From contig NC_043017.1 in the NCBI RefSeq assembly GCF_006345805.1, positions 20,522,001-20,586,000 on the forward strand: a DNA stretch of 64,000 bases, given 5' to 3'. Source of the DNA: Octopus sinensis (Eukaryota). Each line of letters opens with the position of its first letter. Position 1 is the first letter of the stretch. This document shows positions 1 to 64,000 of this stretch, one piece after another. Made by a program: the position numbers and the translations under genes. The notes under the pieces are model-generated. The model searched no databases. It was not told the DNA's origin and saw only the letters and a list, made by a program, of their open reading frames with translations.

Positions 1-330
1 CACCTGCACAGCATGCTGTGTGTGTGTGTGTGTATGTGTATATATACGTATTTATGTGTATGTGTCTTTATTTGTTCCCCTCACCACCACTTGACCACTG
101 GTGTTGGTGTGTTTACAACCCCTGAAACTTAACAGTTTGGCCAATGAGACTGATAGAATAAATGCTAGGCTGAACAAAATAAGTCCTGGGGTTGATTTGT
201 TTGACTAAAACACTTTAAGGCAGTGCTCCAGCATGGCTGCAGCCAAATGACTGAAATAAGTGAAAGAATAAAAGAAAGATTCTGTACAGTGATTCGTGTC
301 TTTGGCAAAAGACACATTTGGCATTTCAAC

Positions 331-516
331 CAGGGCTGTGGAGCTGAAAAAAATTCTTCAACGCGGACTCCTCTACTTTTGTCACTTCTGACTCCGATTC
401 CAACTCCTCTATATAATTAAGTGATTGTGGTCTATTTTATCAACTCCGACTCCAGCTACCTCTTAACTGTTTCCGACAACATGACTCCGACTCCATGACT
501 CCGACTTCACAACTTT
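331..516. mobile_element. Decayed hAT-like MITE with GACTCC-rich ends
   Basis: Starts CAGGGCTGTGGAG; ends with repeated GACTCC units and CTTCACAACTTT, a C>T-decayed inverted terminus. Confidence 0.5.
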
Positions 517-1147
517 AACTCCATGGCTCTGGTTTCAGCAACACATCTTAGTATGCCTTGTGGCAAAACAAGAAATTCTTTGATAATGGTTCCAGGGTTT
601 GGTAAAAGGTTAGTAATTTTGAGGGAAGTTGTCGGGTGGTGGGAGCAGATCGATTACATTGACCCCAATACATGACTGTTACTTTAATTCATCAACCCCA
701 AAAAGGTTGAAACGCAAAGTCGGCTTTGGTGGAATTTGAACCCGGATTATAAGGATCTACAAGAAATGCTGCAATGTACTTTATCTTGATGTGTTAAACC
801 ATGTGTGTCTGTGTATGTCCATGCATGCATATGTGTGAATGTGTTTGTGTGTGTGTACGTGTGTGAGAATATGTGTAGTTGTGCGGCTCCTGTGGGTGTA
901 TGCGTATGCACCTTTCTGCTTCTTTGAGTGTAACACATAAAACAAGTCTAATTAAACGATTTTGTCATTAAACGATCAGGTCTATTTCTTCACTCTGACA
1001 ACAAAACATTTCATACCCCCGCCCCCGCCGTCCCATTTACCACCACCACCACCACCACCACCGCCACTGTTATGTTCATTCTTAATTGGGGTATGAAAGC
1101 TCATAAAGTTGGCCCACTATCTAAGAGATACTTATGCATGCACACGT

Positions 1148-1185
<38 letters not shown>

Positions 1186-1463
1186 TATATATATGCAGAT
1201 ATATGTATGTGGGCAGAACTGGGAGCTATTAAAGCCCCTCTCCTATTTTTTCCCTTCATAAGTACTATTAGCAAGCTATATATATACATACATACATATA
1301 TATATATATATAAACATTTTTATATATACACAAATATATATATAATACATATATACACACCCACATGCACATACACATATATATAAATACACACTCATAT
1401 ACAGATATATAGATATATATAATATATATATATATATACAAATACACAGATATACATACATAA

Positions 1464-1533
<70 letters not shown>

Positions 1534-1581
1534 CACACAGATATATAATATAATAATACATATACATAGACATACATAACA

Positions 1582-1628
<47 letters not shown>

Positions 1629-1667
1629 ATGCATACATATATATATTCTATACACACACACACATAA

Positions 1668-1706
<39 letters not shown>

Positions 1707-2225
1707 CCATATATATATTTTATATACATATATCTATATATATATATATAATATATCATATGTATGAAATGAAAGCGGAGCTACGCATACAATGTACAGA
1801 AGACAGGATCAACGCACTGTTGTCGGCCGGATGTGGGAGGAGAATGTTATCACCCGATATGAAAGAGAAAAGAAGAGAAATAACCCTGTGTCCATCTCCG
1901 TCTCACTGACCAACTGGGACGAATAGTGGAGAGGGCGGGGAGGGGGGGCGGAGGTGGAAGAGGAGTGCATAATCAATATTCTTTCGTGCACACACATACA
2001 CACACACACAAATAGCTATAGACATACTCACACAAGTACACACACCCCCTCGTACGGATATACACACACAACTGATAAATAACCAATAATTTCTCTCTGT
2101 CGGGGGTTTATATGTTTGTGTTTCTCTATGGCAATAAATAGGTAAAGGAAAAAAAGGGGACGCAAAGAAACACAAAAAAAAATGGGTCCTTTTTCCCATA
2201 AAATAATATATATATATACATGCAC

Positions 2226-2272
<47 letters not shown>

Positions 2273-3159
2273 CTGTGTGTGTGTGCATGTATATATATAT
2301 ATATATATATATACACGAAAGGTTTGTATATATATATTTCTGACATTTAGCACCAAAACACATATTTAGAAGGGTGCAGGGCAAGCCCATAATTGCGGAT
2401 GAAATTGACCGAAGTACAAGAAGGGTATATTATTTCATCATCCCCCTTAAAGGATGAAAGGCATATCTGGCAGTGGTTGGATTTGAACTCCTGACATTCA
2501 GGGTGTGACAATATATTACAAGGCAATTTTGTTTGACGTTCTAACGAATGTGCCAGTGATATTATATGGTCAAAACTTAATATTGCATGACAAGTTGGTA
2601 GTTTTTAAGAGGGGTTTTTTCTGTGGGTTTTCTGCTTGTTTTTTAGGTGTATATATACGTATGTTCATTTTTTTTGTATGTGGATGCGTATTTTTGTATG
2701 TAGATGTGTGTGTTTTATGTTTTTTCGGAGACAAATATCAATACATACATATGGATGTTTATGTATATACACACAACCATTAATAAAGACATGTGTGTGT
2801 GTAGACATATGTATACGCAGATATCTTGTAAACAGTACTTATGAAAGGACAAAACGGAAGAGGTAAGCTTCAATAGCTTACAGTTCTGCTTATATATATT
2901 TGCATAAGAAAACACACACTTAAAACACACACACATACACATACACACTCACCAACATGCACTTATACACACATTCGTTTTACCTCCTTTTTTCCATGCA
3001 AGCATGGGTTAGACAAGTAACATATAAGTTTACACTTATGCTCTGTCGATATCTTCACCTTCTTACTTGTTTTGGTACATGAATTGAATTGAACTGAACT
3101 AGCAGTTCAGCAAAAGAGACCTAGAAAGTAAGTACCAGGCTTTAAAATATTAAATGTGT

Positions 3160-3428
3160 ACTGGGAGCCACCTGTGCCGGTGGCATGTGTAAAAAGATTC
3201 GAGTGAAGTCGTTGCCAGTACTGCCTGACTGGCCCCTGTGCCGGTGGCACATAAAAAGCACCCACTACACTCTCGGAGTGGTTGGCGTTAGGAAGGGCAT
3301 CCAGCTTTAGAAACTCTGCCAGATCAAGATTGGAGCCTGGTGCAGCCATCTGGTTCGCCAGCCCTCAGTGAAAATCGTCCAACCCATGCTAGCATGGAAA
3401 GCGGACGTTAAATGATGATGATGATGAA
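3160..3428 (+). mobile_element. SINE family C ((GAT)n tail), 3' part; others at 19690-20175, 28880-29070(-), 34240-34450(-), 44310-44480(-), 52490-52857
   Basis: GGCGTTAGGAAGGGCATCCAGC...CCCATGCTAGCATGGAAAGCGGACGTTAAATGATGATG. Confidence 0.85.
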
Positions 3429-3659
3429 CTAGTTTCAGCTCATGAGATGTGGACTTGCTAGGGCACACACACATGGTGGATTCTCTCGTTATGAACAACA
3501 GATGAGGGTTCAGTAAAATAAAGCGTTAATCATGTCCTATGGACAGGAATGTGCCTCTTGAGGCCTGTTGGCGCCTTGCAAACCATTTTGCAAATGGAAC
3601 AAGTTGAAGACTCAGTTTGCTTGAGTGCTTGTGAATTATTTACTATGTGTTTTCTTTAG

Positions 3660-3708
3660 TGGATGGCAAGGCTGGCTTTGCTTTGTGCCACAAAAACCAC
3701 AGCAACAG
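3660..3708 (+). other. Candidate 49-bp exon (coding or lncRNA)
   Basis: tgtgttttctttag|TGGATG...CAACAG|gtaagg; canonical strong splice signals in unique sequence; all three frames open. Confidence 0.4.
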
Positions 3709-5249
3709 GTAAGGTTTCCATTTAGAGGAGCAGCATAATGCCAGTGTGCCTCCATGCTCACATGAAGTTGGTCCCAATATCGGAGGGGGAGAGAGAGAGA
3801 GAGAGCAAGAGATGTGCATGCTTATTATATATCTTGATCTGTGCATCAAATTTACTGGGAGTCTGGAAAACAGCAAGTATGGTCTAAAGGGGCCTGTCCT
3901 GAGTCTGTGGATGCTGGGCAAGAGATCATAACTATCAAGGGCATATAAGGCCCTTCCTTGGTATTATTTTATGGCAGTCCTAAATAAAAAAAAAAAAACT
4001 GGCTGCCTCACACACCCTCTCTCTCTCTCACCTCTTACCTACTCTCTATCTCTTTCTCACCACCATCTTATCCTCTCACTTTGTTTTCAAAGATCAATAT
4101 TATTCAGGATGTTGAATGGGTGATATTTCATTTGAATCGTTGTCATTTCCATCTGGTTAAAATATATAAATTCCCAACAATTTCTCACTTCACTAAATAT
4201 ATACATATGCTACATACATAGATACATACATATATACATACATATATATATATATATTATATATATATATATATTATAATATATAATATATATATATATA
4301 ATATATATATATAATATAATAATATAATATAATATAATGTAATATAATGTAATATAATAATAGTAGGGAATATAATTCCAAACTTAGAGGGAAAACTTCA
4401 ATTAGCAATTCTAAATCAAATTTCACAATATATATATGTATATAATTTAGAGAAAAACTCTATTAAGCTATTCAATTGTGAAAGACGTTATTCATACCAT
4501 ATATACATATATACATATATATACATATTATTTTATGGCAAAAAGGCCCCATTTTTTCCCCTTCTTCGTGTCTCCTTTTTTTCCCTTTCTCTTTTTATTG
4601 CCATCAAGAAACACAAACATTTAAGCCCGACATAAGAGTGATGAGCTTCTTTCAGTTTCTGTCAATCAAATTCACTCACAATGTTTTTGGTCTACCTGGA
4701 GCTATAGTGGAAGACACCTGCCGAAGGTGCCATGCAGTGGGACTGAACCCTAAACCTTGTAGCTGGAAGTAAACTCCTGAACCACAAACCCGTGCCTGTG
4801 CCTATAATTCTAGTGATCCCTAAAGAATAGAGGATGACTGGAAATATATAGATTAGTTCTATAAATCCATTCTCATTTTATATGCTTTTTAGGAATAGTC
4901 GATTGACCGCAGTACCCACCTGGGGCTCTGTCTTATTGAGCCTGAAAATTGTAGTATACAACTGATGAGGGAATCATCTATGTAGTTGCTTGATCTGCTA
5001 TGAATAATAGCAGCCAAATATTTTTCAAATAATCAAAAAAAAAATCAGAAACCAACACAACACCCATGACTTTCAGAAACATTTTTTCAAGCTCAGAATA
5101 AACTACCAGCATCAGTTGTTAGCTGTTGGGATACTAAATCCTTCAAAGCTGCCAGGCTTCCCAAAATTTGCCAACAGTACACCTGATGTTTCCCAGTTCC
5201 TTTTTTTTAATGATTCATTCACTTTTTTTTTTGTCTTGCAAGTACTTGG

Positions 5250-5958
5250 TGGCCTTGTCAGAGTAGGTGGCACTTAAAAGCACCCAGACCACACTGTAAA
5301 GTGGTTGATGTTAGGAAGGGCATCTGGCTGTAAAAACCTTGCCAAATCTGACCTTGCCTGTGCTTGTGCTGCATAAAAAGCACTCAGTCCACTCTGATGG
5401 GTGGTTGATGTTAGGAAGGGCATCCAACTGTAAAAACCTTGCCAAAACTGACCTCGCCTGTGCTTGCGCTGCATAAAAAGTACTAAGTCCATTCTGCTGA
5501 GCGGTCGGTGTTAGGAAGGGCATTCAGCTGTAAAAACCTTGCCAAAACTGACCTCACCTGTGCTTGTGCCACATAAAAAGCACTCAGTCCACTCTGATGG
5601 GTGGTTGATGTTAGGAAGGGCATCTAGCTGTAAAAACCTTGCCAAAACTGACCTCACCTGTGCTTGTGCCACATAAAAAGCACTCAGTCCACTCTGATGG
5701 GTGGTTGATGTTAGGAAGGGCATCCAACTGTAAAAACCTTGCCAAAACTGACCTCGCCTGTGCTTGCGCTGCATAAAATGTACTAAGTCCATTCTGATGA
5801 GTGGTCGGTGTTAGGAAGGGCATTCAGCTGTAAAAATCTAGCCAAAACAGTCACATAAGTCTGGTGCAGACTTCTGCCTGGCTGGCTCTTGTGAAACCTT
5901 CCCACCCATGCCATCATGGAAGGCAGACATTAAACGATGATGATGATGATGATGATGA
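5250..5958 (+). mobile_element. SINE family C with six internal 100-bp tandem units
   Basis: GTTAGGAAGGG recurs at 5310, 5410, 5510, 5610, 5710 and 5810; the element ends in (GAT)n at about 5935-5958. Confidence 0.9.
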
Positions 5959-7028
5959 TTTATTCACTGTTCACTTCCTGTGCATTATTCTATGTCCTGT
6001 TCATGTGCTTTTGGCTACTTTTTCTGATGAGCACTGGATATCATAAACCCATTATTATATCATATAAACCCCAACTGGCTTAGCTAATCATTTCACATTT
6101 TGGCACAAGGCCATGTTCTATTTTCTTTTCTTTATGGTGCAGGGGCTAGTCGAATACATGGACCCCAGTATTTGATTAGTACTGTATTTTAACAGCACTG
6201 AAGGGACAAAAGGCAAAGTTGACCCAAGTGGGATTTGAACTCAGAATGTAACGGGCCAGAAGAAGAAGTATTGCTAAGTATTTTTAGTCCAATGTGCCAA
6301 CCTGCCAACCTTACAAACTGGCTTAGATAATGGTAGAATGTATTTGATGCTGCTGCCCTTCATTCATAGTTGCAAGAAAGAGAGAAGTAAGGTTTTCGAG
6401 ATCTTAGCTGGAACGCCTTTGATTATAGGTTGGTACATTAGTGTCAATTTTGACCTTGGGTTAAACAACAGTAACAACAAAAACATCAACAAAAATAACA
6501 ACAACAAAAAGAGATAAAACTAAGATGAGTTTTGCATGTCAATCAATAATCAATGCCAAAAAAAAAAAAAACCCCAAAATTCTGTCAATATTCTGCAGAA
6601 TCTCAACCGAGACCAATTCCTTTATCTGTTTCTCTATAAACTATAGATCTTTTTGCATTGATTAGCAGGGATTCTGTTTGTTAATTCTGTTAAAGTAGAG
6701 ACAGAAAACTTGCTGTTTGTATTTTTCAACCAGAAGAAACCCGACATGGAAGAAACAGATTTTTGGCTTCTTCTGCTTCTCTTGGACAATTCAAAAGAAA
6801 CTGCGGATAAAAGACCAACAGCTGTACAGTGTTCCAGCAAATGGAGACTTCTTGGAAACTTAATATGGTTTATTTTGTAAGATTCTAACAAATCAATTTG
6901 TCATCATTGATTTGTGCAACGCTCTAACATAAACACACGTACACAAATAGGCATGGCTGTGTGGTTAAGAAACTTGTTTTGCAACTTTACAGCCTTGTGG
7001 CTTCAGGTTCAGTCCCACTGCACAGCAC

Positions 7029-7451
7029 ATACTCTTTTACTCTCTCTTTTTACTCTTTCCCTTGTTTCAGTCATTTGACTGCGGCCATGCTGGAGCACCG
7101 CCTTTAGTCGAGCAAATCGACCCCGGGACTTATTCTTTGTAAGCCCAGTACTTATTCTATCGGTCTCTCTTTGCCGAACCGTTAAGTGACGGGGACGTAA
7201 ACACACCAGCATCGGTTGTCAAGCAATGCTAGGGGGACGAACACAGACACACAAACACACACACACATACATACATATATATACATATATACGACAGGCT
7301 TCTATCAGTTTCCGTCTACCAAATCCACTCACAAGGCATTGGTCGGCCCGGGGCTATAGCAGAAGACACTTGCCCAAGGTGCCATGCAGTGGGACTGAAC
7401 CCAGAACCATGTGGCTGGTTAGCAAGCTCCTTACCACACAGCCACTCCTGC
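7029..7451 (-). mobile_element. SINE family A (tRNA-derived head, internal CA/TA microsatellite), full length
   Basis: Minus strand starts GCAGGAGTGGCTGTGTGGTAAG...GGTTCTGGGTTCAGTCCC (B-box-like) and ends GAAACAAG..AAAAGAG; near-identical to copies at 26.1, 29.1, 35.8 and 59.3 kb. Confidence 0.9.
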
Positions 7452-8210
7452 ATAGAGCAAATGTCTTCTATAGCCTTGAAGCTAACCAATGCTCTGTGAG
7501 TGAATTTGGAAGATGGTAAGTATGAGAAGTATGAGAAAGCCCATTATATTTGTACATATGTGTTTCTGTTGTGTTTGTGCTCCACTGCTGCTTGACAACA
7601 GTTGTTGGTTTGTTCACATCCCCCTAACTTTATCAATTCCCTTGTTCAAAAATATAAGGACACAGATCGTGTCGTATAGCCAGCTGGAGACGATGTCTCC
7701 TGGGGCTAAATTACAGCAACATTCATCTTAAACCAGGACTGCCATGTTATGTTGGCAAACAATCTTTATTCTAATCAGGAATTACCTTGTAACTGAGATG
7801 TCGATGATGTGATTGTTTATTTTCATAACGACATTTTAGGGTAGGTGTGAGAGGTGAGATCTGGCCAGTATGGAGATAAAACAGGGCTGAATATTTTGGC
7901 TGGTTTGAATGCAAAATTGTTAGACTGCTACCAACTGTCTCTGAGAACGGTGAATCTATTGACGTTTAAGTATGGTGCTTGAACCAGAAAAATAAATCTA
8001 GCCATTTGTCAGTTGTAATATCTGGATCTGGGTTAATGATGTACAAACAGTGATTATTGTGAAGCTCGTTAGTGGAGTGACATTAAAAACAATAACCACA
8101 ACAGCAACAAGAGTTACTGTAGGAATAACCGTGACAATATCTACTTCAACAACAACAATTATGATAACGTGAATAATAATAATAATAATAATAAAATGAT
8201 AATGATAATA

Positions 8211-8267
<57 letters not shown>

Positions 8268-8486
8268 GCAGTAACAACACATTCAGCAAATGACAACAAT
8301 GTGATAAACAAGAACAAGAAGAGAATTGAAAGAATAACAACAAAAATGACAGCCAACAACCCTAGATATCTTTAAATCAACAGGGTTGGTCATGGCTGGA
8401 AGGCTTATTGACATAACTTTTGTAAATCAGAGTTAAACTGAAGTTACACAACAACAAAATTAAGTAATAGGCTAAAACAAGAATTG

Positions 8487-8558
<72 letters not shown>

Positions 8559-8688
8559 CAATATATATATATATATTTATATATATACATTTACATATAC
8601 ATACAGATATATACATGCATATGTAGATATATATATACATATATATAAGTGTGTGTATGTGGTATGAAGTTCCATGTTATACATACAT

Positions 8689-8730
<42 letters not shown>

Positions 8731-9171
8731 AAGCATACGTGTGTGTGTGTGTGTGTATGAAGTAATACATTTCGTATTCCCAACATGTTTCAGAAGAAGA
8801 AACGATGAAGATCTTTGGAACATTGATGGATTTGGTAGCTTGTCTGTTACAAGAACATGAAATAGGAAGGAAAAAAAATGAAAGAAAGAAGGTTTTTTAA
8901 ATCTCTTAAAAAAAATTGTGAAAAACAGGAAAAAAAAAAAATGTACTTATCCAGAGTGTACAGACATACATACATAACGCTGAGTGAATGAGAGTATATA
9001 TGCATATATACATCAGTCTCTGTATGTATGTATATATATATATTTATATATATGTATGTGTGTGTGTGTATATACATATATATATATATACATACACAGA
9101 CATATATACATATATCATCATCATCATCATCATTTAGCGTCGCTTTTCTGTGCTAGCATGGGTTGGACGGT

Positions 9172-9221
<50 letters not shown>

Positions 9222-9443
9222 TATATATATGTATATACATGTATACATGTAAGTATATATGTATGTATACATGTATATACATACATACATACATACATAC
9301 ACACTCACACATGTACACACAAACACATGCACACAACAGCAACAACAACAACAACCTCTGCCTCCCAAGGTCCCCCTCCTCTGCTCACACTCACCCTGTC
9401 ATTGCATATTGCATCACAACATGGTTGTAGAACACCTAACAAT

Positions 9444-9505
<62 letters not shown>

Positions 9506-9508
9506 GAC

Positions 9509-9540
<32 letters not shown>

Positions 9541-9758
9541 CAGTAATGTCTGTGAATTGTCTTTGGCCTTGCTTAGTGCCATGATAAATTCATGCTCGGA
9601 TGTCAGAGTCAGCATGTCAGCCATGTCAAAATGGTAAACCATTTTTCCCTCTAGAAATGCTGCAACTCATGATATAGATGGCAATGTGTGTGTGTTTGTA
9701 TATGAATATATGTGCATTAATGTGGTTATAATAATATATTTATGTACATATATATATA

Positions 9759-9794
<36 letters not shown>

Positions 9795-9809
9795 ATAATA
9801 TATATATAT

Positions 9810-9811
<2 letters not shown>

Positions 9812-9843
<32 letters not shown>

Positions 9844-9896
9844 AAGATAGATAGATATATAGATAGAAAAGAGATAGATTAAAGATAATAGATATT

Positions 9897-9939
<43 letters not shown>

Positions 9940-10045
9940 TAGATAGATAGATAGAAAAGATATAGATAAAGATAGATAGATAGATAGATAAATAAATATA
10001 GATAGATAAAGATAGATAGATAGATAGATAGAAAAATAGATAGAT

Positions 10046-10081
<36 letters not shown>

Positions 10082-10105
10082 ATATAGATAGATAGATAGA
10101 TATAC
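9812..10105. repeat. (GATA)n array; others at 22540-22720 and (TCTA)n at 59068-59235
   Basis: Direct reading of the sequence. Confidence 0.95.
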
Positions 10106-11435
10106 AAAGCACAACTCTATCTTCTGCAGTTACACAAAATCCTAATGGCTGCCTAATACCAAGCATGTAAATTTGCAGTGATATTATTTGTATCATCTGA
10201 GACTGATGCATGTCAAGATGTTTTTAAGATATCCAAATCATCGACAGCTGGCATGATTTCCTTGGAACAACCACAAACTCCTTGTGTCTGGATCTAATGC
10301 TTGCTTCTCCATTTACGTATTTTTTGTTCCATATTTGGCTCTTTTTCTCCCTTTTTTCTTTCCATTAGATTTTACAGACAGTCGAACATTTGCTGGTTTC
10401 TTTCATTGTGGCTGCTGTTGTTGTTGCTGTTATTTTAGCCCCAGGCTGGTTCTAATCAAGTGGATCAATGATCAAAAACGTTTTAGTCATGAATCTACCA
10501 AGTTTTTCTTACATTTTTTTCTCTTTACCAGCACTGTGTATCTAAGAGTAATATGTCAAACGTGTCTTATGTTTTCCTTTCTTTTTATGGAGGAATGGCT
10601 CTGGCTGTGTGGTTAAAGTGCTTGCTTTGAAACCACATGGTTTCAGGTTCAGTCCCACTGCACACTACCTTGGCCAAACGTCTTTCGCTATATCCCTTGC
10701 CTATTGTGTGTCTGTGTTTGTCCATCCACCACAGCTTGACAACTAATATTGGTTTGTTTATATCCCTGTAACTTAGTGGTTTGGCAAAAAGAGACTGATA
10801 TAATTAGTACCAGGCTTAAATAAATAGGTGTGGGCACAGTTGTGCGGTTAAGAACTTTTCTTCCCAACCACATGGTTCCAGGTTCAGTCCCACTGCATGG
10901 CACTTTGAGCCAGTGTCTTCTACTATAGCCCTGGGTCAACCAAAGCCTTGTGAGTAGATTTGGTAAACAGAAATTGAAAGAAGCTTGTTATATATGTATA
11001 TATATGTATGTGTGTGTGTATATATGTGTATGTGTGTGCCCCTACTTGTCTTGATCTTATGGTGCTAAGCCATCATCATCATTATACACACAATGAACCA
11101 ATGTTCTTAGTTTCCAATCTTCCGTAAAAACATGTCTGGTCATGGGGAAATATTATCTCCCTTGGAAGCAGGTGAGGATTGGTGACAGGGAGAGCATCCA
11201 ACCGTAGAAAATTTGTCTCAGTAAATTCCATCTGATCCATGTAAGCTTCGAAAAGGGGACATTAATGATAATGATGATGGTGATGAAGATGGAATAAATA
11301 AGTAATTAAATGGAAAGGTAGATCAAAGAAGATCAAACATGGTACGGTTGTTTATGCTTCATGCGGCTACAGGAATTGTCACTAGCATCACTCAGCTTAG
11401 ATCCAACATTCTTTACATCCCTTGGAGCTTCTCTA

Positions 11436-11468
<33 letters not shown>

Positions 11469-12309
11469 GTACATGTGTGTGTGTACATGTGTGTGTGTGT
11501 GTGTTCATGTGCATGTGTGATCTGCAATAATGACTCAAAGACAGGCTGTTCTGCTATCATTTCTTTTCAGAGAGGAGGAGGAGGAGGAGGAGGAGGAGGA
11601 GGAGAAGAAGAAGAAGAAGAAGAAGAAGAAGACAGAGAAGAGGAAAGAGAAGAAGAAGAAGAAAAAGAAAGAGAAGAAAAAGAAGAAGAATGAGAAGAAG
11701 AAGAAGAAGATGAACAGGAAGAAGATGCAGATGATGAAGGGATGGGGAAGTAACAGAAGACACGAATGATCATGATTTAAGAAGAAAAAAAGAAGAAAGT
11801 AAATTTAAAAAATAGACGTGAGAAAAGGAAAAACTTTGTAAGAAAAAGGAAGTTAGAGAAAAATAAATTAAGTTGGCATAAAAAAAAAATCGTATGAATA
11901 AAAAAAAAGATGAAAATGACAAAAAAAAAAGGAAAGGAATGAGAGACAAAGAATGCCTTTAGTCGAAACTTTAAGTCTCAGAGATTTGAATCTTGATAGA
12001 AAGAAGAAGGAAAGGTCTGCCAGGAAGAAAAGAATTATAACTGGATGTCAATGCAGAAGATAAAACGGTCAATGTCATTTTCAAATATGTATGTATATAT
12101 ATATATATATATGAATATCTTAAACTAGCTTATTTTTTCTTTGTGTCCCTCTCTGTCGTCTGTCTGTCTGTCAGTCTCTTGTTCCTTGGTGGTGGTGGTG
12201 GTGCAAGTGTATGATGCATGTGTATGTATGTGTATGTTAATGTGTGTAACTGACCGATTAAGTATGAATATTTGAGTGTTAGAGCATATGTATGTGTGTG
12301 TGTTGTTCA

Positions 12310-12344
<35 letters not shown>

Positions 12345-12563
12345 ATAAAATATTAGGGAATAAATCCAAACTTACAGGGAAAAATCAGATTTAGGATTAA
12401 ATCCAATTTTATTGTAAAATATAATATTATATTAAATTAGAGATAAAACCACTATTAGGCAAATCAAACAATGAAAAACATAAGCCAATACATAAAATTA
12501 ATTAATTTATATTATTTTAAATATATATCAAAAGTATTAAAAGTTTAATAAAAGATAAAGAGT

Positions 12564-12640
12564 AAAACACTACGATCGTTTCATGGCTGTCCAATTCGTA
12601 ATAATTCGAGTTATGGTTACAGTCAATCTTCAGGTAATTG
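12564..12640 (-). ncRNA. Minimal hammerhead ribozyme motif (ACGATCGT palindrome)
   Basis: Minus strand: attac CTGAAGA ttgaCTGT...ACAGccat GAAA CGATCG TA gtgtt. Helix II is long and imperfect; helix I is short. Confidence 0.62.
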
Positions 12641-12735
12641 AAATATTTATCGTAGCGAGGTTTAGCAATGAACTATATATATATATGAAAAAACAAGTCA
12701 AGATAGAAAATGCTAAAATAATTTTATAAAGAACA

Positions 12736-12778
12736 TTTCAGTACCGGTTTCAGTCATTTGATACCTTTTCAACTGTAA
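12736..12778 (-). ncRNA. Second copy of the U3:A8 hammerhead motif
   Basis: Reverse complement reads ttacag TTGAAAA ggt atcaaatg act GAAA ccgg TA ctgaaa; the base of helix II is G-U instead of G-C. Confidence 0.6.
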
Positions 12779-12929
12779 CAATTAAATAATTAAGTTTAGA
12801 AAAATTAAAAGAAAAGTTTTTTTTTAAAGAATATTTGTATAGTGTTCAAATATAAGTGGCATTTTCCTTGTTTCTGCCTTTCTCTGTCTCTCTTGTTTAC
12901 TCTTGTGGGTTCAAGGTCCATGTGGACCT

Positions 12930-12968
<39 letters not shown>

Positions 12969-13374
12969 GTACACGTGCGCGCACACACATGCACATGTAC
13001 ACGCATATCTTTTTAGCCTTTATCTTTTACTTGTTTTAGTCGTTAGACTGTGGCCAAGCTGGGGCACCATGTCGAGGAATTTTTAGTCGAATGGACTGAC
13101 CCTGGGACTTATTGTTTTTTAGCCTGGTACATATTCTATGATTAAGTTACAGGATGTAAACACACCAACACCAGTTGTCAAGTGCGGGTGAGGGCAAACA
13201 CAGATTTCAAGATACACACACACATATGATGAGCTTCTTTCAGTTTCGGTCTACCGAATCCACTCAATATTTTGGTTGGCCCGAGGTTATAGAAGACACT
13301 TGACTAGGGACTGAATTCAGAAGCATGTGGTTAGAAGAGTGTATATGTGTGTGTATGTGCTTTTGTCATTATCA

Positions 13375-13790
13375 AGAGGGTGCTGGTGGGGAGCTGGCAG
13401 AAACGTTAGCGCACCGGGTGAAATGCTTAGCGGTATTTCGTCTGTCTTTACGTTTTGAGTTCAAATTCTGCCGAGGTCAACTTTGCCTTTCATCCTTTCA
13501 GGGTCAATAAATTAAGTACCAGTTGCGTACTGTGGTCGATCTAATTGACTGGCCTGCTCCTTAAAAATTTCAGGCCTTGTGCCTAGAGTAAAAAAAAAAT
13601 GTTAGCATGCCTGGGCGAAATGTATTTTGTCTGTCTTTATGTTCTGATTTCAAATTCCGCCAAGGTCAAACTTTGCCTTTCATACTTTCGGGGTCAATAA
13701 ATTAAGTACCAGTTGCGTACTGTGGTGGATCTAATCAACTGGCCAGCTCCCCAACAATTTCGGGCCTTGTGCCTTGAGTAGAAAAGAATA
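13375..13790 (+). mobile_element. Two tandem family B SINEs
   Basis: TTTCGGGGTCAATAAATTAAGTACCAGTTGCGTACTGTGG repeated at about 13.50 and 13.69 kb. Confidence 0.8.
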
Positions 13791-13980
13791 TCATGAGGGT
13801 AACATAAAGGTGTGTATGTGTGTGTGCATATCATATATATATATATATATATATTATGCAAAGACATATATATATAAGGGAGACAGAGAAAGGCAGAATG
13901 CCACTTATATTTGAACACTATACAAATATTCCTTTAAAAAAACTTTTCTTTTAATTTTTCTAAATTTAATTATTTAATCG

Positions 13981-14023
13981 TTACAGTTGAAAAGGTATCA
14001 AATGACCGAAACCGGTACTGAAA
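13981..14023 (+). ncRNA. Minimal hammerhead ribozyme motif with U3:A8 core variant
   Basis: ttaCAG-TTGAAAA-GGT atcaaatg ACC-GAAA-CCGG-TA-CTGaaa. Helix I CAG/CTG, helix II GGT/ACC, palindrome ACCGGT, GTA triplet. The core is TTGAAAA instead of CTGANGA. Confidence 0.7.
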
Positions 14024-14068
14024 TGTTCTTTATAAAATTATTTTAGCATTTTCTATCTTGACTTGTCT

Positions 14069-14112
<44 letters not shown>

Positions 14113-14534
14113 GTCTTTGCATAATATATATTTATTTCTATGTTTTTGCTTCATTGTGTGTCATTGTGCGCATGTGTGTTTCTGTATCTGAGTGTATGCA
14201 ATACACATGCACCACATACACACACACACGCACACACACACACATTTAAATAACGTCTTTTATAGCTCCTAGCAATATTCTTCATCATTTCTTTTATGGT
14301 GACATTTATTGGTTTGCTGAAGTTCTATAAAAGCTGTAAGGATCTTTTCCCTCATCACATATTTCATAATATTTCATCACATATTTCATAATATAAATAT
14401 AACAGAGAAAAGGAGATGGAAAACATCAGATCTTAAACAAGTCTCTTCATAATCCCTCCACCTGCTAAGGATGTCAACAGAGAGATTAAGACAGAAAATA
14501 TCAGTTCTATATTTAAGAGATGAGGAATCATGTA

Positions 14535-14690
14535 CATTATTTACATTTGATGGATATTTGTCCTCATCTTGTTTGTTGTTAACACGTTTCGGCTGATATA
14601 CTCTCTAGCCTTCATCAGGTGTCTTGGGGAAATTTCAAACCTGGGTTCTCATTCCTAAGGTATTTTTCGACATTGTTGTTATTATTATTA
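14535..14690 (-). mobile_element. Penelope-like terminal repeat with damaged hammerhead motif
   Basis: Minus strand 14581-14623: gacac CTGATGA a GGCT...AGCC GAAA CGTGTT; helix III and cleavage site are disrupted. Confidence 0.5.
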
Positions 14691-15001
14691 TTATTATTGG
14701 TGGTGAGGTGGCAAAAACATTAGCATGCCGGGCGAATTGAACTCGGAAGCTTGTGGTTAGTATCCCACGTTTTTAACCACTACACCCACAGGCATATGGC
14801 ATAGTAGTTAAGAACTTTGCCAGATCAGATTGGAGACTGATGCAGCCTTCTGGCCTGCTAGTCCTCAGTCAAAAGCAGACGTTAAACAATAATGATATGA
14901 AGATATATATATAGGGAGTGTTTACGAAAAAAACAAAAGACGAAGACAGGTGGTGTACAAAACAAACAGATGTATTAGTATAACGCTCAGGAATAGAAAA
15001 A

Positions 15002-15043
15002 GTCTTTTACATTTCGAGCCAACGCTCTTCGACAGAAAGGGAC
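15002..15043 (-). ncRNA. Second copy of the A6U hammerhead-like family
   Basis: Minus strand: gtcccttt CTGTCGA a GAGC gttg GCTC GAAA TG TA aaagac; ACGT has decayed to ATGT. Confidence 0.5.
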
Positions 15044-15598
15044 ACAGAAAAAACAGGGAGGGAAAAAAATGTGTGTAGTGGCTATATATATATATATATA
15101 TATGAGTTATTAATTTGAATAATTTGGCAAAAGAGACCGATAGAATAGGCTTACAAAGAATTAGTCCTGGGGATTTGTTCAACTAAAGTTAGTGTACCAG
15201 CATGGCCGCAGTCAAATGACCGAAACAAATGAAAGAATAAAAGAATATATGTATACAAAAGGCTTCTTTAAGTTTCTGTCTACCAGATCCGCTCACAAGG
15301 TTTTGGTGGGCCAGGGCTATTGTAGAAGACACTTGCCCAAGATGGCATGGAGTGGGACTGAACTAGGAACTATGTGGTTGGGAAGCAAGCTTTCTACCAT
15401 AGCTCTGTCTGCACCTTAGTTTAATGATATTGCTACATCTCATATCCTGTTCAGATTTACTTTTCCCTGCATTTCTTGTTTATTGTTTGAATATTATCAA
15501 AAAAAAAAAAAAAAAAAAAATAATAATAAAAAGGCAAAAAAAAAACCTATTATTCTGTGATATCTGTTTCTTTATTTATCTTTATCGTGTTATTTCAG

Positions 15599-15632
15599 AT
15601 GAAGAAAACAGCAAAACACTGTTATATTGTCG
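15599..15632 (+). other. Candidate 34-bp exon
   Basis: Long pyrimidine tract ...tatttcag|ATGAAG...TGTCG|gtaaca. Confidence 0.3.
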
Positions 15633-17875
15633 GTAACACTGCAATAAAAATCTGGATGAATCAGAGGAAAATTTGGTAGAACCGCTGCTCAAAATACAAT
15701 ATAGTGAATCACCTACTGACAATTATGGTTGGCTTTTTTGTTTCATGTTTTGGACGGACAATTTCTTTGAGACGGTTTAGAAACGGTGAAAGATAAAAGG
15801 AAATCTGAGGCGTCGAAAATATAAAATTTAGAAGAAACACATTGAAAACCAAACGAAGTAAAATAAAATTAATCAAAAATATAAAAGTCTGATAATTTTG
15901 ACCAAAGATTAAAAACCAAGATAGTCAACGATTTGTCTGTAGATTTTTGGAGATCATAAGATTTACTCTGTCTGTAAAGAGTTTGCGCTGCATCTGTCTG
16001 CACATGTGTGTAGGTGTGAATGATATTTTTTTTACCTTTTATCTTTGGCTTGTTTCATTCATTGGACTGTGGCCATGCTGGGGCACTGCCTGGAAGAGTT
16101 TAGTCAAACAAACCAACTCCAGTACTTACTTTGCTTTTTAAAGCCCGGTAAATTCTGTCAGGCTATTTTAATGTCTGGTACAATATGTCAGGTACATGGC
16201 TTAGTAGTTAAAGGTATCTGGTTCACGATCATAAGGTTGTTAGTTCGATTCCTAGTGATGCACTGTGTCCTTGGGCAAGACACTTTATTTCTCATTGCTC
16301 CAGTTCACTCAGCTGGTAAAAATGAGTTGTACCTGTAATTCAAAGGGGCCAGCCTTGTCACACTCTGTGTCATGCTGACTCTCACTGAGCACTACGTTAA
16401 GGGTACATGTGTCTGTGGAGTGCTCAGCCACTTAATTTCATGAGCAGGCTATTTAATTTTTGGGGGCAACTAGAACACTTGTCATTTAACGGACAGAAAG
16501 TTATGGGGGTGGGTGGGTGGGATTCTCTCAGTTTCTTTTTGCTGAACTGCTAAATTACTGGGACACAAACAAACCAACACCAGTTGTCAAGTGGCAGGAC
16601 ACACACACACACACTTTATATATGCAATGGGCTTCCACTCAGTTTCCATCCACTATGTTCACCCACAAGATTTGGCCTGTAAAAGGGACTGATAAAATAG
16701 TAGCAGGAAAAAAAATCTTGGGTCGATTTGTTCACCTTTCAAAGTAGTGCTCCAGCATGGTCACACTCAAACAACTAAAAGAAAGTCAATACCCAAAGAA
16801 ACTAGGGTTAGAGTAGAAAACATTTGCCCAAGGTGGGATTGAACCGGAGGCCACATATTCCCAAAGCAAGCTTCTTAACCACACAACCATGCCTGTGCCT
16901 AGGGTTAGTAGTAAAAAAAAAAAAAAAGTTAAATAGAAACAGAAAAAAACCCCCTTTATTTATATATCACATTTTGCCCCAAAGAGAAAAATCCTGGCTG
17001 TATTATATTTCCATGTTTTATATCCTGGTTGCTGCAAGACAAGTTGGTAAATTCCTCTGGGTGGTGACCTACCCCATTGACTGGAAAGATCAGCAGTTCA
17101 CAGTCCCATCGTAAGCACAGTCCTACGTTTGCTTGCACCATTGACAAAGACAATTAAAAAACGCAACATCCCAGCTGTATTGTCCAAACAGACACAGCTC
17201 ACTGCGGCAAAGAGCAGAAACACTGCATAATTGATGATCGTTTTACAAGTATGCTGTGCTGTGTTAAAATATTCCCTTCAGGGTCAAAAACAGACAAGCA
17301 AATAATAAAAAAAAAACAACCCTTCTTAAAACCATTGTAAGGAACTGGCAACTAGTCAAATGAGGGCAGTGGGCAGGTGTCTGCAAACATTTAAGGCCAG
17401 CAAAATTATCATAAGATTTGACACATATTAACACCCATCCAGTATTTCCGTTTCTGTTTTCGTTTCTGTTAATTTTTACGTCTTCTTGTGGTGTCCTGTA
17501 CGTATATATATTTATATATGCATGTATATATACATGTAGATGTCGGTACGTACATATATGTTTGTATGTATGCATATATTTTATTTATTACACTATATCT
17601 TGAAAGATATATCGTCGATTCAATGACCTTTAGATGACTTAGATTAGTCTTATTAGAGGTGACCTGGATTATTACAGCCTGACGATAATTTTCCAGTAAG
17701 GGTCGTTTCAAATTTTGGAACAAGGCCGGCAATTTTTTAAGGGTTAATTTAGGGCTGTCAGTATGTGTGAGTGAATTTGGTAGATAAGAAATTGTGTGGG
17801 AGACTTTCATGTGTGTATGTGTGTATATGTGCTTGTGTGTGTATATGCGCTTGTGTGTATATATGTGCGTATATA

Positions 17876-17915
<40 letters not shown>

Positions 17916-18164
17916 AATGTGTGGATGTGTGTTTTGGTGCTTGACTCTCTGCCTCATCACTTGAACACCAGGGCTGGTTTGTTTAGATCCCTGTGACTTA
18001 GTAGCTCAGAGAAAGGGGCTGATAAAACAAGACACATGATGATGATAATGATGATGATGGTGATAGTGATGATAATGACAATGATGATGATGATGATGGC
18101 GATAATGATGATGATGAAGATGATGTGTTATTGGATGCTCAGGAAAGAAAAAAAAAGAAAGAAG

Positions 18165-18199
18165 ATTTCACGTTTCGAGCAGAGCTCTTCATCAGAAAT
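18165..18199 (-). ncRNA. Minimal hammerhead motif with canonical core and a GTG triplet
   Basis: Minus strand: ATTT CTGATGA A GAGC tct GCTC GAAA CG TG AAAT; flank (gctcagga) is related to the 15.0/22.4 kb family. Confidence 0.55.
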
Positions 18200-18281
18200 A
18201 TAGGAAAAGTCCAAAGAAGGGAATTCAGAGAAAGAAAATCGCCAACGATACACACGCAATCACATCTATATACACACATAC

Positions 18282-18349
<68 letters not shown>

Positions 18350-18369
18350 TATGTATATATATATGTATG

Positions 18370-18400
<31 letters not shown>

Positions 18401-18675
18401 GTATATATATATTGTGTATATATATATATATATATGTATAGATATATATATATGTATATATATATATATATGTGGGTGTTGTGTGTGTGTGTATATTATA
18501 TATATAATATATATATAGACACATATATACAGTGACACCAGCAATATATAACATATACACATACATTCATATATATATGTGTGTGTGTGGTGCATATACT
18601 ATCGTAATTCTGTTTATTAATTCGACAGAAAACAATGTAACCGTAGAACTTCTGTTTATACACTTGCATATACAG

Positions 18676-18707
<32 letters not shown>

Positions 18708-19223
18708 TCTCTCACACACACACACACACACGCACACACACGTTCCATAGTAATTCTATTTCTTAATACAATATAAAGAAATGTAACAGAATTGCTTCGG
18801 TTTGTATTAAGTTTTATAATCTATCAAAGCCACCCCCGCCCACCCCCTATTATTTATATAATCCTATCCTAGATCTTACCAGCCAGGCTCTCTTTCTTTC
18901 TCGTTGACATATCTAGGGGCCCTGAAAGCTCCTTACATTCAAACATCATCATTGTATTTCTTCTCAAACAGCCAGCTGTACACCCCCTGGCACGTGGATG
19001 TGCTTACACCCCCCACCCCACCCACCCTCCTCTTTTCTTTTCCTCCCACCCCACCCTCCTCTGACTCCCATGTCTTGTTTGTTTGTTTTAAGTCTTTTTT
19101 TCTTCATTGCCTTATTCAGATTTCGCTTTCACCCAGCTGTTTTCTTCTCTCTCCATGTCATGGTATTTAACCCCAGGTAAACCGTCACCTGGCAGATTGA
19201 TGATCAAAGTTGTTCCTCTCATG

Positions 19224-19288
<65 letters not shown>

Positions 19289-19635
19289 TTCTTCTTCTTC
19301 TTCTTCTTCTAAAGGCATGCTCTTCCTGCCATCTTCTATTTATTATAAATTCGTGTGTTTCCAGACTATGTTATATATTTGATCTTTTACTTGTTTCAGT
19401 TATTAGACTGTGGCCATACTGGAGCACTGCCTTAAAGAACTTTTCGTCAAACAAATTGAATCCATAATTGCAATTAAAAATTTTTTTTTAAGCTTGGTAC
19501 TTATTCTTTTGATCCCTTTTACTGCACTGCTAAGTCATGGAGGTATAAACATACCAACACTGGTTGTTACGCAATGGTGGGGGACAAACACAAAAACAAA
19601 CACACATGCACACACATAAATGTATGCATATATAC

Positions 19636-19667
<32 letters not shown>

Positions 19668-21439
19668 ACATACATATGCTGTGCTTGAGAAGACATGTCA
19701 AGCCAAGTGAAATCATAGTCATGGCAGATGCTGGTGTCACATAAGTGGCACCCATGCCGGTGGCACGTAAAGAGCACCTTTCAAGTGTTGGACCTCTTGG
19801 AGGCAAAGTGTCTAAGTTCCTTTCGAGCATTGGGCCTCATGAAGGCAAAATGGTTGAGTTCCTTTCAAGTGTTGGACCTTTCAGAGGCAATGACTAAGAC
19901 CTTTGGCACTGTGTTGTGCCTGAGAAGAAGACCCATCAAGCAGAGCAAAATCACATTTGTGACAGGTGCCGGTGTCACGCAAATGGCACCCATGTCAGTG
20001 GCATGTAAAATTAGCCCAGAGAGGTTGGCGATAGGAAGGGCACCTGGCCATAGAAAACCATGCCAGATCAGATTGGAGTCTGGTGCAGCGTTCCAGCTTA
20101 CCAGCTCTGGTCAAACTGTCCAACCCATGCCAGTATGGACAACAAACATTAAATGATGATGACGATGATGATGATGAGATATATATATATATATATATGA
20201 AATTTAGTAAAGTATTATTACCATAATTAAAAATAATAATAATAATAATAAAGAGACCAGCAAGTTTAACCTATATAGGTAAAATATACAAATAATTTAG
20301 GGTACCTGAATACCATTTGCTAGAAATCCTTAAGAACTAACACACAAAAGGTGGAAACAATTGATATCAATGTATCTGTTCTTACTTTGTAGACCTATTT
20401 TTATTATATTCATCACATTCACCAGGCATGTTACTTTATAGTGTATGTATATATATGTGTGTGTGTGTGTGTGCGTGTATATATATATGTACATATTTAT
20501 ACATACATATATATATGCACATATATACAAACACACACACATATATATATATATATACACATACATATTCACACATACACATATATGCAAATACACACAC
20601 AAATATACATATACTTACATATATAAACACATACACACATATATACATAAATGTATATACAAGTACATATACACATATAAATACATATATATACATACAT
20701 CTCTCTCTCTCTCTCTCTTTCTACCTATACAAATACACACACACACATATACATGCACACAGATATACACACATGTATGTAATGTATATTGGAGGAAATG
20801 TTTGTACAGCTGGATTCCCAGCCTACAGCTGGCCATTCAACCATGAAGTGGTGGTGGTGGTGGTGGTAAAACCTTATTTTGTGTTCAGTCAAGCATAATG
20901 GACTGAGCAAGTATATTGGCCAGTGGTGGTCATTGTTGCTATTGATATTGTTGTTTAGCTCCAGAGGTCAGCCTGGAACAAGCAAACCTAGGATCAAAAG
21001 CATTCCAGCTATGACCATCCATGCTTTCTCTCTCTCTTTTTATTATTTTTTTTTGGTTTTTGTTTCAGGCATTGTGTACCTCAGAATACATTAATGAATG
21101 TATCCATTTTTTTCTTCATGATGTTAGGGTGTGGTTTGTGATTGATCAGCCTTTCCTAAATCAGTGACCACAACACAATATCTGGGGTAATAAGAGCTGA
21201 TATTATGAAATTACAACCAGGTGGTGAAGAATACAACCTCTGGGTAGAAAGGGGTGGCTTGAAAAAAAAAACGAAGTAGAAAAAAGGGGTTAACAAATAG
21301 ATTATGTATTTTATTAGATCAATGCTTTGCAACTTAAGGGTACAAAATGTGGGAGACTTTCATGTGTGTGTTTGTGTGTGTATATGTGCTTGTGTGTATA
21401 TATGTGCGTATATTCTTTTCAGGGATTGTTGAGAATAGA

Positions 21440-21810
21440 AGTAGGTGTGGCTGTGTGGTAAGAAGTTTGCTTCCTGAACACATGGATCTGGGTTCAGTCC
21501 CACTGTGTGGCACCTAAGGCAAGCATCTTCTGCAACAGCTTTGGGCCGACCAAAAGCTAGTAAGTGGACTTTGTAGAGAGAAACTGAAAGAAGCTCATTG
21601 CATGTGTGTGTGTGTTGTTATGTTTGTGTTCCTCACCACCACCTGGTAACCGGTGTTGGTATGTTTACATCCCTGTGACTTAGCAGTTTGGTAAAGGGGC
21701 CCAATAAAATAAACACCAGGCTTTGACTCATTTGACTGAAAATTCTTCAAACCGATGCCCCAGCATGGCCACAGTCTAATGACTGACACAAGTAAAGGAT
21801 TAAAGATAAG
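21440..21810 (+). mobile_element. SINE family A, diverged copy (others at 70-275, 4640-4805, 10603-10990, 13025-13340, 15130-15415, 16520-16900, 19385-19600, 28010-28380, 38150-38705, 45110-45420)
   Basis: Same head (GGCTGTGTGGTAAG...GGTTCAGTCCCACTG) and tail (CAGCATGGCCACAGTC) motifs. Confidence 0.75.
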
Positions 21811-22353
21811 AGAATTCAAATTAAACTTCAATTACCTTCAAATACCACCACAGAAAATTAACGGAAGAGTGTTTGGTAATTCTTCTCTTCTACCCCACCT
21901 TCTTTGTTTTTTCTCTCCTCCTCTTCCTTGTTTTCTTCCCCTCCTCTTCTTTTTCCCCCTCATGTGTCGTGACACAATTGCTGTTGTTTGTTTCCATTTT
22001 TTCCCCAAAAATATGCTTTTGGCCATGGAAAAATGTTACAGTGCTTGGAAAGAGATGGGGGTTGGTGACAGGAGAAGCATCCAGCCGTAGAAAAATCTGG
22101 CTCAATAAATTTCATTTGACTCATGAAAGCATGGAAAAGCAGGCATTAAGATTACAGACAGACAGACAGATATACTCTAATGGAATAGTGTATATGTCCA
22201 CATCCATTAATATATGTGTGTGGAGAGAGAGAGAGAGAGAAGGACAGAGACAGGTGGATGAATAGACAACGTACAGACATATATATATATGATAGATTGT
22301 TAGCCACTACACACATTTTTTTCTCTCCTTGTTTCTCTCCTTGATTTTTCTGT

Positions 22354-22395
22354 GTCCCTTTCTGTAGAAGAGCGTAGGCTCGAAACGTAAAAGAC
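22354..22395 (+). ncRNA. Minimal hammerhead-like motif with A6U core (PLE-terminal repeat family)
   Basis: gtccCTTT CTGTAGA A GAGC gtag GCTC GAAA CG TA AAAG ac. Palindromic ACGT helix III; helix I CTTT/AAAG. Confidence 0.58.
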
Positions 22396-22556
22396 TTTTT
22401 CTATTCCTGAGCGTTATACTAATACATCTGTTTGTTTTGTACACCACCTGTCTTCATCTTTTGTTTTTTGCGTAAACTCTCCCAATATATATATATATAT
22501 GTATGTATGTATGTATGTATAAAGATATATAAACAGACAGACGGAAAGATAGATAA

Positions 22557-22688
<132 letters not shown>

Positions 22689-22865
22689 GGATAAATAGAT
22701 AGATAGATAAATAGATATACATAACATAAATATATTATTTCCCACCAGAATTTCCATCCTGAAGCACACTAATATGTCACAGAACTTCATTATTGCTCAC
22801 AGACCCATCTTCTATTCATGTCACCTCATCTTCCTTCTACTTCCTTGTCTTTGTTGTTTTCACAG

Positions 22866-23023
22866 AAGAGTCCGGGTGGGAGGAGATTGGGAGTTGCTTC
22901 TAATAGTTGCCTGTTGTCTCATAACTGATTTAAGTCCCTTGATGCTGACAAGACTATTCCAAGACAATCAAATTGGATGCTGTTGTTTGTAAGAGTGGTT
23001 TAAAAGCTCTTCAATACACAATG
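22866..23023 (+). other. Candidate exon, probably non-coding or terminal
   Basis: Strong pyrimidine tract ...gttttcacag|AAGAG; possible donors TTT|gtaaga (22988) and ATG|gtacgt (23023). Confidence 0.3.
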
Positions 23024-24074
23024 GTACGTTTAAAGAAAGCCGACGTAGCCATCGGAGCTAGAATTTCTTCTCCAATGACAAACAACAAATGCAGTGTAGT
23101 TCTTCATCTTCTTCTTTGAATCTCTGGCTTCTTTGCATTGCTGGCAAAATCTACTTTCACTTTTAAATTGAACTGTCTAAGTAAAATAGGCGTAATTAAG
23201 TGTACAAATGTGTGTCAGTGTGTATGTCAGAATGTGTGTATGTGTGTGGTGTGTGTGTGGGTTTGTGTCTAAGATTTGTGTGTGTATGTATGCGGGGATG
23301 TGTCTAAGTTTTGTAGGGGTCTGTGTGTGTGTGTGTTTCTGGCTATGTGTACCTGTGCGTGTGGTTTGATGTGAGTTTAAATCTGTGTGAGTATGTGTGC
23401 ACTCACGCGTGTTTGTATATGGATGTTTGTCTGTGTGCGTACATGTGTGTATGTATGCGTATGTGTGAACATGTTTCTCACTAAACATGTGTATGCGCAT
23501 GTGCGGTTCAGTGTGGGTCAAAATATGTGTGGTTTTACGTGAATTATGCATGTCGATGTGTGTGTGTGGGGCACGAGTGTGTTCGCTTGCTTGTGTATGT
23601 GTGTGTGTATGTGTGTGTGTTTGTGTACATACATGTATTCATATAAATGCATGTATGAATGGTTGTATAACTTTCACTTAATTTACATATACTTAAATTT
23701 ATATATGAGCGTTCATGGAAGCATATAAGAGTGTATCTATATGCATTTACATGTATTTATATCTCAGTATCTGTTTGTGTACATAGCTACACGTATATAT
23801 ATGTGTATATACAAATGTGTGCATCAGTGTATGTGTGCAGTCAATTTGCATATAGGTAAATGTGCATTTGTGTGTGTTTTATACATTTGCATAAATGTGC
23901 GTATGTTTATATCTATGTGTGCATATGTGTATGTGTGTGTGTGTGTATGAGTGTGTTTGTTAATTACATGCATGTATGAATGTATGTATAACTTGAATCA
24001 AATTTACATATAATTAAATATTTGTATGTGTGTTTGTGTATACGTGTATATGTATATATGTATACAGAATAGAA

Positions 24075-24430
24075 GTGCAATGGCCCAGTGGTTAGGGCAG
24101 CGGTTTTGCAGTCGTAGGATCACGGTTTAAATTTTCAGACCAGGCGTTGTGTTTATTGAGCAAAAGCCCCTAAAGCTCCATGAGCCTCTGGCAGGGGGTC
24201 ATGGCGAGCCCTGCTGTACTCTTTCACCACAACTTTCTCTCACCCTTTCTTCCTGTTTCTGTTGTACCTGCATTTCTAAGGAGCCAGGCCAACCTTGTGA
24301 CACACTGCGTCATGCTGAATCTCCCCGAGGACTACGTTAAGGGTACACATGTCTGTGGAGTGCTCAGCCAGGCTGTTCTGTTGATCGGCTCAACTGGAAC
24401 CCCCGTCGGCGTAACTGACGGAGTGCCACC
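24075..24430 (+). mobile_element. SINE family D (tRNA head, CORE/V-like GTCCTTGAGCAAGACAC-type motif); others at 16195-16495, 30695-30985, 61320-61510(-), 61745-61830(-)
   Basis: tRNA-like head GGCCCAGTGGTTAGGGCAG...; shared body CTACGTTAAGGGTACAC.TGTCTGTGGAGTGCTCAGCCA. Confidence 0.8.
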
Positions 24431-25222
24431 ATGTATACAGAAGTATGTCAGTATTTATCCTTCAGTGAATTTTCACATAAATAAGCATATGTGTGTGTGT
24501 GTGTGTGTGTGTATTTGTATGTATCTGTGTGTGTGAATGTTTGAATGAGCATGATTCTGTGTATGAATGTATAGATGTAGGTGTGTTAGTGTATATCTAC
24601 GGTGACTTCACTGACGAGTGAGTGTGTATGTCTATATTGTGTTCATATGTGTGAGTACGTATTGTGCATTTGAGTGTTATGTATTACATGTATATGTGTG
24701 TGTTTTATGTGCTGTGTATAATATGTATTGTGTACTTTCCTATGTTTTGGTATTCCCCACAGAAAAGACATATTAACATTACATTTAAACAACTCAAGCA
24801 TATATACATGCATGAGAGTGTGCATACATACACACATATACACACACATACATATATACATGCATACATATGTATATGCAAACGTATATATATATGTATG
24901 TATGTATATATGTATATTTATATATATAAATACACACTAGTACCAGTTTCAAGCAATGGTGGGGGAGGCAAACACACACACACACACACACAAATGGAAA
25001 AGTAGAGGCAAGTGAGAGAGATGATATATATACATATAGTTAAGTAAGATTTGTGTAAATATCCTGTGCAATGGTATGCAAAGCTTGTCCACAGTTATTG
25101 GCTACCTGGTATCATCATGGGTCTAAGATAATGATTACATAACATCTCACCAATTAAAGGTGCAAAAGTGTGTTGAAACAATTGTAGTGATTTTAGATAA
25201 AGAATATCATCAATTCTGCCTG

Positions 25223-25262
<40 letters not shown>

Positions 25263-26085
25263 CATACACACACATACTTGTCATACCAAGAATTAGAACA
25301 CCTGTAATGATAGTATCAGGTCATTCAGGATTGACCTAGGTTTAAACAACAATACCGTAATAGGAAACATGCTACCAAGGCCTAATCTCCATGCTTTCAT
25401 TTTCAAGAACTTCCTATAAATTTTACATACATATATATATATATATCATATATATATATATATGTGTGCGGTGTGTGTGTGTGTGTGTGTGTATGCACAT
25501 GCACTTATATATACACACACATACACATGCAGACACATACATGCATATTTAGCATGAAGATCAACTGCAGCAGCAGCAACAGCAACAGCATAATCATCAT
25601 CATCATCAGCAGCAGCAGCAAGTGCCCCTGAAGACGCAGCATCAGCAGCAATAAGATGGTGCAGTAACTGCCGCCTTGTTGTCTGGTTTCCATAACAATG
25701 CATAAAATAATGCAAAGAAAAAAACATAGGTTCTGTATGGAATAGTTTAGATTTATAATCTGTTCCTATGGAAACCAGGGATATGTGTTTTCTGGAGTGG
25801 AGAAAGTGGAGTCATCATCATCACCATCGTCATCATCAGCGTCATGATCATTCTTTTTTTGTTTTATTCTGTTATTTGTTTTAGTCATTTGACTGCGACC
25901 ATGCTGGAGCACCCCCTTTAGTCGAAGAAATCAACCAGTAAACTTATTCTTTGTAAGCCTAGTACTTATTCTATTGGTTTCATTTGCTGAACCACTAAGT
26001 TACGTAGATGTTAATACACCATTGGTTGTCAAGCGATGACAGTGGGACAAACACACCCACACCCACACACACAAATATATACTCT

Positions 26086-26466
26086 TTTTACTTGTTTCAG
26101 TCATTTGACTGTGGCCATGCTGGAGCACCGCCTTTAGTCGAGCAAATCGACCCCGGAACTTATTCTTTGTAAGCCCAGTACTTATTCTATCGGTTTCTTT
26201 TGCCGAACCGCTAAGTGATGGGGACGTAAACACACCAGCATCGGTTGTTAGGCAATGCTAGGGGGACAAACACAGACACACAAACACACACATATATGTA
26301 TATATATATACATATATACGACAGGCTTCTTTCAGTTTCCGTCTACCAAATCCACTCACAAGGCTTTGGTCGGCCCGAGGCTATAGCAGAAGACACTTGC
26401 CCAAGATGCCACGCAGTGGGACTGAACCCGGAACCAGGTTGTTGGTTAGCAAGCTACTTACCACAC
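26086..26466 (-). mobile_element. SINE family A, near full length, flanked by partial copies (25870-26085, 26467-26595)
   Basis: Colinear high similarity to 7029-7451. Confidence 0.88.
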
Positions 26467-28445
26467 AGGCTTCTTTTCAGTTTCCATATATCAAATCCAC
26501 TCACAAGGCTATCCCAAGGTGCCATGCAGTGGAACTGAACCCCAAAACATGTGGTTGAGAAGTAAGCCTCTTATCACAGAACCACACTTGCGCCTCCAAT
26601 ATTTTTTGAATAAATTTGCTTTTAACAGTCAAACTCAATGTAGATGAATGCTATAAAAAAAATCGATTCAAATTTTGGCACAAGGCCAGCAATTATGGGA
26701 GTGGAATAAGTTGATGGTATCGACCCCAGTGCTTAACTGGTACTTATTTTAGCGACTGTCTAAGGATGAAAGGCCAACGCTAACTGTGGCAGAAGTTGAA
26801 CCCAGAATGTAAAGACAGATGAAATATCTGTTTCTTTATTACCCACAAGGGGCTAAACATAGAGGGGACAAATAAGGACTGACAAATGGATTAAGTCGAT
26901 TACATCAACCCCAGTGCGTAACTGGTACTTATTTAATCGACCCCGAAAGGATGAAAAGCAAAGTTGACCCCGGCGGAATTTGAACTCAGAATGTAACGGC
27001 AGCTGAACACCTTGATAAGTGCTATAAATGACAGCATGTAAATATTGGGTTAAAAGGCCCTTTGAATAGGAGATGTGAAAGGTTGTCAGTGGGATTTGAA
27101 CCCACTTACAATGTCAATAATTTTGATTAACTAAAATTATTAAAGCCGAAGCTTATCTGAATCACTACTGGTTCAACAGATCAGAAGCTATGGCAGTTTC
27201 TGAGGCATTTAAAATGACTGAGAGTATAACACTCTTCATTCCCCTGGATAGGAAGTCAGGCTATCACTGGTTGATTTCCCCCAGTTGCTGGAAATCATTT
27301 CCATCTGAGATGATGATGACAATGATGATTATCATGATGATGATGATGATGAAGATGAAGATGATGATATGAATTCTAAAGTGAAGGAAACAAGACTAGA
27401 ACTGTGTCATTATTTTAACAGACACGTGCAAATACACACACACACACACATTTATATACACACACACAAAAAAACCCACATATGTATATATGTATATGTG
27501 TTTATGAGTAAAAAACATTTATACAAATATTTTCACATTTAATTCTTTATGTTTTTTTTCATTTTGGTTTATCAAATAACATTTGAAAAAAATGAAATAA
27601 AACATTAAAAAAAAACATGATATTTTCAGTCGAAAAATTTTCTGCTTGGTTTCCGGTTGTATAAAAGAAGAGATAATAATAATAATAATAAATAAAAAGT
27701 TTCAAAAACCAACTCAGAAAAAACAGACAGAAGAACATCTGTCTGTCTGTGTGTCTATCTTAAGCTTCATGATCAGATGATGATAGTGTAAATGGTAGCA
27801 GTTGACATTTTCAGAAAAGGAAATAAAAATATAATTGCAGCAATTATTTCATAATGAAATTTATATTCCCCTCGCAATAAAAACATGTCATAAAGAAGCT
27901 GTTGGAATTGAACCCACCACCAACACTCTCACACAAAGTTTTCTCAGCATGGCTTCATGGAGGACAAAGGGTTTTGGTTCTTAGTCTTTTATTAATTTAT
28001 TCTTTTATTCTTTTACTAGTTTTGGTTTTTGGTCTCTGGCCGTGCTGGGGCACTGCCTTGAAGGGTTTCAGTGTAATGAATCAATCCCCAATACTTATTT
28101 TTCATTTTTACACCTAATACTGATTCTGCTGGACTTTTAAACCAAACTGCTTACTTACTGGGATGTAAACACACCAACACTGCGGTTGTCGATTGGTGTT
28201 GGGGGACAGAGACACAAAGACACACACATATATATGATTATATATATACAAAGGGCTTCTTTCAGTTTCTGTCTACCAAATCAGAGCAAGGCTATAGTAG
28301 AAGACACTTGCCCAAGGTGCCACACAATGGAACTGAACCTGGAACCATGTGGTTGGGAGCAAGCTTCTTACCATTATTATTTATTTGTAAGTTCTTAGTT
28401 CAAATCTGGCCAGGGCCATCTTTATCTTTCATCCATCTAGGGCAG

Positions 28446-28690
28446 TGGTTCTCATCCAGGGTCTGTATGACCCTTATATGGACCCTTAGAAGTCCATTTA
28501 AGATTTTGTTGCTAAAGTTTATGGATAATTATTGGTTACACTTCTACAGTACCCAAAGTATTTGAATAATTATTTTGCATAATCCCTAATAATATCTAAT
28601 CAAAAAAATATAAAAATAGGAATTTTTGAATGTCAAATGGCCATGAGGGTCCATCCAAGTAAAACAAATCAAAAGGGATCCACTGGGCCC
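28446..28690. mobile_element. Possible hAT (Charlie-like) MITE remnant
   Basis: Begins CAGTGGTTCTCATCCAGGGT, a typical hAT terminus; the right TIR is not clearly preserved. Confidence 0.35.
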
Positions 28691-29121
28691 GAGTTGCATG
28701 TCCAGATAATTTATTGTAAGATATTTCACCACATAGGAAAATTTTGGCAAAAGGCAAATTTGCCATATGGACAATGATAAAGCATATTATATCAGTGTTT
28801 TTTAAAATATATAAAGTATTTAAAAAAAAAAGAATGATAAAATATTTTATAAAAACATTAAAAAGGCAAGACTTTATACATCATCATCATCATCATCATC
28901 AGTTAACGTCCGTTTTCCATGCTAGCATGGGTTGGACGGTTTTGACTGAGGGCTGGCAACCAGATGGCTGCACCAGGCTCCAGTCTTGATCTGGCAGAGT
29001 TTCTACAGCTGGATGCCCTTTCTAACGCCAACTACTCCGAGAGCGTAGTGGGTGCTTTTTACGTGCCCAATATCAAATATTGAAATAGACATGATGAGAT
29101 CATTTAATAAGAAGTTACATA

Positions 29122-29517
29122 CTCTCTTTTACTCTTTTACTTGTTTCAGTCATTTGACTGTGGCCATGCTGGAGCACCGCCTTTAATCGAGCAACTCGAC
29201 CCCGGGACTTATTCTTTGTAAGCCCAGTACTTATTCTATTGGTCTCTTTTGCCGAACCGCTAAGTAACGGGGACATAAACACACCAGCATCGGTTGTCAA
29301 GCAATGCTAGGGGGACAAACACAGACACACATACACTCATATATATATACATATATACGACGGGCTTCTTTCAGTTTCCATCTACCATATCCACTCACAG
29401 GGCTTTGGTCGGCCCGAGGCTATAGTAGAAGACACTTGCCCAAGATGTCACGCAGTGGGACTGAACCCAGAACCATGTGGTTGGTAAACAAGCTACTTAC
29501 CACACAGCCACTCCTGC
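29122..29517 (-). mobile_element. SINE family A, full length
   Basis: Colinear high similarity to 7029-7451. Confidence 0.9.
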
Positions 29518-31907
29518 TGAATTTTTGATTATATATAGATCTTTTGTTAAAACTCTTTACATTGTGAGTTCAAATCTTACTTTGGTGTGGTCCCTTTTTA
29601 TGAAGAATATATAATGCTGGTCAACGTTTGTCGACCACACTAATTGAAGAACGTAGTCGCAGATGTACGTAAATATCAAAATAAAGTTCTTTATCTCTGA
29701 AACTGTAGTTAATAGTCTGAGAACTTCTAATCTCATTAAAACTAAACTCATTACAGACATTTAGATAATTAACAGAGTGATGTTCTTAATTTATCTTCCA
29801 TTCAAAGTGTTGCACAATTACTGCACTACATTTTACAGCAGCTCACTTTGTCTTTAAATGAGAGTGTTCACACACATGAGTATACGTGTAGGTGTGTGCG
29901 TTTGTGGGTGGCAGACGATGCTGTCACCTAGTTTAGCATCACCTCTGACTTGTTGAGAGCCAAGGACAAATTGCTTTGTGGCACTGGTTTTGGTTCACTA
30001 CACTATAAGTTCGAATGTATATGTGCACACAGACAAACACACACATATATACACACACACACATGCGCACGCACACACACACACACACATGCACGCACAT
30101 ACACACACACACATCTCTATTTTTTCCACTTGTTTTGGTCATTTGACTGTGGCCATACTGGGGCACTGTCTTGAAGAGTCTTTAGTCAAATGAATCGACC
30201 CTGGGACTTATTTTTTAAAGCCTGGAGCTTATTCTATCGGTCTCCTTTACTGAACTGCTAAGTTAAGTAAACAGAGCAGCACTGGCTCTTAAACCATAGT
30301 GGGGGACAAACATCGTGACAAACACATACACACACTATTAGGTTTCCACATAGTTTCCACCAACCTAATTTATCTCACAAAATTTAGTCAACAGATTGCC
30401 GGCATCAGTTGTTAGTTGTCAGAGCACTGCATCCTTCAAAACTTCCATGCTTTCTGAGATTCGCCAACACTACACCTGATTTCCTCCCCTCCATACACAC
30501 ACAAGCATGTATCTGACTCATACACTGTTCGCTTTCCAGACATTACTGCATATACTTTATACGCACTTTCTGAAAAGTTATGGTGCACCTGAGCACTGTA
30601 TACAATAATTTCATTATTATATTATTTATAAATATGTATATATGTGTGATTATATTAATGCCTATGTGTGTGTGTGCATGTGTGTGTGTGTGTGACCTAG
30701 TGGTTAGGGTATTTGGTTCATGATTGTAGTGTTACGAGTTCAATTCCCAGTGCCACACTGAGCAAGACACTTTATTTCTCATTGCTCCATTCCACTCAGC
30801 TGGCAAAAAAGTAAACTGTACCAGTAATTCAAAAAGCCAGCATTCTCACATTCTGTGTTGTGCTGAATCGCTTTGAGAATTACATTAAGAGTATGTTTGT
30901 CTGTGGAGTGCTCAGCCACTTGCACATTAATTTCATGAGCAGGCTGTTCTGTAGATTAAATCAACTGGAACGTTTGTCATCCTAACTAACAAAGAGCTAG
31001 GTGTGTGTGTATGAGTATGTACATGTATGAGTGCATACATATGTGTAAGTGTGCTTGAAAAAGATTTTCTTGAATCAAAATTAATAATTATTTTTAAACC
31101 AATTTTTAAAAACATAGGGTAACACAGACCTGATGGAAGGAAGATTTTGTGCAAGCACTTTTCACTGTTTGTAATTTTTCAGACACGACATTATATATGT
31201 ATAAATATACACATACAGATGCACAAACACACTTTGCTCTTGTGCTTACTGCTTGAAACTAAGCTGCAGGCTTGTATCACACCCATCACTCACACAACAA
31301 CAAATACAAATGCATTTATGGCCGTCATAAAATTGCTGCTTAAGACAGTCGACACCTTTTACTTTCAAGCAAAGTCTTCTTCACGTTCAAATAGGAGTAT
31401 TATACAAACACTCACACATTTATCCATAATTATGTCTCCTAACATAACCGCAAAATCTAATGTACATAACCACACAAACATACATGCATACAGATGTTAA
31501 GACACACACAAATCTGATTTATGGATACACATTTTGGAAGGAATTTATTTGAAGAATTGGGGAATCTCATGCTAATTCAATGACAACGACCATGTCAGCT
31601 TTAAAGTTAAGATTAAATGGCTGTCAGACAGACTCAGTGGAATGGAATGGATTGTCTTGGAGATTCTATGAATATCCCTTTATTCTGTTTTGACTTCAGA
31701 AGACAGCAGCACCTTCTGATAGTGTTTGGTTAAGAGAGATGGGTGAGAGAGGTGAGCAGATGTGTGTGTGTGTACGTACCTGTGTGTGTAGATGGATATA
31801 TTTCAGTGGGTTGTATAAAAGTATGAGTGAGAAAGTGTGTGTGTGTATATATATATGTATTCAGGTTATCTATAATCTAAGTGTAATAAATCTATTTATA
31901 CACACAT

Positions 31908-31943
<36 letters not shown>

Positions 31944-33059
31944 ATATATATATTATATATGTTATAATATATATATATATTATATGTTATAATATATATA
32001 TATATATATATATCATAACATTCATATATAATATATATATATACATACATATATTATATATTATAATATATATATAATTTTTTTGTTGCTTGTTTCAGCT
32101 CAGAGCTGCGGCCATGCTGATGCACTGCCATTTATGTGTATATATATATATATGTGTATGTATATATATATATCTATATATATATATGCATATATATATA
32201 CATATATATACATTCATATATTATAATATATATGTATTATAATATATGTATATTATAGCATATATATATACACAAACATATTATAATACATACATGCACA
32301 CACACATACACACTCATAAATATATATATTATGATATATGCATATATATTATATATATGTATACGGGTTATATAAGATGAATGTGTGTGTGTGTGTATAA
32401 TATATATATATATATATATATATAGATATGCATTTTCTCTTTCACACTTTGTTTCTTTCCTAATACACATACACACACATACATATATATATATACACCA
32501 GTATGTTTATACATACACACATAAACACGAGTTTGTGAGTCTGTATATGTTCGTCTGCTGCACATCATGCGGCTACGTCTCGTGGCATAAAGCATGTAAA
32601 AGTGCAACTGTGTGAGTGCAGGAGTGCAAGCATGTGCATGCGAATGGGCTGTCTGTATGTAGGACAGTTTAAGAATCTATGACTGATTGCTTTTACACAG
32701 ACAATGCAGCATGCTGCACGTGCATGCGTGTGCATCTGCATGCATATCTGTGTATTTAAGAAACAAAAATACACCACGTAAGAACCGTTTATTCTATGTC
32801 AACTGTTAGAGTCACCTTAAGTTTGAATGATTGACAGGTCCTTTTCTATACGAAAATGTTTCCATATTTAGTTAAAAAAAAAAAAGAAGCTCTGATGACA
32901 ATGATGACGGTAACAACAACAATAATATTAATAATAAAAATGATAATAATGATAATAATTATAATAATCTTTTCTTTTGTAGTCACAAGGCGTGATCTTT
33001 TCATGATGATGGTAATAACAACAGTAACAACAACAATAATAATAATCTTTCAAATGTAG

Positions 33060-33745
33060 GCACAAAGCATGAAATACTGGGGGAGAGGGGAAAGTCGATC
33101 ACGTCGTACCCATTTCAAGCAAACTGGTGCTTATTTCAATAATCCCAAAAGAATGAAAATCAAAGGCGACCCTGGTGGAATTTGAACTCAGAATGTAGCG
33201 ACAAATGAAATGCCACTAAGCATTTCACCCGACATGCTAATGACTCTTTCACCTCACCACCTTAATAATAATAATAAGAACAACAACAACAACAACAACA
33301 ATAATGATTTCAAATTTTTGCCACAAGGGCAGCTTGGGAAAAGGGTTTAAGTTGATTACACTAACCCCAGTACATAACAGGTACTTATTTAATTGGCCCT
33401 GAAAGGATGAAAGGCCAAGTGAACTATGGTGGAATTTGAACTCAGAACATAGCGACAAACAAAATGACGGTAAGCATTTCACCCAGTGTGCTAATGATTG
33501 TACCAGCTTGCCACCTTAATAATAATAATAATAATAATCCTTTCTGTTATAGGCACAAGGCATGATTTTTTGGGGAAAAAGTAAGATGATTACATCAACC
33601 CAGTGCACAACTGGTACTTATTTTATCGACCCCACCTCCGAAAGGATGAATGGCTAAGTCGACCTTGGTAGGATTCGAACTCAGAACATAGAGACAGAAG
33701 AAAGCCACAAAACACTTTGTTCAGTATGCTAATGATTCTGCCAGA
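33060..33745 (-). mobile_element. Head-to-tail array of three family B SINEs separated by (AAT)n
   Basis: Three copies of ...GAATTTGAACTCAGAA...CACCTTAATAATAAT. Confidence 0.8.
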
Positions 33746-34011
33746 AAAATAATAATAACGATGATGATGATGATGTTTTTTTTTTTTTAAATATTTATTC
33801 AGAAATTAATCTCACCATGAAAGAAGCTTAAAAGACATTTTTTAAGTAAAAAATCTTGTTATATTTCCATTAATATCTTATAAAAATTTTGATAAAAGCT
33901 CTAGAATTGCTGAGTAAGTAATTCTGTTTATTTTGTTTTTATTAGTTTATATATTTAAAAAAATTTTATTTTGTTTTTTCTGATTTAATTGTTTATCTGT
34001 CGTCAATGTTA

Positions 34012-34064
34012 TGGTTGCTGATGAGACCCTACACAGAGAAGAAACAGCTACTCTGTGGCAACCA
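34012..34064 (+). ncRNA. Degenerate type I hammerhead motif, first of a tandem pair
   Basis: TGGTTG CTGATGA g accct acac agaga a GAAA CAG ctact CTGT gg CAACCA; helix I TGGTTG/CAACCA. Confidence 0.5.
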
Positions 34065-34822
34065 AACATATGACTCAATGAAGACAACTGAATTGATGAG
34101 GAATTATGTTAATTAATTTTATTAATCTATATATTTTATCTTTTTTTTTTTCACTGATTTAATTGCTAATCTATAACCAAAATTATTATGGTTGATGAGA
34201 CCCTGCTCAGGGTAGAAACAGACACTCCTCCTCCTCCTCATTCTCATCATCATTTAACGTCTGTCTTCCATGCTGTCATGGGTTGGATGACTTGTCAGGA
34301 ACTGGCAAGGACAGGGGCTGCAGCAGATTCCATAGTCTGCTTTGGTTTGGTTTCTACAGCTGGATACCCTTTCTAACACTAACCACTTTACAGAGTGGCA
34401 CCATCACCAGTGCTTTTTATGTGACTCCCTCACCAGTGCTTTTCATGTGGCACCATCACCACACTGTCACAAACAAATATATGATTTCTCATAATTTTTT
34501 AGAAAGAATTGAAAAAAACATTTATTTATTCAGAAACCCAAAATATACTGTATTTGATGGCATGAAAGACACCCAGTTTCAGCTGCTCATATTCAGGAAA
34601 AATATTCTTGGTGCATTAAAACTTATTGGTGGGGGCACTTTGCATACAAGACCCAGGGAGACTTTTATGAGATATTTGTTTGGGAAAAACAGTGTGTCTT
34701 ATATGCCACAGTGTGTCTTCTATGCCCAAGAACACAACACATGGTCTAGTCCTGGAATCACGATTGAGAGTCTGATGTTCTAACCACTGAGCCATGCGCC
34801 TTCACATTTGAAGTATATATAA

Positions 34823-35065
34823 AAGGTAAAGACCCCACTTCAGACGTCCTCCTTTTTCCATGCCACTGATGTTATCCAAGGGAAAGGCAAAGGCCGATAC
34901 AGCTTGGTGCCAATGAATTGCCATAACTCATTTCTACAGCTGAGTGAATTGGAGCAATGTGAAATAAAGTGTCTTGCTCAAAACACAACATACAGCCCAA
35001 TACAGGAATCGAACCAGCTACCTCATGATTGCTAGCCCAATGCTCTAACCACTGATTCATGCACC
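34823..35065 (-). mobile_element. SINE family E (tRNA head, RTE/BovB-like CTTTACCTT tail)
   Basis: The plus strand begins AAAGGTAAAGACCCC; the tRNA-like head lies at the right end on the minus strand. Confidence 0.65.
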
Positions 35066-35073
35066 TTTACATA

Positions 35074-35306
35074 CAGGGTGGTACAAAAGTAGGTTTATAG
35101 TCATTCAACTATCTCTTTCGCACTCATAATTTAACAGTTTAGACCTTAATTATGAAAATACGAAACCATTATTCTATGCTAATTTAGTTAATTTTGTCAA
35201 GCTCCCTTTTCAATTTGTAAGATAGAAATTTAAAAGTAATAAAATGTTTTAAAAGAAATTTAAAGTGATTACGTGATAACTGTAAACCTACTTTTAGGCC
35301 ACCCTG
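35074..35306. mobile_element. Tc1/mariner-type MITE
   Basis: TIRs CAGGGTGGTACAAAAGTAGGTTTATAG / CTGTAAACCTACTTTTAGGCCACCCTG flanked by TA on both sides. Confidence 0.85.
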
Positions 35307-35735
35307 TATATATATATATATTCAGTTCTGTTCATCCTGCTTATACTACCAAACCAATATACACACTCACACATATACCAGGCGATCAAATAAATCCATT
35401 TTTTCCTTTCCCTATTTGTTTTAATCCTTTCCACTATTATTTGAAGTAATGCAAAAAATATTTTTAACAAAATGTTTTATGTTTTTTTTTTGCTTTGTTT
35501 TTAGCTTCTAACTCTACAAAGTTTGTTTATCATTTTTGAAATCTGAATAAATTTTACTGCTTTGGGAAAAAATAAGAAAAATTGAATGGATTCAACTGAT
35601 GAACCAATATACGTATTTCCACTTTATAACTTTTCTCTTTGAGCACCAGAACTAATAAAATTTATGGCAAACGTTTGCTTCAACTTTGGATGCGTTTGTA
35701 TTTGATTTCAACTTCTGTATTGATTTCTCTGTAAG

Positions 35736-35769
<34 letters not shown>

Positions 35770-35770
35770 G

Positions 35771-36183
35771 GCACAGGAGTGGCTGTGTGGTAAGTAGCTT
35801 GTTTACCAACCACACGGTTCCGGGTTCAGTCCCACTGCGTGGCACCTAGGGCAAGTGTCTTCTACTATAGCCTCAGGCCGACCAAAGCCTTGTGAGTAGA
35901 TTTGGTAGACGGAAACTGAAAGAAGCCCGTCGTATATATATGTATATATATATATGCATGTGTGTGATTGTGTGTCTGTGTTTGTCCCCCTAGCATTGCT
36001 TGACAACCGATGCTGGTGTGTTTATGTCCCCATTACTTAGCGGTTCAGCAAAAGAGACCAATAGAATAAGTACTGGGCTTACAAAAGAATAAGTCCCGGG
36101 GTCGAGTTGCTCGATTAAAGGCGGTGCTCCAGCATGACCGCAGTCAAATGACTGAAACAAGTAAAAGAAAGAGAAAGAAAGAG
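35771..36183 (+). mobile_element. SINE family A, full length
   Basis: GCACAGGAGTGGCTGTGTGGTAAGTAGC...GACTGAAACAAGTAAAAG. Confidence 0.9.
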
Positions 36184-36414
36184 ATATGTGTGTGTGCATG
36201 TGTAATACATGTGTAATACATGTGCATGTGTGTATATATATATTAATATTTAGAGGAAGTAACAGAGTGACTCAAGGTCCAAAAGTTTCGTACAGTGTCA
36301 CATATCAAACTACTCCCAGGTGAAAGACCGGTGAGTGTATATAGCTGTTCATAAATAGATATATTTCTCTTTGTATTTATGTATGTATGTATGTACATTT
36401 GTAGGTATGTATGC

Positions 36415-36463
<49 letters not shown>

Positions 36464-36726
36464 TACAAACATACATGTATATATGCATATACAAATACAC
36501 ACATATATATATACACATATACAAATATAGATACACATGCACATATATATATGTATACATGTCTATATAAATATGTGTATATATATATATGTATGTACAT
36601 GTGTATATATATATACATACATATATATATACATATACACATATACATACATATATATACATATATATATATACATTTATATATATATATACACATATAC
36701 ATATATATATACATTTATATATATAT

Positions 36727-36773
<47 letters not shown>

Positions 36774-37100
36774 CATATATATATATATTAAGCATGAAAT
36801 ATCATTTCCTGTTCCTTCCTTCAACTTCCTTCCTCAAGCTTCCGTGACAGAACACCAGACGACAGGTGGAGGGGTGGGCAGGAATTTATCAGGCCTAGTG
36901 TCTCTAATATTAAAAGTTTGTCGGATTGATAGATTAATTAATCAATGATACTCATAAGCAATTAACTGAAATGAAATCCCTTCCTGTGTCTCAAGAAATG
37001 AACCCAAGTGGGATATTGGCAGGGAAAGGAAAACAAATCTCTTTAATGTCACTGTTTAATTTACCAGTGATGGCTAAAATAGATGGATTAGGAAACGTTT

Positions 37101-37148
<48 letters not shown>

Positions 37149-37210
37149 ATATCTATATATATATATATACACACACACATATATGCACATGTGTATGCAT
37201 ATATATATAT

Positions 37211-37280
37211 ACACACACACACATATATAAGAGGTATTTGTATATATATACAAATACCTCTTATATATGTGTGTGTATGT
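37211..37280. repeat. Loop-less palindrome
   Basis: 37215-37276 is a perfect 62-bp palindrome centred at 37245/37246 (ACATATATAAGAGGTATTTGTATAT|ATATACAAATACCTCTTATATATGT). Confidence 0.92.
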
Positions 37281-37887
37281 GTGTGTATATATATATGCAT
37301 ACACACATGCATACACACATATATACACATACATACACACATATACTCACATACACACACTTACACATATGCACACACACACATAATACAAAATGTATAT
37401 AATATATATATAATATATTATATATACATATATATATGTACACACAGGAATATATATGTGTCTATATATATATATATATATATATACATATATAATATAT
37501 ATATATACACATATATCTGTACATACAGGAATATGTATGTGTCTATATATATATGTGTGTATGATATATATATATATATATAATATATTTCTTTTCTAAT
37601 GTATTTCTTACATACTCCCCCACCTCTGTCACTTTCACCCCCCTCCACAATCATTCCACCCCTGTCCCAAGTCATACACACCCTCCCCAACACAAATCAC
37701 TAGAAACTAGCTATGTACACCCACCCACCCCTACCCAGTTACCTTCCTCATAAGTTGACCTGTAAAAATAATTTACAAAACATGGGATCACCCAGACATT
37801 TTGACTGCTGGAACCGAAAAAAAAGGAAGCATTTATTACCACTTCATGGAAAACAACCCCACAATGTTTCTTATATATATGTGTGTG

Positions 37888-38130
37888 TAAGGCGGCGAGT
37901 TGGCAGAAACGTTAGCACGCCGGGCGAAATGCTCAGCAGTATTTCGTCTGTCGCTACGTTCTGAGTTCAAATTCCGCCGAGGTCAACTTTGCCTTTCATC
38001 CTTTCGGGGGTCGATTAAATAAGTACCAGTTACGCACTGGGGTCGATATATGTTATATAGACTTAATCCCTCTGTCTGTCCTTGTTTGTCCTCTCTGTGT
38101 TTAGCCTCTTCTGGGTAGTAAAGAATAATA
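37888..38130 (+). mobile_element. SINE family B (tRNA head plus Meta/MESC-like core), young copy
   Basis: GGCGGCGAGTTGGCAGAAACGTTAGC...GAGTTCAAATTCCGCCGAGGTCAACTTTGCCTTTCATCCTTTCGGGGTCGAT...AAGTACCAG. The core resembles the GCCTTxCATCCTTxCGxGGTCG motif of Meta/Sauria-type SINEs. Confidence 0.85.
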
Positions 38131-39109
38131 TGTGTGTGTGTGTGTGTGTGTTTATGTTTTACTGCTTACATGCTTCAGTCATGAGATCACGGCCATACTG
38201 GAGCACCACCTTGAAGAATTTTTATAGTCAGATGAATTGACCCCGATATTATTTTTTTTGAAAGCCTAGTTCTTATTTTATCAGTATCCTTTGCTGAACC
38301 ACTACATTATGGCATGTAAACACACCAACAACAGTGGTGGTGGGAGACAATCACAGACACAAAGACACGCACATATACACATCTATATGTATACCCATCG
38401 GAGGGTACTTAACAGACATGGCTAATCATTTCACTACAGTTGTCAATTGTGGAACCCAACTGCCACTACTACTATGTGAACCTGATGATTGTGTAATGTA
38501 TGAAAGTACTAGTTTTATCACAATAAATATATCTTTTATTATCATGATATTGTAAAATTAGAATAAGTAGAATAAGTACCGATAGAATAAGTACTAGGCT
38601 TACGAAGAATAAGTCCCGGGGTCGATTTGCTCGACTAAAGGTGGTGCTTCAGCATGGCCACAGTCAAATGACTGAAACAAGTAAAAGAGTAAAAGAGAAA
38701 GAGAGTATATTTGCCACAAAATAACTTTACCAAACTGGAAACCACCAATTAACTATCATCCATGAAATCAATTAAGCAGTATCAGTTAATGTAATTACCA
38801 TAAAACCATGAACCCACAAACATGTTCCACATTATAAGCATGAAGGGTAAGTTCACAGTGATGAGACACCAAGATAGAAAAGATTCACCATGAAGCATAT
38901 CATCCATGCATTTCTATTATCAGTGCACAACAGATATTGTAATGCATCAAGCACACGCACTTGCATGTCGTTTGTGAATGTCTCAAAATGTAATGCTAAT
39001 GTGTTTAGGAGCATTATGTCATCGTTGAAAACCCAACATAAATGAAGACTAATAAGGAGATAGGAAAAAAATCCTTTATAAAAAATGATTTAACTCAAAC
39101 ACAGTCATG

Positions 39110-39810
39110 TCTTTAACATACACACACACACACACACAGACACACAGAAATACACACACACACACATACATACATACATACATACATACATACACACACA
39201 CATTCATTCATTCATACATACATACATACATAAGCATATATTCACACATATGCAAACACAAACATATACATACACACATATATGCACACACACACATACA
39301 TACATACATACATAAGCATATATTACCACATATGCAAACACACATATATGCACACACACATACATACATACATACATACATACATACATAACCATATATT
39401 CACACATATGCAAACACACACATATACATACATACACACATATATGCACACACACACACACACACCACACACCAGACACACAGAAATACACACCACACAC
39501 ACATACATACATACATACATACATACACACACACATTCATTCATTCATACATACATACATACATACATAAGCATATATTCACACATATGCAAACACAACA
39601 TATACATACACACATATATGCACACACACACATACATACATACATACATAAGCATATATTACCACATATGCAAACACACATATATGCACACACACATACA
39701 TACATACATACATACATACATACATAACCATATATTCACACATATGCAAACACACACATATACATACACACATATATGCACACACACACACACACACACA
39801 CACAGAAACA
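39110..39810. repeat. Compound CA/CATA minisatellite with an about 335-bp internal duplication
   Basis: CATTCATTCATTCATACATAC...AAGCATATATTCACACATATGC occurs at about 39200 and 39535. Confidence 0.75.
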
Positions 39811-40620
39811 CAGAAGAAGCAACAGTGTGCTAATCTCTTGTATCTATGGTCAAACAGACATTTTAATCTCCCTAAGTCTGTAATCAGACAAGTAATCCTA
39901 ATGCGGAAGGGGTCGGGGACAGACAAAGGCAGAGATAAATGAAGAGAGGAAGACAGAGAAAAAGTAGGGGGTAAGAAATCGAGTTAATCCCTATATTGTT
40001 TTTCTTATAATCGGACTGTTTGAAAACCTTATATTTTTCACTCATCCATCTTTATCTGAGGGGGAGACTGAAGAGGAGGAGAAAGAGGGATTATAGGATA
40101 TTGGGAATTTATTGCTTCATATATTATTGTTGTTAATTAAACTTCTTTCTACTCCACACACACATGGGGTCTGCTTTGACTCAACAAATATATGATCAAA
40201 AGCATTCCAACCATGCCCATCGCATTTGCTGTCTTTTCTGGACATGATGCATCATAGGCAGAGGCACAGCTGTGTGGTTATGAAGCTTGCTTTGCAATGG
40301 CGTGGTTTTGGGTTCAGTCCCACTACATGGCACCTTGGACAAGTGTTTGCTATAGCAAACTTCGTAGGTGGAAACAGTGCAGAAGCCTGTTGGATGCATG
40401 TGTGTGTGTGAGTAAATGTGTATGTGTTTGTTTACCACTCCACTGGTTTGATGGGATTCTTTTCAGTTTCTATGTACCAAATCCTCTGACAAAGCTCTGC
40501 TAAGCCAGCGCTATGACAGAAGGCATTTGCCCAACATCTCAAAATGCAGTACAATGGGGCTAAACATGAATATCCATTTACATCTCATAATACAGCTTAT
40601 TCATACACCCTGAATATAGT

Positions 40621-41352
40621 TTAACCCTTTCGATACAAACCCAGCTGAAACTGCCTCTGGCTCTGAAATACAAATGTCTTGCTTTCAAAAGTTCTGAAGT
40701 AAAATCTTCCACCAAACCTTAATCACAATTTATATTCCTAACACTAGCTTAATGATAACTAAGTTACTTCACTAAATTTTTTGTTATATTTAAAATTAAT
40801 TAAAAGAAACACAGAGCACCTCAAAATAAATACAGTAACAAAAGGGTTAAAATATATAATAGTGAAACAATTCTTAACCCTTTTGATACCAACCTACCTG
40901 AAACCACCTCTGACTCTGTTGTATAAATGTATTGTTTTCATAAGTTTTGAATTAAAATTTTCCACCAAACCTTAGTCACAATTTATGTTCCTAACACTAG
41001 CTTAACGATAAGTTATTTCACTAAATTTTTTTGTTATATTTAAAATTAATTGAAAGAAACACAGAGCACCTCAAAATAAATACAGTAACAAAAGGGTTAA
41101 AATATATAATGAGAAACAATTCTTAACCCTTTTGATACCAACCTGGCTGAAACCACCTCTGACTCTGTTGTATAAATGTCTTGTTTTCATAAGTTTTGAA
41201 TTAAAATTTTCTGCCAAACCTTAGTCACAATTTATGTTCCTAACACTAGCTTAATGATAACTAAGTTATTTCACTAAATTTTTTGTTACATTTAAAATTA
41301 ATTGAAAGAAACAGAGAGCATCTCAACAGAAATACAGTAACAAAAGAGTTAA
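40621..41352. mobile_element. Three tandem piggyBac-like MITEs (about 220-226 bp each)
   Basis: Each unit is TTAA-CCCTT...AAGGG-TTAA (third ends AAGAG-TTAA), at 40621-40850, 40874-41100 and 41123-41352, separated by near-identical 22-23 bp spacers. Confidence 0.85.
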
Positions 41353-42159
41353 TGTAAATTTGTTAGTAATTCTTTTTATACTTGATACCATCAGAAAATT
41401 AAGCTACCAGTCTCCACCTATGATGCCATGCTTTGGTTAAAAGGGTACAATACACATATGCCAGTTGCGTTTTATTGTTTTACTCCGCAAGTGTCAGGTT
41501 TTTATCTAAGATATAAAAATAAAGCATTGAACATGATTACAAGTAGATAAAATGGAAGCTGAAAAACGTCAGCATTTTAAAGTACCACACAACAACCACT
41601 TTGTGGAATTTTCCATGTTTGGCGCTGTAAGTCAGCATTCAGAAAAACTTTCAGATTTTAGAGGTTTTTCAAAATTTAGATTTTTAGAAGAAGAATTTTC
41701 AGTTGTATTACTCTGACAAAAGTATATTTATTTTGTTACTCATCAAATAAGGGATTCTCAGATTTTGGAATTTCAGTGTGTAATGAAAGTATTCTTCCAT
41801 AGTTACTTGTTGAATGACTGGTAACAGTCTTGTAATGGAATATAGCAAAAACAAAAGAAGACAAGGAAAAAAAAAAAACCTGAAATTTTCAGGCTGTGCT
41901 AATCTCTTTAGAATTAGCACCCTGCAAGATCTTAATTTTGTGGTAATTACATTCTTACAGTTTTATCAATTTTAAATTAAACTCCCCAATAAATATTTGA
42001 TCAACTTTTATTTACTTAAGCATTTGATAAAATCCAATTTAATGGAAGAATGTTGATTGCTTTCTGTAAGGCAACTGTTATTTTCTTTTCTATGCGTGTT
42101 TTAATTGCACTCACTGTTGTCATTGTTGTTGTTATTATTATTATTATTGTTGTTGTTAT

Positions 42160-42393
42160 TAAGGTAGTGAGCAGGCAGAAACATTAGCACACTGGACAAA
42201 AATGTTTTGCAGCATTTCCTCTGTCTTTATGTTCCAAGTTCAAATCCTGCTGAGGTCGACTTTGCCTTTCAGCCTTTCGGGGTCGATAAATTAAGTACCA
42301 GTTAAACACTGGGGTCAATGTAATCGACTAGTCCCCTCCCCTAGAAAATTTCAGGCTTTGTGCCTATAGTAATAAAGATTATTATTATCATCA

Positions 42394-42427
<34 letters not shown>

Positions 42428-42690
42428 CATTATTATTATTAGTAGTAGTATTATTATTATTATTATTATTAAGGCAGTGAGCTGGCAGAATTGTTAGCAT
42501 GCCAGGCAAAATGGTTAGCGGTATTTCACCTGCCACTATGTCCTGAGTTCAAATTCCGCCGAGGCTGACTTTGCCTTTCATCCTTTAGGGGGTTGATAAA
42601 ATACGTACCAGTGAAACACTGGGCTCAATGTAATCGATGAGACCCCACCCCACAAATCTGAGGCCTTTTGCCTCCAGTAGAAAGGATTAT
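42160..42690 (+). mobile_element. Two head-to-tail family B SINEs separated by (ATT)n
   Basis: Copies at about 42160-42378 and 42471-42690. Confidence 0.85.
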
Positions 42691-43639
42691 TATCATTATT
42701 ATTATAATAATAATTATTATTATTGTTGTTGTTGTTTAGTAGATTAAAGCTTTTGGCAGAGCATCATACAACATGCCCTAAGTTAGTGAGTTAATTCTGT
42801 TCATATTCTCTGGAGTTCAAATCTGCCAGAGGTCAGCTTTAATTTTCCTCTATCCGGGAGTTCATAAAATACCAGTCAAGTTGAGAATTCAGTTTGAATT
42901 GCTATTCCTGTGCTGAAAGTTTCTGTCCTATTTTGCCAATACCAGAAAAAAAACAACAAAAAAAAACATCATCATCATCATCATCAACATCATCAACATC
43001 ATCAATAACAACAACAACAGCACCAGCAGCCACCACCACCACCACCACCATCATTTAATTACAGTACTGCTGTGAATTTATTTAGTATCTAACTTTATTG
43101 AATTTATAGTTTCTGTTTCTACACAAGAGCCGTGCTGCCCTGCTGCCCTCTATTGATCGTTTATAGTCTATAGATCAATTGCTGTGACTAATTTACAGAT
43201 CAGAGCAGCTGCTGGACGCCAAGTCTGTATCGGAATTTGAGAATTGAGCTGATTAAGCATGAAAGATATGTTTTTCATATAGAAATTCTGATAAAAAAAA
43301 AAGGCAAACAAAAAACAGAAAACATGATCATGTTTTAATGGTTGTCAGAAAACGTGATGTTGGAGAGTTCTGAATCTTTAGGTTTCTCCATCTTGTGCTA
43401 TAATCATCTCCATCGATGGCATGGTTGGTTTTGCATTCAGTTGTTTAGAGGGAAAGACAGAGAGAGAGAGAGAGAGGAAGAAACAGAGAGAGAGAGAGAG
43501 GGGGAGAGAGAAAGATGTGTGCCTGGTAGATTGCAATGTAATAAAGTATTCTTAATTTGGAAGAGGTCTTAGTTTTTATTTCTAAATAGATAGAAATTCA
43601 CCGAAACCTCTCATGTAGATGGTATGGATTACATTAAGA

Positions 43640-44210
<571 letters not shown>

Positions 44211-44494
44211 ATATACACAGAGATAAACACTCACACTCACACATGTATTTCTGTACATATGTATATGTACAAAAACATAACATAACACACACACGTTTAT
44301 ATACATGCATCATCATCATCATCAACATCATCATCAAAATTCAATGTCTGTCTTCCCTGCTGGCATGATTTGGACAGTCCACTGACAATCCAATGAGATT
44401 TGCATATATCTCCAGTGTCTACTGGGGCGTGATTTTCATGGTCTGACGCCCTTCCTAATGACAACTGTCTTACAAGGATCTGAATGTCATGCCC

Positions 44495-44715
44495 TAATAC
44501 CATGAAGTATTATTGATAAAGCTACTATTTCATATTGCAATGGGCCATGAAGCTGCAGGCATTGCTTATCTGAAAAATTCCAAATATTGAAGCAACCAGA
44601 GACATCCCTCATTAGAAGATCAGAGATATTGTCTATGTGTTCTCCTAAGATGAAATTTCTCATGGATAATTATGTGGCACCTGAAAATCCCACACCAATC
44701 ATCACAACTTCATAG
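44495..44715 (+). pseudogene. Penelope-like element ORF C-terminus (after GIY-YIG), decayed
   Basis: Frameshifted translation SIIDKA...SCRHCLSEKFQILKQPETSLIRRSEILSMCSPKMKFLM matches the PLE C-terminal pattern WSIxDKA...CxLCLxEKxxIL...LNxRSExxSKCRHxxKFLL. Confidence 0.75.
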
Positions 44716-46731
44716 CAATTGAATTCATTGAAGTATGCAGAGAACCCACTCTTTACAGCAGATCAATATACTCTCCCACATATATCTTTTACTTGTTTCA
44801 GTCATTAGAACATGGCCATGCTGTGGCACTACCTTGAAGAAGTTCTATTAGTTAAATGAAGTGACCCCAACTATGGCTACACATTTCGGCAGACGAAATA
44901 CGAAATGCGTAGCCGTATTTCGTCTGCCGTTACGTTCTGAGTTCAAATTCTGCCAAGGTCGACTTTGCCTTACATCCTTTCGGGGTCAATAAATTAAGTA
45001 CCAGTTACGCACTGGCGTCGATATAATTGACTTAATCCGTTTGTCTGTCCTTGTTTGTCCTCTCTTCTCTGTGTTTAGCCCCTTGTGGGCAGTAAAGAAA
45101 TAGGTATTTATTCTATTGGCCTTTTTCATTGAACCCCTAAGTTATAGGGACATAAACATATAAACACCAGTTGCCAAGCAGTGGCTGGGGATTAACACAC
45201 ACACACACAAACACACACACACAAACACACACACAAACACACACACACAAACACACACATACATACACACACGATGAGCTTCTTTCAGTTTTTGTCTACC
45301 AAATCCATTCACAAGGCTTTGGTGGGCCCAAGACTATAGTAGAAGGCACTTGCCCAAGGTGCCACATTAGGGGACTGAACCCAAAACCACGTGGTTGGGA
45401 AGCAAGCTTCCTACCACACAGTTTCTATCTGCCTAATTTCATTTATAAAACACTGGCTACAGTTGGGGGACATGGCCCTTGGTGTAACATAATGGGGTCA
45501 AAGGAAGGGCTACATGAATTGTGAAACTAATTTCCCAATCTCACAACAACGGGTCGATTTGAGATAAGGCTGGGACTCGACTTTGGGTGAAAATTTTCCT
45601 TTCAGAAAGTGTATGTTGCATTCATATAAGATGAGAGAATCTGCAAAGGCATATGTTGTGGTTGATGGCTTCTACTAAGTGGAAAAAATGAAAGGGAGAT
45701 GACTATGATAAAATAAAGGAGGAGAAGACCTTGGAAAAGTTGTAGGGAGAAGACGAAGGAAAAATTATAGGGAGAAGATGCTGCAAAAGTTACAGGGAAA
45801 AGATGACGATGATGATGGTGATGATAATAAGATAATCTGACAGGATCTGCTAGTTACAGCAGCATATTCTGTCCCTGAAATTACATCTTGCAATCTTGCA
45901 AAGAAAGAAAAATTAGGGATGTGTTAGATAATGTAAATACTTGATACCATTGAATTAAAAAAGGAAAAATATCAAAGACAAGATATTCACAGTATGACTG
46001 TGTGTGTGATTATAGGTTTCCATGATGAAGACCGACTCAAGTCTAAACAACAACAACAACAACAACAACCACAACCCCAACAGCAACAACAATAACAACA
46101 GCATTAGAAATGCTAATTTTATTTCAAAAGAGAAGCAACATATTAATGGAATCAAAAGAGAAATCTTTTTCATTATTCAATTAGAAAATAAATTTGTTGA
46201 GGAATCATACTTCTGGCCTCCGTCTTCCACCTGATTTTCGCAATTACAATTACAGGGGCTGTTTAAAAGGGTCACTGCTTTATATTTTGTCTCTATATTC
46301 AACAAGGCATAATTTAAGTGCTATCTAGGGAAATAATCAAAGAGAGAAGAATCATCTCTTTTATGTTTTGTTTGTGGATCTGTTGTATTTAATCTTATTT
46401 TCTTCTACTAGAATGATTATATTTAATATACAAACATATACATACATACAAACATATATATATATATACACACACACACATACACTCATATATATATATA
46501 TACACACATACATACATTCATACACACACATACATATACACACACATATCTATACATACTGGTACAAACACACATATATATGCATACACACACACACTCA
46601 TATATATACATACATATACATACATTCATACATACATATACATGTGTATACATATATATATATATACATACATTCATATATATACATACATATATATACA
46701 TTCATACATACATATACATGTGTATAGATAT

Positions 46732-46762
<31 letters not shown>

Positions 46763-47626
46763 CATACATTCATATATATATATTATATATATATATTATA
46801 TATGTGTATATATAGACACAAACACAGATATACATACACATACTTAAACATATATATGTATATATATGAATATACAAACACACACATACATACATGTATG
46901 TACACACACATACACACACATGTTTACAACCTCTTTCAGAGTTCCTTAAATACTAAAGAATATAAAAATGAGGAATATTTCTTCCAGATTGTTCCCTATC
47001 ATAAACTAATTATAGTAAGTTGATACTTTTTTCAGAAAGATTGACTGTTGTTTTTTTTTTCCAACTATTATATTTTTGTTATTGTCACCCTTTTTTTTTT
47101 ATTTTTGTGTTTTTATTCTTGCTTTTTCATATTTTGAAAAAATATTATTTTAAACACACACAACAAAACATATATATATAGATATACTCATCAAAACATA
47201 CATATGCAAACTAATCTACACACACACACACACACACATACATTATTTTTTGAGTAAAAATGATGAATTTAAGCTTAATTTTAGAAATTTTGCTGGGATG
47301 GATTTTTTTTTTCAGAACTGGCGAAGGTCTTTAATAAGTGGGAAATAAAAAAAGACAAACTGGAATTGGTAACCTCCTCTAATGAGAACCTTTGCAAAAT
47401 TTTCTTTGAAAGGCAATTTAGGAATTCCTTCCTACCTTATAATCTCTTTGGGCTTTGACAAGTTTCTCAACTCTCTCTCCCTTTCTCTTTATCTTCTCAT
47501 ATCTTTCCTTGATTTTCTTTTGTACTTTATAAGTATGTGTGTGTGTGTGTGTGTGTGAGTGTGTGTGTGTGTGTGTGCATGTGTGTGTTTGGTTTTGGTA
47601 TCTGATATCTGTGTATATAGTATTGA

Positions 47627-47814
47627 CTACATTAAAATCACTGTGGTATCAAGCATTCCATTGGAACAGGAAAAAAATAAATAAAATGACAAACGAATAA
47701 ACAGAAATATCCATATTGAAAATATTTCCCAATGACATGGAAACTGGAGAGAGATAGCGGTCGTAGGTGGGTGGGTTGTGCGGTAAGAACGGGGTGGCGA
47801 TGTGGAAACGTTTC
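47627..47814 (-). CDS. Candidate terminal exon encoding a Ser/Thr/Pro-rich spacer and hydrophobic tail (GPI/TM-like)
   Basis: Acceptor ttactgatttctaag|G and a locally CpG-rich unique sequence. Phase-1 frame GNVSTSPPRSYRTTHPPTTAISLQFPCHWEIFSIWIFLFIRLSFYLFF...*; the other two frames are also open, so the frame is uncertain. Confidence 0.3.
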
Positions 47815-48028
47815 CTTAGAAATCAGTAAGATATTTTTCATCTTTTATCAGAAAAACATGTCAAAATGATCAACTAACCATCAGAAATGTAAAATGTAAA
47901 ATAGATTAAAAAAACCCAACAAAACAAGAATTTCACAACTAGATTTTTCTGGATTCCTATTACTTTAACCATCATTATCATTATTATTATCATTATTATT
48001 ATCATTATTATTATTATCATTATTATTA

Positions 48029-48065
<37 letters not shown>

Positions 48066-48066
<1 letters not shown>

Positions 48067-48410
48067 GAGTGATAGAGCAGTGCATGCCATCAAAGTGACA
48101 CTGGGGTAAAATATACGAAGCCCAGTATACCCATCATGACTACCCGTCTGATCAGGGTACACTAGGTACATGCATCACAACCATATGTGCGCGACATAGT
48201 GATCTCATATCAAGATAAACAGCACATGACCTTGCAAGTGGGGCCCAGTTAGAATTTTCTTCTGGTTGAGTAACCCATGCTGCTCAAAAGGTTCCTGAAT
48301 AAGGATTGTTTAAGGATGTTGAATGAAACACCCATGTTTCCAGAGGTGAATTATTCAAACCGCAAAGAATCCCTCTCAACACATGGCTATGATGCTCCCC
48401 CACTACTTCT
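48066..48410 (-). mobile_element. Interspersed repeat ending in a (TAA)n tail, probably a non-LTR 3' end or SINE
   Basis: Non-repetitive GC-richer block abutting a long (TTA)n array at 47970-48066; family not identified. Confidence 0.4.
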
Positions 48411-48427
48411 TCTTCTTATTATTATTA

Positions 48428-48781
48428 TTGAGGTGGGGAGCTGGTAGAATCATTAGCATGCTGGGCAAGATGCTCAGCAGCATTTCGTCTGTCTTTACTT
48501 TCTGAGTTCAAATTCCACTGAGGTGAACTTGGCCTTTCATCCTTATGGGGTCAATAAAATAAGTGCCAGTTGAGTACTTGGTTGATGTAATTGACTACGC
48601 CGTTCCTGAATTGCTGGCCTTGTGCCAAAATTTGAAATCAATTCTACTGAGGTTGACTTTTCCTTTCATCTTTTAGGGGTCGATAAAATAAGTTCCGGTT
48701 GATCAGTGGGGTTGATTTATCAACTCACCCATGCCCCTGAAATTGCTGGCCTTGTGCGAAAATTCGAAATCATTATTATTA

Positions 48782-48836
<55 letters not shown>

Positions 48837-49035
48837 GGCAGTGAGTTGGCAAAATTGGTAGCATGCTTGATGAAATGCTTAGTGATATTTCACCCGTCGT
48901 TATGTTCTGAGTTCAAATTCTGTTGAGGTCAACTTTGCCTTTCATCGATGAAATAAGTACCAGTTGAGCCCTGGGGTCGATGTTATCGACTAATCTCCCT
49001 CCCCCAAATTTCAGGCTTTGTGTCTATAGTAGAAA
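48428..49035 (+). mobile_element. Family B SINE array with internal duplication, separated by (ATT)n
   Basis: Copies at about 48428-48780 (3' part duplicated) and 48836-49035. Confidence 0.8.
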
Positions 49036-49394
49036 TTATTATTATTATTATTATTGTTGTTGTCGTTGTTGATGAAACTTTCAGGGATGTTTGGTTTCGT
49101 GACTGGCACGAACTGATTAGATTTTGGGATCGATCCAATACCAGACAAAGATTCTGGATTATTTTTCCTACTTTTTTTACTTAATTTTTGAGAGTGGTCA
49201 GTTTCATTTTCAGTAGTCCTGTTTGTGAGAGCAGTCGAGTTTATTTCAGATATTCTCATTTTAAAGACCACCTCTGGATAATCGTTGAGAGGACATTGGT
49301 GTTGCTTCGACAGAGGTTTGCACTCTCTGAGTGCGCTTGTTGTTATTTTTATAACTATTTAAAACATAATGTTTGAAAAAAATTATTATTATTA

Positions 49395-49855
49395 ATACAT
49401 GTAACCTTAGATATTCACACACTTTTGATAATCTTCCAAATGCTCAAAACTCTCCTGATAAACTTCCCTGTTCATAAGAGGCAAACTTTCTGTAAGAAAC
49501 TCTACAGGACATTCCATTCCAATCAACCGTTTGTCTGTATCATTGCTCACAGTCCTTAAAGCACCAATTCTCACAGTCCCTAAAGCACCAATTATTTCAG
49601 CCACAACGTTTACAATTTTCATATCCCAAATTCTCGCAATTTCAGATTTTAAGTGATTGTATTATTTTAATTTTGCTTCTTCTTTCTTTACAATCCTGGA
49701 ATCAAATGGACAGGATGGATCCATTAGAAAGCAACCTTGCTTTTCCTTCAATATTTTTGTTATATCTGCTTTATTATTTTTCATCTTCTTATTTGCTTAA
49801 ACTGGAAAATCCCATAAGCTCTTGCCTTTCTCTGATTCAAGCACTCTTTCAACCC
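49395..49855 (-). pseudogene. R4/Dong-clade non-LTR retrotransposon 3' fragment (restriction-like endonuclease), decayed
   Basis: Minus-strand translation ERVLESEKGKSLWDFPV*ANKKMKNNKADITKILKEKQGCFLMDPSCPFDSRIVKKEEAKLK*YNHLKSEIARIWDMKIVNVVAEIIGALGTV...LQKVCLL*TGKFIRRVL fits the R4 RLE pattern. It has stops, a frameshift and a 21-bp internal duplication. Confidence 0.85.
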
Positions 49856-49866
49856 AATTATTATTA

Positions 49867-49898
<32 letters not shown>

Positions 49899-50090
49899 GT
49901 TGTTGTTGTTGTTGTTATTGTTATTGCCACCACCGTTGCCACCACCACCACTACTACTACTAGCATTAGCATTGTGATAATCATTTTGAAGATCCCAGAA
50001 AAATTTAATGCATACAGTATTAAATATTTTTCTCTCTCATCATTGTCATCAACAGTATTATTATTATTATTATTACTACTCTCAATATTA

Positions 50091-50127
<37 letters not shown>

Positions 50128-50909
50128 TCTCAATATTATTATCATTATTATTATTACTCTCAATATTATTATTATTATTCTTCTTCTTCTTCTTCTTCTT
50201 CTTCTTATTATTATTATTACTCTCTCAACATAATAGGGATGGGTTCATGTTTTACACTTATAATGTTCGTTAGTATTCCTCACTTCATTTCTTCATTTTT
50301 CTCTTTGTTATGAAGAAACCAATTAAGACCCGTTTCAATATGGGTTGAAATAAAAAAAGTAAATAAGTATATATATATATATAAAATAAACAAACAAAAA
50401 AAGCGATTAGTGATTAGCTATTATAAACACACATGCAGGCATACACACAATGCACCATAACTATAAGGAGTAGCAAATGCATAAAAGTGCAGTTGCACCT
50501 TTTTTCTCTTGACAAAGTAATATTAGCTATTTTCAGGTTCATTTGTTTACCCATGGCATCTCCCTCTTTTGCAACACTTCACCATTTAACATCATTTAAC
50601 ACAAGACACAAGTTCTGAATTATGACTAAACTGCTGACAAGATGATAACTACTTAAGGAAGTAACAATCCCGAGGATTTTACATTTTCTTTAATTTATTT
50701 AGTTATTCTTGTATTGTTTTTGTGGGGGTGGGCGGGATGGTACAGGAAAGTGCGTGTTTGTGGGTGTATCTGTTTGTGTGTGGGGGGTGTTTGATTTTTG
50801 TCGATTTTCTATTGTTATTTTTCTTGTTTTTGTTTTTAACAAATGTTACTATAACTCAGGTATTCAAATACATACATATTCATTAATATATATATGCGCT
50901 ATTAATGTA

Positions 50910-50997
<88 letters not shown>

Positions 50998-51703
50998 ATG
51001 TGTGCGTAAGTATATATATGTCAACATGTATATACATATATATATTCATTTATGTATATAGCTGTGTGTGTATGTATGTATATATATATATATATATGTA
51101 TATAAAATTAAATATACACACACACATATATATATGTGTGTGTATATGTATGTGATGAGAGAATTGAAGAAAGGCATGAGGTCAGTGGAAGTTAGGGTGG
51201 TGGGAGTAACCTGGGAAAATGTAGAATTAGAGAATGGCTACAAATGGAATGGTAGTCTGCTCCTCCCTAGAAAATCTGTCATTCTTTTCAGTTGAAATTA
51301 TTAATACTGTTATTATTATTCTTCTTATTATTATTGTTGACATCATGAGTAGATGCGAGTATTCAAGAAAGGGAACCACGAAGCTAAACAAAAACAAGAC
51401 ATTTTTTTTGGTTGTTTTGTTTAGAGCGATTAAATTAGGATTCTTTTCTTTCTTTTCGAAAACAAAAAGCGCACACACACACGCATAAATGGCTGTTGTA
51501 GATTTTTGAACGGATTGTCGAATCGTGAGCGACATGAATATATTTCGGTATGATGTTTTAAATGGCACATTATTAATCATGCTTAAAAACTTTAAAAGTA
51601 ATAACGGTAAAGCACTTGCAATCGAACAAAAATATTTTTCAAACGTTCAGTTAGTTTTGTCATTTTATTTATTGAAAGAATTAACAAGAAAAAAATAAAA
51701 GAC

Positions 51704-51744
<41 letters not shown>

Positions 51745-51901
51745 AAGAGAGAGAGGTTAAGAAATAAAGAAAACAGATCCGCTTCTAAAAACCAAAATAA
51801 ACAAACCATATTCTTCTCTTTGAAACGGAAATGGAAATAAAATGCTAAAAGCATCTTAGAATACTCGACGATGGATAATTAGGATTTTAAAAATTCTGTA
51901 G

Positions 51902-52016
51902 AAGATCAGCAGTCTTCTTTAATGAAGTTCCACAAAGATATCAACAGCTTTTAGGAAGATTTCTCAAAGAATATGCAACAAGCAGCTTAGAGGAAGATTT
52001 TGTGAAGCAGCAGTGA
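51902..52016 (+). CDS. Candidate terminal coding exon
   Basis: ttctgtag|A AGA TCA...; frame RSAVFFNEVPQRYQQLLGRFLKEYATSSLEEDFVKQQ* has protein-like composition; no homolog recognised. Confidence 0.25.
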
Positions 52017-52857
52017 GAAGCTTAAAGATAAAATAGCAAAGGTTTTGTGAGATTCTTTTTTATTTATTTTGGAAACAGATTTTGAAATGGAAATGAATCC
52101 AAATAAATGGCTTAGATTTTTAGAGTTTTTTGTTTTCTTTTATTTATTATATTTTTTTTTAGTATTAAGAAATATTGATTGAAGAACTCCACTAGTATCA
52201 TGGTTGTCATATAGAGATGTAATACTATATAAAGTGACACACACACACACACACACACACAAAAGTGTTTGAATGAATTATTGACTGTAACAGGTGTATA
52301 AATGTTTCACTCTGTTGAGTGATATTTATCTGCTTGAAGATTTCTTTCATTGGAGCGAATTGGATATACACCTGTCACAATCAACAATTCTTTAAAACAT
52401 ATCCATTACTCAGCTGAAGAGCATCAAGTTCTCCATGTATTTCACGGTTTATTTTGTCTTTAAGACTCATTACTAAAATCTTATTACACACAAGAGAACC
52501 ATCCGAACGTGTCTGTTGCCAGCACCACCCCGACTGTCTTCCATGCCGGTGGCACGTAAAAAGCACCATCTGATTGTGGCTGTTGCCAGCCTCGCCTGGC
52601 CTCTGTGCTGGTGGCACGTAAAAAGTACCATCCGATCATGGCCGTTTGCCAGCCCCGTCTGGCACCTGTGCCGGTGGAACGTAAAAAGCATCCACTACAC
52701 TCATGGAGTGGTTGGCGTTAGGAAGGGCATCCAGCCGTAGAAACATTGCCAGATCAGACTGGGCCTGGTGCAGCCTTCTGGCTTCCCAGACCCCAGTTGC
52801 ACCGTCCAACCCATGCTAGCATGGAAAGCGGACGCTAAATGATGATGATGATGATGA

Positions 52858-52898
<41 letters not shown>

Positions 52899-53412
52899 AT
52901 GTATATATCGTGAGATCACATGATTGGTCAGATGTTGGACTATCAGATGTTGTTATACTTTGCTGGTCACAATGCACTTGGTAATGTTTTAGCTTTCGAA
53001 TGATGCTACCCTGCTAGCTATGCAAGCAGGCCAACATTCTCTCTGATTGGAAACTCAGTCCTTCTAAGGGTTACCCATTGGCAGCTCAGTGGACTGGAGT
53101 AATATGAAATGAAAAGTTTTGCTCAAGAACACAACATGTGCTGTCTGGGATTTGAACCAATAACCCAGCAATTGTGAGTGCAATACCCTAACCATAGGAC
53201 CACATGCCTTCTCTCTCTCTTACACGTACATTTATATGTACACAGACATATATACTAAATGATTGAAGAGATCAGTATGTAATATGCATTATATAATGAA
53301 GAAGACTGCATCATTGCCTTCATTCATATCTTCACATATGACATTTTGCTTGTTACCTTTATGATGAAACAATTGTAAACCATGCAATAATATATTAACA
53401 ACTCCATTCTTC

Positions 53413-53442
<30 letters not shown>

Positions 53443-53447
<5 letters not shown>

Positions 53448-53602
53448 TAAATTTCAGGGTAGTAAAATATTGTTTAGAAATTTTTTACCACTGTGGCCTA
53501 GTGTGTAGAAAAACTAGTCAACAGACAATATATTATTTATTATTTAGGCCATGGTGATAAAAAATTTCTAAATAATATTTTACTTCCTTGAAATTTATTA
53601 AT
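53443..53602. repeat. Fold-back hairpin: 58-bp inverted arms, 44-nt loop
   Basis: ATTAATAAATTTCAGGGTAGTAAAATATTGTTTAGAAATTTTTTACCACTGTGGCCTA (53443-53500) matches the reverse complement of 53545-53602 with about 6 mismatches. Confidence 0.85.
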
Positions 53603-53754
53603 GATAGTTCTTTTGGCTAATTTTGAAAGAAAATCAGCATTATTTCTATTTGCCTCCGAGAAAAAACTGCGCTTGCGCGGTGGATTTGAAAAATTATAAC
53701 ATGTAAGCATGAAGCATGTTCTGTATTGCCTCAGACTTATTTGTTAATCTTTGG

Positions 53755-53831
53755 CTTTCCTGCTGATGAGAGTTTCACCAAGCAAATTACTTTATTTGCT
53801 GAAGATTGCTCGAAACCATGGTCCAGGAAAG
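53755..53831 (+). ncRNA. Type I hammerhead ribozyme (Penelope/retrozyme-type), apparently intact
   Basis: Helix I CTTTCCTG (53755-62) pairs with CAGGAAAG (53824-31). Core CTGATGA (53763-69). Helix II GAG...CTC closes a long hairpin (AGCAAAT/ATTTGCT). GAAA (53812-15), palindromic helix III ACCATGGT, cleavage triplet GTC (53821-23). Confidence 0.88.
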
Positions 53832-54374
53832 AGATGGTAAATGTTTTTATTTTTCATTCCCTTTTGAAATTACCCCTAATTGTGGTTTTGGATTTTAACT
53901 ACTCCCTCTAGCAGTTTAGATGTCAGACTATGGCCATCTCTCATGTGTTTAAATGTACACTGTGTGTATATATATATATATATATATGCATGTATATACA
54001 TGTGCATGTGGCATAGTGGTTATGGCATTGCACTCACAATTATATAATTGTAGTTTTGATTCCAGGACTGGGTGAAGTGCTGTGTTCTTTGGCAAAACTC
54101 TTCATTTCATATTGCTCTGTTATCACTTCAACATCTAATATGTGTCACACTGTACATTTCTACATGCAATGTTGATTTAATGGGGTAAGGGAGCTAAAGT
54201 ACTGCACAAACATTAGATTACAGTAAATATATCATTTGTGCAGGTTGTTTTAGCAGGGAGCTGCAGAACCCTTATCTGCTTCATAAAGCAAGAGAATCCA
54301 TCATATATATACACATATATGAAACAAAGAGATGATACCGGATAAAAATCAAATGTTATGTAATGAACTTCATT

Positions 54375-54436
54375 ATCTTACAGCTGTTTCTGCTATACAA
54401 TGTTGTGGACAACATACTGTAGCTTCATCAGAGCCT
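54375..54436 (-). ncRNA. Minimal hammerhead motif (ACAGCTGT palindrome)
   Basis: Minus strand: ct CTGATGA a GCTA ca gt ATGTTG tcca CAACAT tg ta TAGC a GAAA CAGCTG TA ag; helix I is weak. Confidence 0.55.
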
Positions 54437-55579
54437 TGAATACGAAGTGCACTTTATCTGGGAAACTTACATTTTCAGAACATATGAGCGTTATGAGAAA
54501 GTTTTTATTGATGGGTATTTCACTATGCTTAAGCAAAATATTAAAATATACATACACACACACACATACACAAACATACATACACACATACATACATATA
54601 TATGTACACCCACTACTGTACTTGTATCAATCTCTCATCATCAACTTATGGTTTCAATATCAGTAACAGGTTTTTACGTTCTGAGTTCAAATTCTGCCGA
54701 GGTCGACTTTGCTTTTTATCCTTTCGACTAGATCCCGCCCCCCAAAATTTTGGGCTTTGTGCCTAGAACAGAAAAGAATAATTAAAAATTATAGGGTGCT
54801 GAGCTGGCAGAATCTTTACGCTCTGAATTCAAATTCTGCTGAGGCTGACTTTGCCTTTCATCTTTTCGGGGTCGATAAATTAAATACCTGTTGTGTGCTG
54901 AGATCGATCTAATTGACTGGCCCCTCCCACCCAAAATTTCAGACCTTGTGCCTAGAGTAGAAAAGAATATTAATAACACAAGAACTTTCAATTCAACTTC
55001 TAAATAATTCATGTGATGTCTAGTCTAAAATATCCAGTAAATTGAAATATAATGTATAATTAATTTTAACTATTTTTTTTTTAATTATGAGACCAGGTAG
55101 AACAAGCAATCAGCAACACCACCACCGCTACCACCAAAAAAAAAAGGAAAGAAAGGATGAAGTTATACAATACAGAAAAAAAAGAAAAAAATCCAGTTAT
55201 TTTTTACTTTCATTCTATTTCAAATATTTTTCGTGAGGAAATCAAATAATATTAAGAAAACAGATTTTTCTGTTACTTTCCTTAAATTGTTTATGATCAA
55301 ATTAAGTTTTTTTCTAACATGAAATTGTGAAATTATATTTTGAAAATATTACATTTTCATCTTGCATACATCTTTTTATCCATTTTGATTAGATTTGATT
55401 TGTAAGCAAAATAAATAAATAAATAAATTGAAAACTAAAACTGTAAGAAAGGTATAATTAAAAAATATATCTAAAATAAAATAAATTGATTTAATTTGTT
55501 TTTGAAAATGATATTCTTCTTTCTAAGGGTAGCCTGAAGTCAAATATTACACAGAGGAAAATTTATTTATTTATGGTTT

Positions 55580-56125
55580 GCTGTGTTAGTCTACACGTTA
55601 GAGTTGATATTTGTCTACATGTTAAGATTGTTAAATGTCTACATGTGTAGCCTACATGTTAGGAGTGATACATGTATATATGTTAGAACTGATACATCTT
55701 TACATGTCGCTTTGAATTGGACACAAAACTAATACATGTCTACATGTTGCTGTATAATCTACATGTTTGAGTTTATATATATACCTCCATGTTGTGTTAT
55801 ATACAAATACGTGCTACATTAGTCTACATGTTTGCATTGATACATATCTAAATGTTACTGTGTACTCTACATGATGAAATTAATACATATCAACATGTTC
55901 ACTATGCTGTCTTCATGTAAAGATTATACATACCTACATGTCATTGTGCAGTCAACATGTTAGAGTTGATACGTGCCAACATGTTGTCAGTCTACATGCT
56001 AGAACTGATACATGTTAAAATTGACATATGTCTACATGTTAGAATTGACATATGTATACTTGTTGTTGAGTAACCTCCATGCTAAGGTTGCTACATGTTG
56101 CTGTGAAATCTACATGTTAAGATTA
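55580..56125. repeat. Diverged minisatellite built on (T)CTACATGTT
   Basis: ACATG-containing motif recurs every about 19-23 bp, many times over 540 bp. Confidence 0.8.
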
Positions 56126-56199
56126 TTCTTTGTTAGTCCAAAAACTGATTTGGTGCCATCAGTTTTATGTATCAATTGGCAGAGTGGTTAAGGTGTCAC

Positions 56200-56348
56200 A
56201 CAAAATGCCTGGGGTACTTAATTTATTGACCCCTTAAGCATGAAAGGCAAAGTCGACCCCAGTGTAATTTGAACTCAGAACATAATGGCAGCTGAAATAT
56301 CACTAAGCATTTTGCCTGGCATGCTAATGTTTCTGCCAGCTCACCGCC

Positions 56349-56399
<51 letters not shown>

Positions 56400-56575
56400 G
56401 TAACCCTTTCAACTAAAGGCACAAGGCCTGAAATTTGAGGTACTTAATTTATTGACCCCCGTAAGCATGAAAGCCAAAGTCGACCCCAGCGTAATTTGAA
56501 CTCAGAACGTAATGGCAGCTGAAATATCACTAAGCATTTTGCCCGGCATGCTAATGATTCTGCTAGCTTGCCACC

Positions 56576-56580
<5 letters not shown>
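56200..56580 (-). mobile_element. Tandemly duplicated, internally deleted family B SINE
   Basis: Two copies share GGTACTTAATTTATTGACCCC..TAAGCATGAAAG and are each followed by (AAT)n. Confidence 0.8.
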
Positions 56581-56614
<34 letters not shown>

Positions 56615-56618
56615 GGAT

Positions 56619-57046
56619 CTTTTCAGTTTGAACGGCAGATTTTTCTAGCGGTGTCATATGAAATTGTCACCCATAATTATGACCCTAGTATCGATCTATT
56701 GCATTTCAATCTGTTTTAGGGTTAGGGTTAGTTAGGGTTAGGGTTAGGGGTGGCAGGAAGGGTATCTTTTTTTCTTCACAAATGTAAATAAACCCAATCT
56801 GTTTCCTAAACGAGGGACATATTCATATGGCACAGGATGTTTTTTTTTACCTCAATGGACGTCACTGATTGGTTGAAATTGCAGAAATTGAAGAAAAAGA
56901 ACAACAAATGTCTTACAAACTATAGAATTTTCTCAATAAAGCCAAGAGAAAAAGATGTTTTATAAACACATTCTTCCAGTATAAGAAGTTTAAAATTTTT
57001 TAGTTACCTAGAAATTATGTTAAAAACTGCTGTTCAAACCGAAAAG
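56619..57046. mobile_element. MITE-like element with about 25-bp TIRs carrying interstitial (TTAGGG)n
   Basis: CTTTTCAGTTTGAACGGCAG... and ...CTGCTGTTCAAACCGAAAAG are inverted repeats; five TTAGGG units plus one TTAG at 56716-56749. Confidence 0.75.
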
Positions 57047-57119
<73 letters not shown>

Positions 57120-57356
57120 GAAGAAGAAGAAGAAGAAGAAGAAGACCAACAACAACAACAGCAACAACAATGACAACGATGAGGAAGATGGTGTTGTAAT
57201 AAGTGGCTTTTGATTTTTCGTTTTTGAAACCTGTTAAGAGAAAGGAAGTCTTTCAAAAGACAAACTCTATGTTATACATAAAATAGAGGAGAAAAAAAAA
57301 CCTTGAATTTTCAAGTGGAGACACAAAACGATGTGTAATCAGGGTGAAATACTCAC

Positions 57357-57417
57357 CACAATAACTTTCCGGGCTTGTGCAGTAAGCATTTCCTAGATCG
57401 TATTTCTTATGTACATC
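57357..57417 (-). CDS. Candidate 61-bp internal exon
   Basis: Acceptor ttattagcatag|GATG and strong donor GTG|gtgagt; open frame DVHKKYDLGNAYCTSPESYC plus 1 nt. Confidence 0.3.
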
Positions 57418-57589
57418 CTATGCTAATAAAACGAGCGACTTGTTGGCAGTAAAACTGCGCACACAATTGCACCGAAACAATAAAAAGTAAAAAATATATA
57501 TATTAAAAAGGATAAATGTAAGGAGAAGAAAAAAAAAAAAAACTGGTGTCCACGTGCCACCTATCACAAACACACGCAAACGCATGCAA

Positions 57590-57867
57590 ACACACACACA
57601 CACACGGATGCACATAGAGAATCAATCGTACAAGCACGCGCTCACAGCTTAAGTCATTCACAATAAAATAAACCAGATTGTTTTATTGTTAAGTAGTTGT
57701 TGATATACATGTGTGAACATATAAAATAAACACACACACACACGGATGCACATAGAGAATCAATCGTACAAGCACGCGCTCACAGCTTAAGTCATTCACA
57801 ATAAAATAAACCAGATTGTTTTATTGTTAAGTAGTTGTTGATATACATGTGTGAACATATAAAATAA

Positions 57868-57885
<18 letters not shown>
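57590..57885. repeat. Perfect 138-bp tandem duplication bounded by (CA)n
   Basis: CGGATGCACATAGAGAATCAATCG starts at 57605 and 57743. Confidence 0.92.
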
Positions 57886-57898
<13 letters not shown>

Positions 57899-58018
57899 CA
57901 TGAAATACATACACGCACATATATATTTGTGTGTATATATGATGATTGTATGGATATATATACATTTATGTATATACATATATATGTTTATATATGTATA
58001 TATATATATGTTTGTATG

Positions 58019-58059
<41 letters not shown>

Positions 58060-58312
58060 TACACATGTTTGGATGGGTATATGTACAAATATATATATGC
58101 ATTTGTATGTGTATATATATATATAATATATGTGTGTATATATATATGTATATATATATATATATATATATGTATAATATATATGTATAAATATATATGT
58201 ATAAATATATATGTATATATATATATATATATATATGTATAAATATATATGTATAAATATATATATATATATATAATATATATATATATATCTATATATA
58301 TATATGTGTGTG

Positions 58313-58345
<33 letters not shown>

Positions 58346-58481
58346 TTATATTGATACATATATATATATAAGTGTGTATGTGTGTGTGGAGAGAGAAAGG
58401 GAAAGAGATGAAGCTTTTATTTTCTTTGTTTCATGCAGCTTCCAGTTTACAAAGACTCTTAATCTTTATTCAGCTGGAGGG

Positions 58482-58528
<47 letters not shown>

Positions 58529-59103
58529 AAAAACTGTTTTCATTTTCCTCCAAAAGTCGTTTATTTGCTTTTGTGAAGCATGTGACAGATCAAGAAGCTC
58601 CATTGTCATCATTGTTGCTACAAGAAATTGCTAGCAATGTGTTTTACCGTTTCTCCAGCTTCCCATCTCAGCTCAGCTCGGCTCCCTCATCACAGCATCA
58701 AATTCATTTGCATATTATACTCGCTAGGTATTAATAGCCAAAGCTGAAGCATTTAATGGCATCAACAAACAACGAGGTGCAATGTGTGTACAGAACAAAC
58801 AGGTGAGACCGAAAGGAACAGGAGTTTGGCTCTGATTTATGACGAAAGTGTCAGTCTTAAGTCGGTTGCTAACAAAGACACATACAAAGTTATATATTAA
58901 CAAAGTGGGTTGTGTGTGTAGTCCTGTATTACCTATGCGAGAATGCATGTATGCATGTGTGTGCATGTGTGTGTGTGTGTGTGTGTGTATTATTGTAGTT
59001 AGCACAGTTTGGGTGTACTTTTAATAGAAGGGTGTGTTAAGTACTTTTAATAATTTGTGCATTTCTGTCTATCTACCCATCTATCTATCCATCCATCCAT
59101 CCG

Positions 59104-59135
<32 letters not shown>

Positions 59136-59152
59136 CCTATCTACCCATCTAT

Positions 59153-59186
<34 letters not shown>

Positions 59187-59310
59187 CTCTCTCTCTTTTT
59201 CTCTCTCTACCTACCTACCTACCTACCTACCTACCTAGTTTACAATTTTGCTAAGGTATACCAAAACAAAAAATATTAATATTCACTTGTTAAAATATAT
59301 GCATATAAGC

Positions 59311-59694
59311 TAGGAGTGGCTGTGTGGTAAGTAGCTTGCTTACGAACCACGTGGTTCAGGGTTCAGTCCCACTGTGTGGCACCTTGGGCAAGTGTCTTCT
59401 ACTATAGCCTTGGGCTGACCAAAGCCTTGTGAGTGGATTTGGTAGACAAAAACTGAAAGTAGCCCGTCATATATATATATATATGTATGTGCGTGTTTGT
59501 GTGTCTGTGTTTGTCCCCCCAACATCGCTTGACAACCGATGCTGGTGTGTTTATGTCCCCATAACTTAGCGGTTCGGCATAAAAGAGACCAATAAAATAA
59601 GTACTAGCCTTACAAAGAATAAGTCTTGGCGTCGATTTGGTACTAAAGGCAGTGCTCGAGCATGGCCACAGTTACATGACTGAAACAAGTAAAA

Positions 59695-59695
<1 letters not shown>
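59311..59695 (+). mobile_element. SINE family A, full length
   Basis: TAGGAGTGGCTGTGTGGTAAG...GAAACAAGTAAAAG. Confidence 0.88.
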
Positions 59696-59739
<44 letters not shown>

Positions 59740-59745
59740 TATATA

Positions 59746-60085
59746 GGGTAAAGGCTAAAGAACCCCTTCAGTCATGAATGACTTTGGGATTGCACCAAGA
59801 TAGTTACTCTCCAAGGCACAAGTCTGGACGAGGTTTGTTTTTGAGCAAGAAACTTTATTTTACGTTGCTCCAGTTGACTCAGCTATAGAAATTAGTTGTG
59901 ACATCACTGGTACCAAACTCTATCAGCCCCTTTGCCTTTCCCTTGGATAACAGCAATGGCAGGGAAGAGAGGAGGCTGGTATGCATAGCTGGCTGCCAGT
60001 CTTCCATAAAGAACCTTGCCTTGGAGGGGAACTTAATAGGTGCAATCCCATGGTCATTTAAGACCGAAGGGGGTCTTTACTTTAC
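59746..60085. mobile_element. Two family E SINE tails in inverted orientation (fold-back)
   Basis: GGTAAAGGCTAAAGAACCCCTTCAGTCATGAATGACTTTGGGATTGCACC at left; GGTGCAATCCCATGGTCATTTAAGACCGAAGGGGGTCTTTACTTTAC at right. Confidence 0.75.
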
Positions 60086-60825
60086 TTGCTTTATTTAACT
60101 AAGCAAATTACCTGGAGCAGAAATGTTTCTTACTTTATTTCATATAAGTTGGGGTCCTTCGGTTACTGGAAATAAGGTTGAGGAACTGCTGTGCTGATGA
60201 CAGCTACTGAGACAGAAACACATGTGCATAACCATCCTCTTATTTCCAGTTAATAAGTCTGTCCCTTTCCCTTAATGACATGTCAGTTTTGGAGATGATC
60301 ACCCCTTTCCCAAATGGAGGTGGGCATAACTGCAGTTTGGTAATTAAGATATTGTCTCTGGTGATGGCGATAATTTTAAGAAATCAAGAATTTTTGTTGT
60401 ATGGTATTTGACATATGTGTAGCTGTCTATGTTATACAAAAAAAAAATGCCACTGGCCATGTGTGGTGTGTGTGTGTGTATGAAAGACAGAGAAAATAAA
60501 TATTGAACAGGTTGTCTTCTGAGAGTTTTGTTCATAATTTCTTATTTACAATCTGAAGTATTTACAATATGACTAATTATTATTCACATATATCAAAAGT
60601 TGGCAGTCTATTACTTACGCACACACACACACACACACATGTACACATGTGTGTGTGCTTGTGCATGCACATACATACATTCACAAACATATACATGCAT
60701 GTATACATACATACAAATATACAAACTCATATGTATGTATATAAAGGCACACACATATATACATACAAACACATTATATATATGTATATGTATATATATA
60801 TATATTAAATAGATGTGTGTGTGCG

Positions 60826-60874
<49 letters not shown>

Positions 60875-62357
60875 AAAGAGAGAGAGGGGGAGAGAGAAAG
60901 AGAGGGAGAGAGAGAAAGAGAGGGAGAGAGAGAAAGAGAGAGAGAGATCTAAAAATATCATTACAAAATAACTTTTATCGCTTTTGTCGTCTTTGATTTA
61001 TTCCCTTAATTAGGGGGCAAACATATTGGATATACAGTGTGCTCAGAAATGAGTTAAGATACAGGATGCATATGGTTTATAAGCCTGCTAGACCAGGACT
61101 GACCCAGGGCTGAACAACAACACCAACAACAACAATGACACCTGAGATATCGTAACCACAAATAATTGGAAAGAGACACAATTCCCCACTTAGACACAGA
61201 ATCCAGATCTCCTTCAAATCAATATCCTGTAGTCTTTAGAAAAAGGAAAAAAAAAATATCAATAATCCTGCTACACCAGGACTGACCCAGGGCTAAAACA
61301 ACAGCAACAGTTGATATATCCTAACTCATCATGACCCTCTGTCGGTTATGACGATGAGGGTTCCAGTTGATCCGATCAATGGAACAGCCTGCTCATGGGA
61401 TTAACGTGCAAGTGGATGAGCACTCCACAGACATGTGTACCCTTAATGTAGTTCTCAGGGAGATTCAGTGTGACACAGAGTGTTACAAGGCTGGCCCCTT
61501 TGAAATACAGGTACAACAGAAACAGGAAGGAAGAGTGAGAGAAAGTTGGGGTGAAAGAGTCCAGCAGGGTTCGTCACCAACCACTGCTGGAGCCTTGTGG
61601 AGCTTTAGGTGTTTTCCCTTTTGCCTTTCATCCATTCGGGGGTCAAGAAATTAAGTACTAGTTGCATACTGTGGTCGATCAACTTGTCTGGGCCCCTCAC
61701 CCCAAATTTTCGGGCCTTGTGCCTAGAGTAGAAATAAAAATATAAACACTTGCATTGCCTGGACTGGGAATTGAAACCACGATCGTACGACTGTGAGTCC
61801 GCTGCTCTAACCACTGGGCCATTGCGCCTCTGCATATCCCAACTACAAATACTTTGAAAGAGGCACAATTCACCAACTAGAAATATCAGCCAAACCTCCC
61901 TCAACTCATACCCTTTTGTCTTAGAAACCGGAATGAGGTATTGAATAATAAATCCTGTTGGATCAGGATTGAACTGGATCTAAGGAACAACAACAACAAC
62001 AACAACAAAAATAACCAGATGCGGCAATAGCAGTGAGCAAAACTGAATGGAACATGGATTGTTGGCAAGACGGATGATGATGGATCTATGGATCTGTGGT
62101 TCTACAGACCATTTTTCGCTTTCTGATTAAAGCCATTTCCCATCACTTGGATTGGTAATGGCTCCGGGAATGTTTGGAATTTTTCAGCTTTACATGTTCT
62201 CCTCTCTTTAGGAATCGAAGACTTAATACCAAATTCGAAGCCATAGCGTGAACCGGTTAACATTCCTGTGGACTTAACTACTTGATCTGTTTGTCTGTTT
62301 CTCTCTCTCTCTCGCTCTCTCTCTCTGTAGTTATGTTGGAGAGAAAGAGAGGAAAGG

Positions 62358-62391
<34 letters not shown>

Positions 62392-62546
62392 ATATATATG
62401 TGTGTGTGTGTGTGTATATATATGTGCATATATATATATATGTGTGTGTGCGTGTGTATATATATATATGTGTGTGTATATATATATGTGTGTATGTATA
62501 TATATATATATGTGTGTGTATATATATGTGTGTATGTATATATATA

Positions 62547-62589
<43 letters not shown>

Positions 62590-62859
62590 GTATTTATATA
62601 TATATGTATTTATATGTATGTGAGTATGTATATATATATATATAAATACATATGTATATATGTCTGTGTGTGTATATATATGTGTGTATATATGTATACA
62701 TACACACACACATATACGTAAAGGTACACACATACATGCATATATACATTAGATTTGTGTGTGCATTTGGGAAAGTGAGAACTGATAGGGATGGAGAAAT
62801 GGAGAGAAAAGATATATTATGGAGTGGGGAGCAAGGTGGACATAGCATTGAGAGAAAGA

Positions 62860-62977
62860 GAGTGTGTGTGGGGAGGGGGGGTTAAAAGACAAATAAAACA
62901 GAGAGAGAGTGAGAGGGGGAGAGAAGGAGGGAATGAGAAGAGAAAGCAAACAGAGAGTGAGACAATAATGTGCATGT

Positions 62978-63017
<40 letters not shown>

Positions 63018-63240
63018 ATGAGAGACAAAGAGAGAGATGAGAAACAGGCAAACATAGAAGAGAGAGAAAAGGGGGAGAGTGAGAGAGAGAGGGAGAGAGA
63101 GTGAGAGAGTGAGAGAGAGAGGGAGAGAGAGGGGAGAGAGGGCGAGAGAGAAGGGGAGAGAGGGGGAGAGGGGGAGAGAGAGGGGGAGAGAGAGGGAGAG
63201 AGATAGGGAGAGAGAGAGAGAGAGAGAGAAGGGAGAGAGA
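62860..63240 (+). repeat. Polypurine (GA/GGA) tract; (GGA)n(GAA)n tract also at 11570-11740
   Basis: Strand almost exclusively A/G over long stretches. Confidence 0.9.
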
Positions 63241-63726
63241 ATATAAGAGCTGCAAATCTCCACAATCTGCCAATCGCTAACCTTCATTGAAACTTCTCTT
63301 TGCTTTTCAAACTTTGTGAAGTGTGAAGCATTTATTTTAAGATGGAATAATTTCCAAAGAATTTCTGTTCTACAATGGAACCATCCACTTAAAGGAAACG
63401 CAGGACAAAAATAATGTATTTCCTGATTATTTTGTGAAATATAGATTTATTGGTTAAAAGAATTCCGATGACTTAATCAGTAGTTTACTGTATTTATGTC
63501 AGAGAGAGTAGAAAGGGACTAGCTATGTAATTTGGATGGGACAAATAGCACAAAAGGTTTTCTTTCTTTTTTGTTCAAAACCACAGTTCAATTGGTTTTC
63601 TCACTGGTGTTTCTATTTTTTACTGGAACACATCACCAAAAGATACACAAATACAAATACATGTGTGTGCGTGTGCATGTATATATCTGTCTGTCTGTCT
63701 GTCTATCTATCTGTCTATCTATCTGC

Positions 63727-64000
63727 CGTCCCGGGTCGACCTTGAGTGACTTCAACACAACCAAAGCATTCTATAGGGGATTAGTGGAGGGGAGGTACGA
63801 CGACGAGCTCGGGGCAAACCTGGGCGTCGACGAGGAATACCTGACCCGCCTGTTTCAAACGACTTTCGGCCCGGGACCTATGGACAACTTCCAGAGATCC
63901 CTGGCCTGGCGGTGCTACCGAGAAGCGCTACCCGTTCAGGATAAGCTCTATAGGCATGGCTCGAGAAACACGGGGCCGACCTGCCCGAGATGCGGGCAGA
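63727..64000 (+). mobile_element. 5'-truncated Tx1/L1-clade LINE, ORF2 C-terminal zinc-finger (zf-RVT) region, running off the window
   Basis: Abrupt GC/CpG-rich switch. Open frame from 63727: RPGSTLSDFNTTKAFYRGLVEGRYDDELGANLGVDEEYLTRLFQTTFGPGPMDNFQRSLAWRCYREALPVQDKLYRHGSRNTGPTCPRCGQ (W-x-x-x-x-x-x-LP...CPxCG motif). Confidence 0.85.

What the first reader, a model, noticed from the sequence alone, without database searches (positions are those of the whole stretch)
53755..53831. Apparently intact hammerhead ribozyme with GUC site and palindromic helix III
Seen: perfect 8-bp helix I (CTTTCCTG/CAGGAAAG), exact CUGAUGA and GAAA core, G10.1-C11.1 closing pair, a 42-nt branched helix II hairpin, helix III ACCAUGGU (perfect palindrome) and the optimal GUC triplet. 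Established: Penelope-like elements and animal retrozymes carry minimal type I hammerheads whose palindromic helix III lets them cleave as dimers. Inference: this copy could still cut any plus-strand transcript after nt 53823, for example terminating or co-transcriptionally cleaving a host pre-mRNA or lncRNA. The unusually long helix II could supply tertiary contacts.
Basis: partly seen in the sequence, partly recalled or inferred. Interest (0 to 1): 0.9.

Follow-up and report, generated by a model that had tools for sequence, protein, structure and literature searches.

The report
Relic hammerhead in Penelope-type repeat
The hammerhead ribozyme motif is real, but it sits in one decaying copy of a short mobile-element family of the Penelope/retrozyme kind that is already known to carry such ribozymes, and alone it probably cuts RNA poorly or not at all.

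Summary
The motif at 53755-53831 (+) is exactly as described: 8-bp helix I, CUGAUGA, G10.1-C11.1, 42-nt helix II, GAAA, palindromic ACCAUGGU, GUC with C17 at 53823. It is not chance. A generic descriptor finds 1 hit in the window against 0.01 per simulated window.

It lies in a ~462-nt repeat unit with no ORF (window copy 53445-53962, flanked by (TA)n). At least 111 copies in this 2.7-Gb animal genome match within 3 mismatches. The copies show Penelope-like insertion signatures: 5' truncation, partial tandems, head-to-head inverted copies and (TA)n targets. The genome holds abundant RT+GIY-YIG Penelope-like elements whose hammerheads have the same build.

Within the family the copies decay neutrally, with no covariation. 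Across sister families that share GAAACCAUGGU, helices I and II covary strongly (74% paired against 58% in shuffles, 0/500), so the fold was selected in the source elements.

The window copy is about 5-6% diverged, in the ribozyme as in the rest. It is one of about 3 copies that keep a fully canonical core, which fits chance survival. It is the only copy in 64 kb. Its monomer is predicted to misfold, and published tests of such minimal hammerheads found no single-motif cleavage. Known kind, ordinary member, low interest.

The parts
53416..53443 (.). (TA)14 microsatellite on the 5' side of the insertion. It is the probable target sequence.
   Evidence: Most family copies are bounded by (TA)n on one or both sides. 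(TA)n is a reported preferred target of Penelope-like elements (PMC8557442).
53445..53544 (-). Inverted 102-nt terminal piece ('tail', segments A+S). It is the reverse complement of the rcS+A' end seen downstream of segment B in other copies.
   Evidence: inverted repeat 53443-53500 / 53545-53602, 58-nt arms, 90% complementary; in L002, L004, L005, L009, L012, L017 and L024 the same sequence follows B in the opposite orientation and is then followed by (TA)n.
53545..53602 (+). Segment A' (58 nt), which precedes the body in partial-tandem copies.
   Evidence: the order rcS-A'-B recurs in L004, L006, L007, L014, L015, L023, L024, L026 and L028.
53603..53962 (+). Segment B (360 nt), the body of the repeat unit. 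It contains the hammerhead and has no ORF.
   Evidence: It differs at 19 of 349 aligned positions (5.4%) from a consensus of 29 other copies. No ORF of 80 aa or more is listed within 53445-53962. It has no tRNA-like part.
53755..53762 (+). Hammerhead helix I, 5' strand (CUUUCCUG).
   Evidence: The consensus has 7 bp and the eighth pair is private to this copy. The four core-proximal pairs covary across sister families.
53763..53769 (+). Core C3-A9 (CUGAUGA).
53770..53811 (+). Helix II, a 42-nt interrupted hairpin. It has G10.1-C11.1, a proximal stem weakened in this copy, the distal stem AGCAAAU/AUUUGCU and the loop UACUUU.
   Evidence: The proximal stem covaries across families: GAGCU/AGCUC, GAACU/AGUUC, GACU/AGUC, AACU/AGUU, CUUG/CAAG.
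53812..53815 (+). Core G12-A15.1 (GAAA). C11.1-G12 forms a CpG.
   Evidence: In 19 of 31 aligned copies position 11.1 is U opposite G10.1.
53815..53822 (+). Helix III, ACCAUGGU, a perfect palindrome. As a monomer it forms 2 bp plus a CAUG loop. In a dimer it forms an 8-bp intermolecular helix.
   Evidence: the homodimer MFE forms the 8-bp helix.
53823..53823 (+). C17 of the GUC triplet. The predicted scissile bond is 53823/53824.
53824..53831 (+). Hammerhead helix I, 3' strand (CAGGAAAG).
53961..53986 (.). (TG)3(TA)10 microsatellite on the 3' side of the insertion.

Best explanation
The motif is a genuine type I minimal hammerhead of the kind carried by Penelope-like retroelements (PLEs) and their ORF-less derivatives, the animal 'non-LTR retrozymes'. 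It sits in one old, rearranged copy of a ~462-nt non-autonomous repeat: an inverted terminal piece followed by a 5'-truncated plus-strand copy, inserted in a (TA)n microsatellite.

Inferred life cycle of the source elements:
- More-than-unit transcripts carry two hammerheads.
- The two pair through the palindromic ACCAUGGU to form a double hammerhead and cut after GUC.
- The released unit, possibly circularised by a tRNA ligase, is copied by the RT of an autonomous PLE.
- The copy is inserted at (TA)n nicked by the PLE's GIY-YIG endonuclease.
- This mechanism leaves 5'-truncated, partial-tandem and head-to-head inverted copies.

The window copy is a neutral relic of that process. Its core survived about 5-6% divergence by chance. 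As a lone monomer with a 2-bp helix III, a weakened proximal helix II and a competing GUUUC/GAAAC pairing, it most likely has little or no self-cleavage in a host transcript.

Shown: the motif, family membership, the insertion architecture, cross-family covariation, the PLE-rich genome and the fold predictions. Inferred: dimer cleavage, the circular intermediate, mobilisation by a PLE, and inactivity of this copy.
For: - Motif read directly and not chance.
- Family: 45 scored matches at 85-94% identity from 1119 candidates; 111 copies within 3 mismatches of a 30-nt helix II probe, reversed-pattern control 0.
- Unit and architecture: A'(58)+B(360)+rcS(44) with no ORF, variable 5' ends, partial tandems, head-to-head (-,+) pairs, a terminal piece at one end only, and (TA)n flanks. 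These are the PLE insertion hallmarks described in PMC8557442.
- PLEs in the genome: at least 147 GIY-YIG matches from 4846 candidates, with ORFs up to 883 aa. The ORFs carry RVT_1 plus a C-terminal GIY-YIG.
- Hammerheads next to those ORFs have the same build: helix I of 4-7 bp, a long helix II, a 6-nt palindrome after GAAA, then UH. The L049 hammerhead lies upstream of the ORF in the same orientation, inside an inverted repeat.
- Superfamily: 229 matches to CTGATGA-N30-50-GAAACCATGGTH, control 0.
- Covariation of helices I and II across sister families: 74.0% paired against 57.9+-1.2, covariation score 0.537 against 0.251, 0/500 shuffles reach either value, slid controls 20-44%.
- Neutral decay within the family: 88.6% against 88.2% paired. 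Only 10 copies genome-wide keep a strict 28-position pattern, 3 of them with C11.1. 9 of 31 copies pass a relaxed descriptor. The window copy differs at 5/81 positions in the hammerhead region and 19/349 in B.
- Folding: the monomer MFE is not the hammerhead fold, and the homodimer MFE is a double hammerhead, -51.8 against 2 x -21.6 kcal/mol.
- Literature: PLE minimal hammerheads, dimer logic, no single-motif activity (PMC4209133); animal retrozymes (PMC7229834); retrozymes as PLE derivatives (bioRxiv 10.64898/2026.07.22.740005).
Against: - No autonomous PLE sharing sequence with this family was found.
- No locus of this family with two same-strand hammerheads one unit apart was seen among 30 loci or the listed pattern hits, so the dimer/circle step is not demonstrated for this family.
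- Nearest-neighbour folding ignores the tertiary structure of the hammerhead core, so the predicted misfolding is only indicative.
- The published activity tests were on other species' motifs.
- No expression data were available.
Confidence: 0.8

Rival explanations
1. This particular copy is a working ribozyme that cleaves a host pre-mRNA or lncRNA co-transcriptionally. That is the first reader's inference: an exapted hammerhead like the intronic hammerheads of amniotes.
For: All core positions are canonical, as are G10.1-C11.1 and GUC, with an 8-bp helix I. It is one of only about 3 copies in the genome that keep this state. The homodimer is predicted to form a double hammerhead.
Against: - The hammerhead has diverged as much as the rest of the copy.
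- The share of copies passing the strict pattern (10 against the 111 found with a different probe) is near a rough neutral expectation for 28 fixed positions at about 7% divergence (0.93^28 = 0.13, my own arithmetic).
- There is no partner copy within 64 kb.
- The monomer is predicted to misfold.
- Single minimal hammerheads were inactive in vitro (PMC4209133).
- No coding or transcript evidence was found near it: six non-repetitive window ORFs gave no Pfam match.
Confidence: 0.05
2. The family is a true retrozyme that still produces ~462-nt circular RNAs from tandem loci, and the window copy is simply a non-productive member.
For: The unit is ORF-less, AT-rich and 462 nt long, with a type I hammerhead and partial tandems. 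A sister family has same-strand hammerheads 444 nt apart, at C1:104608110 and C1:104608554. The genome holds PLE families with many identical intact copies that could supply RT.
Against: The copies of this family that were sampled are 3-10% from their consensus, and none is nearly identical to another. No full dimer with two hammerheads was seen for this family. Most copies carry U at 11.1 or other damage.
Confidence: 0.12
3. The repeat is a LINE-dependent SINE that happens to carry a hammerhead, like the Sm-alpha elements of Schistosoma, and not a PLE-dependent element.
For: It is short, has no ORF, is interspersed and has variable 5' ends.
Against: It has no tRNA-, 5S- or 7SL-like head and no poly(A) or LINE-like tail. 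Its ends abut (TA)n, and it shows frequent head-to-head inverted copies and partial tandems, which are PLE hallmarks (PMC8557442). Its hammerhead has the same build as those beside RT+GIY-YIG ORFs in this genome.
Confidence: 0.03

Closest known systems
Minimal hammerheads of Penelope-like elements (Cervera & De la Pena 2014, PMC4209133)
   Same: Type I topology, canonical core, G10.1-C11.1, a helix II longer than in canonical hammerheads, and a very short helix III with a palindromic sequence that allows a dimeric double hammerhead. Hundreds of copies are scattered in the genome, mostly single, and some lie as close pairs on opposite strands.
   Different: This family has no unpaired nucleotide between A9 and G10.1 (the sister families do). 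Helix II is much longer, 42 nt against 7-8 bp. No RT/GIY-YIG ORF could be linked to this family.
Animal non-LTR retrozymes (Cervera & de la Pena 2020, PMC7229834; Li et al. 2026, bioRxiv 10.64898/2026.07.22.740005)
   Same: An ORF-less, AT-rich unit of a few hundred nt with one type I hammerhead. It is probably dependent on PLEs. Dimer-dependent cleavage is expected, as for the newt and axolotl motifs.
   Different: The described retrozymes form tandem arrays from dimers to large multimers and have loop 1-loop 2 contacts in many invertebrates. This family shows only 1.0-1.5-unit insertions and inverted pairs. Helix I is a plain open duplex. No circular RNA evidence is available.
Canonical EN+ Penelope/Poseidon-type PLEs of the same genome (loci L046-L049)
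   Same: Hammerheads with a long helix II and a 6-nt palindrome after GAAA (CAUAUG, CUCGAG, CAAUUG, CAGCUG). The insertion architecture also matches, with direct and inverted flanking repeats.
   Different: They encode 775-883-aa RT+GIY-YIG proteins and share no detectable nucleotide similarity with the window's element.
Rfam Hammerhead_1 (RF00163) and related Rfam hammerhead models
   Same: The same catalytic core and three-helix junction.
   Different: No match at gathering score. The only hammerhead model that surfaces in E-value mode is RAGATH-1-hammerhead at 14 bits against a 56.3-bit threshold.

Membership tests
Hammerhead ribozyme, type I | Conserved core: C3 U4 G5 A6 N7 G8 A9 ... G12 A13 A14, with A15.1-U16.1 and H17. 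| tested here: met
   CUGAUGA 53763-53769, GAAA 53812-53815, U16.1 53822, C17 53823.
Hammerhead ribozyme, type I | Three helices around the core, with helix I open-ended, supported by compensatory changes. | tested here: met
   The helices were read. There is no covariation within the family. Across sister families sharing GAAACCAUGGU, 74.0% of cells pair against 57.9% in shuffles (0/500), all 12 pairs tested show double changes, and slid controls give 20-44%. Helix III was fixed by the search pattern and is therefore untested.
Hammerhead ribozyme, type I | Match to a curated Rfam hammerhead covariance model. | tested here: not met
   0 hits at gathering score. RAGATH-1-hammerhead scores 14 bits, E=9, in E-value mode. 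This probably reflects the 42-nt helix II and minimal helix III, not absence of the fold.
Hammerhead ribozyme, type I | Site-specific self-cleavage 3' of H17. | not testable with these tools
   Needs in vitro transcription or mapping of RNA ends.
Hammerhead ribozyme, type I | Loop 1-loop 2 tertiary contacts that give activity at physiological Mg2+. | tested here: inconclusive
   Helix I is an uninterrupted 8-bp duplex with no loop or bulge. The helix II loops differ in sequence and length between sister families. No conserved contact candidates were seen, but contacts cannot be excluded from sequence alone.
PLE-type minimal hammerhead (PMC4209133) | A very short helix III with a palindromic 15.2-16.2/loop 3, allowing a dimeric ribozyme. 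| tested here: met
   ACCAUGGU is a perfect palindrome. The homodimer MFE forms the 8-bp intermolecular helix III.
PLE-type minimal hammerhead (PMC4209133) | G10.1-C11.1 conserved and helix II larger than usual. | tested here: met
   G53770-C53811, helix II 42 nt. The family consensus has C/U at 11.1 inside a CpG.
PLE-type minimal hammerhead (PMC4209133) | An extra unpaired nucleotide between A9 and G10.1. | tested here: not met
   In this family G10.1 follows A9 directly. Sister families have CUGAUGA-A-GACU or CUGAUGA-U-CUUG.
PLE-type minimal hammerhead (PMC4209133) | Located in the flanking repeat (pLTR) of an element that encodes RT plus a GIY-YIG endonuclease. | tested here: not met
   All copies that extend 5' of segment B run into A', rcS and the end of B again, giving a 462-nt unit without an ORF. 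There is no similarity to the fetched PLE loci. The feature is met for other hammerheads in the same genome (L049). The search for a partner was cut short.
Animal non-LTR retrozyme (PMC7229834) | A short ORF-less unit of low GC content carrying a type I hammerhead. | tested here: met
   The unit is 462 nt. GC is about 0.37 locally. No ORF of 80 aa or more lies within the element.
Animal non-LTR retrozyme (PMC7229834) | Head-to-tail tandem repeats, each unit with a hammerhead (dimers to multimers). | tested here: not met
   Only partial tandems of 1.0-1.5 units with one hammerhead were seen in 30 loci. No same-strand pairs about 462 nt apart appear among the listed hits. The window holds a single copy. 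A sister family has a 444-nt same-strand pair.
Animal non-LTR retrozyme (PMC7229834) | [quoted passage not shown] | not testable with these tools
   No transcriptome data were available.
PLE-mediated insertion (PMC8557442) | 5' truncation, partial tandems, an adjacent inverted 5'-truncated copy, an extension at one end, and a bias to (TA)n targets. | tested here: met
   Segment maps of 30 loci. Nine (-,+) close pairs appear among the pattern hits. The window copy is (TA)14 | inverted terminal piece | A'-B | (TG)3(TA)10.

The most novel reading that the evidence does not exclude
The window copy, one of about three in the genome with a fully canonical core, is not a mere relic. On this reading it cleaves the RNA it is embedded in, either alone with host chaperones or by pairing in trans through ACCAUGGU with transcripts of other family members, and so acts as a transposon-derived RNA-processing site in a host gene or lncRNA.
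Probability: 0.04. Interest if true: 0.65.

Novelty: new member of a known kind. Interest (0 to 1): 0.22.

Why it matters
Hammerheads in Penelope-like elements and animal retrozymes are well documented, so this adds a further family and not a new principle. Three things give it modest value.

- It shows that an 'apparently intact' ribozyme in a genome scan can be a chance survivor among a hundred or more decaying repeat copies.
- It shows that Rfam models miss this class.
- It points to a set of sister families in one genome whose helices covary cleanly. That set could be used to build a better model of Penelope-type hammerheads and to test what these ribozymes do in retrotransposition.

Tried and rejected
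- Rfam at gathering and E-value thresholds: no usable hammerhead hit.
- Chance motif: rejected by shuffles, simulations and the repeat family.
- Covariation within the family: none beyond shuffles, as expected for neutrally decaying copies. I therefore moved to sister families.
- Searching the whole genome with my covariance model R1 (built): the tool does not allow it for this genome. I used patterns instead.
- Autonomous partner: the GIY-YIG search and seven fetched PLE loci show other hammerhead types but no similarity to the window's element.
- SINE head or tRNA-like part: none.
- 5' ends of copies at the cleavage site (B221/222), which would be a footprint of past ribozyme processing: only two of about 30 loci start near it (L007 at 221, L028 at 230), which is not convincing.
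- Coding context in the window: six non-repetitive ORFs gave no Pfam match.
- Organism: not established. The assembly size and contig count remind me of an octopus assembly, but that is from memory and untested.

Full report
OBSERVATION

- Helix I: CTTTCCTG (53755-62) pairs with CAGGAAAG (53824-31).
- Core: CTGATGA (53763-69), then GAAA (53812-15).
- Helix II: a 42-nt insert (53770-53811) closed by G10.1-C11.1.
- Helix III: ACCATGGT (53815-22).
- Cleavage site: C17 at 53823.

Two details need correcting. Helix II is an interrupted hairpin, not a branched one. It has a proximal stem, an internal loop, a 7-bp distal stem AGCAAAU/AUUUGCU and a 6-nt loop. The eighth helix I pair is private to this copy.

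The motif is not a chance match. A core pattern gives 1 hit and none in 100 shuffles. A generic hammerhead descriptor gives 1 hit in the window against 0.01 per simulated 64-kb sequence.

Rfam does not detect it. There are no hits at gathering score in the window, and only RAGATH-1-hammerhead at 14 bits in E-value mode.

WHAT IT SITS IN

The window comes from a 2.72-Gb genome in 13,516 contigs. It is rich in microsatellites, AT-rich, and plainly an animal genome.

The 201 nt around the motif match 45 scored places at 85-94% identity, from 1119 candidates. A 30-nt helix II probe finds 111 copies within three mismatches, with none for the reversed control.

I mapped 30 loci against the window copy. 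They show a unit of A' (58 nt), B (360 nt, holding the hammerhead) and rcS (44 nt), about 462 nt in all and without an ORF. Copies that extend 5' of B always run into A', rcS and then the end of B again.

The insertions share these features:
- variable 5' ends;
- partial tandems of 1.0-1.5 units;
- frequent head-to-head inverted copies, including nine close (-,+) pairs;
- a 102-nt terminal piece (rcS+A') present at only one end;
- (TA)n on the flanks.

The window copy reads (TA)14 | inverted terminal piece 53445-53544 | A' 53545-53602 | B 53603-53962 | (TG)3(TA)10. It is the only copy in the window. These are the insertion signatures described for Penelope-like elements: 5' truncation, pseudo-LTRs from partial tandems, an adjacent inverted truncated copy, an extension at one end, and (TA)n targets (PMC8557442).

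PENELOPE-LIKE ELEMENTS IN THE SAME GENOME

A GIY-YIG profile gives at least 147 matches from 4846 candidates, with open frames up to 883 aa. Three such ORFs carry RVT_1 plus a C-terminal GIY-YIG domain.

One of these families has many copies that are 100% identical over the 250-aa query, several with intact 775-aa frames, so it looks young. Locus L047 has 637-bp direct repeats, 100% identical, 5.9 kb apart.

Hammerheads found beside these ORFs share the window motif's build. Helix I is 4-7 bp, the core is CUGANGA, the helix II insert is 14-54 nt, and GAAA is followed by a 6-nt palindrome (CAUAUG, CUCGAG, CAAUUG, CAGCUG, CGAUCG) and then UH. In L049 the hammerhead lies upstream of the ORF in the same orientation, inside a 227-bp inverted repeat.

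I could not link an autonomous element to the window's own family.

IS THE FOLD SELECTED?

Within the family it is not. The 31 aligned copies pair at 88.6% against 88.2% in shuffles, which is neutral decay from a common source.

The consensus is a good hammerhead, with a 7-bp helix I and a 5-bp proximal helix II GAGCU/AGCUC. C11.1 sits in a CpG, and it is U opposite G10.1 in 19 of 31 copies.

Across the superfamily the fold is selected. The pattern CTGATGA-N30-50-GAAACCATGGTH has 229 matches and none for the control. The matches fall into several sister families with different helices.
- Proximal helix II is GAGCU/AGCUC, GAACU/AGUUC, GACU/AGUC, AACU/AGUU or CUUG/CAAG.
- Helix I is UUUCCUG/CAGGAAA, UUCCCA/UGGGAA, CCUA/UAGG, CUAUG/CGUAG or GCGGUUA/UAACCGC.

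On 61 distinct rows, spliced to helix I, the cores and the five closing positions of helix II, 74.0% of cells pair against 57.9+-1.2 in shuffles. The covariation score is 0.537 against 0.251. No shuffle out of 500 reaches either value, and sliding the partner gives 20-44%.

Three caveats apply. The core and helix III were fixed by the search pattern. The rows are related to one another. The distal helix II was left out. Even so, the slid controls keep relatedness and are far lower.

THIS COPY

Segment B differs from a consensus of 29 other copies at 19 of 349 positions (5.4%). The 81-nt hammerhead region differs at 5 of 81. The ribozyme has therefore decayed like the rest of the copy.

Genome-wide, 10 copies keep a strict 28-position pattern. 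Three of them have C11.1: the window copy, C16:49194596 (identical to the consensus) and a copy truncated in helix I. Of the 31 aligned copies, 9 pass a relaxed descriptor and 3 keep G10.1-C11.1. At about 7% divergence roughly 0.93^28, or 13%, would be expected to survive (my own arithmetic). The 'intact' state therefore fits chance survival.

The private changes weaken the proximal helix II from 5 bp to 3 bp plus one G.U. They also create GUUUC, which pairs with the core GAAAC in the monomer MFE (-21.6 against -17.4 kcal/mol for the hammerhead fold). The hammerhead-like fraction of the ensemble is about 3e-4. The consensus monomer also prefers a non-hammerhead fold.

The homodimer MFE of both the window copy and the consensus is a double hammerhead with the 8-bp ACCAUGGU helix (-51.8 against 2 x -21.6 kcal/mol for the window copy). 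That margin corresponds to a dissociation constant of roughly a micromolar (my estimate). Pairing of a single-locus transcript in trans is therefore unlikely.

Published experiments on Penelope-type minimal hammerheads found no detectable cleavage for single motifs and low activity for dimers and trimers (PMC4209133). Amphibian retrozyme hammerheads with a similar helix III cleave well only as dimers (PMC7229834).

MECHANISM (INFERRED)

In the source elements, more-than-unit transcripts carrying two hammerheads would form the double hammerhead and cut after GUC. The unit RNA, possibly circularised by a tRNA ligase as shown for other retrozymes (PMC7229834), would be reverse-transcribed by a PLE RT. 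It would then be inserted at (TA)n nicked by the GIY-YIG endonuclease. I did not find a locus of this family with two same-strand hammerheads one unit apart, though a sister family has a pair 444 nt apart. The window copy is best read as a neutral relic of this process.

COMPARISON AND NOVELTY

The motif works like, and is built like, the minimal hammerheads of Penelope-like elements and animal non-LTR retrozymes. It fails two membership features in the strict sense. No RT/GIY-YIG ORF is linked to it, which the PLE pLTR definition requires. No tandem arrays were seen, which the retrozyme definition requires. The best description is a non-autonomous, PLE-type element that carries a hammerhead. 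That makes it a new member of a known kind. A recent preprint argues that animal retrozymes are non-autonomous PLE derivatives (bioRxiv 10.64898/2026.07.22.740005), and this family fits that view.

VERDICT

The classification as a Penelope/retrozyme-type hammerhead is supported. The functional inference for this copy is not supported by anything I could test and is unlikely on the published activity data. Interest is low.

Noticed in passing
G000 genome-wide; examples C2:87525362-87525422 (+), C1:104608110-104608168 (+), C1:19102361-19102423 (-): Most sister families that share GAAACCAUGGU(C/A) lack a standard pair in the 10.1/11.1 register. They read CUGAUGA-A-GACU...AGUC-A-GAAA, A-AACU...AGUU-A, or U-CUUG...CAAG-U, and 48 of 61 distinct rows are unpaired there. 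The rest of helix II still covaries. This looks like a symmetric A.A or U.U next to the core. Only the 5' extra nucleotide is described for PLE minimal hammerheads.
   Followed up: partly
L049 (G000:C8:18814500-18823500) and the places listed: One Penelope-like family has many copies that are 100% identical over the 250-aa query, several with intact 775-aa RT+GIY-YIG ORFs (150 scored hits from 20,226 candidates). It looks recently or currently active. Its hammerhead (CUUUC CUGAUGA ... GAAA CAUAUG UC GAGAG) lies upstream of the ORF inside a 227-bp inverted repeat.
   Followed up: partly
L047 (G000:C1:207473500-207481500), 1-637 and 5936-6572: Direct repeats of 637 bp, 100% identical, flank two overlapping ORFs of 479 and 781 aa. 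This looks like a pseudo-LTR arrangement of a young PLE. My descriptors found no hammerhead in this locus.
   Followed up: no
window 53443-53602: The inverted terminal piece and segment A' form a long hairpin: 58-nt arms, 90% complementary, with a 44-nt spacer. Any transcript of it would be a long dsRNA stem. It draws spurious sub-threshold miRNA-precursor matches in Rfam (MIR6288, 38 bits against a 74-bit threshold).
   Followed up: partly
G000:C1:104608110-104608168 and C1:104608554-104608613 (+); C1:91796859 and C1:91797894 (+); C2:199402846-199403867: A sister family has same-strand hammerheads 444 nt and 1035 nt apart, and a block of four hammerheads alternating in strand. These are possible true tandem (retrozyme-like) and complex inverted arrays.
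   Followed up: no
window, throughout (e.g. 1268-2429, 36243-37583, 43582-44309, 57827-58430): The window is dense in (TA)n, (CA)n and related microsatellites, which produce long spurious ORFs rich in Y, I, H and T. No convincing protein-coding exon was seen. The ORF at 63523-63999 runs off the window end, has a cysteine-rich tail (…GPTCPRCG) and gave no Pfam match.
   Followed up: partly
window 52477-52740, 52701-52952, 8984-9430, 19719-20156: Similar peptide strings recur in ORFs at several places in the window (…[19 protein letters not shown]…, …HxCRWHVKST…). This suggests another interspersed repeat family unrelated to the hammerhead element. Two of these ORFs (19719-20156, 52477-52740) gave no Pfam match.
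   Followed up: no
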